Positions 1-64,000 are shown, counted from the stretch's first letter. The stretch is 64,000 nt of DNA from Paraphysomonas bandaiensis (GCA_965644295.1 CBFFRP010000380.1:62001-126000); one strand, 5' to 3'. Numbers and translations: made by a program. Notes: generated by a model from the letters alone, not told the origin.

Positions 1-776
1 TCGCCACCTTGGCCACTCCAGCTATAATGACTTTAAGTGGAGTGTCAGGGCGGAGAATTACCTCTAGTATATGCACAATACTGGCAGTATGACCCACTAA
101 GCTGTGTGAACCTAGACCCGATAACGCAGGTCGTAAACCGAAGTAGCTACTGAGGATATCCTGTGCCTTGTCGCCTTCATCGACAGGCAACAGAGACCAA
201 TCGGAATAGTCACCCAGTATGTGCCCATCCACGGGTAGAACAGGAGTAGACGTGGGAAGTGATTCCTGTACGCTCATTGTATTAAGACTCCCTCCAAAGC
301 TACTTGGTTCTGCCACCCTTTCTACAACAATATATCAATAATTTATCGACATAAAAGGCATTATCAAACCTGCTGGGGAGGGCTTACAATGAGGAGAACT
401 CACCAAAGACTCTATGCTCAATGATGACAACTCTTCCAGTAACACAGATGTCGATTGATAAAGCTACATATCAACTGTTACCAGATAGTAATGATACACA
501 TGTCTCCATCACCATCATCTCATCATCAGATAGCCCATCATTATCATCACTATCAGAGGTCTCCACAGTATACTCCATACTCATATCTTCAGATACTTTC
601 ATCTATTAACACATCAATCTATTGATTATATTCATATATAGCCATATATACCATAGCTGTATCGAGCTCTTGCTCAAGCTCATGTGTGAGCTCCGCCAGA
701 CGATGAATCTTATCACACATACATTATTATCATTCGATTATATTCACATAATAATCACCTCAACTGGCTCTTCCAT
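1..776 (-). CDS. 5' part of a multi-exon hypothetical protein (continues beyond the left edge)
   Basis: Manual splicing on the minus strand gives MEEPVE / IHRLAELTHELEQELDTAM / MKVSEDMS...CVSLLS / ELSSLSIESL...PSPA / ERVAEPSS...GVAKVA across four short GT-AG introns. The last exon (~323 to 1) stays open to the window edge, which is why the ORF track misses it. Confidence 0.65.
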
Positions 777-871
777 GGGTGATCACAATGGCATGTCTGA
801 GTGGTTATTTCATATATAGGAGGATGCCAAGCTCTTAGCAAGGAATTATAGAGTACTCTATACATACACAG

Positions 872-1059
872 CATACAGCAGTACACACATACATCACAGC
901 AGGACATACAGCAGTACACACATACATATCACACAGTTGGACATACAGCAGTACACACATACATCACAGCAGGACATACAGCAGTACACACATACATATC
1001 ACACAGTTGGACATACAGCAGTACACACATACATATCACACAGTTGGACATACAGCAGT
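872..1059. repeat. Minisatellite of 33-nt and 37-nt units, core CATACAGCAGTACACACATACAT
   Basis: Unit A ends ...CACAGCAGGA and unit B ends ...ATCACACAGTTGGA, in the order A-B-A-B-B plus a partial unit. Confidence 0.9.
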
Positions 1060-1723
1060 TTAGTATAGAGATGATGCATTGTGTACAGCAACATACAGTA
1101 CCTGACTACTTCTAACACAAGTATAGAAAGAACAATGCAGCAGTACATATTCATGCTGTGGTTGCTATCTATATACAGCAGTTGAAAAATACGAGAGTGT
1201 ATTTCAGTATCATATCAGTTGCGGAATCATGGGAATGACATTAACATTAAGTTACATGAGAATTATATCATTATACCACTCTATAAGCGCCTGTCAAGAG
1301 TAATTTATCATTAGACAAGAGAGACCATTGTCGAAGTCAGGTTGGATGCATCAAAATAGCTGTTACGAATGAATGTGGAAGAGTTCTAGCTCTAATTTAA
1401 TCTCGTGCGCTCTATTAGAGTCATGTGAATAAGCTATGCTATTAGACACCTTCCAATGGATGATCCTTGAGAATAGATATAGAAAATCACTATTGTATAT
1501 TGACTGAGTGAGGAGAATACTGAAGTTCATAACTGCTAACAGACGTGATCAGTGATAATATAACTAAGTCGATTCCAGGTAATTAATTAATGAAATAATT
1601 AATTAATGTAACAACTAGTCGTCTATATACTATCATACGAAACACGTGGTAAAAGAATATTGGTAATTTGACCTTCTGTGCACATGAGATTATGATACCC
1701 TAATAATGAAAATTTTCGATCGC

Positions 1724-3506
1724 TTATAACCAATCTCTTGTGCTAGTCTTCGTTTCCCTATTTATGACTATGTAGCTTCTAGAGTATATAAATTGACTTC
1801 GGATGTTGTTACCTGAAGAAGGGGTGTCGTTAGCGGATATAACCGGAGGAGGTGGTAGATCATGAGTAGATGCTGCGTTCTGAACCTTAGAGGGCGAAAC
1901 ACGTACCGGAGTTGAGGTCGCTCTACTTCTTGGGGGTAGTTTTATAGACTTACAGTAGGTGGCTTTCACCTGCAACATGGCTTGCATAGATTCGATATCT
2001 GCGAATCTATATACTGAAGTGGCCTGTAAGTCACAAACCAGCGACCGAGGAACAGAAGGTGTGGACACAAAAAATGCAGGCTTTACGGAGGTTACTTGCG
2101 ATAAACTGGTGACAACTCTATGGCCAGGAGGTTCAGCCTGCGTACGTCTCTTTCTCACTGGAAAGCTTAATTCATCCTTAGCTGAAACGGATGGCGGACA
2201 CCTGTCTGGTTCGCTGCTAGGATAACTAGTCACTGGTGTGGTCAAGAGCGGGGAGGACTCAGTGCGCTTCCTATAAGATGAGTCAGACATGCACTTTTGG
2301 CCAAGTAGTTGTGTTTGCGATTTTCCTCTACTACTTGGGTCTTCTAGGCGAAATACTAAAAGCATGGGATGGGCAAGTGTGCTCTCAGGGATTAGCATAA
2401 TGCCAGGTTCTGCTTCTTGGTCAACCACATGGTGGATAACAGAGTAGGACGCATATGCACTCTCAGTCCTTCCAACCAATTTTAAGGCAGTCATGATTAG
2501 CTCCTGTAGAGAGGCTCGGGGAAACTCATTCCTCCATGTAGTAGAGTTTTCAGCAAGGACCCTCTCGGCAGCGGACATGCATGACGAAAACACACCATTT
2601 AAGCCAACTTCGGACCCCTCCAAGCGGCAACCCTGGACCACAATACGGTCCCGCAAGAGATCTTTTTCAACTTGATCTATTGTGACCTCGTCACCGAGTG
2701 CGCCCGGGCACCAACTCTGTGGTGTGTCAAAAGCAGTAGACAGATTTACTTTACAGGGGAGATTAGAAGCTAGGCTTGTTAGGGTCACTGGGAATAGCAC
2801 GAAATTAGCACGGGTTGAGATTTATAAAAAATATACACGTACGAGGAAATGATGTGAGTTCATGTGAAGGTATAATTGTCCACTCTGCATAGTTGATAAT
2901 TGGAAATAAAGCATTGTCTGCCAATTCGTGCTTGTCGACTTCCAGAAATTTTTCCAGAAGTCCTATTATGTATGCATCTGACATGCATTTCTCGTCCAGA
3001 CAAACTTCCCGAATCCATTGGTCAAGTGACAATCTTCTCTGCTCATACTGTTCATTGCTTGGGTTCAGGCTCAAAATAACTTTGACGGGAAAGGAGTGTT
3101 TAAGGTGATTCAAAGAGCCCATAGGAAATGACCACCGGAGCTCGTACAGTGCAGAATACCTTTTCTCAATACTCCATTTCCTCCCGTCACGCAAAATTAC
3201 ATTTAAACGATAAAACACTTTCTCTTCATTTTTGGACACTTGTTTCCTGCTCCATGATGGTATACTCACATAGAAACTCGATTTTTGAATGGCCCGTGCT
3301 TCCGAATACAGCGGTAGAGTAGGGCTCATCACTCTGTCCCGCCACTCCCCCGGTGTTTCGGACACCCAAGATGTGTCCACAGACCCGGACTGAAGCATTT
3401 TAAGGGCTGCATATATATCACCTCTAGTTTCGTGAAGTGCTTGTTTAGCCTCCTCTTCAGAGAACCCTCTCCCAATAAGGTCATCTAAATCCGTCGCAGG
3501 CTCCAT
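1724..3506 (-). CDS. UBA-like and PX domain protein (2 exons)
   Basis: N-terminal UBA-like LIGRGFSEEEAKQALHETRGDIYAAL; PX features WSIEKRYSALYEL, FPVK, RRLSLDQWI. ORFs 2805-3506 and 1724-2800 are joined by an intron at ~2789-2842 (GTACGT...CCCAG). Confidence 0.8.
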
Positions 3507-4068
3507 CTCTAAACACTATCACCTAAATAAATAGGCCTTAGAATGCCTTTAATTAAATATCAAGATCATACGGTGCAAGAGATGCGGTGATTGTATTATT
3601 ATTACTTGCCTATCTGGACATTTGGACATCTGAATCCTGTTTTTTGAGATTTTTATTTGTGTCATACAAAAGGGTCATTTTTATATATCCAGCAACAGGA
3701 ATATTCCCTTCTGTCACATTCTTGAATTACACAAAGCCCGAAATCCCTGTTTTTACAGTACATTCTCTCAAATCTCCAGTTTTACACAAAAGTTCACCAT
3801 ATATGCTAGATATACACACACTATGTAACGGTTGCTGTATATGGTACGTTAGTATATATATATATACACTCTGTATGCTGGTGTATATGGATGAGTAGTA
3901 CAGTATGCATGTCTCAGGTACACAGGACTATACAGCAGTTCTCATACATTACTACTATATATACTTATCATCTCCATTAGACATTCCAATTCCAACCTCT
4001 TACTAGCCTTTAGCTTTCATCGATCGACCTCTTACTATTTGTCCAAGAATGTGGCTATAAGAGGCATC

Positions 4069-5076
4069 ATGGAGGCAGGGGCCGCGTACGTAACTCCATT
4101 CGGCTATCATATGCAGCTGTCTGTAGATAGCATCGTATCCGTATCACGAACCACTACTTGTGATATTATGTGTACATCGAACACAGCATCACAACTAGCC
4201 ACAGATGACAACCCGGACCCATTGTCACGAACTAGTTTAAAAGCAGAAGCGACCCTTCCTTATAAGGAGAGCTCTAAGCCGACTCTCCCTAAGGGCAACA
4301 CAGTATTCACCAAATATAGACATACAGAGTTAAGAATAAAAAAGAGCGCCGAAATGAGGAAGGAACGAGATGAATTTTTTAAAAAGTTGGCTTTGGAGCG
4401 CGCACAGAAAAGACATAGAGAGGAACATTCTGCCACGAAAATTCAGTCCCATATTAGAGGGTATTTAGCGAGACCCCGACCAGAAAAAGTGGTAAAAATT
4501 CACCAGTCACGCCCGCTTAGAGTAGCTGCGCCTCACACAGTTGAGGCCCGACAACTGCAGGATGAGTTGTGTGACTATGCTCTGTCATTGGGTCTGAAAC
4601 CAATTCCTGGTCTCACTCTAGAAACAAGAGCGAAGCACAATAGAAGGAAAGACAGGATTGAACTCGCGGCATCACTTCGTCTGCAGTCCTTCTTTCGAAT
4701 GATGACTTGCATGTTGCGAACGCGGAAAAGTGCTATTCGTGCACGCAAGACACTTCAGAATAACGCTGCCTGTACGCTTCAGCGGTTTTTCGTGTTTGTG
4801 CGCAAGAAGATCCACAAAGATAAGCTGCTGAATCAAAACCAGCACTTTGCAGCCATTAAAATTCAGACTAGATTTCGGATGTTCGTATCATTTCACAAGT
4901 AAGGATATTGCTATACTTGAGATGATGTGGTTAAAATGTATGTGTGCAGAGTTCGTGCCCTGAAGAAGCAGCGGGATATGCGGCGGCGGCAGGAGGATGC
5001 ACGAACCATGATCCGGCGGACTCTGCTTCGACGGATATTGAAATCACGACTTGCCGAGCACCAGAAGAATTCTTGA
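4069..5076 (+). CDS. IQ-motif (calmodulin/centrin-binding) protein
   Basis: ATKIQSHIRGYLAR, SLRLQSFFR, ACTLQRFF and AIKIQTRFRMF; intron ~4899-4949; short second exon ends at TGA 5076. Confidence 0.8.
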
Positions 5077-6553
5077 ATGAAGTATCTGTATTATAGAGTT
5101 CTGAGAATATGATGTGATGCGCGATTTGTGTCTATAGTTTGTAAAGCATACAGCCTATTTGACAACTGATTCCTTACAAGACCGCAACACTGAAAAATTA
5201 TAAGAGTTAGGTGTAGATGACGATTGAACGACATATTATATCCATATGATTGTATGTTATGTAATAATATTTATTGTTCGTGTAATGCAGTACTATTTTC
5301 TATACTGTGATTGCATAGCACAGCAGGTAATTGACAATTCATAAAATTTGTTCTAATGTTATTGATGCCGGTTCAATTCAATAACTATTGCTAGTTATTT
5401 CTTACGTTGTCTTAGCCACTCAAGATTGGATACTAGATATATGTTATGCCTGGGTAATACTTGGGTCATCACTTATTGAGTGTTGAAAGCACAAACGAAT
5501 AAAATATTTGCAAAATTTTGACCATTCGAATTCTAATATCACCTCTTATTCCTAGCTACCATACAAGCAAATTAAAATCTGAAATGTTTCACTTTCTAAT
5601 TTTTAAAACACAGTTTCGTTGAAATGACGTAAACTGTTATCGATAATCTGCTTTTCCTCACAACCAGAAACAGGTGAAGAATGAAATGTACGGCTATCTT
5701 CATCTAGGTGTAATATTTACTGAAATTAGAGTTGTTATCCCCGAATATGATTCAGAGTGTAAGTGTAGTTTGTGATTTTAAGAATAAACGGTAGTATAAG
5801 TCACCATACCATAGATAACTTATAATAAAGAAGTAAATAACGCTCTATGTTATTATCAATTTGTGGCTTGACAGTACTTTACAACATTAACTTGTTCTAG
5901 GAGTAAGCTATCTAGATAATAAAGTTAATAAGCAATTCATAATACTGAGGCTAATTCCATTCTGGTGAATGAACTCGACAGTGTAGATACGATATTCAAG
6001 AGTACACTGTTTAAGAGTTCAGAGGGTGCCAGCTAGTGATATTGCACTGTTACTTCGGAATCATTATAGCGCTCAATGAGCAAACTACAACAAGCAAAGT
6101 AAAGCATCAAAGACTAATGCTTTAAAAACTAAAACCCCATACTAGTTAATATCTTGGCATATCTTCTATATAGAATTACTCTGATAGGCTCTTACCATTC
6201 CACCCTCACCATATCAGCAGGCGCAATCAGTTTTTTGGGAAAAAAATCGTTGTTTTTAGAACGTTCTCCTTCAAAAGTCACAATCGTACAATTTTATAGA
6301 TACTTTCCCATATAAAAGTCCTTTCCATTTTTTTAATTTTTCAGTTTCCCTTTGCCTGTTGAAGATATTTTAAGGTGTTTCTTTGTGCAACAACTGCTCC
6401 TGCTTCGAGATGAATAGATTGATATACATGTATTTGCTTTTTGAATATGGGGAATATATTGATTTACACTCTAGAATTAGTTTGATATTAGTTCACTTGC
6501 TACGTCGAGGAGGGGTTGAGGATAAACTATTTGTTGTGTCACCGGAATAGACA

Positions 6554-8174
6554 ATGAAGTTGAAACGGTTTCTACTCCGCTACTATCCGCCAGGTAATGA
6601 TATGAATGGAGTGCAATGGGAATTAAATAATAACACTGGAAATGTTTATATAGGTATTATTCTAGAATATGAATTGCGTGATAAGACACGAGAAATGAAA
6701 GAGATCGATTTGCTACACTTAACTCCAGAGTAAGATATTTGTTGTTAATGTGATTATTTAATGTGTGTTGTAGTGCTGATGTAGATGTTATTGTGAATCA
6801 AATTGTCTTTGAGGAGCCCCTCATTTCCGAAAGCAAGAAGCCACACTTGCGTAGATCGTTATATAGTACGTTATATTCGTTTTCTTTGTTGCTATTTTGA
6901 CTCTGTACACAGAGTTGATTGAAAAGCTCGAAAGTAATGAAGCGAGCGACTTCTTTCTGTTTAAAATTCTCCGCGCACACATCTTACCTCTAACGAATTG
7001 CGCATTCAACAAGTCGGGAGATAAATTTATCACTGGTAGTTATGACAGGACGTGTAAAGTATGGAATACTATTACTGGAGATGAACTTTTAACACTAGAG
7101 GGACATCGTAACGTTGTATACGCCATTGCCTTTAATAACCCGTATGGTGACAAAGTTATCACTGGCTCTTTTGGTATGTTTTGTAATTGTTGTACCGCCG
7201 TAAAACTAAGTGTTATTGTAGATAAAACATGCAAACTATGGAGTGCGGAGACGGGGCAGTTATATCACACCTTCCGCGGGCATGCAACGGAGATAGTTTG
7301 CTTGTCCTTCAACCCACACGGAACAATGATAGCTACCGGGTCGATGGACAATACAGCCCGCTTATGGGATGTAGAGGCCGGGGAATGCTTGCATACACTT
7401 TTGGGACACACTGCAGAGATCGTATCATTAGACTTTGACACGCATGGACAACGGATAATTACCGGATCTTTTGATAATACCGTCAAGGTGTGGGATGTGC
7501 GGAATGGACGGTGCATCCACACTCTCAACGGACATCAGGGCGAGATCAGTTCCTGCCAATTTAATTACGCATCAGATCTGTGTATCAGTGGATCCATTGA
7601 CAGAACTTGCAAGGTATTTTTCCCTGTTGTCTTGTGTTCTGCGTGCAGAAAACCCCATTCATTCTATCCTTGCACTCTCAAGTGGTCTTTCGTAGACCCG
7701 CACCATGCAAGCATATGCAATGTCGTCCTTTGAATTTTATATTTTAGCCTTGTGCTTACTGTATCTGTTTGCTATGAACAGGTGTGGGACGTTCAGAGTG
7801 GGACCTGTATTCACACCTTGCGTGGACACAACGATGAGATCCTGGATGTATCCTTCAATGCCACCGGATCCAAGCTTGTTACCGCTTCTGCGGACGGAAA
7901 TTCTCGCGTGTATAACACTATGACTGGAGCCTGCCATGCCATTCTCACTGGGCACGAAGGTGAGATATCAAAGGTGGCATTCAACCCTCAGGGGTCACGG
8001 ATCTTGACCGCCTCGTCTGATAAATCTGCCCGTATATGGGAGACAGAGACAGGTGATTGCCTGCAGGTACTTGAGGGCCACACGGATGAGATTTTCAGTT
8101 GCGCATTCAATTACGAAGGTGATACAATTATCACCGGCTCCAAGGATAACACATGCAGGATATGGAAGTGCTGA
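6554..8174 (+). CDS. DAW1: Dynein assembly factor with WD repeats 1 (WDR69/ODA16)
   Basis: Characteristic N-terminus [19 protein letters not shown], then [28 protein letters not shown] and WD40 repeats ending [12 protein letters not shown]; five introns. Confidence 0.95.
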
Positions 8175-11167
8175 GGGCGCTAGTACGAATGTGTTCAGTG
8201 AAATTTATCGCTGCTTATGTTGGAGCAAGTGGGCGTGTAGTTCGTAGCTAGATGAATCAATTCTTAGTTCTTGTGGAATTTGCTGACGTGAAGCCAACAA
8301 TGAAAGTGGCTGTCAGTATACATATAGGTAGGAATGAGTAAAATGTAGAGTGGTAACTGCTTTATTGAGAGCTTCGCGCTCTCTTTGTGCGGTGTCTAGG
8401 TAGCCACTGCGTTTCATCATGTTACACTAACTGTAAAACTAGCCAACTACCGCTGCAAACATGTGTGAGTAACGAAAAATAAAATTAATAGTATGAATTG
8501 AATTACAAAGGTGTTTGCAATTTAATGTCTTTATTTACATTGGCTTGGATATGATAGTTCTTAGAGCAGCCAGTATGATATATCTAATCCACAGTATGCT
8601 GTACATATACTAAATCTGTTTCGTTATATGGCCTGCTAGTTATTACTGGAGTAGCTATGACGAACACATCGAACATTGGATTAGTATGCTTGTATATACA
8701 CAAAGTTATTGATTCATTAGCAAAATCATATCAATACCAAAAACAGAAAAACTGGCACACTTTGACAATTGGAGATACAGAGAATAAGACAGTGAAAGCC
8801 TGTCATAAAGAGTGTTACTAGAGTAGAAAATAGTAAAAAATGAATCATAATATATCATATTCATGTTAGTGTATAGTCATACGACGTCATTTCTCTTGCA
8901 ATTGATACAGTCTAAAGAAAGAGCTGAAACCAGAATATAGATATAGATTCAACTCGTGTTAATATGGAGCGTACCCTCATACGAGATTATATGGTTTTCA
9001 AGTAATATTTAAGAGTGAAATACCCAAAAAATTCACATAAGAATGTGCTCTAGGTGCCCTATATAGCGGTAGCTGGGGCCTCCTAGTACCCGAAATTTCC
9101 GATCATCTATCTACAAGGTATTCGTAATTAAGTGTTTAGTTTACTTGAGTATATCTATCTGCTTAATGGTTTGATTGGGGTGGCTATATACTTATGTATG
9201 TATCTTGTGTTTATCTGGCCGAAAAAGGACAAACCGGGTGCGGCTATATGATGTTACCACTACTGCTGTATATCCTGCCGTATTATCATATACGGGTAGG
9301 AATTCCTATTCCTACCAGACAAGTCCAGAAAAACGAGAAAAGTTCTCACTCATCATCACCACTCACTATTCATCACACCTCAGTTTAAAGGATAGCGGCA
9401 ATTTATTTTTTTCTCCCTTTTTTACTATTTTTACCCATTTTACCCTAAAAATACAGCATTCTATTGAGAAAAGGGTAGATGTAAAAAAGGTAATTTATTG
9501 CATACGGTTTACCCCAATAATGGAGCTCTATCTGTGGAAGAGATAAAAGACGTGATAGACACATTAAAAGATAGCAACAATTACAAGACAATATCGACAT
9601 AAGACAGCAATGTCACAACCCTTTAAAGGAAAGATAAGACGAGGTTTATTCGTGGCATCATTAAGTGGGTTATTCCAGTCGTTATTAAGCATCTGATTGA
9701 GCAAGCAGGCGATCTGGTAAGTATGAAGAAGAAGAGCAGTAGAAGGCCAAAAGTTGACTTAAATGTATGGAGTCTATGTATATTTATACTCATAGAGCGT
9801 ATAACTTTTATCTTTTCTATAGTGAGAGTATGAAAATATGTACAGAGTTGAAACACATTGACACACGCTCACACGCTTAATATGCATATCACCAGTATTC
9901 ATCACAGTGAGCCCTTGAGCCGAGTGCACCTTCATAGACATCGTAAAAACATATAAATCATAAGTATATATACTGTGACAGCAGGTAACCCAAGAAATAA
10001 TAATAAGCTTGTAATTTATTATTGCAATACAGATATCTTTCTCCTCTATATTATGTATACTCCAGGTGTTAGAACATGACAAGTACATTGTATACTATAT
10101 GCACGCTGTATATTTAGCTATATTTTGACATTTATACGCATGTTTATACGTATGGAGACTCTTATTTTACTAATTATACGCCTATCGCAAGCACTTACAT
10201 GCACCACCCCAGCAGCTCCCAGAGGGCACCCAAGGCATCTGGTACACTCTATACTATCTATGTCTATAATGTTTTTATAGCCTTGAAATTTCATCAATAT
10301 GTGTTTTTATAACATGTTAATATACTCTATTTCTAGGTATACCTCAGAATCCCTTCAGCGTCTTTCAACTACTTCTCCCAGTGTCCTGATAAACTTGTAT
10401 TACAATTCATTAGGGGCAGCATTTCACTGCATGTTATGTCTCTATAATACTCTGCAACATGCAAAATTTGACCCATTTCTCTACACGTTTTCTTAATATA
10501 TGCTCTCTTGTTTTCACTGGATCTTTGACTTCCCAAAGTGACGCCCAGAGCTGCCGCAAGGAAACTGAATAAGTCCGCACAGTGGCAGAACCAGACACCC
10601 TTGTGGTTAACGTAGTGGAGTATGAAGCCACCCAATGAGAGGTATGGCATATTAGACTGCCTAATATCGAGACTTAAACAGTTCTTAGGTGTTGTCATCG
10701 CGCCTTATGGTGGCCACTGGAACATATTTGTTATTTCATGACGTTCGCTTATTCACTGGGAATACTGACCTGATTACACACGGTAGATATTGTCAGTAAG
10801 GCACATAGTAGTAATAAGAGTCCTCTACAAGAATATAATATATATAAGTACCTTTATGCAGCCATACGCTCGATATGGTCGTTAAGAGGGACCTACATTA
10901 ACGCTGAATCACCTACATAAACGCTGAATTCTGCACACCAGAATATCTCCACTTCAACCCCCCCCCCTACACACACTCCCATACAAAAAAACAGAATTCA
11001 TTTTTCTGGACTTGTGTGGTAGGACCTATACACATGTACCATACCATACATATAGCCTCACTGTATACTCTGTATATCATCATATCAAATATGTAGACAT
11101 GTAGACCTATAACTCATATATACATACATATATCACATTACATTCCACTCATAAAGAGTCTGATAGA

Positions 11168-12547
11168 ATGATTAACTCAATCTTAGTCACATTTTCAATC
11201 TTATTCCTGGTTAAAGGGGATTTGAACTACGTTCCAGTGGATGAAGATGTGGGTGAGTGGTCATAGTTTGTTGCAGTTATATATATAATCGTTGTTGTCA
11301 GGTAAAGACATGACTGAAATCGTTCAGACACGAGGCTATCAAATTGAATCACACTATGTTACTACGAAAGATGGATATATTCTTAATGTATTCCGGATTC
11401 CAAGAGGTGCTGCGTCTGATTCTATTGCGACCACTAGACCCCCAGTGCTATTACAACATGGCCTGTTGGACTCGTCTTACACATGGGTGAATAACTATGC
11501 ATATGAGTCCCTGGGCTTTATCCTAGCTGATGCCGGATTTGATGTGTGGTTTGGTAATAACCGAGGTAATCGATACAGTCGCAATCACACAACTCTAGAT
11601 CCGAATGATGGGTCTCCGGAATTTTGGGAATTTACCTGGGATGACATGGCGAGTCAGGACGTTCCTGCTGTTATATACTACATACTGGAACAGACAGGAG
11701 CAGAATCATTAGGGTATGTGGGACACAGCGAGGGAACAATACAAATGTTTGCTGCAGGCGTTTCTACGGATGATTCTTATGTAAGTGGTGCAGTTTCCAA
11801 GGTCAACATTTTTGTTGCGCTCGCTCCCGTCACATATGTTTCGCAAATGAGATCGAAAGTCTTCATTGCATTGGCTGAAAGCGCTCTACCTGAGAAGCTT
11901 TATCAGAAAGGTATTGTTATTGTTATTGTTTATAATGTCTTTTCTTCTGTTTTGTTTTTCTATAGGGGACTATGAATTTCTGCCATATGGACCCGTTGAT
12001 CAAATTGCGCCGGAGATATGCCACCTTGTACAACGCGGATGCGATATCTTCTTGATGGCACTATGTGGTCCAACGAAACATATTAACGCCTCTCGCATAC
12101 AGGTTTACGTATCTGAGACTCCAGCTGGAACATCTATGATGAATATGATACACTGGCAGCAGGTAAGACACAGCCTTGCAGCTTGAACCTGACTCCTGGC
12201 CTTATTCTCACATGTCACATTATCGACAGGGTGTTTTAAAGCCAACATTCCAGAAATTTGACTATGGCACCGATGCTGCTAACACGGAGCATTATGGGAC
12301 CTCTGAACCGCCTCTTTACGATCTCAGCAAGCTCTCAGTTCCTACCGCTCTCTTCTATGGGTTGAACGATTATCTCGCAGACCCTAACGATGTGCAGCGT
12401 CTATTGGAGGAGGCTCCTGCAGATAAGATCGTCTTCACTGATGTGCAGGAGGAATACGCTCACTTGGATTACACATGGGCACCGGACGCCTATGAGAAAA
12501 TATATGGGAAAGTCAACGATTTACTAAAGCAGTATGCGGCCAAATAA
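11168..12547 (+). CDS. Lysosomal acid lipase / gastric lipase family
   Basis: Signal peptide-like start; LLQHGLLDSS, DVWFGNNRGN, nucleophile GHSEG, DYLAD, HLDY; three short introns. Confidence 0.92.
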
Positions 12548-12974
12548 ATAAATTTGTGCTGATCCTGACTTTGAATATTCTATACTATTGCAACGATATT
12601 GCATGTATGTAATATCAAGCCGTTCTAGTGCAATGGATGCGAATAATGATATGTTGCAATGCTAGTGTCTATGTGTGATAATTTCATACTGGCGAATGGT
12701 TTGACATATCTAGTGTCATCGTGTATTCTATATATACTTTTTAAGTATTACGTAATTAAGTATAAGTTGTTAAGAGCAACACCTCCAAGTGTTTAGTGAG
12801 TTAACAAAGTATTTAATCTAAAAGCAACGAAGAATGGTGATTGTCATAGCACTTATTCAGCAGCCAGTACACATATCGTACAGTGTGTCAATATTTTTAT
12901 CTAGTTCATTATGGTCGAATATTGTAGATATCTATTATTAGTTGGAAAAAGTATAATATCTATAGTCAAGATGA

Positions 12975-13460
12975 CTACACATCCTTTCGTTTCAGGCTAT
13001 TCCTAGCAACAGCTGCGTACGCCAGAAAAACTGGCGCAATAGACCACGGCACATTTACCACAAATACCATGAAAACGTTTGTACCAGGTACAATATAAGC
13101 AAATTCCATGGCAAAGTACACAACCGTGCTATAAAACAAAGCACCAGAAAATGGCAAGGCAATATTAGGCAGCCATTTGGCATTATACTGTAAACCATAA
13201 GCGCAAATCGCGTACAGCGGGCCGAACACAAAAACTTCGATAATGCACATGACACGAAGCCATGATGGGATATCAAGAAATAATGGATCCCAGTCGCAAT
13301 AAATTTTCCATATATTACCCACAATTACCACAATCTCGTGAGGGGAGGCAGCACATCCCTCATAACTCCAATCGCACCCAAAATAATACAGTGGCTCGAA
13401 AACTAAGGCCACAAAGGCAAAGAGCCATAAGGTCATCACTAAAGGCTTTTCAAACCACAT
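12975..13460 (-). CDS. EXPERA domain membrane protein (EBP/TMEM97/TM6SF-like)
   Basis: 161 aa with four hydrophobic segments and the YCDWDPLF...PSWLRVMCIIEVFVFGP pattern. Confidence 0.7.
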   Translation of the reverse strand: MWFEKPLVMTLWLFAFVALVFEPLYYFGCDWSYEGCAASPHEIVVIVGNIWKIYCDWDPLFLDIPSWLRVMCIIEVFVFGPLYAICAYGLQYNAKWLPNIALPFSGALFYSTVVYFAMEFAYIVPGTNVFMVFVVNVPWSIAPVFLAYAAVARNSLKRKDV

Positions 13461-13989
13461 GGATTTCTGGATACAAAAGAAATATAGAGTGTAAATCTAC
13501 AATAGTTGCTCAAGTCCCAAATGAGTCGGTTTAAGATTAGTATGCACGATCTTTATATCAGAGTCTGTCTTGTGTTATGATAATATCATACACAAGTCCC
13601 AACTGCAGTAGGAATTCCCACAGTATATCGAAAAAACCCAAAGCCATCTCTAGAAAACTCTAGCTTTCTCTATATAAAATACAACAAAAATCCTGGATTT
13701 TATTGTACGGGATATCCTCGTCTTTCAACTTTGTCAAGTATTTTTCTGCACCTATGGAACATGATCCTGGTGAGATGTATACAGAGTAGACTACGTGCAT
13801 CCCATATGCATCCCACATCTCCCTATATATACACCAAGCAACAGTATCTCTTATATATAACAGCAGGGAGTAGACAGTGTTGTTCATCAGATCATTCCTA
13901 TTCATATATATATCATCACTATTAAACATCAAGGAAATAAAGGAATAGAATAACTATAGCTCATAATTATATTAAATTAACAGATAATA

Positions 13990-14773
13990 ATGCACCGTCT
14001 CTTTGGTAAAAAGAAGGAAGTCCCACCAGCCCCATCAGTCTCTGATACAGTCGGTGGAATAAATAGTCGCGTTGCCGACTTAGATCAAAAAATAAAAGGT
14101 TTAGATAATGAGCTCCGTGTATATAAAGCCCAAATGGCTAAAGCTAAGGGCCCTGCTAAAGCTGGTATACAAAAGAGGGCAGTTGATGTCCTTAGGAGGA
14201 AAAAAATGTATGAGCAGCAGCGGGATCAACTAGCTGGACAGGCATTTAACCTGGACCAGGTGTGTAATGTATCTTTACCAGGAAAAAAATAACAATGTAT
14301 ATATACTAGGCTGCATTTGCGATGGAAACCGTTAAAGATACACATCAGACAATAGCTGCTATGCAAGATGCTGCAAAAGTATTGAAAACGGAACACAAGA
14401 AGATCGACATCGATAAAATTGAAGATATTAATGATGATCTCGCTGATATGTTTGAAGATATGAATGAAATCAACGAGGTCAGTACACTTTCAGTGTAAAG
14501 TGTGTTTAAATTTGTTAATTTTGATTTCTGCAGGCCCTGGGCCGATCATACGGTACACCAGACTACATTGACGAGGATGAACTGGAGGCAGAACTGGCAT
14601 GTCTGGGGGATGAGTTTGACGAAGAGTTAGGAGAAGAAGTGAGTATGGAGCAACCCTCCTATCTTACTCCTAGTGGGATGCCCCATGTGCCTGCCTCAGG
14701 AGTGCCCTCTAGACCTGAAAACAATAACGTCGAAGTGGACGAGCTTGGCCTCCCTGTAAGAAATTTAGTGTAG
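13990..14773 (+). CDS. CHMP5: ESCRT-III subunit CHMP5/Vps60 (Snf7 family)
   Basis: MHRLFGKKK, VLRRKKMYEQQRDQLAGQAFNLDQ, IDEDELEAELACL and C-terminal VDELGLP; two introns. Confidence 0.93.
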
Positions 14774-15299
14774 TATGTGTACTACATCTTTGTATGGAAT
14801 GGTAGTTCTGTTTATTTGATTTGGTCTATTCCAGAGTATCGTCATATCAACTATGAACCTTAACAATACATAACTCCAATAACTTTAAATTATTTTCAAA
14901 TTGTGATTCAATGTGTTGTCCTAAAAATTAAAGTTCACGAAATGAAATAAGAAGAAAGTGAATTTACACAACAACCGGTATGCGGGTAGTACTCTATCTG
15001 GCCCTAACTTGAATTTCAGACTTAAGAAAAGAAAAATGACAAACCCTTGCTCTTTTGAATGTATCATTTATTATTTCTTACTACAGCTGTATAAATTGGC
15101 AAAAAATATGAAGTATTCTTCACGTGTATAAACTATGCAATGATTCTGATTAGCATTTTAAATACAATGCTTGGTCATTCATGACTGTGAGGTAGTGACT
15201 ACTAGTATAGTCATGTTCGGGCTTGTGTAAAAATTAATTGGCAATTTTTCAATTGCTAGGTTTTAGAATAATAACTGAACTATAATCTCATCAGAGTGA

Positions 15300-15850
15300 A
15301 GCCGTATTTCACGCATAAACATCAACATTTCAAGGTGACTAGGTGTCATTCACTTGTGAAAATCAGTCGTAACAATCTTAGCTCTGCTAAACAACCTCTC
15401 ACAAACATTGGTGCTGCTATACAAATGTTTCATGTAACGATATTGTGTTGCAGTTTGATGCATGCTCTCTTATTGCGCTTTCGGTTGTCTCTAAGGAAAG
15501 GAATGGTCTCGTCTTCCTCCTCATCATCTTTCTCATCATCAATTTCATCATATGCAGGTTCGTTATATATCAAAACGCGTCGCACATGTGATTTTTCAGC
15601 GCGGAATTTGGACTACTGCTTTATCGAAACATGCATTTTCAACAATGTCCGCGTCTGCACCCAGGTGGAAATTCATCCCAGGGTATTGACGAATAATATC
15701 ATCCAATTGCACACGGACATCATCTAGACTAAGCTGTTCTTATCCATCTGGTTGTAAAAGTTTGCAAATGATGTTAAACCTTTCTATACACCCCATTTTC
15801 ACTACTATACTTGAATATTTCGAAGCAGTTGAATACCTGCAATCACCTTA
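15300..15850 (-). pseudogene. Decayed hAT transposase, C-terminal part
   Basis: Minus-strand translation gives LSLDDVRVQLDDIIRQYPGMNFHLGADADIVENACFDKAVVQI and STNVCERLFSRAKIVTTDFHK*MTPSHLEMLMFMR (hAT dimerisation-domain ERLFS motif), with stops and frameshifts. Confidence 0.8.
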
Positions 15851-16080
15851 TGCCATGTATCGCGACGACCGTTGTGGAGGCACTCAGTTTGTTCTTTGCC
15901 AACAATCGTTGACATGCTATACTACTCTTGCGTGCTGAGATTATATTATACTGTCACACATGGTTGTGATAAACAGAATAATAACGTGAATGTGCACTTA
16001 CATCCAAACTCCAAACTTCTATTTTAACAGACATTGGGTTAGTACCTATGATCAGAAGCTATGCATCTTAAGATACAATA

Positions 16081-16346
16081 TAATAAAGAATTGATCTTTA
16101 TAATAGTAAAACAATGTTGTGATTATTAGAGTGTAAGTAATGAACACGATAGAGTGAAAATTATGAATAACAATATAGAACGTACTATCATGCACAACGG
16201 AATAGTTAGAAGTGTAACTGATAATGACGACGTTATGATGACGATCACGTATCTTCGACAGATACTCTCTCTAATTCAGTTCATGGTATATTTCATTGAA
16301 CATTATAACTCACAGATGCAATCATGTGTTAAGCTGAATCCTAATA
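16081..16346 (-). repeat. Putative 3' LTR (~265 bp)
   Basis: Starts immediately after the PPT; its distal end AATAAAGAATTGAT (16082-16095) is identical to 21550-21563, which abuts the PBS. Confidence 0.65.
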
Positions 16347-16545
16347 CGCCCCCTCAATGAAATAATTAGTGAACCGTAGATAATAGAGAGAATATGAACT
16401 TATGCACACTGAGAGTAAAAACCAGAGTAGCAGTCACTAGTCAATAATAAGCGAACTGCAGAGATGCCATATTGTGAGACCATCCTTCTAGTCCAGCATC
16501 ATGTATTGAATAAAAGTAAAAAAAATGGTAAAAACTCCGTGTAAC

Positions 16546-19500
16546 TCAAACTAGCCACCTAGGTCGCTTGTGGCTTGTTAATTGTGATTTAGGTGTCTCT
16601 GAGGTTGTTGATCGCTTCCTGTTGTTGCTGGATGGGATGTCGAACCCAGCTCCCCCCATCAATGTAGTTCGCAATTGAAGAAAATTAGTTGCTCCTAGTG
16701 GTTTCGTGAGAAGATCGGCTAACATTGACGTGGTGGGAATATGGTCAACAGTCAATTGGTTTTCGGCAGTATTTTCTCGAATGAAATGATACCGTATCGC
16801 AATATGTTTCGTACGACGATGATGAGTAGGATTGTAACATAATTGGACTGCCCCTTTATTATCGCACCAAATAGTTGTTGAGAATGGAAGTTTGAAACCA
16901 ATTTCTGATAATAAAGAGCGTAGCCATAATGCTTCCTGAGCTGCTGACGATAGAGCCATATACTCAGCTTCAGTAGATGACAATGCCACAGTTGTCTGTA
17001 ATCGAGATTGCCATGATATAAGACAATTACCTATGAAGAATGTAAAGCTGTAGTGGACCGTCGAGTGAGGTGACACCGTGCCCAATCGCTATCGCAGTAT
17101 CCTGACAATGTTATGTGGGATCCAGAATATATCAATCCTTGCTTAGCAGTGCCTTTGAGATACCTAAGAACATGTAGCGCAGCATTACAGGTAGTTAGAT
17201 TAGGCATATCAGAAAATCTGGCAAGAGTATTGACTGCATAGGCGATATCCGGTCGAGTGCATACAGCTAGATACATTAGTGAACCTATGAGTTCCTTGTA
17301 GGGGAAATTCTGAACATAACTTTGATTTGACTCTGAAAGATGATTGTATTCATGTAAATCATAGTTGAAAGACAGTAACATAGGTGTTGACATGGGTTTA
17401 CTGTTAGACATGTTGAATTTGTCCAGTAACTTTCTGACGTACTGCTCCTGACTGAGAGTCGTGATATTTTTGTCAAAATCTTGATGAATGGAGATGCCCA
17501 AGTAATAGTCTAGGAGTCCGAGATCCGTAATTTCGAACTTTTTGGATAAATGGTCTTTGAATTGTTGGATATCAGTGTCGGATGTAGATGCTATAATAAT
17601 ATCATCCACATACATGGCTATTAGCATAATCCTGCCATTAATCTGCTTTTTGAATATACACGGGTCAGATATTAGTCTGGTGAAACCCATATCTAGCATA
17701 AAATTTGTACAGCACTTATACCAGTTAAGACCTGCTTGCTTTAGACCGTAGATGCTTTTCATCAGTTTGAGGACTTTTCCGTCAGGGACGTCCATGCCAG
17801 GAGGGGGATACATGTATATGTCCTCTTCGAGGTCAGCATTGATGTACGCAGTTGTGAAATCGATTTGGTGCAATTTGAGTTTCATAATAGTCGAAAGGGC
17901 AATAATTGTACGTAGTGATGTAGCCTTTGCGACGGGGCTGTATGTATCATTGTAATCGATGCCTTGGATTTGAGTAAAACCCTGTGCGACTAGTCGAGCC
18001 TTGAATTTGATATCATTCTGTTTTCTTTTTATTTTGAATATGAGTTTCCCCTTTATGGCTCTTGCTCCAGGTGGTAACGCAGTGTATCTCCAGCACCCTT
18101 TCCTCTGAAGAGTGGATATTTCTCTATTGATAGCATCGATCCACTGCTGTTTATATTTACCTGAAATAGCATCTTGAACACTCTTTGGTGTATCGGTTAG
18201 CTCGTCAATGTCATCGCAATTACTGATAGCATGCATAACAATATCAATATTGTTTGTATGTAATTTTGATATACATTGTGTGTCATGTGCCATATGATTT
18301 ACTACATGTTTAGCATTTACATCACATGTATATACACCATCACCTAGTTTGTGTATATTTACAATTACCCGTTTCCTGGCCATTCTCCTGCTTCGGAGAA
18401 CACTCTTTCTACCAGCTAAAAATTGTTGTTTTGCTGTAGCACGGACCTTACTTGGCCCTTCAGGTGTACCCTGATTTTTCCAATCTCCCGATGAATCAGC
18501 AGACTTGTTACCGCGTTTGGCCATACGCTGGTGCACACGATCCACTTGACCGTGTGGTGCCGGATTCGGCACTAGATTCCCATTGAATTGTTTCGGAGGG
18601 CGAGTCTTCGCTATCTTTGCATCGGAGTGGGTAGGTTCACACCGATGGCTGCTGATTCTCTCCTGCGCGGCATCATGATGTCTGAGATTCTCGCCACTCC
18701 CCCTGGAAGTAGCGGCTGGCGCTGGAGATCCAATAACTGTATCGGGGTCTTGATCTGATTTGCTGGATTTATGTATTGGGGTTTTCGATCGAGACGTAAT
18801 ACATTTGAGACCAACTGCTTTGAGTTCTATGTATTCTTCAGTGTACTTTTCGACGTCTGCAGCATGAATAGGGTCGTCGAGCTGGATGAGTCGTGTCTTG
18901 TCACCACTGTCGTCGACTAGACCACGATACGCTGCGATTAATCCTTTTCTGAGCTTTATTTGAGTCGTTACATATGTTAATCCATCGTCTGGATCTACAT
19001 GAGCTAGACCTATGAGATATTTGAAACTTTCTACTGTCCTGGAGGTCTCATTCTCTCTGAAGATCTCATTTATCTCTTTAAAATATCTCTTATCCGCTGG
19101 TGGGACACATTCGTTGAAAAATACATGTCCTGATATAACAAAATCTCTTAATGCGGGAACAAAGACTATATATCCAGGACCATCCTCTCGATAGCCCATA
19201 AAATACCCAGGCCAGCTATGTCTGTCCCAATTGTTCTTTCGGAGACTGGAATCGATATTCACAAAGCATTTACATCCCCATATTCTGGCATAACTCAAGT
19301 CTGGTATTTCGTTTTCGATAAACTGAAGTGGAGACATAAATCCTTTAGCTGTTTGACACGGTAACCTGTTCTTGATGTGTATTGTCGCCCTTGAGGCTTG
19401 TTCCCAGAAATTCGGTGGGAGTCCAGAGTCGATAAGGCTGCTGAGTGCTCGTTCTTTTGTTGTCCGCCATGATCGCTCTTGGAATGGGTTATCCTCGGGG

Positions 19501-21539
19501 GTATACGGAGAGTTGAAAGTCCATGTAGCCCCTATTGATTGAAGATACTCTAGAACTTTTCTTGATACCAGTTCCTTCCCGCCATCCGCATGATAATGTT
19601 GTAGGCGTTTGCCTTTACTATGTAGATACATGACAACTTTCTGGATGGATTGGATGACGAAATCTTCATCTCTCGTTGGTCCGTAGGAGTCCCATTGGTG
19701 TCTGGAAGCTACATCTGTCATCCCGAGTATGTAACGGTTGCCAGTAATGATTGCCTCCGGTGCATGGGGTCCAGAAAAATCGGCTACTACTAGCTCCCCC
19801 AGCTCATTCGCTCTTCTTACACGCTTGAGCAGCATTTGTCTGATAGCGTGTCTATGTTTTCGGCGATGAGATTTACCACTAGCACAACCATCACATAGGC
19901 CACCCGGTAAAGAAGTAGCATTCATCTCCGACTTCGTTAACTTAATACCCGTTACTAATTTTGACTGTACAGCTTTCTGTATGAGTCCAATTGAAGAATG
20001 TGCCAATCTCTTATGTGCTAGGGTTGCGAGTGGGCCTGAAGCAGTTGAAGCAAGGTGGGATTCGTCAATAGGAGTACCGAGGTCTGTTAACGGAATTTCA
20101 TATAGGCCTCCAACTCTCTTACCCTTTGATAGCAGTATTTCATCTTTATATATCTCAACTGATTGGTTTCCGAACAAGATTTTATACCCTAGGTCATCTA
20201 ATTGGCTGATGGACACGAGTGTTCTTGAAGCATGGTCCACGTGCTTGCACTTGGGGATAATACCAAGTCTTCCATGTCCTGAAGAGGTCATAGTTGATCC
20301 TGACTTAGCTGTTTGAATGTCGGTGAGGCATTCCTCATAATTGGTGATGTATCCGGCTTCAGGTGTGATGGAGACTGTGCAGCCAGAATCAAGGGTCCCC
20401 ATTCCGGCTTCTTGATCAAAAACGAAGTTCGTTTCGTCGTTTGTTGGATATCCGACTCCTCCGAAGTCTCGTCCTTTCTGTTGTAATGGACCACTGTCTT
20501 CATAATCTGCAAACTGGTCGGAGTCGTCGTTTTCAGTGCTCTGATGGGTCTGGAATCTAACTTTTTTGAATTTCCTACTGGTTGATTTGTTTCCAGAGGA
20601 ATTCTTCATCTGTTGGATTCTTTCCCATGAGTGTTTGCATTCTGAAGCGATGTGTCCTTTTCCATCGCATCGGAAACACTTAATGTCCTTGTCAGCTCTC
20701 TTGTCATGTTTCGGTTTATTGGAACGGTTTCTGAAAGATGTCCCCTTTTTGCGCTTGGAATTCACTTTATTTCGGGAAAATGGGGGTTTTGAGGCTGCAA
20801 GCTGAATACTGTCGGTTTTTGTTTCTTCGTTGCTTGACAAGAGCATTCCGACAGACGAGCTTCCTAATCCGCGTAGTCTGCGTATGAGTGTTTTGTAGTC
20901 ATCGATAGGGTGCATCTGCAGGTTGATCGCCAGTTCACGATACGTCATATTTTCTTTGGATACCAGGCCTTGTCGAATGCGTGATATGAGATCTTGGTCA
21001 CTTATCCGATGACCATAATTAATCAGCTTGTTTCGGAGCTTTTCGACAGCGTCAAGAAAGTTGATTATCGACTGACCTTTTTTGATTTTTATGCTCTGAA
21101 ACTGGCCAATCAGATCAGTGATGACGTCGTTAGTCGTTTTTTCTTTGAAGTGGTTGAGCAAGTCCGTCCAGGCGGTTTTACCGTCTCCATCGGGGACGTT
21201 CTCCAAAATCCCTTCAGCCTCTTCATTCTGACCAATGATAGAGCTTGCAATGACTGACCATAGGTAGTTATTACCTTCATCATAATATCGTTTCGCATCC
21301 TGATACTGTTCGAGTCGATACTGGTAGTCCTCGTCATCTGAGTTTTCTCCTGCTTCAGGCTCAATTGGGTGATCGTTCTGTAGAGTATAAACGATCTTAG
21401 GCTTGCGATAGAACCATGCACGGCACTTCTTCTGCCACCTGGAGAAGTTCTTCGCATCGAATTTTGGCATTGAGTCCTTTCGCTTGTCGGTTGTCGAATC
21501 CGAGTCGGTTGAGTCGTAACTTGTAACTTTAACTGACAT
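16546..21539 (-). CDS. Copia gag-pol polyprotein with one frameshift in RNase H (~17047)
   Basis: Zn knuckle CFRCDGKGHIASEC; protease LDSGC; AHKRLAH...CDGC; integrase VADFSGP, HADGGKE, QERSWR; RT KARLVAQGF and MYVDDII; RNase H YCDSDWA, continuing in another frame as ISWQSRLQTTVALSSTEAEY...ADLLTKPL. Likely ATG at 21539 right after the PBS. Confidence 0.93.
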
Positions 21540-22263
21540 CTCGCTACCAAATAAAGAATTGATATATATAATGAAGCCAGCCAATTAATTGGCAACATTA
21601 ACCAATAATAATAATTGAAACTATTATTTTTTTAAACCCATTAACTGTTACGCAAGCCTGGTCATGTTGTAGTTTCGTAGTTTTCACCACGCTTTGGCTC
21701 ACTTGCAAAATTCTTCCGCTTACTGAAATCATAGAATGTGTGCAGTGGTGCAGTGTACAGTCTACATGTTTATTCTAAACATAATATACTTCAAAAGCAG
21801 AGCAGCGTGGTTAATATCAATGGGCAATGTAGCAGTCTTGCTGTACTCCACTGAAAACTGACAATAGCAGCATGCTATAATATATTATATATAATAATAA
21901 GATATTCACCAGCACCGTGTATGTTCATACTTCAGAGAAGAAAAGAAATGACACTGCTAGATAATAAGTCATGTTTTATTGATGACTTCTAACTTGATAG
22001 AATAGGGCCTAATGCATTATAGGTGAAACCTCAGGAGTATGTCTGAAAAATTACAAATTTCGGAAGCGTTATAATATTTGGAAAAGGAAAAATACACAAC
22101 AATGATTATATTCGTTATAATATCTCGCTAATCATGCAGTATCGCATGAAAGGCAATATATATATTGACGTACTACTATCTGGACACATGATGAACTTGC
22201 ATTGATACGTGGCTCATAACTAATTTGCAGATCACAGGATCATACAGGGTAATATACAGACAC

Positions 22264-22818
22264 TTAGAAGTCGTCATCGGAATCAATCTCATCAAGAGGA
22301 TTCTCTCTCTTTCTCATGACACGATAGAACTCCTCCTCGTTGATGACGCCATCACCATCTCTGTCGGCTTCATCTATCATTTCTTGCAGTTCTTCGTCCG
22401 TCAAGTTCTCCCCAAGCTCATTTGCCACCCTTTTTAAATTCTTGAATGATATAGCACCCGTATTGTCATCATCAAAGAGAGCAAAGACTTTTAATATTTC
22501 TTCTCTTGAGTCGCGGCTTAGCATACGAGGGGTCACCATTTCTACAAACTCATCGAACGTAATACTCGCAGATGCCAAATCCTTGTCCATGTCGACAAAC
22601 ATTTGACGAATCTCCGCCTTTTTTACTTGAAATCCAAGAGCTCTAAAAGCAGCCTTGAGTTCACGGACATCAATTATGGACTTGCCCTCAGTGTCGAACA
22701 AGTTGAAAGCTTCTTTAATTTCTTCCATAGACTCATCATCAAGCCCCTGCTTAGTTTTAGCAGCTCTTCCTCGCTTGGGTGGTGAGAGTGCACTAGAACC
22801 TGCAAACTTTTTCGACAT
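22264..22818 (-). CDS. Centrin (caltractin), EF-hand protein
   Basis: [59 protein letters not shown]; intronless; start taken at MSKKFAG. Confidence 0.93.
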
Positions 22819-24390
22819 TGTATAAGTAACTGTTATATTGATATTTCTTTGCAAACAGTTCAAATATAGCCGTATGCACAATGGAGTTTGTTGAGATTGC
22901 TCATCACACTGTTTTCTAGTAGTTTGAGATCATATTGTTATGGGGGTTTTTTGCAACGACGTTTTTAAAATAAACTGTCATCGTATCTTGAAAGGACAAA
23001 ACTGAAGTTCTAGAGCTTATAGAGACAAGTTTTTGATCCGCCATAATCTTTGGATCTTCAACTTGGCTTGGTTTCACCATATGCATGATTGCTATTGCTA
23101 TATACGTACATATCTGTAGCCAATGTCTGTTAAACAGGCAAGGTCAAATACACTGGCCAATGTACTCATCTTGAAAATAATGCAACATCATTCAGGTGTA
23201 TGTCGAGGAGAGTGAATTCCGTCATGTCGCGTTAAACATCAGTTGAGATATTCCGATGAGTCCAGGAGTGCTTGTACAATGATTTGTCTGAGGATATCTT
23301 AGTCAGTGACAACTAAAGATTCTGAATCCACGTACATTATTTGTGAATAGGATTCGAATCAATTACTTACACATACTCGATTCAATAATCTTTATGGGTA
23401 GTGCTTGTGAGGTACACTTGTAGTGATGTCAGACAATACGAGTACTCGTCTAAAACTCTCATCAACATCCTCAATCTGGATGTATGGCATAACTTAATCG
23501 CATAATTGAAATATTATCGACTTAATGCCGAACACACAGAATATTGCCTATGTTATGTATAACCCATTGAAATATGATTATTGCAATGTAATATAGGAAA
23601 CCGTATATAAAGTGTTAGCCTTTCACACTAAAAATATTTCATATCTACCATTGAAAAGTTGTGTCATAAGGTAACAACACCACGATTAAAATGTGAATAG
23701 TTTGCTGAAACTAACCTTCTATTATTTAACATTCACCAATATCTCTTTAGAACTGAAATGGCAACTGTAAAGCTGTAAAGCTGTAAAGTAGTCTCAAGAT
23801 GATGTACAATAAGTACAATAAAGTGGTATTTAATGACTTATATCGGATCATTGAAAACCACATGGCATACGTTACTAATGTCCCGTCCAATAGAATACTA
23901 CACTACAATACGTATACTATAGCTAGCATGCATGCAAGCATTCTGTCGTCGACAATAACGTCTTTCAGAACCTAAAACTCTATGCTCTAAACGAATGAAA
24001 TTTTTTAATTCAGTTTTTTTAGGTCAACTGAGATATATGATCAGCTACATAGGAATTTGAGTTATCAACCTGCTACATCCATTTTGTTAGACACTGGATT
24101 CAGCTCAGAGCGTGATCGTCTTACAGATCATTTATATCAAACATTCACTGCATTGTACCCCATTAAAATTCGTATTCTACATCAGCAAGTGAAAGAGAAA
24201 CAAATATGCAATACATATTACGAAATCGGCTTATTACACACTGTTAGGTTTTCGCGCACGAACGCAACAAGCTAATTACTGTGAACAAACACTATGCGGT
24301 AACTATGTTGAGCATTCAATAGCAACCCAATTCAAAATCATTTCATACTGAAAAATGTCATTAACACTCAGTCGCACTGGAGTACACTCG

Positions 24391-25150
24391 TTACTTGTCA
24401 TTACCGCACTTAGAGTAGTCGATATCACAAGCCACTGCAGTAATGACCCATATGATCAGCAGTACTATAAAAGTGAAAAGGGCATATAGCTTCACTCTTT
24501 TCCAAAACATAGCATTCTTGAGCTTCTTGGATGATTTTTCAAATTTAAAGGCTTGGTTTTGCAGTTTATCTGTTTTATCGACCAGAAGTTCCAGCTTCTC
24601 TCCCCTCTCTAGAACCATCTCGATATTCTGCACCATAACATTCTTCACGTCATCCAATTTGTTATTCACTTGAGCAAAGGTATCTGCAGAAGGTCCATTG
24701 TAAAAGTCAATCTGTTTTTGAAGCGTTCTGCCAAAATCCTCGTTCATGGCGAAGGCAATGGCTGTGTGTACTCTCTCGCCGTAAGTCGCGCGAAACCGTT
24801 GCTTGATATCATCCAGAAAACCGAAAGGTATTCTACGCTTCGACATGTCATCACACATACATAAATATATAATTTTGTCCTCGACGATGTAGTGGAATAC
24901 ATGCTGGTCATAAACGTAAGACATTTTCCCATCTTGTTCAGGTATTTTCGCAAGGAGGACTCGAGTGATCGTCGGGAAATTACCACTGGTAAATGTATCT
25001 GTTTAATTAATTAGCTAAATACAATAATCCAAATATATACATACACTCAGCTAACACTGTTTTCCCGCGGGCCACTAAAGCGTAGAGCTACAGTATATGA
25101 TATATCGTTAGTTCACATCATAGGACACATCATATACTCACGATTGTCAT
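24391..25150 (-). CDS. VAMP7: Longin R-SNARE VAMP7/VAMP71
   Basis: Spliced MTILYALVARGKTVLAEYTFTSGNF longin start, RRIPFGFLDDIK, SNARE motif VKNVMVQNIEMVLERGEKLELLVDKT and a C-terminal TM helix; two introns. Confidence 0.93.
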
Positions 25151-25662
25151 CGTCAATGTAAGATATTAATCAAATAAATGGCGAAGAGGAACTCTAGCTT
25201 TATAAAGCACTAATAAGTTCTCAATGTATTGATGTCGACTGTCGACACTCAGATTTATATGGAGTCATATATATGCATATATAAAATACATTCTGTAGCA
25301 TAAAAGATCATCGATATCCCCAATATGGGATATGTCTTATCAGATAATAGTACAACAAAAAATCACTGGTTCAAAGGAACCTCAGTTTTTATGGTAGTGG
25401 ACACACTTATCAGGATTTTGCTACAAAAGATATATGGTATTTCTATTCTAAAACATAGAAAACCTTCAATATTTCTTTTCTATAAATCAAAAAACAGTAA
25501 TTTTCTCAATGAATTGACAATTTTTGGTCAAGTAATATTGAGAGGAAGCCAGAACCACCAGAGTTATCAGTGGAGGACACACACACCTTTCTTGAGATTC
25601 AGTGAAGCGTACCTTTCATATCTCCTTAAAGAATCTATTCACATAGAGATAACATATAAGAG

Positions 25663-27169
25663 ATGTCCCATCCACAAGATGTTCCGTTAACTGGTCATAA
25701 TACTGCTTATGCTATTTGTTTTTGGCAAGGTTTGGGGAATCTTTTTCCTTGGAATGCATTCATTACAGCTGCACATTATTTTGCTATGCGTTTCTGTGGT
25801 ACAGCATTTGAAAGTAATTTTGAGAATTATTTTTCTGTTGCATTTATGTTGTCGCAAACAACTGGATTGGCTCTCGCAATTAGGTATCAAGACCATATGC
25901 CTTTAACTCAGAGGGTTCTTGGTCCACTTCTCATAACTGCGGCTGTCTTTGTGATGACAACTATTCTAGTTACGATTGATGTTAACAAAAATCTTTTGTT
26001 TATTATTACTCTTTTGTCGTGTATGGTTGTTGGTTTGTCGAATGCTTTGCTTAGTGGTGGATTGTTCGGTCTATGTGGTAGTTTTCCCCCTCAATACACT
26101 GGAGCTCTTATGGGTGGCCAAGGATTGGCTGGTCTTGCGGTTTCTGTGGCAAGTATCGTTACAACATGGGCAGGAAATCCCGTAGATATATGTACCGATG
26201 ATGATGTGGACGATGATGATGGCAGCTGTGAAGAAGGGACGGATTACAGTGCACTGGCGTACTTTTGTGTAACATGCGTTGTGATGGGCACTTGCGTCTT
26301 TTCATTCCTCGCGCTGATGTCTCTTCCATTCACAAAGTAAGTAATTCTTGAAATTGAACATATATATTGTGGAATATATATAGTGGCCTATATTTATACC
26401 AGATTTGCAGTCGAAGCGAAAAACTGAACCTATATATTTTAGGTATTTCCAGGAAAAGTCTCTCGCAGACCACGCTCGAGGCCCTTCAGTCGATGATGAT
26501 GTAACGAAGGCTCTCATTCAGCGCTTGACAAATAACTCTATGGACGAAGAGACAGAAAACCTGGTTGACACTAAGGGCACAGCTCCTCCGGTAGATGTAC
26601 AGCCAGCCGCCATATCTCCCGCCAAAGTAATGAAAGTTTTCAAGCAAGTTAAGCCTGCTGCTCTTGGAGCTTATATGTCCTATCTCGTCACCCTCTCTCT
26701 GTTCCCGTCTATTACTGTGCTCATTGAATCTCAAAAGCAATGTGACAGCAATGCCTCTAGGTTTAACAACGATCTTTTTATTCCCTTCTTCTTCTTGATG
26801 TTTAACTTATTTGACTTCTTCGGGAGGGTGTTTGCCGGGATACATCACCTAGGAATTACCAAAGAGAATGTTCTTTTGCCAATCTGCCTTAGGGTCGTTT
26901 TTGTGCCCCTCTTTCTCCTATGTAATGTATCTGGCAGTCAGTTGCCTGTGGTGTTTAAGTCAGATGCTTGGCCTATTCTCTTTATGATTGTATTTGCTTT
27001 TACCAATGGACACTTTTCAACGATGGCAATGATGTTTGGACCGTCTATGGTATCTGCAAGAAATTCTGGATTGGCGGGAACGATCATGATATTCTTTTTG
27101 ACATTTGGCCTTCTATCGGGCGCGGCTATGTCTTTCGTTCTATTATATATTAGCCAAGGAAGTATTTAA
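25663..27169 (+). CDS. Equilibrative nucleoside transporter (SLC29 family)
   Basis: GLGNLFPWNAFITA, GQGLAG, FNLFDFFGR, FTNGH; many TM segments; intron ~26337-26442. Confidence 0.93.
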
Positions 27170-28650
27170 AAGTACACTGTTGTCTATAAGTTGTTTTAGC
27201 GCTCAATACCTGTGAACTGGCTTATAGAAATCTATCACAGTTTTTAGCCTCATTAAGGTTGTTGTCACATTTGACTCTAACTTAAGTATTATATTTAAAA
27301 CATCGCAACACACCACTGTGTTGCCTCTCTACCTGCCTTCGGAGGTGGTTGTGAGCTGCAAAACTGCCGTAGGGTTTGAATGTATTATGATTTCTATGAG
27401 CGGACATGCATATCTTATCTAAATTTTAGTCATTGTCAGGATGTGCACTTTATTTTACAATGTTTGTGTCATTGTTTATCGAATGTTCTATGTGTGTCTG
27501 CTGATGTACAATACATTTGCTCCATAAGGCATAGTACTCAAAAGTAACAGTGAATGTCATTATAAGCAATAGGCGTTTAAAAGTCAAGACTAGCAAAACA
27601 ATTTGACTAACTAGTGATTAACCCTAATATCCTACTATTTAGAGTTACGAATGCTGTTTGTGCGGCACCGCACGCATTAAGGTCTAGGAGCAACCACTTT
27701 CGCTCTATACGCTCTAGGAATCCACGATTAACCAAATGTATTAAACGCTTAAAAGGACATCATATTATCACCTAACTTGCTAAATAAGTAATACTTAGTT
27801 CCTTGATCTCGTCACCCAGCAGCACACTATAATAGAAGTGCACTTAGTAATATATATTCAATACCACACAAGACACCATAGTTTTGTGAATGTAATATAA
27901 TAATGAATTTCTAATTTCTACGCCACTGTCAAGAAAATATATCATGGATTGGGGCCAAATAGTATATAATATATAATATGCAGAGCTGCGTAGCAAGTAT
28001 TTGGTTTTTGATTAATTGCAAATTATTCAAATTCCAATAATTGAAACTTGGTCACAACATAGTAACTGCAATTACAATTGATCAAAAGCATCTTTAAATA
28101 ATTATCAATTATTCTAATTAATTGGAATAGTAATTACTACCACCAAATTGAATGTGTATATTAGTTACTGCGCAACATAATCATAAGCATACAAACTACA
28201 CTTAGCCCTGGTTGTATTATTGCAATCGCAATGAGATATTTATAATTCGGTCGGTAACAAACATAGAGCAATACTGTTCAGTACCTGCCGCAGTATGATA
28301 TACTACGGCACACGAGAAATACTCGCAAAAAACGTGGGAAAAAAAAAGAAATGAAAAGTGTTTACTTATATAGCAATACTATTTTGGGAAACTATTTCTA
28401 ATTTCAACGATTGTTAGCTGTCAGGAATATGACGAGCTACTTGCTACCTCTCTGTTTTCTCACTTCGTTACTTGCACATAGTTCCAGCATTAAATTTGGC
28501 ATCGGTAGTGGGGCTGTCTACACCATGATATCGGAGTGTTTGCTTTCAAAGAAACGAAAAAAACTACGGGTGGACTTTTATCAATTGATAATGTGCTGAC
28601 TGTTGTTAGTTAAGTTGAAGAAAACAAGCGATAAGCCTAGAAAATAATAT

Positions 28651-29524
28651 CTACTCCTTCTGGCTTGCTCTGCGGGATGACCTGCGCTTGGAGAGCTCAG
28701 ATCGGCGAGCTTCCTTCTGCTCAGCAAGACGCTTCTGCACAAGGGCGGTGTATGCAGCCTTCTCAAGCTTAGAGTTCTCGAGGGCAGCCTTCTTCTTGGC
28801 AATACGCTGTCTCTTGCGAGCAAGGGTAACTGGGGTGACGAGACGCTGGATCTTGGCACGCTTGGTAACGGTCTTGCCGTTCTTCTCGAAGGTGCGGGCA
28901 ATCATGAACTTTCTAATATCATCAGTCTTCTCCAAATTGAACAGAGCACGGATTTTGGAAGCACGCTTAGGACCAAGGCGGCGAGGAACGCTAACATCAG
29001 TCACATCAGGGATCTCAGCGTCACCCTTCTTGATAACAACAAGGTTGAGAACAGAGATATCAGAGCCGACGATGCATCCACGAACAGACTTGCGCTTGCG
29101 TTCACCAGCACGGCGGGAACGGTAGCAAGAAAGGCCGTCACGGAGAAGAAGACGCACACGAGTGTTTGTGAGAACTCCTTGCTTCATGGGGAATCCCTGT
29201 TTGTCGTTTCCACCACTGATACGGAATACCTATAAAAGATAAATAACTAAAACATAGAAAATATATTATACACATACATATCCGGCGAACTCGTCTCCAA
29301 GATCATCACCAGAAACTTCCTGAGAGATGCGCTTGTCATAAACACATCGACTATAAAATATAATTAGAATTTTAGATCATATTACTTCGTATAACTTACA
29401 GTCTCTTCTCGTCATCAATTTCAATAAATTTCTGGCCCCCTGTGGCCGGATATGCAATGTTGAGCTGTAATAATCCCAAAATAAAATCAATCTTATAACA
29501 AAATACATCAAATATTACCTTCAT
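28651..29524 (-). CDS. RPS6: 40S ribosomal protein S6 (eS6)
   Basis: [14 protein letters not shown]..., [39 protein letters not shown] and C-terminal RRSSRRAS; four short introns at the 5' end. Confidence 0.97.
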
Positions 29525-31105
29525 GCTTATATCTCTTCTCTAAAATGCACCAGTCAAGCACCTTAGTATTATAATAGAGATGGGACCTCTAATCCAAGTA
29601 TATAAGATGAGTGGGGTTGGTTATTTTATTCCCAATACTAACACCACAAAGGGAAGTGTGATCTTTAATGGTCGGAACTGAAAATATTTTCATTACATTG
29701 AAATAAGATATTGTACATAGAATTGTATGGTATAAGAAATGGGAGTGTAAAACTAAAGGTTTTGGTGTAAAAATGTGTATTTTAATGTCATTGGAAACTG
29801 AAATGTCGCTTTTTTTTACAGAATGCTGATATTCTTCCATCCATAATCTTCTGTACACAAAGCAGCAGTTAGAACCCCTCGCAGCATGACTATTGCAAGA
29901 GAAATAGAACCAATAGTGTGATAATCAGAGTTATTGCACTCTTTGAATAAGTACATCAATTCCTTGGACTTGATCTACTTCATTATGCGTGGACGTGGCT
30001 GGGTACTCCTTACGATGCTGCTAAGTGGATCTTGTTGGAGGTTATTGACCACATTAAACTATGAATCTTAGCTGTGATAGAAAGGTGATCACTTTGTTTT
30101 CCATCATATACATGGTTTAACAGCTGATAGGTGGCACAGTATCCACATGGGCTTGGGTTGTTCTTCGTAACAAACCTACATACACATTAACTCACTTCAA
30201 AGCGTACTATCCTGCGATGAAAACCCCACACGTAACTCTACTCACCTACAGAAATGAGCTGAAAATCACCACAACAGAAATCCCTGCCTGTGTTACGATC
30301 TCACAAATAACTCTCCCACTCTTCGACAAACACAAAAAAATAGGCCCGTTGTCATTTTGTGCTACTCTGGAATAGTCATCCTGCTCATACATTCCCTTAT
30401 ACTTTAATGATAAGGTGTCTTAGTCAATTGTGAATAGACAGTAATATTGGTAGTGATTATGGATGACGGTCCCTGGGAATCATAGGTAGCAATTATAAAT
30501 TATTGGTTTAATTTTGTGTACTTGAGTTGTAAGCGTATTTTGCGAGTAGCAGGAGGCACAATAGACAATAGAGTATCCATTCAAGAACATAGTCCATTTA
30601 GATCAGATTAGGATCGTGAGTGAAGTCTATGGACTCGATGTGCTACGACATACGACAAGAGATCCTTGCATCAACGATAATTTCCGTTAGAATAAAACTC
30701 TTCTCAGCGCTGCTTGTATATTGATACATGATATTGTACAACTATAAATATACTATAATTGTTATACGTGACCTTCTAGCATTGATAGTTATAATTTAGC
30801 AATAACTCATACTTCTATAGGAACTAACTGCTAGCTGTGTATATCAGACTACCAGATTACGAATACTTTCGCATTTTTACAATTAAGTACATCCTTCACA
30901 TTTCTTTGGTAAGATGCTATTAATAACTACGTTTGCTATACATTTAACAGACAACTGTAATAACTGAGAACCAACAAAAAATAAAGAAAAATAATTCATA
31001 TCGCCCTCTTAAGTATTGACTACAGCCAGCTAATGCAGTAGTACTAGCAAGTATTCAACACCGCACATATTGTAATGTTTCTCTATCCGAGCAACTGCTT
31101 TACCG

Positions 31106-32167
31106 TTATTTTTTGTTAGGAGCTGAACGACATGCCTTATGATTGAACGGAGCCTTATAAGCCACAGCCATGATCACAACAGCTCCGTCAGATATTTCCT
31201 GCATACTGCGTCCATATCCCCACATAAGTTCCTCTTGAGTGAAGTCCGAAGTACGCATACCCAACGACCGAGCCGCGTCGATTATAAAATCTCCCCCTCC
31301 ACCCATATGGCTCTTGGGAACGCAAAATCCAACATCCATCATCATCTGTCGGACCTTGAATTTTGTGTAGCGGTGATAATCGGAAGGCACACCATGCAAC
31401 TGCGAACTCTGAGGTACTGTAAAAAAGAGAGTTCCACCAGCGTTCATTGAGTCATATAGAACTTGCATCGCACGGTCTGGATAAAGAAGGTGCTCGAAAA
31501 CCATAGTAGCAATAATAGTATCAAATTTGACTCCTGCTTCAGCAAGATTGTAAATGTCTCCATATATAGTTTTCCCTTCCACAGTTGTCTTGCCTTCACG
31601 ATACTGAATACTATACTTGTTTTTGCACACAGGGACACGGTTCATGTACCCAATATCCCATTCCAAGCATGTAGGACCCTTCAGTTTATCTACATGCGCT
31701 CGTAGAAACATATCTATATAATAGCGTTCAAAAATGGCGCTACTGTAAGCGTATTTGGTGTAACGTGGATCCTTTTTCATTGGTCTGACGAACCACATTT
31801 TCAGTCCTCCATATGCACGAGACCCATGAAAGGGAAGTAATTGTCTTTTGGCTAGAACTCGGAGTAAGAATATGAACCCCTCTTGCACTATACTTTTAGA
31901 GTTGGCATAAGTGTTATTGAGATAGCGGTCTTCCTGTTTAGCCCACTCTAATGCCTTTATAAACTCTTCTGTCTGTAACTCATTACGGAGTAAATCTTTA
32001 GCATGTGGTGTCATAGAAAATACAAGATCATCGAATAAACATTTATTGTTACCACTGGAGAGACTTACTGATGTGTCGATCTCTTCACTGGTAATTAAAT
32101 TGAATGACAACACCATCAGGAGCAGCAGACACATAATATAATGAGGAATCATGATAGTTATATGCAT
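31106..32167 (-). CDS. Class I SAM-dependent methyltransferase-like protein with N-terminal signal or anchor
   Basis: ERYYIDMFL, CLEWD, FDTIIATMVFEHL, GGTLFFTVP, DYHRYT; hydrophobic N-terminus; intronless. Confidence 0.75.
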   Translation of the reverse strand: MHITIMIPHYIMCLLLLMVLSFNLITSEEIDTSVSLSSGNNKCLFDDLVFSMTPHAKDLLRNELQTEEFIKALEWAKQEDRYLNNTYANSKSIVQEGFIFLLRVLAKRQLLPFHGSRAYGGLKMWFVRPMKKDPRYTKYAYSSAIFERYYIDMFLRAHVDKLKGPTCLEWDIGYMNRVPVCKNKYSIQYREGKTTVEGKTIYGDIYNLAEAGVKFDTIIATMVFEHLLYPDRAMQVLYDSMNAGGTLFFTVPQSSQLHGVPSDYHRYTKFKVRQMMMDVGFCVPKSHMGGGGDFIIDAARSLGMRTSDFTQEELMWGYGRSMQEISDGAVVIMAVAYKAPFNHKACRSAPNKK

Positions 32168-32325
32168 ATACTTTAACCTACACGAAATAAGGGTAGGTTA
32201 GTATGAGGAGATATGCAGCTATGAATGTGATAATTAAACAGTATTGAGCCCGTATCGCTCTGTCATGTATCTATAATGATCGTTGTATTATATAATCAAT
32301 ATTTTCACTACCTGATATCACAACA

Positions 32326-32396
32326 GCGCCGTTGGTGTAGTGGTAACATGAAACCCTTCCAAGGTTTAGCTTCGGGTTCGATTCCCGAACGGCGCA
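32326..32396 (+). tRNA. tRNA-Gly(TCC)
   Basis: Cloverleaf with acceptor GCGCCGT/ACGGCGC, anticodon arm AAACC-CTTCCAA-GGTTT and T-loop TTCGATT; T-run downstream. Confidence 0.97.
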
Positions 32397-32672
32397 CTTC
32401 CTTTTTAGCATTTATAAAGCAGATTTTTTTTCATTTTCGGAATTTATAGCTAGATACCCTGATTTTGGTTACTCACATATGAAATCCCGGATTTTGTCGA
32501 ATCCCTTGTGGCACAAATATGTAACAGAAAATGACCTCACGCACTGTACAAGTCCAAGAAGGTAGAGTATAGCTATGATTTTGGAAAAAACTACGAAAAC
32601 ACAGCTCAAAATGATGCAAAACTGGTGTTTTTTTAAAAGTAGCCAAACATTGCAATAGGAAAAAAAAGGATG

Positions 32673-32743
32673 TGCGCCGTTCGGGAATCGAACCCGAAGC
32701 TAAACCTTGGAAGGGTTTCATGTTACCACTACACCAACGGCGC
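32673..32743 (-). tRNA. tRNA-Gly(TCC)
   Basis: Exact reverse-complement copy of 32326-32396, followed by a T-run terminator. Confidence 0.97.
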
Positions 32744-32829
32744 AGTTGATGTATGCGATTGAAACAATTTATGTAATATTAATCTTATTCTATATGAAAG
32801 GGTTAAATGTTAAATACACAAAAATTGTA

Positions 32830-32900
32830 TGCGCCGTTCGGGAATCGAACCCGAAGCTAAACCTTGGAAGGGTTTCATGTTACCACTACACCAACGGCGC
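32830..32900 (-). tRNA. tRNA-Gly(TCC)
   Basis: Third identical copy. Confidence 0.97.
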
Positions 32901-33310
32901 ACTTGTACATTAAAATCATAAAAAATATAGAAATATAAATGCTTCTTTCTTTAGTTATTGTGTATCTATTGTAAACCATATATACGAAGCATCTATATCG
33001 CACTCTGTATTTGTTCTGTTAATATGATACAGTGACCACAAGGGATACATACACAAAGACACTGAGTTCACGTTACTATACTATTCCACACATATCAAGA
33101 AATAGTGATAGTAATAAATCATTCCATACTTGTAAGTATTATATGAATGAAGTAGTATACGGATGTATAGTGTATAACAACAAACAGCAAGTGTGTGATA
33201 ATCTATAGTACGATCATCGTATAGTGTAGTGGGCTAGTTAAATACACTCCACTGTTAAAGAATTTGAATGCTTACTATTAATATTATTTTTTGTGACTGG
33301 TTATAGTCCT

Positions 33311-36018
33311 ATGGATTTTTCTTCTCCAGATAAATGGAGGAAAGTAAAAGTTATAGGCCGTGGTGGTTCAAGTACTGTCTATGAAGTTGAAATCATTGGA
33401 ACTGATTTAGTTGTTGCTGCTAAAGAGATTCAAATTGATGGGTTGACAAAAGATCAAGTTTTAGCTATTGAGGCTGAGATTGAGACTATGAAGACTTTAC
33501 AGCATCAAAATATTGTTAATTATTTGGGAACTCAGCGACAAGAAAATTACTTTTATATATTTTTGGAATATGCAGACAAGGGAAGCTTACGTCAGTTTTA
33601 TCAGAACCGATCTGCTCTATCTGAGGACCAAGCTGCACTTTGTACTTTTCATATTCTGAGCGGGCTGTCGTATTTGCATTCGAATGGCATTGCTCATAGG
33701 GACATCAAAGGTGCGAACGTATTGTTGACTCAGAAAGGTGAACCGAAATTGGCAGACTTCGGTGCCTCAAAGAGATATGACACTGCATCTATTGTAAGCG
33801 GTCTTAAAGGTACACACTTCGATGTTTGTTTGCTGGTTTCATAGTGTGTAGGAACTCCTCACTGGATGGCCCCCGAGGTAATCAAGGGCACGCAGATGAC
33901 AACAGGGTGGATGAAAGCGGACGTGTGGAGTCTGGGCTGCACAGTTGTTGAGATGCTTACCGGTGAGTAGTGCATGTTTGTATACAACGTAGCCTCCTGA
34001 TTAGGTGTCCTTTTCAGGAGCTCTCCCTTATGCTGAATTTGATAACCCAATGACCGCCATGTACCATATCGCCAATGGCATGTCCCCGCCTCTAAAAGAT
34101 GTCCCTGTGTCGGACCAGGCGAAAGACTTTGTGGCTGCCTGCACAACCGTTGACCCCTGTGAACGCCCCTCTGTTGATGAGCTTTTAAGGCACCCATTTC
34201 TTGCTTCATGCAGTGCTGGGCAGTTGCTCTCACTAGAGAGCGGCGGTGAAACTTCCGATGTGCGAGAGGATCAGGATGACGAATCCCTGCCTCCATCGCC
34301 CCCACCCGAAGAGACCAACAAGAGTGGTGATGATGACATAGGGACGTTGGGTAGGACTTTTATTGACACTCAAATATCCCCCTGTGAAGTGCTAGAAGCA
34401 GTTGCGCCGGACGAGAATAACATTGATATCCAGGAAGTTCACGGTTTGCCAATTCAAACGAAACCAGAGACAAGTGCACAAAGTAAAACAATCATCATAG
34501 AAAACAAGGGAAACCCCAGTCAGACAGTCCAGTCCCAGCCGAAGACTAGTGCACCTGGTGATAGCGCTATCAGTATTAACACTGGTGATGATCTGAGTCA
34601 AATGGGGAGCTCGAGTTTGGAGCTCCTTCAGGCCCAGAGTACGCCGCAGATGCATAAAACTCGTAAGACTCGAAACAATCAAGCTGCAGGGGGTGTATGC
34701 GATAGAGCCCGTGTTGACACTTCTGGCCATAACGCCAAAAAGCAGCAGCCTAAGCTTCCTCCAAGTATATCAAAAGGTACAACTACCCAGCAAACGCAGC
34801 AGCATAGTACACAGAGTCCAGCGTCGCCTCGTGATCGTAAACCACCTGTGAAGCAATCCTCTGTCAGGCTCAGGAATCAGGGTAGCGAAAACAGCGTGCA
34901 GGATATGGGGGTAGAAGATAGATCAAGTGAAGTATTTAATGATGGTAATGTTAGTAATGCCATATTGGCAGGGTCCCCTGCACCTACAGCATCGCCCGCT
35001 TTGTCTGCTGTCACGCCGGTTCCCCGTTCTGGTATGACCGATGGGGAAATCGGCACACTTGTAGACTCTCTACAGAAAAAGTTAAGCGACCTCACCACCC
35101 ACGGGGAGACGATGCTACAGGATCAACAGAATCACCGCCGGCAACAGGACGATAAAGATGACTGCAAAGAAATTGAGGGGAATATACGAAAGAAAAATGA
35201 ACGCACCATCAGATTTGAATCCCACACTGCACCTAACAGGGAGAGTTCTAGTCTAATAACAGATAGCGGAGACGAGGGGGAGTATGCAGAAGAACGGAAC
35301 GAAGAATGTAAGCTGGACGAGTTTGATGTAAGTACCCGTCTGCTATGGTTACATGTCGAGTAACTGGTTGACACGTATATAGGGGACGGAGACTGATAGC
35401 ACTAATCGTACCGTTTCTACTTCTTTGCGGCCAATTGCTCCTCTTTCCAGCCAAAAGCTGAGTCTTTGCACCGAGTCTTCTGGTAGTAGTCTGCTTTCGA
35501 CCCAAAAAGGGAAAGGGAAACAGGGACCCGTACTGGTTAAAAAAGACGTCTACTCTGTTCCTCTCAAACAGGCCAACCTCTCTCACAACCACCATGCTTT
35601 ACACCCACATGACAAGCACCAGTTGAACTCGAAGCCGCTCAAATCCTTGAGGAAAAAGACAAATTTAAGGTCGAAATCTGCCAATATTGCTGGCGGGGGA
35701 TCCTCTGTCGTCCTTCCACCGATGGAGCGACAGCCGAGTGCACTCCGGGCCCTGAAGAATCCCATGATACCCCAGTTACAGCTCCGTGTGATTCAGTCTG
35801 CTCCATCCGTCTCCCGTTCCCTTAACTTGCCACCGATAATGTCCAGCAAAACTCCAAACAAGCTTCAATCGACATCGCATAGTACCCATAATAAGTTAAA
35901 ACACGGCAACACCGCCTTCTCTTCTCCATCTCCTTTGGGAATGGTGTTATCCCAGGGGCTCACTGGGGTATGTAAAGATGAGGAGGAAGGGGGAATACTG
36001 GCACCTAGAAAGGGATAA
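33311..36018 (+). CDS. STE11/MAP3K-like Ser/Thr kinase with long low-complexity tail
   Basis: [35 protein letters not shown] and [12 protein letters not shown]; three introns. Confidence 0.9.
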
Positions 36019-36744
36019 AATGTGCGTATCACGAATATACTGCACCAGAGGTGCAATTACTTTTGACGAGTTTTTTGTCAATTTCCCCTCCACCCAACCT
36101 ATCACGCTGAACACTTAGTATTCGCTTTAGTAGATGTGTATCACTGTATGTTGTTTTGTCCTGTCCCGTTCTTTATAAATTATGTGTTTATAAGTAATTG
36201 TTAAAACGACACCGTTAATCATTGGTTTCGTCTTTGTATCGAAGTAACAAATGCTGGTGTTTGGTGATGCATATTGCAACAGCTAACCAGTATCCTAAAG
36301 TGTATTCCAGTAACGGTTGTGGGTTGTGTCGTCAAGAGACACATATAGAGCAACTCAGATGGAAGCAACGTCGACAAACCTTTAGAAGGTTTATTGGTGC
36401 TTGAATGAGCAGAGTATTCGACTTTATGATAATAAAATTCTTGAAAGCGGAAGTGTAGAAGCCAAAAAAACACGGGTGCTGTGGTCAAAGGAAGCAAACC
36501 ATCAAAGCCCTCCGTCCCACAAGCAATCCTATTATTGGTTCGTGAATTCTGAAAGATCTTGCTCAGAGTTTGTAGTTCTCCTTTTACGAAAGGTTTTTGA
36601 CTAATATAGATAGTAAGCATGGGTTTTATGTTTTATCGGTTTCATCGTTGTGCTATTATTCATGAAGTACTGGTTGAGTAAATGGCAATAGTCAGTAAGA
36701 CGCAATGTGAAGATATACTGATTCAGATAGAACACTCTTTATCT

Positions 36745-36970
36745 AGAAGTCAGCAGATGTCAGGAATATCAACATTCTGCTTTCTCACTGCATTCTCTTT
36801 GAGTGATAGAACCAAATGGTTGCACCTTGGTGCTTGCGGTGACGCACAAGTAGCATTCGTAGCGTTAAAAAGTAGGATATCAGAGTTAAGTGCTAGTTAG
36901 TTAAATTGTTTTACTACATTAGTTCTGACTCTTACATGCCTATTGCTAATAATAAGAAATTCACTACTGT
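36745..36970 (+). repeat. Dispersed repeat family X, copy A (3' half)
   Basis: Shares CACCTTGGTGCTTGCGG.GACGCACAAG...GCGTTAAA.AGTAGGA and the end TATTGCTAATAATAAGA with the other copies. Confidence 0.8.
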
Positions 36971-37259
36971 AGCAATCACGCACGCGTTTTGTCTAAATTT
37001 ATCCAATACACACATGATGAGAACGGTTGTTTATTGTTTAGCACAGCTAAATTTATTATTTCAGTAATGCACTAAAGTATGAATCGTGCTATACCTTGTG
37101 TAACGCTTGTAGCTAAGTATACATATTTTAATTAATTATGAATGAACGTAGTGATGATGATATAATTTCAGATTATGTCTGTTTGGAAAAAGCTGAAATG
37201 AGCTAAACAGTATGTTGTAATCTTTGTTTGGCAGCGCAGTGGGTTTGGTGATCATACCA

Positions 37260-37710
37260 TAACAAGGTCGGACTCACATCTTTTCGCGGTATTCTGAGGA
37301 TATATGGTCAGCAGATAACATTCTACCCACTCATAACAGAATGCTTGTGTGGTTCAAGAGACACTTATACAAGTGTCACTTGTGTAGACGTATTTGGGCT
37401 CGAAAGAGTAAATATGCGTTCACCTGAATAGGAATGGGCTCACCTGAAGGATAACCGGGGTATAGGGCTGCCTGCTGAAGTCAAGCATCCGGGCTGTTCA
37501 CCATAAGGACTCAAAAATCCTGAAGTCAGCAGTCAGAAGATGTCATGTATAGTATCAACATTCTGCTTGCTCACTGTGTATGTTAGCTTTGAGTGATAGA
37601 GCGAAGGTGGTGACACAGAAGCAGCATTCGTAGCGTTAAATAGTAGGACATCAGAGTTAAGCGCTGAATCTTAAACGCTTATTTAGCTAATAATAAGACA
37701 TTCACTACTT
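37260..37710 (+). repeat. Dispersed repeat family X, copy B
   Basis: AATGCTTGTGTGG...TGTAGACGT...AACCGGGGTATAGGGCTGCCTGCTGAAGT...GCTAATAATAAGACATTCACTACT. Confidence 0.8.
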
Positions 37711-38319
37711 GGTGACATTGGAACTAATAATGAAATATATGCATATAGCATATATTTTACTCTTCTGAATAGCGATACCAATACGTTGCAATAGTTTATT
37801 TTTGGGCCGGTTATTTGGAGAGTACTGCAGTAATATTGATTGGCCCCTACCGGACAATATATTGTTCCCTTGACCTATATTACACAATACATATATATCA
37901 CAACAAAACAATATATTTTTTCCTAGCTTTACTATATGTACGTCTTCTACTAAAAAGAGCTTTAGGACTAGAAGATAATAAAGCGCGTTTTGCACATAGT
38001 TATATATATTTAACCACCAGTTATACAAACAAGGAGGCTATATTTTTTGAAACGAGGGCTAAAGTCCCGAGTTTAAATTTGTGGACAAAAGGGGGACGGC
38101 TCTCCTTATCCCTTGTAGGTTAAATTGTAGGTCATCCTCATGATGTTAAAAACCTAACATGTATGTCTAGAACGTATAGCTATTTGTAGCATGCTTGCTG
38201 TTGGAGGAAATAGGAAATAGGTGTTCTCCGATAACATAAAAGAAATAATAAAAAATTCAAAGTGTTGTATCTAATCAATGATATGCACATAAGCTCTGGT
38301 ATTATATAAATTTACCCTC

Positions 38320-38950
38320 AACAAAGTCGGATTCGCACCTTTTCGTGGTGTTCTGGGGGATAAGTACCGGAGATATTTCTCCGGGAAACTAACGTGAGCC
38401 GCATATTATATAGTCAGCAGATATATTGTTCTGCCCACTCATAGCCAAATGCTTGTGTGGTACAAGGGACACTAATAAGTGTCACTTGTGTAGACGTCTT
38501 TGGGTCCTGACGAATAAACAGGCATCCGGGAATGGGCCCACCTCAAGGGCATCCGGGACAGGGCCCACCAGAAGGGTAACCGGGGTATTGGGCTGCCTGC
38601 TGAAGTTAAGCATCCGGGATGTTCACCTTAAGAACTCAGAGCGGAAGTGGTCGCACCTTGGTGCTTGCGGCGACGCACAAGCAGCTTCCGTAGCGTTAAA
38701 TAGTAGGATAAAAAAAGTGTGTACTGATTAGTTACAGGTAGAGGTCTAACTAGTTTGTCTAGCATTCATCTAGCTACTAAGTTAGTGCATGTTTTTAACG
38801 CCTATTGCTAATAATAAGACTTTCAATATGGGCTGCCTGCTGAAGTTAAGCATCCGAGATGTTCACCTTAAGAACTCAAAACACCTGAAGTCAGCAGATG
38901 TCAGGTATATCAACATTCTGCTTTCTCCCTGCGTTTGCTTTGAGTGATTG
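38320..38950 (+). repeat. Dispersed repeat family X, copy C with internal re-duplication
   Basis: Same blocks as copy B; GGGCTGCCTGCTGAAGTTAAGCATCCG...CACCTTAAGAACTCA occurs twice (~38590 and ~38830). Confidence 0.8.
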
Positions 38951-39590
38951 ATGCTGAGTATGAGTTCACATTATTCGGTATCTGTGTGGCCAATGGCCGA
39001 GGTAATGCGTCAAACTTTCCTCATGGATGCATGGCAATGGCAATGATGTGATTAGACCTGTCATGTCTTCTCACACGTCTACTGCCTAGTCTTGGTTTCT
39101 CCTGACCCAGGTCATTGAGATTATATCAAGGCTCTGGCACTGTTCTCCAAGCAGTGTCAGGTACATTTGTGGTGCTTTTATGTTATTCTTGCTTAGTAGG
39201 TTTTCATCCGAGCGGGGAAGGTGCACGGTTTCCTACTAGTGTAAGTCACTCGGGAGAAGAGTGCAAGGTGGATGCATGTGCTGGATGAGTGCACACAATG
39301 GAGGGAAGACATTGGAGTCAGCTTGAATTTGTAACAGATTTTGGTAGATGTCTGTTTCATGCGTCAGTGTGCAAAATTGCACCAGTGAGACCGCTTCGTG
39401 ACCGTGGGAGGACCCGGCGCTATAGAGTTACTTTATTCTCCCTTCCAGACTACCTGCTGCTGTGAACACCACCTTGAAGAGGGCCCTAAAGATCTGCCGC
39501 ATATACAGGAGACATATGCCGAAGACACCGACCGCAAGTTGTTTGTGTTAGGACAAGTAGATTGGGCAGGAGCGTATGATCCGGCTTAAA
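38950..39590 (+). pseudogene. Possible decayed intron-containing gene fragment (Sel1-like repeat)
   Basis: DAEYEFTLFGICVANGRG and *DYIKALALFSK lie in apparent exons bounded by GT/AG; contains stops. Confidence 0.3.
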
Positions 39591-40068
39591 CACGCAACTC
39601 GCCGTATGCCCATGTAGCTAACTAAATCGTGTTGTATAGTTGAGCACTTGTCGGTGCATGCAATAGTAACTAGATGAGAGTCATGTTATGCATAGTGTCG
39701 CGCGAGTTGTTAGGTTGGTCGCGGCAACGCACAAGCTTGCGCTTCTTAATAATCAGATTTTCAATATATAAATTTAGCATCCACATATTTCAATAATAGC
39801 TACAGCCAGTGTACCTACCATGTAAAGGATACTGAGGAGATAGCAACTGAAATATACTGATATTTGCACATAAAAGTGATGATGAATACGAAAAACCTTT
39901 ATCGCATGAGGCTTTAGATGTGTAAATCTAGATATCTAGATATATATCTATAATGTATATAGCAGAATGTGATATGGTTACTATAGTATATGATGAAAAA
40001 TGTACCCATTTATTGTATGTATGTATGCAGGGAATAGTATGGAAAGATGTGTTATTCAGACTTGAGCG

Positions 40069-40470
40069 ATGTCGCACTTGTGTATCCGACGAAGACACGT
40101 GAGCTTCGTTGATCCTCTATGGATTCAATCCAGAGAGGTCTCATTCGTGATAATGTGTTGGATTATTTTGCAACGTCTCTCTTCTATGACCCCTCATCTA
40201 ATAATCAAGCCATACGAGCCTAGGGAGTGAGATACACTCACTCCCTGCGCTATATGCGTGGACTGGAATTCAATGTTGACCCGAATCCACACGAGCATGT
40301 ACTTTTACAATAAAAAAGCAGAACCGACTGCCCCCCGATATGTGGAGGTTATTGAAGCCTACTATTACATTATGAAGGGGGCTATATACCAGTGTCCTAA
40401 CTTTATGCACCTTCTGGGGACTAAGTATAGTAAAATTGTACTATATCTACAGCAAACCTTCAGAACTTCC
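40069..40470 (+). pseudogene. MED6: Mediator subunit 6 pseudogene or gene fragment
   Basis: FVDPLW, LIRDNVLDYFATSLFYDPSSNNQ, GLEF, FTIKKQNR and YYYIMKGAIYQCP match the Med6 pattern; TAG at 40221 plus frameshifts. Confidence 0.75.
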
Positions 40471-40523
40471 GTGTGCGACTCAACTACGCTGTGTCAGGAG
40501 AGCACTCTTGCCTACTGCACAGA

Positions 40524-41620
40524 TTAATTGTAATTGCAATTAAATTGCATGAAATTTACGTAATTGAAATTGTAATTGCTCACTGGAAGGTTGTAATCAA
40601 ATTGCAATTATTTGGCAATTGTGTACTGCATAGTAGTATAAGGACATAATATTTAACTTAGAAGTTGGAAAACACTAAGGAAGATGGCCATTTATTGCCC
40701 TTATAATGTCCATCTTCCTTTAAGGCTATTAAAATGGTGAGGAAGTTGGCCTCTCATTAAAAGATCTTTTCATTTTGAGAGGTATTGTTTCTTTGAACGG
40801 TCGACTACGTGTCTTTTCTCTTTCTAAGACAAAGATCAGCTCGATCCAAAGTGTAATACCATTCTAGATTTAAGATATCTATAAGTAGTTTGGCAATCAT
40901 CTTCTTACCGATCCTGCCTTACAGGTTTCTGCAAACTGGACGTGCAGCGGTATGAACATGGTACTATCAGTTTTTTTTACTGTTTTCTGTAGTCGAAATC
41001 CTGGATACCTAGAGTTTTGGTCATGTAATATCATGCTATTATATCATCATTATAGTGTGCGTATCATTAATGTAGAGGTGTCTGACAACTTAACACCAGA
41101 TTTCATTCAAAGATGTTTTACCCAACTCGAGGACTTTGATGATGGCCGTCAGAAATGGGAATGCAGAGAATGTCAAAAATCGTATCCGCGACAGAGAAGA
41201 GCAGAATGGTCAAACTTGGCTCAGCATGCAAAGCAGCACGAAGGCTGGGATGCCAAGATTAGGGCAAATTTACGTGGAGCTGATCTCTAGGATTATTATG
41301 TTGAAAGAAAAGTTTATCCTTCCTCTCTCCTATCTCAATGCGTTCAGATAGTTGGAGCGAATAATTATGGACGAGCATCCATTTCTTCTCTGGAGAAAGC
41401 GTTGCCGAGAAAGAATACCAATCTGAAGCCAATATCAAGAAGCACAATCATGAAATATCTGCACGATTTGGTGCAGCAAGTTGAAAAAAACGTGAAAGAA
41501 ATAAGAAATTGTTGCCTGCTACTGCATGGTAGTTACATGATTCGAGCGAGTAAAGAAACCAGAAGGGAATTTCCTTCCTTTGTATCTACTTTGAGTGATT
41601 CGGAAACGTATTTAGTGTAG
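40524..41620 (+). mobile_element. Second hAT relic: subterminal repeats plus decayed transposase N-terminus
   Basis: AATTG-rich repeats at 40524-40622; BED-finger-like WECRECQK...WSNLAQHAKQH; IIMDEHPF...TNLKPISRSTIMKY; stops and frameshifts. Confidence 0.65.
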
Positions 41621-42222
41621 CGGATGCTTAAACACTTTAATGAATCGACTTTTGAATTGTTGTACAAGGATTAATTACTGCTATTATTACTACATACGTA
41701 TTGATTCTCGATTAATCTTGAACCAGTGCTTGTTTTAATATCAGACTTTCTGGCTTATAACCGTTTTTCACGAATAAGATAGTTAAATACAGTATTACAT
41801 GGTTCAGTAAAGAGCAATGAGTGATAATATACGCAATCTCAGACATCCATATGTCAGAATATATAAATATGAAACAAAAACATTGAGATATCAGGATATC
41901 TTGCCGTGTTTGTAGCATGCTTGCTGTTGGAGGAACTAAGAAATAGATGCTCCCTGATTAACGTTAAAGTGTAGTATGTCACTGGTATCTACATCGTCAA
42001 CTCTGGCTATAGATGGTTGAATATCTTCATAGCTGGAACCAGTGGACGACTACCATGTAAAGGATAGTGAGGGAATAGCAAGTGTATGTGATGATGAATA
42101 TGAAAACCTTATTGTCGTGTGAGTGTTTTGATGGGTATATGCATCTGTGATGTGTAGAGTAGTGGGTGATGTGGCGACCACTATATGAGCGATATGATGA
42201 ACTTAGTTTGTATGGATCCTAC

Positions 42223-42740
42223 CTCTATATATGTGTACTGATGTATGTATCATCACTCTATATATGTGTACTGATGTATGTATCATCACTCTATATATGT
42301 GTACTGATGTATGTATCATCACTCTATATATGTGTACTGATGTATGTATCATCACTCTATATATGTGTACTGATGTATGTATCATCGCTATATATATGTG
42401 TACTGATGTATGTATCATCACTCTATATATGTGTACTGATGTATGTATCATCACTCTATATATGTGTACTGATGTATGTATCATCACTCTATATATGTGT
42501 ACTGATGTATGTATCATCGCTATATATATGTGTACTGATGTATGTATCATCACTCTATATATGTGTACTGATGTATGTATCATCACTCTATATATGTGTA
42601 CTGATGTATGTATCATCACTCTATATATGTGTACTGATGTATGTATCATCGCTATATATATGTGTACTGATGTATGTATCATCACTCTATATATGTGTAC
42701 TGATGTATGTATCATCACTCTATATATGTGTACTGATGTA
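42223..42740. repeat. 33-bp minisatellite (~15.5 units) with 132-bp higher-order period
   Basis: Unit CTCTATATATGTGTACTGATGTATGTATCATCA; the variant ...ATCGCTATATATATG recurs every fourth unit. Confidence 0.95.
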
Positions 42741-43290
42741 CAGAGTATGTATCATCACTACGTAGGAACGTACGTATACTCTATGCATGTAAATGTACTC
42801 CTGTATTTTACACCGTGCACAGTAGCCTATCAACAGGTACGGTATGGAGCTATATCTGGGAATACGTACGATGTATATCGCATGTATAAGTACACTATAC
42901 CTCTGTACATACATACACATACACAGCAGTCTCATGTTCGTTACGTACAGCAGTACATACATCTATACATACATGTATATACACAGTCATGTTAAGTGTG
43001 TGTCATAACTATCATTAAGAGGGTGATAGATCGTTACCCAGCTATATCCCACTACACTGTTATGAATCAATGTATAGAGAGTGTAAATGGGTGACTAACT
43101 CTATCATTAAATCAAATGAATAGCGGATAGGAACCCTCCTGTATGTAAACTCCAGTCATGTCAGCATATACACACATAAACCGCAATACAAGCATATCTC
43201 TCTATATAAATTAACTGTATTTTTTATTATACAGTGAATATATTTATTCATAGTTGATTATCATACTGAATTTATTAGAATAATAGAAGT

Positions 43291-46200
43291 ATGGGTAAAG
43301 GTAAAGGACGACGTGCTGAGGAGGAAGAGCGGAAGGAGAGAGAGAAGGACAAGATGAAGATTCAAAATAAAGTAGCTAAATTAGGAATGGTATATGAAGA
43401 TGTAGATATTCCACCGGATGAGGTGGATCGGAAGGATGTGTCTAAGTCCATGCTGCATACCTTCAAAGCCATGATTCCGTACACAAATGAATACTATGAA
43501 GCCCTGCAAGCAGAGGAGGAAATGGATGACCTGTTTAAGATTCAGGTCGAGAAAACAAGAGCTAGGGAGCTAGTGTCCAAGTCACGTGTAGGACGACACG
43601 ACGAAGCCCTTGAAGAGATGATGGATGAAACAGACCATGACTTCCATTACTTCAACAAGATAAAGCATAGGCAAGAGCTGGAAGGGAAATTTAAGTATGT
43701 TCCGCGCTCAACAAACCCCTTCAAGTATATGGAAGGTCAGAACAGATTACGCAAGGCCGTTGCAATGCAGTTTGGCTTACTAGATGATGAACTTCTCAAA
43801 AAGTTATCTGCACATGGGAGAGATTTGGCATCCCAAGGAGTGAAGCTGCAGGACGACAAACACTTGCCCTGTTCGTGGAGGTAAGTTTGTTTTGTCATGA
43901 TTGTGTGTGCACACACAGATTCTATACCTCACTAGATCATTAGGGGTAAAGGAGAAAATGACGTTGACTTGCATTGTTCTGGCCCTCGAGCTGCTCATAC
44001 GACCAAAACGGTGAAAAATAATCGCAATGAAGACGTTCCCATGTACACTGCTCATTGCGCGTATCACGCCCTTTCGTGTCTTGGCTTCCACGAGGAGGAG
44101 TATCCACCGAAGATATTTACTCCGAACTCGGAAGGACTTTGCACAGAGTGCTATGTTCATAAGATGAAGACCCTTCCCCCACGGCTGACACCTGATTCCG
44201 TCCCGACAGTGTTCGATCCTAAGGACCCCCAGGGCCAAGTTGGTGCTGATGATGAGGACAGAGGTTCTGTGGACGAAGTATCTAGCAGCGTAGCGGACCA
44301 GCGTTATCTAGCGCTTCAAGAGGAGAGAGATGCAGAGTCTGGTGGATTAACAGAGGATTCCTTGTGTTGCTGGGTTCCCTCCGCGGAGGAAAGCCTCACG
44401 CAGATGCGGGGATACATATGTCGCAATAAGGTGTTTCGGCACCCCGTCACGATGAAGTTGCTGCGGACATGTGCCCTTCATGTTAAATTTTGTGTAAAGC
44501 CTCATGAAGATGGTGGTGCAGTTGGGGGGTTGATCGAGACACCAAACATACATGCGCTCTGCAACATGCATCATGTCGCAGAGCATGGCATTGCTCCTCT
44601 AAAATTGAACTTCCCTTATCCAGGTATGGAGCATCGGTTAAAGAACAAGGGATGGATGGTGAAGCCTGGGCACTGGGCCGCTCCTTCGTGGCCGCCTTTG
44701 CGGGATGTAGTCAGCAAGAAACAGTACCGAGTGCCTGAAAAGCCTATAGGATACATGAACAAGATGCGCGAGGCTGCCAGACTGATGATTTTTAGAAAGT
44801 AAGTACTTCATTTGGCGACTGATTTAGTTTGCTAACTCGTCTGTGATACCAGACGGAAGAAACAGTTTGGAAAGTATGCGGCTGTGGCGATCCAAGCTGT
44901 GTATAGGGGTTATCGCCTGCGGCACACGCACAAGCCCAGGCTGTACGAGCTTAGGATTCCGCTTCGTATCGAGAAAGCAGTTCTTATTCAGTGCCAGATG
45001 AGACGATTTCTCGGCAACAAAATAGTCGTGAAGCGCAGGAAGGAATATAATTCAAATGCCCTCTTCATACAGCGTGTGTTCAGAGGTTATGTAGCCAGGA
45101 AATGGATCAAACGCAACGAAGCCGCTAAAGTGTTGCAGCGAGCTTCTAAAGTGTTCAAGGATCGGCAATTCTTCAACACGGTAATGATGCTAGTTCAACT
45201 TCGAAAGTTGTTCCAGAGACGAGATGAAGCGATTCTACTTATGCAACGCACAGTGAGGGGATATATGGCGCGATTGCGACTTCGAAGACATAGAAGCCGA
45301 GTGCTGCTCAAGTTTCATCAGGCGGCTTTCATCTTACAGATTACATTCAAAAAGATAGCTCGATGGAAGGCTGAGATTCGTAGACGAGAGGTATTCTATT
45401 TGCCTATGATATCATATTTTTAAACTTTTGACTTGACTTCAGAGAATGAACAGCAGAGTAGCTCTGCAAAGAAAGCTCGCCCATATGATAGAGGAGTTGT
45501 TTTTTATACGACAGGATAAGCGGAGGTTGTGGTCATTGATACAGAAATCCGCACCTGTTATTCAGAGTTTGGTGAGAGGGTTTGTCGGTAGGCACAGGTC
45601 GCATCGCATGAAGTACTTGAGAAAAGCATTAAGATCCTGGTGCCATCCTGTGTATGCAGTGGAGTTCATGAGACAACATCTAGAAAATCGCGTTCCGCAT
45701 ATGGGTGCTGGGCGAACGTCTATTCTTATGCCCGAATTACTTGCCAATTTTGTTACAGCGAAAGGAAAACGTCAGAAACGAAAAGAGCTGACGTTTCTTG
45801 TTGAACACTTGCCTCCTGAGAGTGCCAAATTAGTGGATGTTGATAAGAAAACGCTAGTTGTGGCTTTGACAGGGTGAGACCAAATTGGTGATTGTGGATT
45901 TGTGGGTTTATATTTCATGCACAGATGGTATAAAGCAACGGGTAAACCGCTCCTCTCATCTGAGGTGGAATCTATCTATCAAAGGTTTAGAAATCCAGTG
46001 GTGAGTAACATGTAGCATGCTTGATGTTATCTAACTTTTACGTCAGGATGCCAAAGTCAATATACTAGAAATCGATAACTACATTAAGAAGCATCGCACT
46101 GGCCCTTGTCACAAACACGCCAGAGCCGTATGTGGAGACTGTGTATTTCATCGAGAGTGTAACTTTCCGAAGTAAGTATGGCAATACATTTCGCCCCTTG

Positions 46201-49057
46201 TGACTTATTTGTTCTACAGGTGCACTTGTAGATGCTTCAAGCGAGACAGCATTACAGGAACAATATGCAGGGAGTGTCATCATTCGATTATCATACACAC
46301 ATTGTTCCCTCTACACATGAAACCTAGTCGGCAAAAGGCCGGCAAGGTTAGTTTATAATTCGAACTGAAATACTCTACTGATATAATTGTTGCTATGCAG
46401 ACAATGCTGAAGATTCTCAACGCTGTGTCAGAGCCGGATATGTCGATACCGGAGAATGTCAAAGGGTTGGAGCTGCAGGATATAGGACGCCAAATTTATA
46501 GAGAGAAAAATAAAAATAAGAGAGAAGCGAAGCGATTGGAGGAGGAAAAAAGCGGCTTTAGCACTGAAAACTCGATAGGAAGCCCGACTAAAGGAGCGGG
46601 CCGTACTCACAGCTCTCTCTACGATGGACATACAGACCGTGCGGCACCATCACAGCTGGTGCAGTCGTTAGCTTATTTGGATGTGAGTTTTAACATTTTC
46701 AAGTAAGTATCGTCGTGAAACATTTTCTTGCAGAAGGATGGGTCTGAGGTGGCCAATGAGAAGGAGTATTGGGACCAAAGGAGCCCTCGCCTTCCTATAA
46801 ACAAGGGAGTATACTTCAACCGAATCAGTGCTTGCTCTGTTCCCCCGAATGTAGATATTACCGCGGCTGGTATGAATCGCATCCAGTTTTTTTATTTCTT
46901 ATCCTGTTGTTTGCAGAGTTCTGGTCCTCCGCCCCGAAAAATCCAAACAAGACCACAAGGGACTACCATGAGAAGTTTGAACACAACATGCCCCTGCCTA
47001 TTGTGGCTGAGGACCGTTTGACCTACACATTGGAGGGCCCTATGGTGTATATCCAGATGCTCCACAAAATAATTCAACTTGAGGAGGCAGATCCTAAGAA
47101 CATTCACTTCGATGGGGGAGACTTACTGAGACTCATAGTCAATCATATACAGGTGTTCGAGCGTCATTGGAGAAAGATGGTGGTCGATCTCCGCACCGGT
47201 GAACTGAATAGACATCTTATAGTGGATCCTAAGGCCCGTGCACTATACCTCAGCACTGCAATGCCTCGCCCGGCTCTAGCATCCCGGTTGGACAAGACCT
47301 TCAGAGATCTTGGATTTCATATGAAGGTTCTTGGGAAAGACATTGTAATGAAGGGCTTCGCAGAGAGAAAGAAAATGAAGGGTCAGGAGTACAGGCGCCC
47401 ATCTTTCCCAGAGAACACTTTCGGTAGCACTGGGTTTCACTCCTCCGACCTCGACACCTCAGGGACCTCGCATGGTCATGGGTCCCAGGATCGGGTTAAA
47501 TTCAGCGCCACAGAGATGCATTCTCCGCCTGGGACTCACTCAGCGAATAAGTCATCTAAATCCAGACGACCGACGATTAAACACGCTGACACTGCAGTAG
47601 TGTGTAGCAGAACATCGCCGGAAGCCCTGTCACTTGGTGGTTCCTTAGATGCCACGCAACTTACCGTTACCCAAACAAGTTTTAACAAAAAAAAATTGAA
47701 GAAAATGAATAAAGCTGAAGCTTTAGTTATGGCATCTACCATGGGCAGTGCCGGAGCTCAAGAAATAAGAGAGCGAACAGCGGAGAAAATGAATCGGGGA
47801 GCGACAGCTAATCGTCGGAACTTTGTTCGTCGCAATTCAGACACTGATAGCTTTAGACCATGCACTGTTGATCAGCTACAGAAAATAACTCACACGTTAT
47901 TGACGGACCCACAAGTCGACTACCACAACTTAGTTGCTCTTTCGGGTAGATTTATTTGCCCGTTCCCAGCGTGCGGCTTGAGCTTCACATCTAGGGATGC
48001 AGCGTTTGATCATCTTCGCACTCATGAACAAAAGCGCAAACTTTATGCGCCGTCTGCCCTCGCTGATTCTCATCTAAACTATTACTGGCCAAAGGACAAT
48101 TTGTGGAGGGATAACCCGAAATACACCAAACGAGTAATTCCACCGGGTGCGATCAAATGTACTTTCAAAGGGTGCCAGGAGGTGTTCATATCGCGTCATA
48201 GGCTGGAGTATCATATGAAGTGGGTTCATAACACCGAGTCGAGGTCCATGACATTGCAATCATTCTTCAAATTCATTGGGAAATCGACAGCAACACCACC
48301 GTATCCACCTCCTGACTATGCCCCTGCGGACTTCTGTTCGAAGCACCTTAAGCTTGACAAGAAATGCCCAATGTGTGTGAGTATCACTGAGGATGACGGA
48401 AAGCCGAAGCAGCCGATGTATTTTTACGACTCAGTACGAGTAGATTTCACGAAGCGTGATGGAAAGGGAGGAGACGTATTGCTGGAGCGAAGTAACTCTG
48501 ACAAGGGCGTGTTCTACGTGAATAATACCGCGGGACAAACACATGGGAAAGTATGTCGCGGTCGGCCAGTTGGAATGCTGAAGGATTGCAAAGGAGACGG
48601 ATGGGTTGCTCTTGTAGAGGTTATTTCAATACTGGAGGCCCAGGAGCTTCACAAAAAGTTTCCCAGGGACGGCGACACTCACCACGAACTAGTGCGAATG
48701 AATGAATCGGATGGGTCTGGGACTATATCTGATCCTGGGGCTCCGAAGTGGGTGAGGCTCATCGACGTGACCGGGATGTTCTACTTAATAGAGACCACAA
48801 AAGAAGATTTCAGTTACCGTTTACGCAACGGTAGCATCCCTCGCGATAATGTCTTTTTTATACGGCCGAAACCTACCACTTCGATTAGTAGTGTACCTTC
48901 AACCGCAAGTAGACAACAGTCCAATGATACAAGTGAGCCCAGTTTCACTCCAGCTCTTCGAAAGAGCGGAGAAGTTGGATCGCGAGTGATGTCATCCCGG
49001 TCGCATTCTTTGCAACAACAAACTCCGAAAAAGCAACGGAAATCGAGTGTTGTGTAG
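43291..49057 (+). CDS. Large multi-exon protein: Cys/His-rich repeats, IQ motifs, C2H2 zinc fingers, BAH-like C-terminal domain
   Basis: Consecutive exons joined by short GT-AG introns; IQAVYRGY, IQRVFRGY, MQRTVRGY, IQSLVRGF; CPFPACG...H..TH and CTFKGC...HMKWVH. Confidence 0.8.
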
Positions 49058-49609
49058 CATTATGTTAATATAGGTATCTTTTGTGCTACGGACTGTGAAG
49101 ATATTTTGTAATTTTTGTATGATGATGTTTTGTGCGTTTTAAATTGTAAGCATAGTCTTCCCTGACGTTCCCAATATGTGCGTATGTATGTATCGTTATT
49201 GTGTACCTCTACGTTGAAGATATATTGTCGATACACATTCATATATAACGCCTTTCGAAACTTTTCAAGAGTTTAACACAAAACATATATGACCTCGTAT
49301 TTTCTCAACATTAATTATACCCTGCATGGAGATATATGCATACCAACAAGTGCACTCCACATATATATGGCACAGTTTTGCTATTAGCACTCCATCTACA
49401 TACAAAAATATAATAATAGAAGATAACTTGTGAACACGTGAAGAATCTAAGCAACATTATTATTATCTTTCTATCATATTGTTGAGTTTTGCTTATTTGT
49501 AAGCAATTAAAATATGTATTTTAAGGTACATAAATTATGACATCTAATTCAAGAATACTGTAGCTGACACTGTAGCACTGTAGTACATAAATACTGAATT
49601 AATGATGTG

Positions 49610-50035
49610 ATAGTAGTGAATATCTTATTAGCAATAGACGTTTAAGAGTCAGAACTATTGTAGCAAAACTATTTAACTAACTCTGATATCCTACTTTTTA
49701 ACGCTTCGAAAGCTACTTGTGCGTCACCCTAAGCACCAAGGTGAAACCACTTTTGCTCTATCACTCACAGTAAACACAGTGAGCAAGCATAATGTTGATA
49801 TACATGACATCTGCTGATTGTTGACTTCAGGATATTTTAGACCTTAAGGTGAGCAGCCCGGCTTCTTGACTTCAGCAGGCAGCCCTATACCCCGGTTACC
49901 CTTCAGGTGTCAGGTGGGCCCATTCCCGGATGCCTGTTTATTCTTCAGGGCCCAAAGCCCAAAGACGTCTACACAAGAAATACTTATATTACTGTCCCTT
50001 GTACCACACAAGCATTTGACTATAAGTGGGCAACG
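49610..50035 (-). repeat. Dispersed repeat family X, copy D (inverted)
   Basis: Reverse complement matches copies B and C over ~420 bp and ends TATTGCTAATAAGATATTCACTACT. Confidence 0.8.
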
Positions 50036-50379
50036 ATGGAGATGGTGATTATAATTTTACTGATTATTATTGAGTTTAATGTTCAGTTATTGAAGTTTAA
50101 ACCATCCTAATGTCGAAACGGATACATATTATTAAATGACTACTACCATGAAACTGAAGTTTTATAATTTAAAACTAGTTGAGATGTACTCATTGTTACT
50201 ATGATTTCGGTGAAGACACGATACGAGTCAGAGAGAAAATAAATATAAATTAAATAACTTGGAACAAATTTTGATATGACACTTATGTTCCACCCAATCA
50301 GCAACTCAACTCCTCACTGTTTTATGAAATATAAAATGTTTTTTAAATTTATAACGTTCACTAAAACTGCCTAGAGTAG

Positions 50380-50510
50380 ATGATGCTATGGGGTGCTTTT
50401 AATCCATCAGCAACACTGATATACCCCTGCTTTTGTCAGTGCAGCATAGAATCAACGGAAGATCAAGAGATTCTCGTCGCCCATTGCCGACCTTTACGCG
50501 ACAACTCTGC
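50380..50510 (+). mobile_element. Possible Tc1/mariner transposase relic
   Basis: MLWGAFNPSATL...STEDQEILVAHCRPL resembles the MxWGAF...S..YQ..L..HL.P segment of Tc1-like transposases. Confidence 0.3.
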
Positions 50511-51557
50511 GCGACCTATAATGCTTGGTCACTCTTACACTTTGTAGATATAGGTGTTACTTCTCAGTAATTTTGACGAAGTGTATTCGTATTTATCATA
50601 CACCTTCGGAGTGTGAAACGAAATACTACACCTCAACTTATAAAGGAATTTCAGGATTAATTTATTTATATAGGATCACCTTTAGCAGGTAAGAAGGTTA
50701 CTTTTTTACATTCGACAATCAGCAGGTCACAGCTCAAGATGTAAAACAGCGCCTCTGTATGAAAATCGTCTAGGTAGATACAGGCAGATACTATCGGCTA
50801 CGATGAGGATCTGTGGCTCTTCTCACATAGTGACAGATGCAGTTCTTTTACTTTTAATAGTTTTCTATTGGAAGTAATAACGAATATCTTTTCAACGGCG
50901 TATATTTACAGGGTGTGTGTGAATCGCTGCACTGTTAATACTCTTATATGATGCATAGGACATGTTATGTGTGGAGAGCAGATAATGATTGATAATCTCA
51001 TCCATCATACGTAAATTCATGAAATCTCTCTATGATATATGTTTAAAACCCTTGTCATAAGCTGTTACGGTGGCTATCTATAAGATGCATCTCTATCCAT
51101 ATGCAGATATGCATATATATATGAGCGAGAAGTATCCAACCGTTGAGATATACAGCAGCAGCAGCAGCAGGTAGAGTCAATAAAAACTGAAAATAAATTA
51201 TGCCTTATCAAGATTTTCAGAATTGAAACATTGGAAATTCTGATCTGATTTTTTTGAGATTTTATACTCTATAATCTCATCCCATATACCCCTCTGTACA
51301 TCCATATACTACTGTACATACGTAGATAGCTATACTGTACCTCTGTATTGTTGATAGCAGTATAGTGAGTATACGTGGTACGGTATATTCCTATATCTTC
51401 TCTCTCTCTAAGTATGAATGAATGTATGTATGTATATGTATGTAGAGTGGGAGGAGCGAGTAGTAGTCATTCTATTGGTTAACACCCACAGGCTTATCCA
51501 TATAATCTACCCTCAAACAACAGATATTAGACATTGTTATAACCGTGAATAATCATC

Positions 51558-52376
<819 letters not shown>

Positions 52377-53475
52377 TCTCTACAATGTTGTCCGGTTAAC
52401 TATTCTCTTCATGTTTAGTAATGAATGTGTCCACTAGCATGTAGTTGTAGACAGATTCTGTTTTTCTGTTAGTATGTACTTCCCGTATTGCTGGTGTCCG
52501 CGTTAGCTAATGGTCGACAAAAGTGCGTTGAAAATCAAATGCAACTAGCTGCTTTGTTTGGAGAGAGTTTTTGTCTAAATAACAATTCATCTCATGGCTC
52601 TTGTCGCGATATATTACCTTGTTGACCGGTATGCTGTGTAAATATTAAATATTACGTCTTTCTCTCCCTACTAGTCATTAAGCATTAAACATCATTCCAT
52701 GATTATCATCTCGAATATATTTGAGGAGCAGACATCCAACTGCCGCACTGTAACCCGTAGCCCAACCGCTAGAAACATGTGAAGTGAGTTTTTATCATTA
52801 GGCACAATCGAACACCAGAACCGAAATCAGAGCCATTTTCTCATGCAATTCGTTTAGTAGTTTTAAGATTTTAAGTAGGAGGAATTCGATTAATATAGGA
52901 ATTAGAGTGCTGTTGCTGTGTCCATACCAATAACTTTATATATATAGTTCTTCCAGCTTTTATAACTAATAATACATTTTCTTGCAGCTAAAGTGTAATG
53001 TTGGAAAAAATGTAGTGTTGATTGCAGTAGCAGTAATTGTTACGTTACCGTACTTTGATGGCTCTGGCACATCCGACTGAAATATTTATTAGATGTGTTG
53101 TGTTATAAAATTTGAGACAAAAGCAGCTATTAATCAACCTAACATATCACTATGCCAGGATTGGCAGTCGAAAGACAATATATATAGAATATAAAGACTA
53201 TATAATACGTGATAACATTGAGATAAAAGGCTGTGTCAAAGCCAACAACCGACTCTTTTTGTTCCTTTTCGCAAATGTTAAACTCTGGTAATATAAATAT
53301 ATGAATTCCTATTATTTACCATAGAAATGGCTTATACAGCTAATACCCAACTCGTTTCCAAGTAAAGACGTTGACATTTGCATTAGAAAACCGTTTTCTA
53401 TAGTACACAATAGTAATCTAGTCAACTTTTAAGCTGTACTTCAAAGCATTCCTTATACGGGATTTTTATGCGCAC

Positions 53476-53885
53476 TTAACTTCTTTTGACGCCACTTTCA
53501 ACCTCGTTAGCATAAGCCATCATACCACCTTCAACATTATATATATCCGGGTAGCCTACGCTCGAAAGAAACGTAGCAAACTTCATACTCCGACCCCCAG
53601 AGCGGCACTATGAAAGAGAGATAAATACTCAGAGTGTGCAAGTGCTGCGTTACTCACCAGGCATACAACTGGTTTGTCTTTGCTCAGTATTTTTGATTCG
53701 GCTACGCTAGGCTGCCATTCTTCAGCCTTACTCAATGGAAGGTTCATAATGTTGGGGTTTTCAATTGAGAGAGCCAAAAGCTCGTGGGGTTCTCTTACAT
53801 CCACGATTTGATACTTTGCACATTCATCATTATCGTTAACAATGTTTGAGAGTTCTGTTGGAGTAAGGGGTTTGATACTTGCCAT
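53476..53885 (-). CDS. Single-domain rhodanese/sulfurtransferase
   Basis: IVDVREPHE; after the intron, active-site loop CRSGGRS and YNVEGGMMAY. An additional upstream exon cannot be excluded. Confidence 0.85.
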
Positions 53886-56335
53886 CTCTCTCTGTATATA
53901 TGATCTGATGTGTTATATATGTTGAACCTTGCAATTCTAATCAATTCACTTGAATTTTCATGTATGTATATGACATCATCACTTCTAGACTTGCATCGTC
54001 AGTTGAACAGCCTGCATACACACAAACACACACTCCTGCCGTGTGTGTATATGCATGAACAGTAGATGGTGTTTTCCCAGCTGACAATAATTCCGGAATT
54101 TTAACTATTATAGTATATAAAAGTTGTTTTTTTTGCTGTACATACACCACTATTTCACCTATTTTCTACAGTAGCAATTCAAGCGTCAGTATTGTACAGC
54201 ATGTTTATGGTTGGAGAAGATATGCATATAGATATGGAATAAACGAGAATGTAAGCATCCTTCATGAGGGAGAACCAGTTGAAGAGGTAGTCTATGAAGG
54301 AAGAGGACAGTTATCCCTTAGTACATATATCTGGAACAAGCAGTGGATTGATATTATGAGTGAGTAGTAATATTCATGAGTTCGTATTACGATATGGCGA
54401 TAGAAGGGTTATAAGTAGCAATACATGCACTGAGTGACTGTATCGACAATTAAACCATCAGGTATTTGTAATCGTGACACAGAAAAAAGGGTATGCAATT
54501 ACCATCACAAGATTGCAGTATCCCGAGCAGTCTTGCAGTTTCAGGAGCACGCTTAAAATCATTTTTGGACCGATAGAGTTAAATGGTATGAAGAGATATA
54601 TGTATGAATGTATACATTAGTTTTGACTGTAGAAATTAAGGAGTTAGCCGAGTGCCATCATACGGGGATAATATGTATGTCGAATTGACAAGTGAACTAT
54701 GCTAGTACCTTTACAGGGGATGCTAAATTTGTTTCTGTCAAAACAATGTAATCCTTTAAAATTGTTTGTTAAGAGCTATTTAATATCAGTGGTTTCATGT
54801 AGCTAGCATCTAGTAGGCAATCATGTCTCTACAGGATTCTTCGTCAAGACTTCCACCACTGTCTTTCCTAACCCACCTTTGCAGTATGAACACTTTTCAT
54901 TAGCTTATTAGCAAGTATTTTCTCAACGTTTAATATCATAATTTCTTTGAACTACTTTCTGCTTAACCATCCTTCATAATTAAGGAAAGTAGTGCGCAGG
55001 AGTTTGAACACGTCAGCACAAGTGCTTAATTATTAAACAGACTAAATATCTTTCTTGAGCTACCATATTTAGGGGTTTATTTAAAAATCACTAAGAGCTG
55101 CCCGTATGGGCCAAGTCCAGGTTCAACACTTACTTGAAGCTGTCGCTGTCTGCTATACACACATCTTGCAATAAAAAAAGTTTAAATAGTAGTGGTCTAT
55201 AGTATTTTATGTTTCATACATCAATAGTAACATAAATACTGTCAAGATAATAGTGCCGATCTTCAATAGCGCTTCAAAAGAAATTGGATTTCGTAGTCCA
55301 TAGAACGATATCTCAAATCTTCGCAAATGCAAGCTGATTAGGGCCTCATATTAGGTGTTACTCGTAAGCAGTAGGGTTGATAAGTCTATCGAACGATTCC
55401 TGGATACTATATCAAGCATGTGCGTAAGTACGAACACCATCGCATAGAGAACAGTCATAACACCTCAAAGTTATCCGGAGTTCATTTTTCGACATATTTG
55501 ATACCTCAAACGCTCGGTATATATAGCCGAAATATGAACTACTTTTTAAACAAAATCCAACGATACATAAACATAGACCACTGTAGAGTTACCACACCAA
55601 CAGAATAGAGATATATGGTTAAATGCTACGGTTACGACCTGCATATTCATACACAATACATTATAATGCTAGTTATCCAAAATCATATACAAAGTATGAT
55701 AGTTAGATAATTCATCCTCCACATCCATACATTCTTGAAGTTATAGCATATAGTGCAGGCACGAAAGACATGTAGCTATCTATTGAGTGGGGTTGCTACT
55801 ATTAATTCATTGTTAGAGATCTGATTCATTTGGAAACTGCACTTGTGTATAGGATTAGTGGATACTGTGCTTGTATGCACAGCTACGTTGCATGTATGAT
55901 GAAGCTTTACAGTTAAGTGTTATTGTTGTTGTATATCTTTACAGTGGACAGATTCAACAGTCGGTACTTTCATATATGTACTTATGCACTTATGTTCACA
56001 ATGATCGTGTACATATCCCACAAAGTACGTACTCTCGTAATCTGTATTCCACTAAAATACGGCTTATGGTAACTGCTCTCTACAGAGGTGTATGTGTACA
56101 CGCATAGCAGTGCTGGTGTGTGACTATAGAGATGTGTGTACAGTCGTATGTGTATGAGTTTAACTGTTACAGTCAATGGGGTCTCTCTATACGTATATAT
56201 ATGCATGTATATATCTGTTAACTAGAGGCGTTAACACCATAGAGAACAGTAAATATCTCAATCAGTGAGATTGACAACATCATCCAGTACCTCATGCATC
56301 GATCGTATCGATATATCTGACATTAACTTTTACAA

Positions 56336-59300
56336 ATGTCAAGTAAACGCACTACACTAATCGGTCGACACTTTGATACCGTTGCATTAGACTATGATAA
56401 TGGTTCAATGGGAAGTATTGGAGGAGTCAGTCGTTCAACAGGTGTGGATAGTTTGAGTTATGGTTCTATTGATTCTTCAAAAAAATATCCTGGAAGTACA
56501 CTTTCTGCGCAATTAGCCAATGAGCGATTTATAAGAAAACAATATTTAGAAAAACGTGCACAACGACTAAAAGAACGACTTAAAGATCGTCCTTATGATC
56601 GCAGAGCATTAACAGAATATGCTGATGTACTTTATGAACAAAAGAATTATTTAATTGCTCAAAAGATTATCAAACGTGCTCTTGGGTGTGGTGATTTCTC
56701 AGGGTCTTGGTACTTGCGACTAGGAAAATGCAGTTTTCGTCGTTGGCTAGTATACAAAGCGCCATATGGTAAGCATACATATAACCGTATTTGGTTATTT
56801 ACATACGAATTCTTAGATTTGGATGGTGCCCTTGATGCCTATAGGATTGCAATGAAGGACCCTGAAATTCAGAAGAATAGAGTGCATTACTTTGAAGTTG
56901 CATCCATGCAGCTGCGTCTTCATAGACACCAGGTTAGTAGTCCTGTCACTACTACTGAAACGTAGTATAACATCCTTGTCAGGCAACGCTAGACCTACTT
57001 GGAACTGTTATGATGCTCTTTCAAGACGACGACAGCTGGATATCCATCGCACAGTACAATATATCACTCATTCTATTTCTGAACAGGCGGTATGCGGATG
57101 CACTAAAGGTATATTATGAGCCTTCGTGTCCGAATCACTTGGTTATGTCTTGACTGGTCTTATGCAGCTGGTGCGTGAACTGAATGTGTCGCGCCTATAT
57201 ATATCAGTAAACAGGGGGGAGGACCACATATTCTACCTTCCTTACCAGATAGATAACATAATTATTGAACTCGAAATTGCAGTCATGTACGTTTTGCAGT
57301 ATGATAATGATGTGACTCTTCGAATTATTTACGCTTTGGTGTAGTCATGATGCCATGGGGAAGAAAAAGATGGCACGTAATCTGCTCTATGAGCTTTGGC
57401 ATCAGGTGGATAAATACAGAGCGAACGGAAATACTCTGCAGTTTGATTTCAAGATGGGAACTACCTCTTTCAAGGAGTGGTACTGCAACTACCAAGTGAG
57501 TGCTTCTTTTGCCTATGGTGGTGTGATTTTTGTTGTGTAGAATTTTGTGCGTTTAGGGGACATGTATCGGGCATCTAATAACTTCGTGATGGCTGCAGAG
57601 ATGTATCGCATGGGTGTCGAACGTCTGTTGGATTGTGAGTGTATTGGATATTTACCCATTATCTATATGCCATGTTCAACTTTTTTGTGTTCACTACACA
57701 TGTTCACAGTGGCGAGCTGGAATCAGCTATTCGAGATGAGTGAGGAAGAGTGGGAGGAAATGGAGCTCGACGACCAGGATGCAGTCCTGGACTGCGTCAT
57801 CACTAGAGCTGAATGTCTTTCTGCTTACGGCAGTCCTACGGAGGTGATATATGATATATCATTCGTCTTAGCTTGCTGACGGACTCAACTGCAGGCAGAG
57901 AGGTGCGCGTGGTTCGTGTTTTCGAAACGACCCAACGACGTGGTTCTCACTGGCAAAGCAGCAAGGTATATACTTATATACGCCAGTAATTTCTGCCTAA
58001 TTTATGATAATGATTATTTTTAGGTGCTGCCGTAATAAGCTACCCGGTAATAAGCAGTTAATCGAAGCGGCGAATACTATCGAGCGTGCGATTCTTTTGG
58101 TGCAGGTAAGATCATATTATCATAGTTTCATAGCACTAAGTAGTTGTCAGTCGAATGCGAGAATTCGAGTGGCGCGTGCTGAGAAAAAGAAACTTCAGTA
58201 TGCCTATAAAGCAGAGTTTATTGTCACATGTAAGCTGTGGGAAAGTATTGTGCTCACTCATCATTCTCTCGCAGCTTTTCTCAAGATGTGTCTTACCCGC
58301 AACCGAACTGCTGCTGACCGACTTGCTAACTGTCCTGTAATGCATATCAACAGCCTTGTCCGGTCATTTCTCGAAGGGAGAATAAAATTAATGAAAACGG
58401 GAAGAGAAAGCGTTGAAAACTGGGTTGAACTTTGGTATTACTCGGCCGTCACGATACAGACGGCGTGTACAAAATGGTTGACACGGATTAAGTACGGAAG
58501 GTTTTTCAAAGGAATTCGTGCTTTTGAGCGCATTGTCAGAGGGCAAATAGCAAGGTCTCGACTTCGCAAATTCATATTGGTACGTCTGTGGTGCTCGTAA
58601 TTGAAAGAGTAATAGCTCTTTTTCTAGAAAATGCAGCAATTTCTGGACGAAAATCCTCCTCCGAAGTCAAGGTTTCTCACTGTGTTATTGAAGAAAATAA
58701 CTCATCGATTATGTAGACAGAAAATGAGTCGCCAGGAGAACCGTCGTATGTCCATTAACTATGAGGTTGTATCTCGAATATGCTGTGGCACGACATGCAT
58801 ATCAAGCGAGGAGTATATACTAGGTTTGAACATTTTCAACTGGATCGTTAACATTTAGCTAATATTTTGCTACCAGGAACTACTCCACTGAATGCCTTTG
58901 CCAGCCCCCTGCGTCAGAAGACAAGATCTGAGAGGAAAACTAAAACAACACTTCCTCCGCACCGAAAGGTATCATTCCTACGTATCTCTTTTTCGTCTTA
59001 CATTGTGATAGCCGATATGGGATAAAGTTGAGTGGTTTGGTGACTTAGCTAAGCGCTCATATTCAGGCGACGGCATAGATCCTGAGCATAGTTGTCGCCT
59101 AGGTACCAGTCACTCCCGAGCCAGTGTTTCTTCTGGACCAAAGAGTGCTGGAGCATCCGCTGTCAACATGTCTATGTCTCGTCCTTTCACTGCCGAAGCT
59201 ATCAAGGGTAGCTGATACACTTCTGTTGTTTTATTTTGAATTACTCATGACTTTTAGAATATGCCGAGGCTCATCCAGACGAAGATGTGATATCTTTCAT

Positions 59301-60620
59301 CAGCTTTTTAAGCGTTAAAGCAGATGTCACGAAGCAGTGGGTTCCGTTTGGTATTTATGTCATTTCCCCTTTATATCGTGTGACGTGTATTCGAAGGAAT
59401 TCTACCGGCAAGAGAAATTGAGCGAACAGTGCAATGTACTGTTTTAGTAATTACGTCTCCATCATTCAGGTTACTGCTCGGTGGTGTGTTTTCTGTGAGA
59501 TTTATGATATGTTGTAGTTGTCAAGATAGCAAGAGGTTTTGCCACGTAGTAGCGCAATCTGCGAAAGATGTGAGTTAAACTTTCCGGCGTTGTACGTTTC
59601 TTATTTGACGGTATAGAGTTGGAGTCGGATGAAGTCCCTCTTCATATATGGTACCCGCATGGGCCCTTCTGGTCTCAAGAATATTATTAATCTAGGAGTC
59701 GCTCATATGAAGGTACTGTTGTGATGTATACGTTTTTTCTTCTTATTTCTTTAGACACTTTCCATTGGGCAAACGAACATGACACATCACTTCGGTGGCT
59801 ACATAGGCAAGTGCATCATATGGAGTAAATTTCTTCTCATATGTACGATTATAGGAAGCCAACTTATTGAGGCTAAGGTATATGACAATTTGTCTACATC
59901 ATCATCGCTTCCACAGAGCGTTCCTATGTCTGTCTCTCTTTATAAGGTGTGTAGCAACAGGAATTACTGCGGATATTTGAGTAACACTGTACGTAGATTT
60001 TCATTGAGAATGAGCCTCTTTTCGGCGACAGGTGACGTTGTATATTTCTGTGTTACTGCTCACAAAGGTACAGGGGAATACAGTCCCTTCTGAAAGGCCT
60101 CGCTCACAACACTTCCGTAAAAATACTTGCTTTGCGTGGATGCAATATTACCAACAGAGGAGCCTCGGCAACCGCAAGTAAGCTGAATGTGAATTTTTTG
60201 TGCCGTTTCTGAACCACGTTGTGCGCAGAGTATATAGGAACATCGTCATCAATAGAAATAATAAACTTAGGAGAAAATCTGTTTTCGTGCGAAGGCTACC
60301 TGAGCATTATTCGCTCCGTAGCTACAAAAGGTTTCAGGGGACGGCTGCATAGCGTCTCTCTGAAGGACCAGACACCGGGATATGCTTCAAAAGCACAATT
60401 AATGGAACTATATGATGTAGGAGTAAACTTGGGGTTAAAAGTAGTATCCGACGAAATTACAGCAAGGGAGGAGACAACATATGAACTGAACAAACGCAAA
60501 GATACAGACCAAGAAGACATCGCTCACATGAGAAAGGTTTTCAAAGATATAGTCAGTGATGACCGTCTCGAAGAAGACGAAATATTAAGTACGAGCTACA
60601 AGAAAGTAATATATTTGTAG
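56336..60620 (+). CDS. Multi-exon TPR, IQ-like and leucine-rich repeat protein
   Basis: N-terminal TPR-like helices (ALTEYADVLYEQKNYLIA, WYLRLGKC), IQ-like AVTIQTAC and FERIVRGQIAR, RNI-type LRRs (NTSVKILALRGCNITNRGA, IINLGENLFS); roughly 20 short introns. Confidence 0.75.
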
Positions 60621-61403
60621 ATTGTGTGTATTGATATATGTGTTAGTTTACAATGCGAAAACATTTCATGTAGCTAATAATTTCTTGACTCAAGTCTACG
60701 ACATCTTTGTTTTAATCAAGCAAAGTTCACTAGCCATGTATACCATAAAAAATACTATAAAAGTTCTTCAAGCAACATGACCTATTATTTGACAACAGTG
60801 CTAAACTGCTAAACTATATTCTTACTTGTTTCTAGTTTCTATACCCACCCGTGGTCGATGCATAATTACAAGAGACATAACAGCGTGATTAACTTAAGGC
60901 AAAGCTTGATATCATGCTAATGGAAATATATTTTCTAACATTTACTCATTGCTTCTGGTAAATTATTTAGTTTCTAGACATTACAACTTCGAAGGCTGAG
61001 CATTTTGGAAATCGGTGAGCAGTGTTGTACTATATACATAAAATTCACACATAAAATGTCAGGGATGCAGGGCTTGAACCATAACAATCGTAGCACGCAA
61101 AAGCTACAACCACTTGTAATATATCATTACCTGATATCAGACACAGAAAGCGGAGTAAAGCATAAAAATTTTTACTGACAAAACGTAAGCACGCAGCTAC
61201 ATTTACAATACTACTGTAATGTCTAATTGTAGTTCATGTAGTCCACAAATATGCATGCGTAAGGAACAAAATCAACCCTGCACAGTGAATTTTTTCAATT
61301 GCATGGTCTAATTGCAACAGCTAGTCTTAACATCATCACTACAATGTGACAAGAATAGTGATAATACAGCAACCATAGCAGATTACTTGTACGAAAACGC
61401 AGC

Positions 61404-62639
61404 TCAATTAGAAGATGCCACACACGCCTTGCATGAGGCGTTCTTCTTTTTTTTCTGCTGATTCGCACTGAATTCTGATTTCTCCAACACTTCACCACAC
61501 TTAGAGCATTGCATATGGCCAGCTGGAACAGCAGATCCTCCCTCAGAGGGGCGATCAACAGATTCAGACGCACGCTCATTATTATTTTCTTCATTTCCTT
61601 CATCATCGGCCTCAGCTTTCCGTCTAGCTGCTTCCTCAGCCTTCTGTCTAGCTGCTTCCTCAGCCTCAGCCTTCTGTCTAGCTGCCTCCTCAGCCTCAGC
61701 CTTCTGTCTAGCTGCTTCCTCAGCCTCAGCCTTCTGTCTAGCTGCCTCCTCAGCCTCAGCCTTCTGTCTAGCTGCCTCCTCTGCCTCAGCCTTCTGTCTA
61801 GCTGCCTCCTCTGCCTCAGCCTTCTGTCTAGCTGCCTCCTCTGCCTCAGCCTTCTGTCTAGCTGCCTCCTCAGCCTCAGCCTTCTGTCTAGCTGCCTCCT
61901 CTGCCTCAGCCTTCTGTCTAGCTGCCTCCTCAGACTCAGCCTTCTGTCTAGCTGCCTCCTCTGCCGCAGCCTTCTGTCTAGCTGCCTCCTCAGACTCAGT
62001 CTTCTGTCTAGCTGCCTCCTCTGCCTCAGCCTTCTGTCTAGCTGCCTCCTCTGCCTCAGCCTTCTGTCTAGCTGCCTCCTCTGCCTCAGCCTTCTGTCTA
62101 GCTGCCTCCTCAGCCTTCTGTCTAGCTGCCTCCTCAGCCTCAGCCTTCTGTCTAGCTGCTTCCTCAGCCTCAGCCTTCTGTCTAGCTGCCTCCTCTGCCT
62201 CAGCTTTCTGTCTAGCTACCTCCTCTGCCTCAGCCTTCTGTCTAGCTGCCTCCTCTGCCTCAGCCTTCTGTCTAGCTGCCTCCTCTGCCGCAGCCTTCTG
62301 TCTAGCTGCCTCCTCAGCCTTCTGTCTAGCTGCCTCCTCAGCCGCAGCCTTCTGTCTAGCTGCCTCCTCAGCCGCAGCCTTCTGTCTAGCTACTTCGTTA
62401 TTCTGAGTGGTCTCTTGCTGAGCTGATGCAGTGACTGTTTTTGTTAATTGTGTTTCTAAATTTTGTCCAGTAGAAGTTTTTGTATCAGTACGATCCGCAT
62501 ATGTGACTTGCAAGTTAACTGCATCGGAATCAACATGCTGGTAGCTAGTAGCAGTAGGTGATGTGTGATCTCCATTCTCTACTAGTGGGGCTTCATCTGA
62601 TGCATTACTTGAGTTCTCAGAACTAAAACAACATCCCAT
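61404..62639 (-). CDS. N-acylated protein with (EEAARQKAEA)n rod and C-terminal CxxC...CxxC zinc finger
   Basis: MGCC start; ~27 tandem repeats; CSKC...FSANQ...CKAC; intronless. Confidence 0.85.
   Translation of the reverse strand: MGCCFSSENSSNASDEAPLVENGDHTSPTATSYQHVDSDAVNLQVTYADRTDTKTSTGQNLETQLTKTVTASAQQETTQNNEVARQKAAAEEAARQKAAAEEAARQKAEEAARQKAAAEEAARQKAEAEEAARQKAEAEEVARQKAEAEEAARQKAEAEEAARQKAEAEEAARQKAEEAARQKAEAEEAARQKAEAEEAARQKAEAEEAARQKTESEEAARQKAAAEEAARQKAESEEAARQKAEAEEAARQKAEAEEAARQKAEAEEAARQKAEAEEAARQKAEAEEAARQKAEAEEAARQKAEAEEAARQKAEAEEAARQKAEAEEAARQKAEEAARRKAEADDEGNEENNNERASESVDRPSEGGSAVPAGHMQCSKCGEVLEKSEFSANQQKKKKNASCKACVASSN
61610..62395. repeat. Coding tandem repeat, 30-nt unit with three 24-nt variants
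   Basis: Unit GCTGCCTCCTCTGCCTCAGCCTTCTGTCTA on the plus strand. Confidence 0.95.
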
Positions 62640-63180
62640 ATTTTAATGTATATGATAATAAATCTTCTATTAATGATTGGAGTTTATTTATGGATTGAAT
62701 GTCTATTTATGTGTGTATTGTTGTATGGTGATTGTTTATGATATGAGGATGAGGCTACATGCTGCTATCTCTGCACTCAACCCCACATATTGAGACATGT
62801 ACTTTAGTACATATCTTTCTATACTATATAGAGTACAGCAGTACATAGTTTTTCAGTACCTTCCTGTACACTGCTGTGTACATACACTCTGCATACCTAC
62901 GTACCCATGTACATGTACTGCTGTACGTGGGTAGATTTGTCAAATAGTCCTAAATTCCTGAAAATCAAGTCATCAAATATCCGGATATCTGGCTCTACAG
63001 GTACCATATCTTTCCCTATATACTCGTACGTCTATGTAGTATGGAGTATAGTGTAGTGCTGTATATTCTTCAGGTCATTGTCCCTCTACATATACACATA
63101 CATACATACATGCATCCTCTCCTCCCCACTCTCACTGTATCATCATATCTCAGTCCTATCAGTCATTACATCCCATCCCT

Positions 63181-63816
63181 ATGATACTATTCACAATCCC
63201 TCTCTTCATCTCTCTACTATCCACACATGCTTTATCTATACCTACAGACAAGACTATATCTACCCATATAGGCGACATCAGTATCCGTATAGTGGGAGAT
63301 GAGAACCATGATAAGATACCTGTCATCGCCATACCAGGAGCTAGCCCTCTATTACAAGATGAATGGATGCCTATCGCTCATATACTGAGTGAGAATGGAT
63401 ATGTTGTATATATACTGAACATACACTCTAATCATAATGCCAAAAAACAGATGGTTCGTATTATTCATGAGGCTGTACTGCATAACACGATAGGTGAAAG
63501 TAAAGCTATTATTATGGGAAAATCTTATGGAGGGGCTGTGGCACAAGCGTTTGCTGTGGCTCATCCAGAAGAAGTAATTAAGTTGTGTCTAGTTGCACCT
63601 GCGAGTTCGGATGAAAGTATGATCAGTGCCTTATATAGTGCTCACATAAAGGTGTTTTTGGCTTGGGCCCGTGACGACACTAATATTCCATTTTCTAACA
63701 CTGCCAAGTGGAGAGAATCTTATAAGAGTGGCTTAACCTTGCATTCGGTAGCTGTTGGGGGACACAGGGTACTAGAGGAGTACGCTAAGCCGATACTCGA
63801 ATTTCTTCAAAAATAA
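63181..63816 (+). CDS. Secreted alpha/beta hydrolase (ABHD14-like)
   Basis: Signal peptide; nucleophile elbow GKSYGG; AWARDD (acid) and GGH (His). Confidence 0.8.
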   Translation: MILFTIPLFISLLSTHALSIPTDKTISTHIGDISIRIVGDENHDKIPVIAIPGASPLLQDEWMPIAHILSENGYVVYILNIHSNHNAKKQMVRIIHEAVLHNTIGESKAIIMGKSYGGAVAQAFAVAHPEEVIKLCLVAPASSDESMISALYSAHIKVFLAWARDDTNIPFSNTAKWRESYKSGLTLHSVAVGGHRVLEEYAKPILEFLQK

Positions 63817-64000
63817 GGCTGTTGTGTAGGCGAACGACTGAATTAATGGTATTTTTATAGTTATTGGGCGGTATAAGCCGTCTTCAAATTGAATGAGCGG
63901 TAATTTCAAGGACTTTAAATATTCAATATAAATGGAACGATGTAATAAATTTACACGAATTAGAATTAGACACTTTTGCTCCCACAGATACCATTGTATT

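Follow-up and report, generated by a model that had tools for sequence, protein, structure and literature searches.

A young copia element nested in an old hAT element of Paraphysomonas bandaiensis, with probable later loss of the 5' LTR

The apparent composite transposon at 15210–21668 of the Paraphysomonas bandaiensis stretch analysed here (the window, 64,000 nt) is probably a case of ordinary nesting, in which a young copia retrotransposon inserted into an old, short, non-autonomous hAT element and was later stripped of most of its 5' LTR. The original prediction had described a copia gag-pol packaged between hAT terminal inverted repeats (TIRs) and able to move as a unit by cut-and-paste in trans. 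Comparison with other members of both families establishes that one element is nested in the other, that the hAT sequence is contiguous around the copia element, that both internal junctions are single-copy and which of host and guest is the older; the structure of the locus is read from the assembly sequence.

The host hAT element

An exact 8-bp target-site duplication, GTCATGTT, can be read directly on both sides of the element, at 15210–15217 (left copy) and at 21661–21668 (right copy), as originally predicted. The 3' TIR lies at 15218–15241 on the minus strand (CGGGCTTGTGTAAAAATTAATTGG on the plus strand) and agrees with the family consensus at 21 of 24 positions, while the 5' TIR occupies 21637–21660 (CAGGCTTGCGTAACAGTTAATGGG). 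When CGGGCTTGTGTAAAAATTAATTGG is matched directly against the reverse complement of 21637–21660, 19 of 24 positions are identical, which confirms the count given earlier. Position 2 of the 3' TIR is G, whereas the base conserved in the family is A; the left TIR of the window thus starts with CGG as opposed to the conserved CAG, with which the 5' end does start. The CGG start of the 3' end is a mutated base. Everything between the two ends reads on the minus strand.

The host is divided by the copia element into a 3' part of 859 nt (15218–16076) and a 5' part of 98 nt (21563–21660, including the 5' TIR), both on the minus strand. After removal of the copia element and one copy of its 5-bp duplication, 957 nt remain, which align with full family copies over 950–985 nt. 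The coding content is reduced to a decayed remnant of the transposase C-terminal (dimerisation) region at 15266–15469 (minus strand), the translation of which reads ...STNVCERLFSRAKIVTTDFHK, a stop, and MTPSHLEMLMFMRE..., with the remnant of the ERLFS motif of hAT C-termini at 15353–15469. The remnant pieces are interrupted by the stop and have no Pfam match; in the closest relatives, L024 and L022, the same stretch passes PF05699 with 23.9 and 22.9 bits, respectively (curated cut-off 21.4). A complete transposase with a catalytic domain was not found in the 957 nt of the host, which contain no long open frame. Judged from its sequence, the host is a hAT element of the non-autonomous type.

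The genome searched was a 62.5-Mb assembly of 669 contigs. The TIR consensus of the host family, CAGGCTTGCGTAACAATTAATTGG, had 226 genome matches at up to two mismatches, against none for a reversed control. Together with the ends and target-site duplications of the relatives, this shows that the hAT ends in the window are real transposon ends and not chance matches. The terminal 88 nt of the right end (21573–21660) had 40 other matches in the genome, with identities of 76–91%. Among those that extend fully across this end, most finish at position 21660 or no more than a few bases from it, and the loci read at sequence level begin with CAGGCTTG at the equivalent position. For the left end, at least 40 places matched at 76–87%. 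In the fetched loci, paired TIRs delimit elements of 318–1430 nt, with 8-bp duplications showing 0–1 mismatch, and among the TIR pairs listed genome-wide the TIR-to-TIR span ranges from 72 to 2755 nt. Of the best-matching TIR pairs that were examined, six have a perfect 8-bp duplication. Since perfect duplications are common among the old copies of this family, such a duplication is no sign of youth.

The sampled hAT copies are 69–93% alike, and no near-identical pairs occur among them. A genome-wide profile search with PF05699 gave no match at E ≤ 0.001; at a looser threshold only remnants appeared, and the best weak matches within the hAT family have open frames of no more than 113 aa. Frames of 331 aa with a weak PF05699 match lie on C288, C77, C150, C258 and other contigs; if flanked by TIRs related to CAGGCTTGCGTAAC, they would be candidate transposase sources. 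Neither the PF05699 search nor the TIR consensus search recovered an autonomous master copy with these TIRs from the assembly. The host family is old, abundant and non-autonomous, and it looks extinct, or at least old.

The family shares with hAT MITEs and other non-autonomous hAT elements, such as the Ds-like derivatives of Ac-type elements, the 8-bp duplications, the short CAG TIRs and the occurrence of internal deletion derivatives of many sizes (between 72 and about 1500 nt). As in those elements, part of the transposase C-terminus has been left behind, and in copies where it is better preserved it scores above the PF05699 cut-off. It differs from Ac/Ds-type systems in that no autonomous master was found in the assembly.

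Contiguity of the hAT sequence around the copia element

Leaving aside the 5-bp copia target duplication, the two hAT parts follow each other directly in more than ten further copies of the family. The window intervals 21660–21560 and 16082–15794 map to adjoining coordinates in ten copies. At the insertion site, the contiguous copies read ...GGCTGGCTAAATTATATATAGCATCTTAAGATG..., and the window reads ...GGCTGGCTTCATTATATATA, followed by the copia element and then by ATATTGTATCTTAAGATG. The proposal that the copia element had inserted into an older hAT was therefore correct. However, these alignments show the hAT sequence to be complete across the junction, which contradicts the further proposal that the two elements were fused by one deletion; what has been lost, about 252 nt, lies inside the LTR.

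The same contiguity bears on the transposase. Its N-terminus is indeed absent from the element in the window, as had been stated, but it was not lost together with the LTR sequence. The contiguous copies show that it was already gone before the copia element arrived, and that its absence is a trait of the family and not the product of a fusing deletion; on the copies aligned, the transposase N-terminus is missing from the whole hAT subfamily.

The guest copia element

The copia gag-protease-integrase-reverse transcriptase open frame extends over 17031–21539 on the minus strand, with the gag ATG at 21539, and belongs to an open frame of 1517 aa (21584–17031). Pfam assigns to it Retrotran_gag_2, zf-CCHC, gag_pre-integrs, rve, SH3_retrovirus and RVT_2, in the copia order with the integrase before the reverse transcriptase; within the 1517-aa frame, gag covers residues 136–203, zf-CCHC 301–318, rve 614–696 and RVT_2 1164–1403. 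The minus-strand translation and the Pfam matches bear out the claim that a decayed hAT C-terminus and a copia gag-pol lie on the same strand. The C-terminal end of pol (RNase H part) is present in the list of open frames as a separate, out-of-frame 179-aa frame at 16546–17085, likewise on the minus strand. In comparison with three copies that have an unbroken frame, the window copy shows a private loss of one base at about 17047, which splits the pol frame, and it carries five private substitutions. Its nearest full copy (L075) is 99.6% identical over 5491 nt. An EF-hand gene is located upstream of the composite on the same strand.

The 3' LTR is complete (265 nt, TATTAGG...CTTTATT, 16082–16346, minus strand) and is 98–99.6% identical to the LTRs of other copies. 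At the other end, the primer binding site (PBS) TGGTAGCGAGATG, which we take to resemble the Ty1 PBS for initiator tRNA-Met, lies at 21537–21549 on the minus strand, overlaps the gag ATG and directly follows the LTR in all ten full copies. Its closeness to the hAT terminus had been noted before, and the ATG is in fact 121 nt from this terminus. Comparison with full copies shows that only the last 13 nt of the 5' LTR, TCAATTCTTTATT, are left between the PBS and the hAT flank (21550–21562, minus strand). Upstream of the PBS, the full copies all read ...ATTATAAAGATCAATTCTTTATT and the window ...ATTATATATATCAATTCTTTATT; over a longer stretch before the PBS, ...ACTATTATAAAGATCAATTCTTTATT in the full copies stands against ...TTCATTATATATATCAATTCTTTATT in the window. 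Hence the element does not have two LTRs, but a complete 3' LTR and a 13-nt remnant of the 5' LTR, and it is a truncated member of a Ty1/copia family. Since the LTR promoter is absent and one LTR end is gone, this copy is dead as a retrotransposon, in agreement with the view that nearly all of the 5' LTR is lost (13 of 265 nt are left) and that normal retrotransposition is impossible.

The 3' copy of the copia target duplication, ATATT at 16077–16081 (minus strand), adjoins the LTR end and matches the ATATA of the hAT consensus ...AAATTATATATAGCATC. The 5' copy, ATATA at 21563–21567 (minus strand), is part of the hAT sequence, for which the consensus reads AAATTATATATA in other copies. The two copies agree at four of five positions when the duplication is inferred against uninterrupted hAT copies; its length is uncertain, as there is one base of difference between the copies and the sequence here is AT-rich and of low complexity.

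The gag end of the query has at least 166 candidate copies in the genome at 96–97% identity, and the family comprises more than 100 near-identical copies (98–99% identity). Ten full copies measure 5711–5759 nt and have 265-nt LTRs (TATTAGG...CTTTATT). Perfect 5-bp duplications flank nine of the ten, both LTRs are identical in at least six, an unbroken frame of 1681 aa is found in five copies and one of 1670 aa in a sixth. The copia family is active currently or was so until very recently. With the Ty1/copia elements of marine diatoms (CoDi lineages) it has in common the order of the copia domains, the large number of copies and activity up to very recent times; recent copia activity and bursts have been reported for diatoms (PMC5485032). 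The LTR ends of the family, TATTAGG...CTTTATT, differ from the usual TG...CA.

At the 19 other copia loci examined, none of the elements is flanked by hAT sequence, and a preference of the copia element for hAT targets was dropped as an explanation on these grounds. Self-priming of the copia element was dropped as well, because the PBS region and the LTR share no complementary stretch of at least 7 nt.

Loss of the 5' LTR

Of the 265 nt of the 5' LTR, about 252 are absent. An imperfect 10-nt direct repeat with 8 of 10 matches borders the gap; its two copies are ATTATATATA, formed by the hAT flank and the duplication, and ATTATAAAGA, at positions 243–252 of the LTR. The ten bases that precede the LTR remnant, ATTATATATA, match the hAT consensus and not the LTR (ATTATAAAGA), and this hAT origin explains the two mismatches that every other copia copy shows at this place. 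On its left side the loss ends within 0–1 nt of the LTR start, where a random deletion would end only by coincidence. The repeat, moreover, is only 8/10 alike, and its hAT version is the one found in the product; these points weigh against the deletion.

A different origin of the same joint is conceivable, in which the 5' LTR was never complete: a 5'-incomplete copia cDNA would have been joined to the hAT by end-joining or annealing at an ATTATA-like microhomology, and its right end would have integrated normally. This would account for a break exactly at the boundary between hAT flank and LTR, and it is consistent with the partial match of ATTATATATA and ATTATAAAGA at the joint. However, the family-typical 5-bp duplication points to the concerted integration of two intact LTR ends, and such an end was seen in none of the other copia copies examined, so that we regard this origin as unlikely. 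Because the 5-bp duplication (ATATA/ATATT) is present, we infer both the mechanism and the timing of the LTR loss, namely a deletion by slippage or illegitimate recombination that followed normal integration.

For nesting followed by deletion, we propose a sequence of three ordinary events, in which (i) a 957-nt non-autonomous hAT element, which carried the family TIRs (CAGGCTTGCGTAACAATTAATTGG) and only a decayed transposase C-terminus, inserted long ago and generated the 8-bp duplication GTCATGTT; (ii) a full copia element of 5.7 kb recently integrated 98 nt inside the 5' end of this hAT, in the same orientation, and thereby generated the usual 5-bp duplication (ATATA); (iii) a local deletion of about 252 nt removed the 5' LTR and spared its last 13 nt, probably by slippage or illegitimate recombination between ATTATATATA and ATTATAAAGA.

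A further reading is that the deletion does not exist in the organism, the real locus having a full 5' LTR from which the assembly or polishing step dropped about 252 nt. A family of more than 100 copies at 98–99% identity does invite local errors of this kind, but many other full copies are resolved with both LTRs intact. In the runs of two organism labels, 0.93–0.97 of the sampled words of 21300–21900 are present, which also speaks against an artefact, although the words that are missing cannot be told apart from those that are present; we consider an assembly error very unlikely. Many marine or seawater metagenomes contain approximately 0.40 of the sampled words of the same interval, which suggests that the source is a marine eukaryote. 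The word fractions lend weak support to the assembly and do not prove the junction. Scans of metagenomes with a copy-specific hAT 30-mer beside the junction and with a 31-mer from the right flank gave no match. Patterns for the hAT-empty and the copia-empty site had no match in the assembly either, and this lack is to be expected for a collapsed assembly.

Joint mobilisation of host and guest

Nothing indicates that a hAT transposase has moved the whole composite. At up to three mismatches, the 30-mer spanning the 5' junction matches a single place in the genome, and the sole near-match to the 5' junction pattern, on C79, is a plain hAT copy that reads ...TATATATAATGAAGCCAGCC... For the 30-mer that covers the 3' LTR/hAT junction, too, the genome search gave one match at this tolerance. 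Thus, in the 62.5-Mb assembly both junctions are single-copy, and several copies that share the internal junctions but differ in their target-site duplications were not found. The original prediction had itself taken a single copy of the junction to mean ordinary nesting plus deletion, and measured against this the composite reading fails. The ages of the two elements agree with this result. As the hAT copies are 69–93% alike and the copia element is 99.6% identical to its sister, a joint move would need very recent activity of the hAT transposase, of which the family shows none.

The outermost TIR bases matter for cleavage in Ac/Ds and Hermes. One TIR of the element in the window starts with CGG, the conserved start being CAG, and this change counts against the composite as a working unit that has been moved, or could be moved, in trans by a hAT transposase and whose gag-pol is transcribed from the hAT end. 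The perfect 8-bp duplication, the two recognisable TIRs and the mostly open gag-pol would fit such a unit, and the EF-hand gene upstream on the same strand makes read-through transcription conceivable. Yet a perfect duplication is common in old copies of the family, the pol frame is shifted, none among the TIR pairs listed has a span of about 6.4 kb, and in the family the open frames with a hAT C-terminal domain reach 113 aa at most. The single-copy junctions, the old and diverged family without near-identical pairs in the sample, and the failure to find an autonomous copy also argue against cut-and-paste mobility in trans, and we hold a working composite to be extremely improbable. The same applies to the fuller scenario in which the truncated copia element is still expressed, its transcripts starting in the hAT end or reading through from the EF-hand gene, and the 6.4-kb composite is excised or moved by a hAT transposase in trans. 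If it were true, a DNA transposon would act as a carrier of retrotransposon genes, and class I genes borne by a class II element would be worth noting.

Relation to known nested and truncated elements

The locus shares the essential features of nested insertions of LTR elements into TIR elements. A younger element lies within an older one, the halves of the host join up without a gap when the guest and its target duplication are subtracted, and each element has a separate duplication, of 8 bp for the outer and 5 bp for the inner one. Nothing essential differs from routine nesting; the guest in this case has also lost most of one LTR, and it is for this reason that gag-pol appears so close to the TIR. 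Cross-class nesting is a recognised source of misidentified TIR candidates (PMC6913007).

The truncation has counterparts as well. Small deletions flanked by microhomology are the known route to truncated LTR elements, a process of illegitimate recombination described for rice and Arabidopsis (PMC1940013). The locus resembles such elements in that a young and otherwise near-intact copy has lost about 252 nt between short, imperfect direct repeats. It differs from them in that one edge of the loss falls at the LTR boundary and that the repeat matches at just 8 of 10 positions. Nothing at the locus departs from known nesting and truncation.

In summary, the locus illustrates how cross-class nesting, once a small deletion is added, can be mistaken for a composite element, a point that matters little beyond annotation. 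It also helps to date two transposon families in this genome, one of old and apparently extinct hAT MITEs and one of copia elements that are still active or were so very recently.

Results and discussion

The LTRs of the copia family to which the nested element belongs begin with TATTAGG and end with CTTTATT, in contrast to the usual TG...CA termini. These ends were read from the full copies L064, L067, L068, L070–L072, L074, L075 and L077, together with the complete 3' LTR in the window (16082–16346), and perfect 5-bp duplications in nine out of ten full copies fix the LTR boundaries. Within the first 310 nt of L075, the nearest full copy, which span the 5' LTR and the region of the primer binding site, no complement of at least 7 nt was found between the primer binding site region and the LTR. 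The self-priming reading is therefore not applicable to this copia family and was rejected.

The locus L036 (C352:347959–351156 of the assembly) carries, at about positions 1906–2109, a piece with 80–87% identity to the LTR of the window's copia. This piece lies within another copy of the window's hAT family, at an internal position that differs from that in the window, and is a second nesting event, independent of the first. Facing pairs of perfect consensus TIRs, each spanning 72 nt, occur at C112:15345–15416 and C125:6962–7033; these pairs are MITEs of this hAT family reduced to a minimum. Weak matches to PF05699, the hAT C-terminal dimerisation domain, with an identical score of 20.5 bits and covering profile positions 44–83, occur at many places (C288:159034, C77:116783, C150:178128, C258:64046 and more than 40 other places in the assembly). 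The open frames that enclose these matches reach 331 aa, and the matches look like a second, young hAT-like family.

The neighbours of the element are ordinary host genes in gene-rich DNA, encoding a WD40 protein (6897–7733), a nucleoside transporter (26405–27169), a methyltransferase (31106–32167) and a GH3-like protein (46769–49057). The nearest point of an EF-hand protein gene (22264–22881, minus strand) lies some 600 nt upstream of the element, where the gene ends; its product gives four Pfam matches of EF-hand type, and it shares its strand with gag-pol. Read-through transcription from this gene into the element is conceivable.
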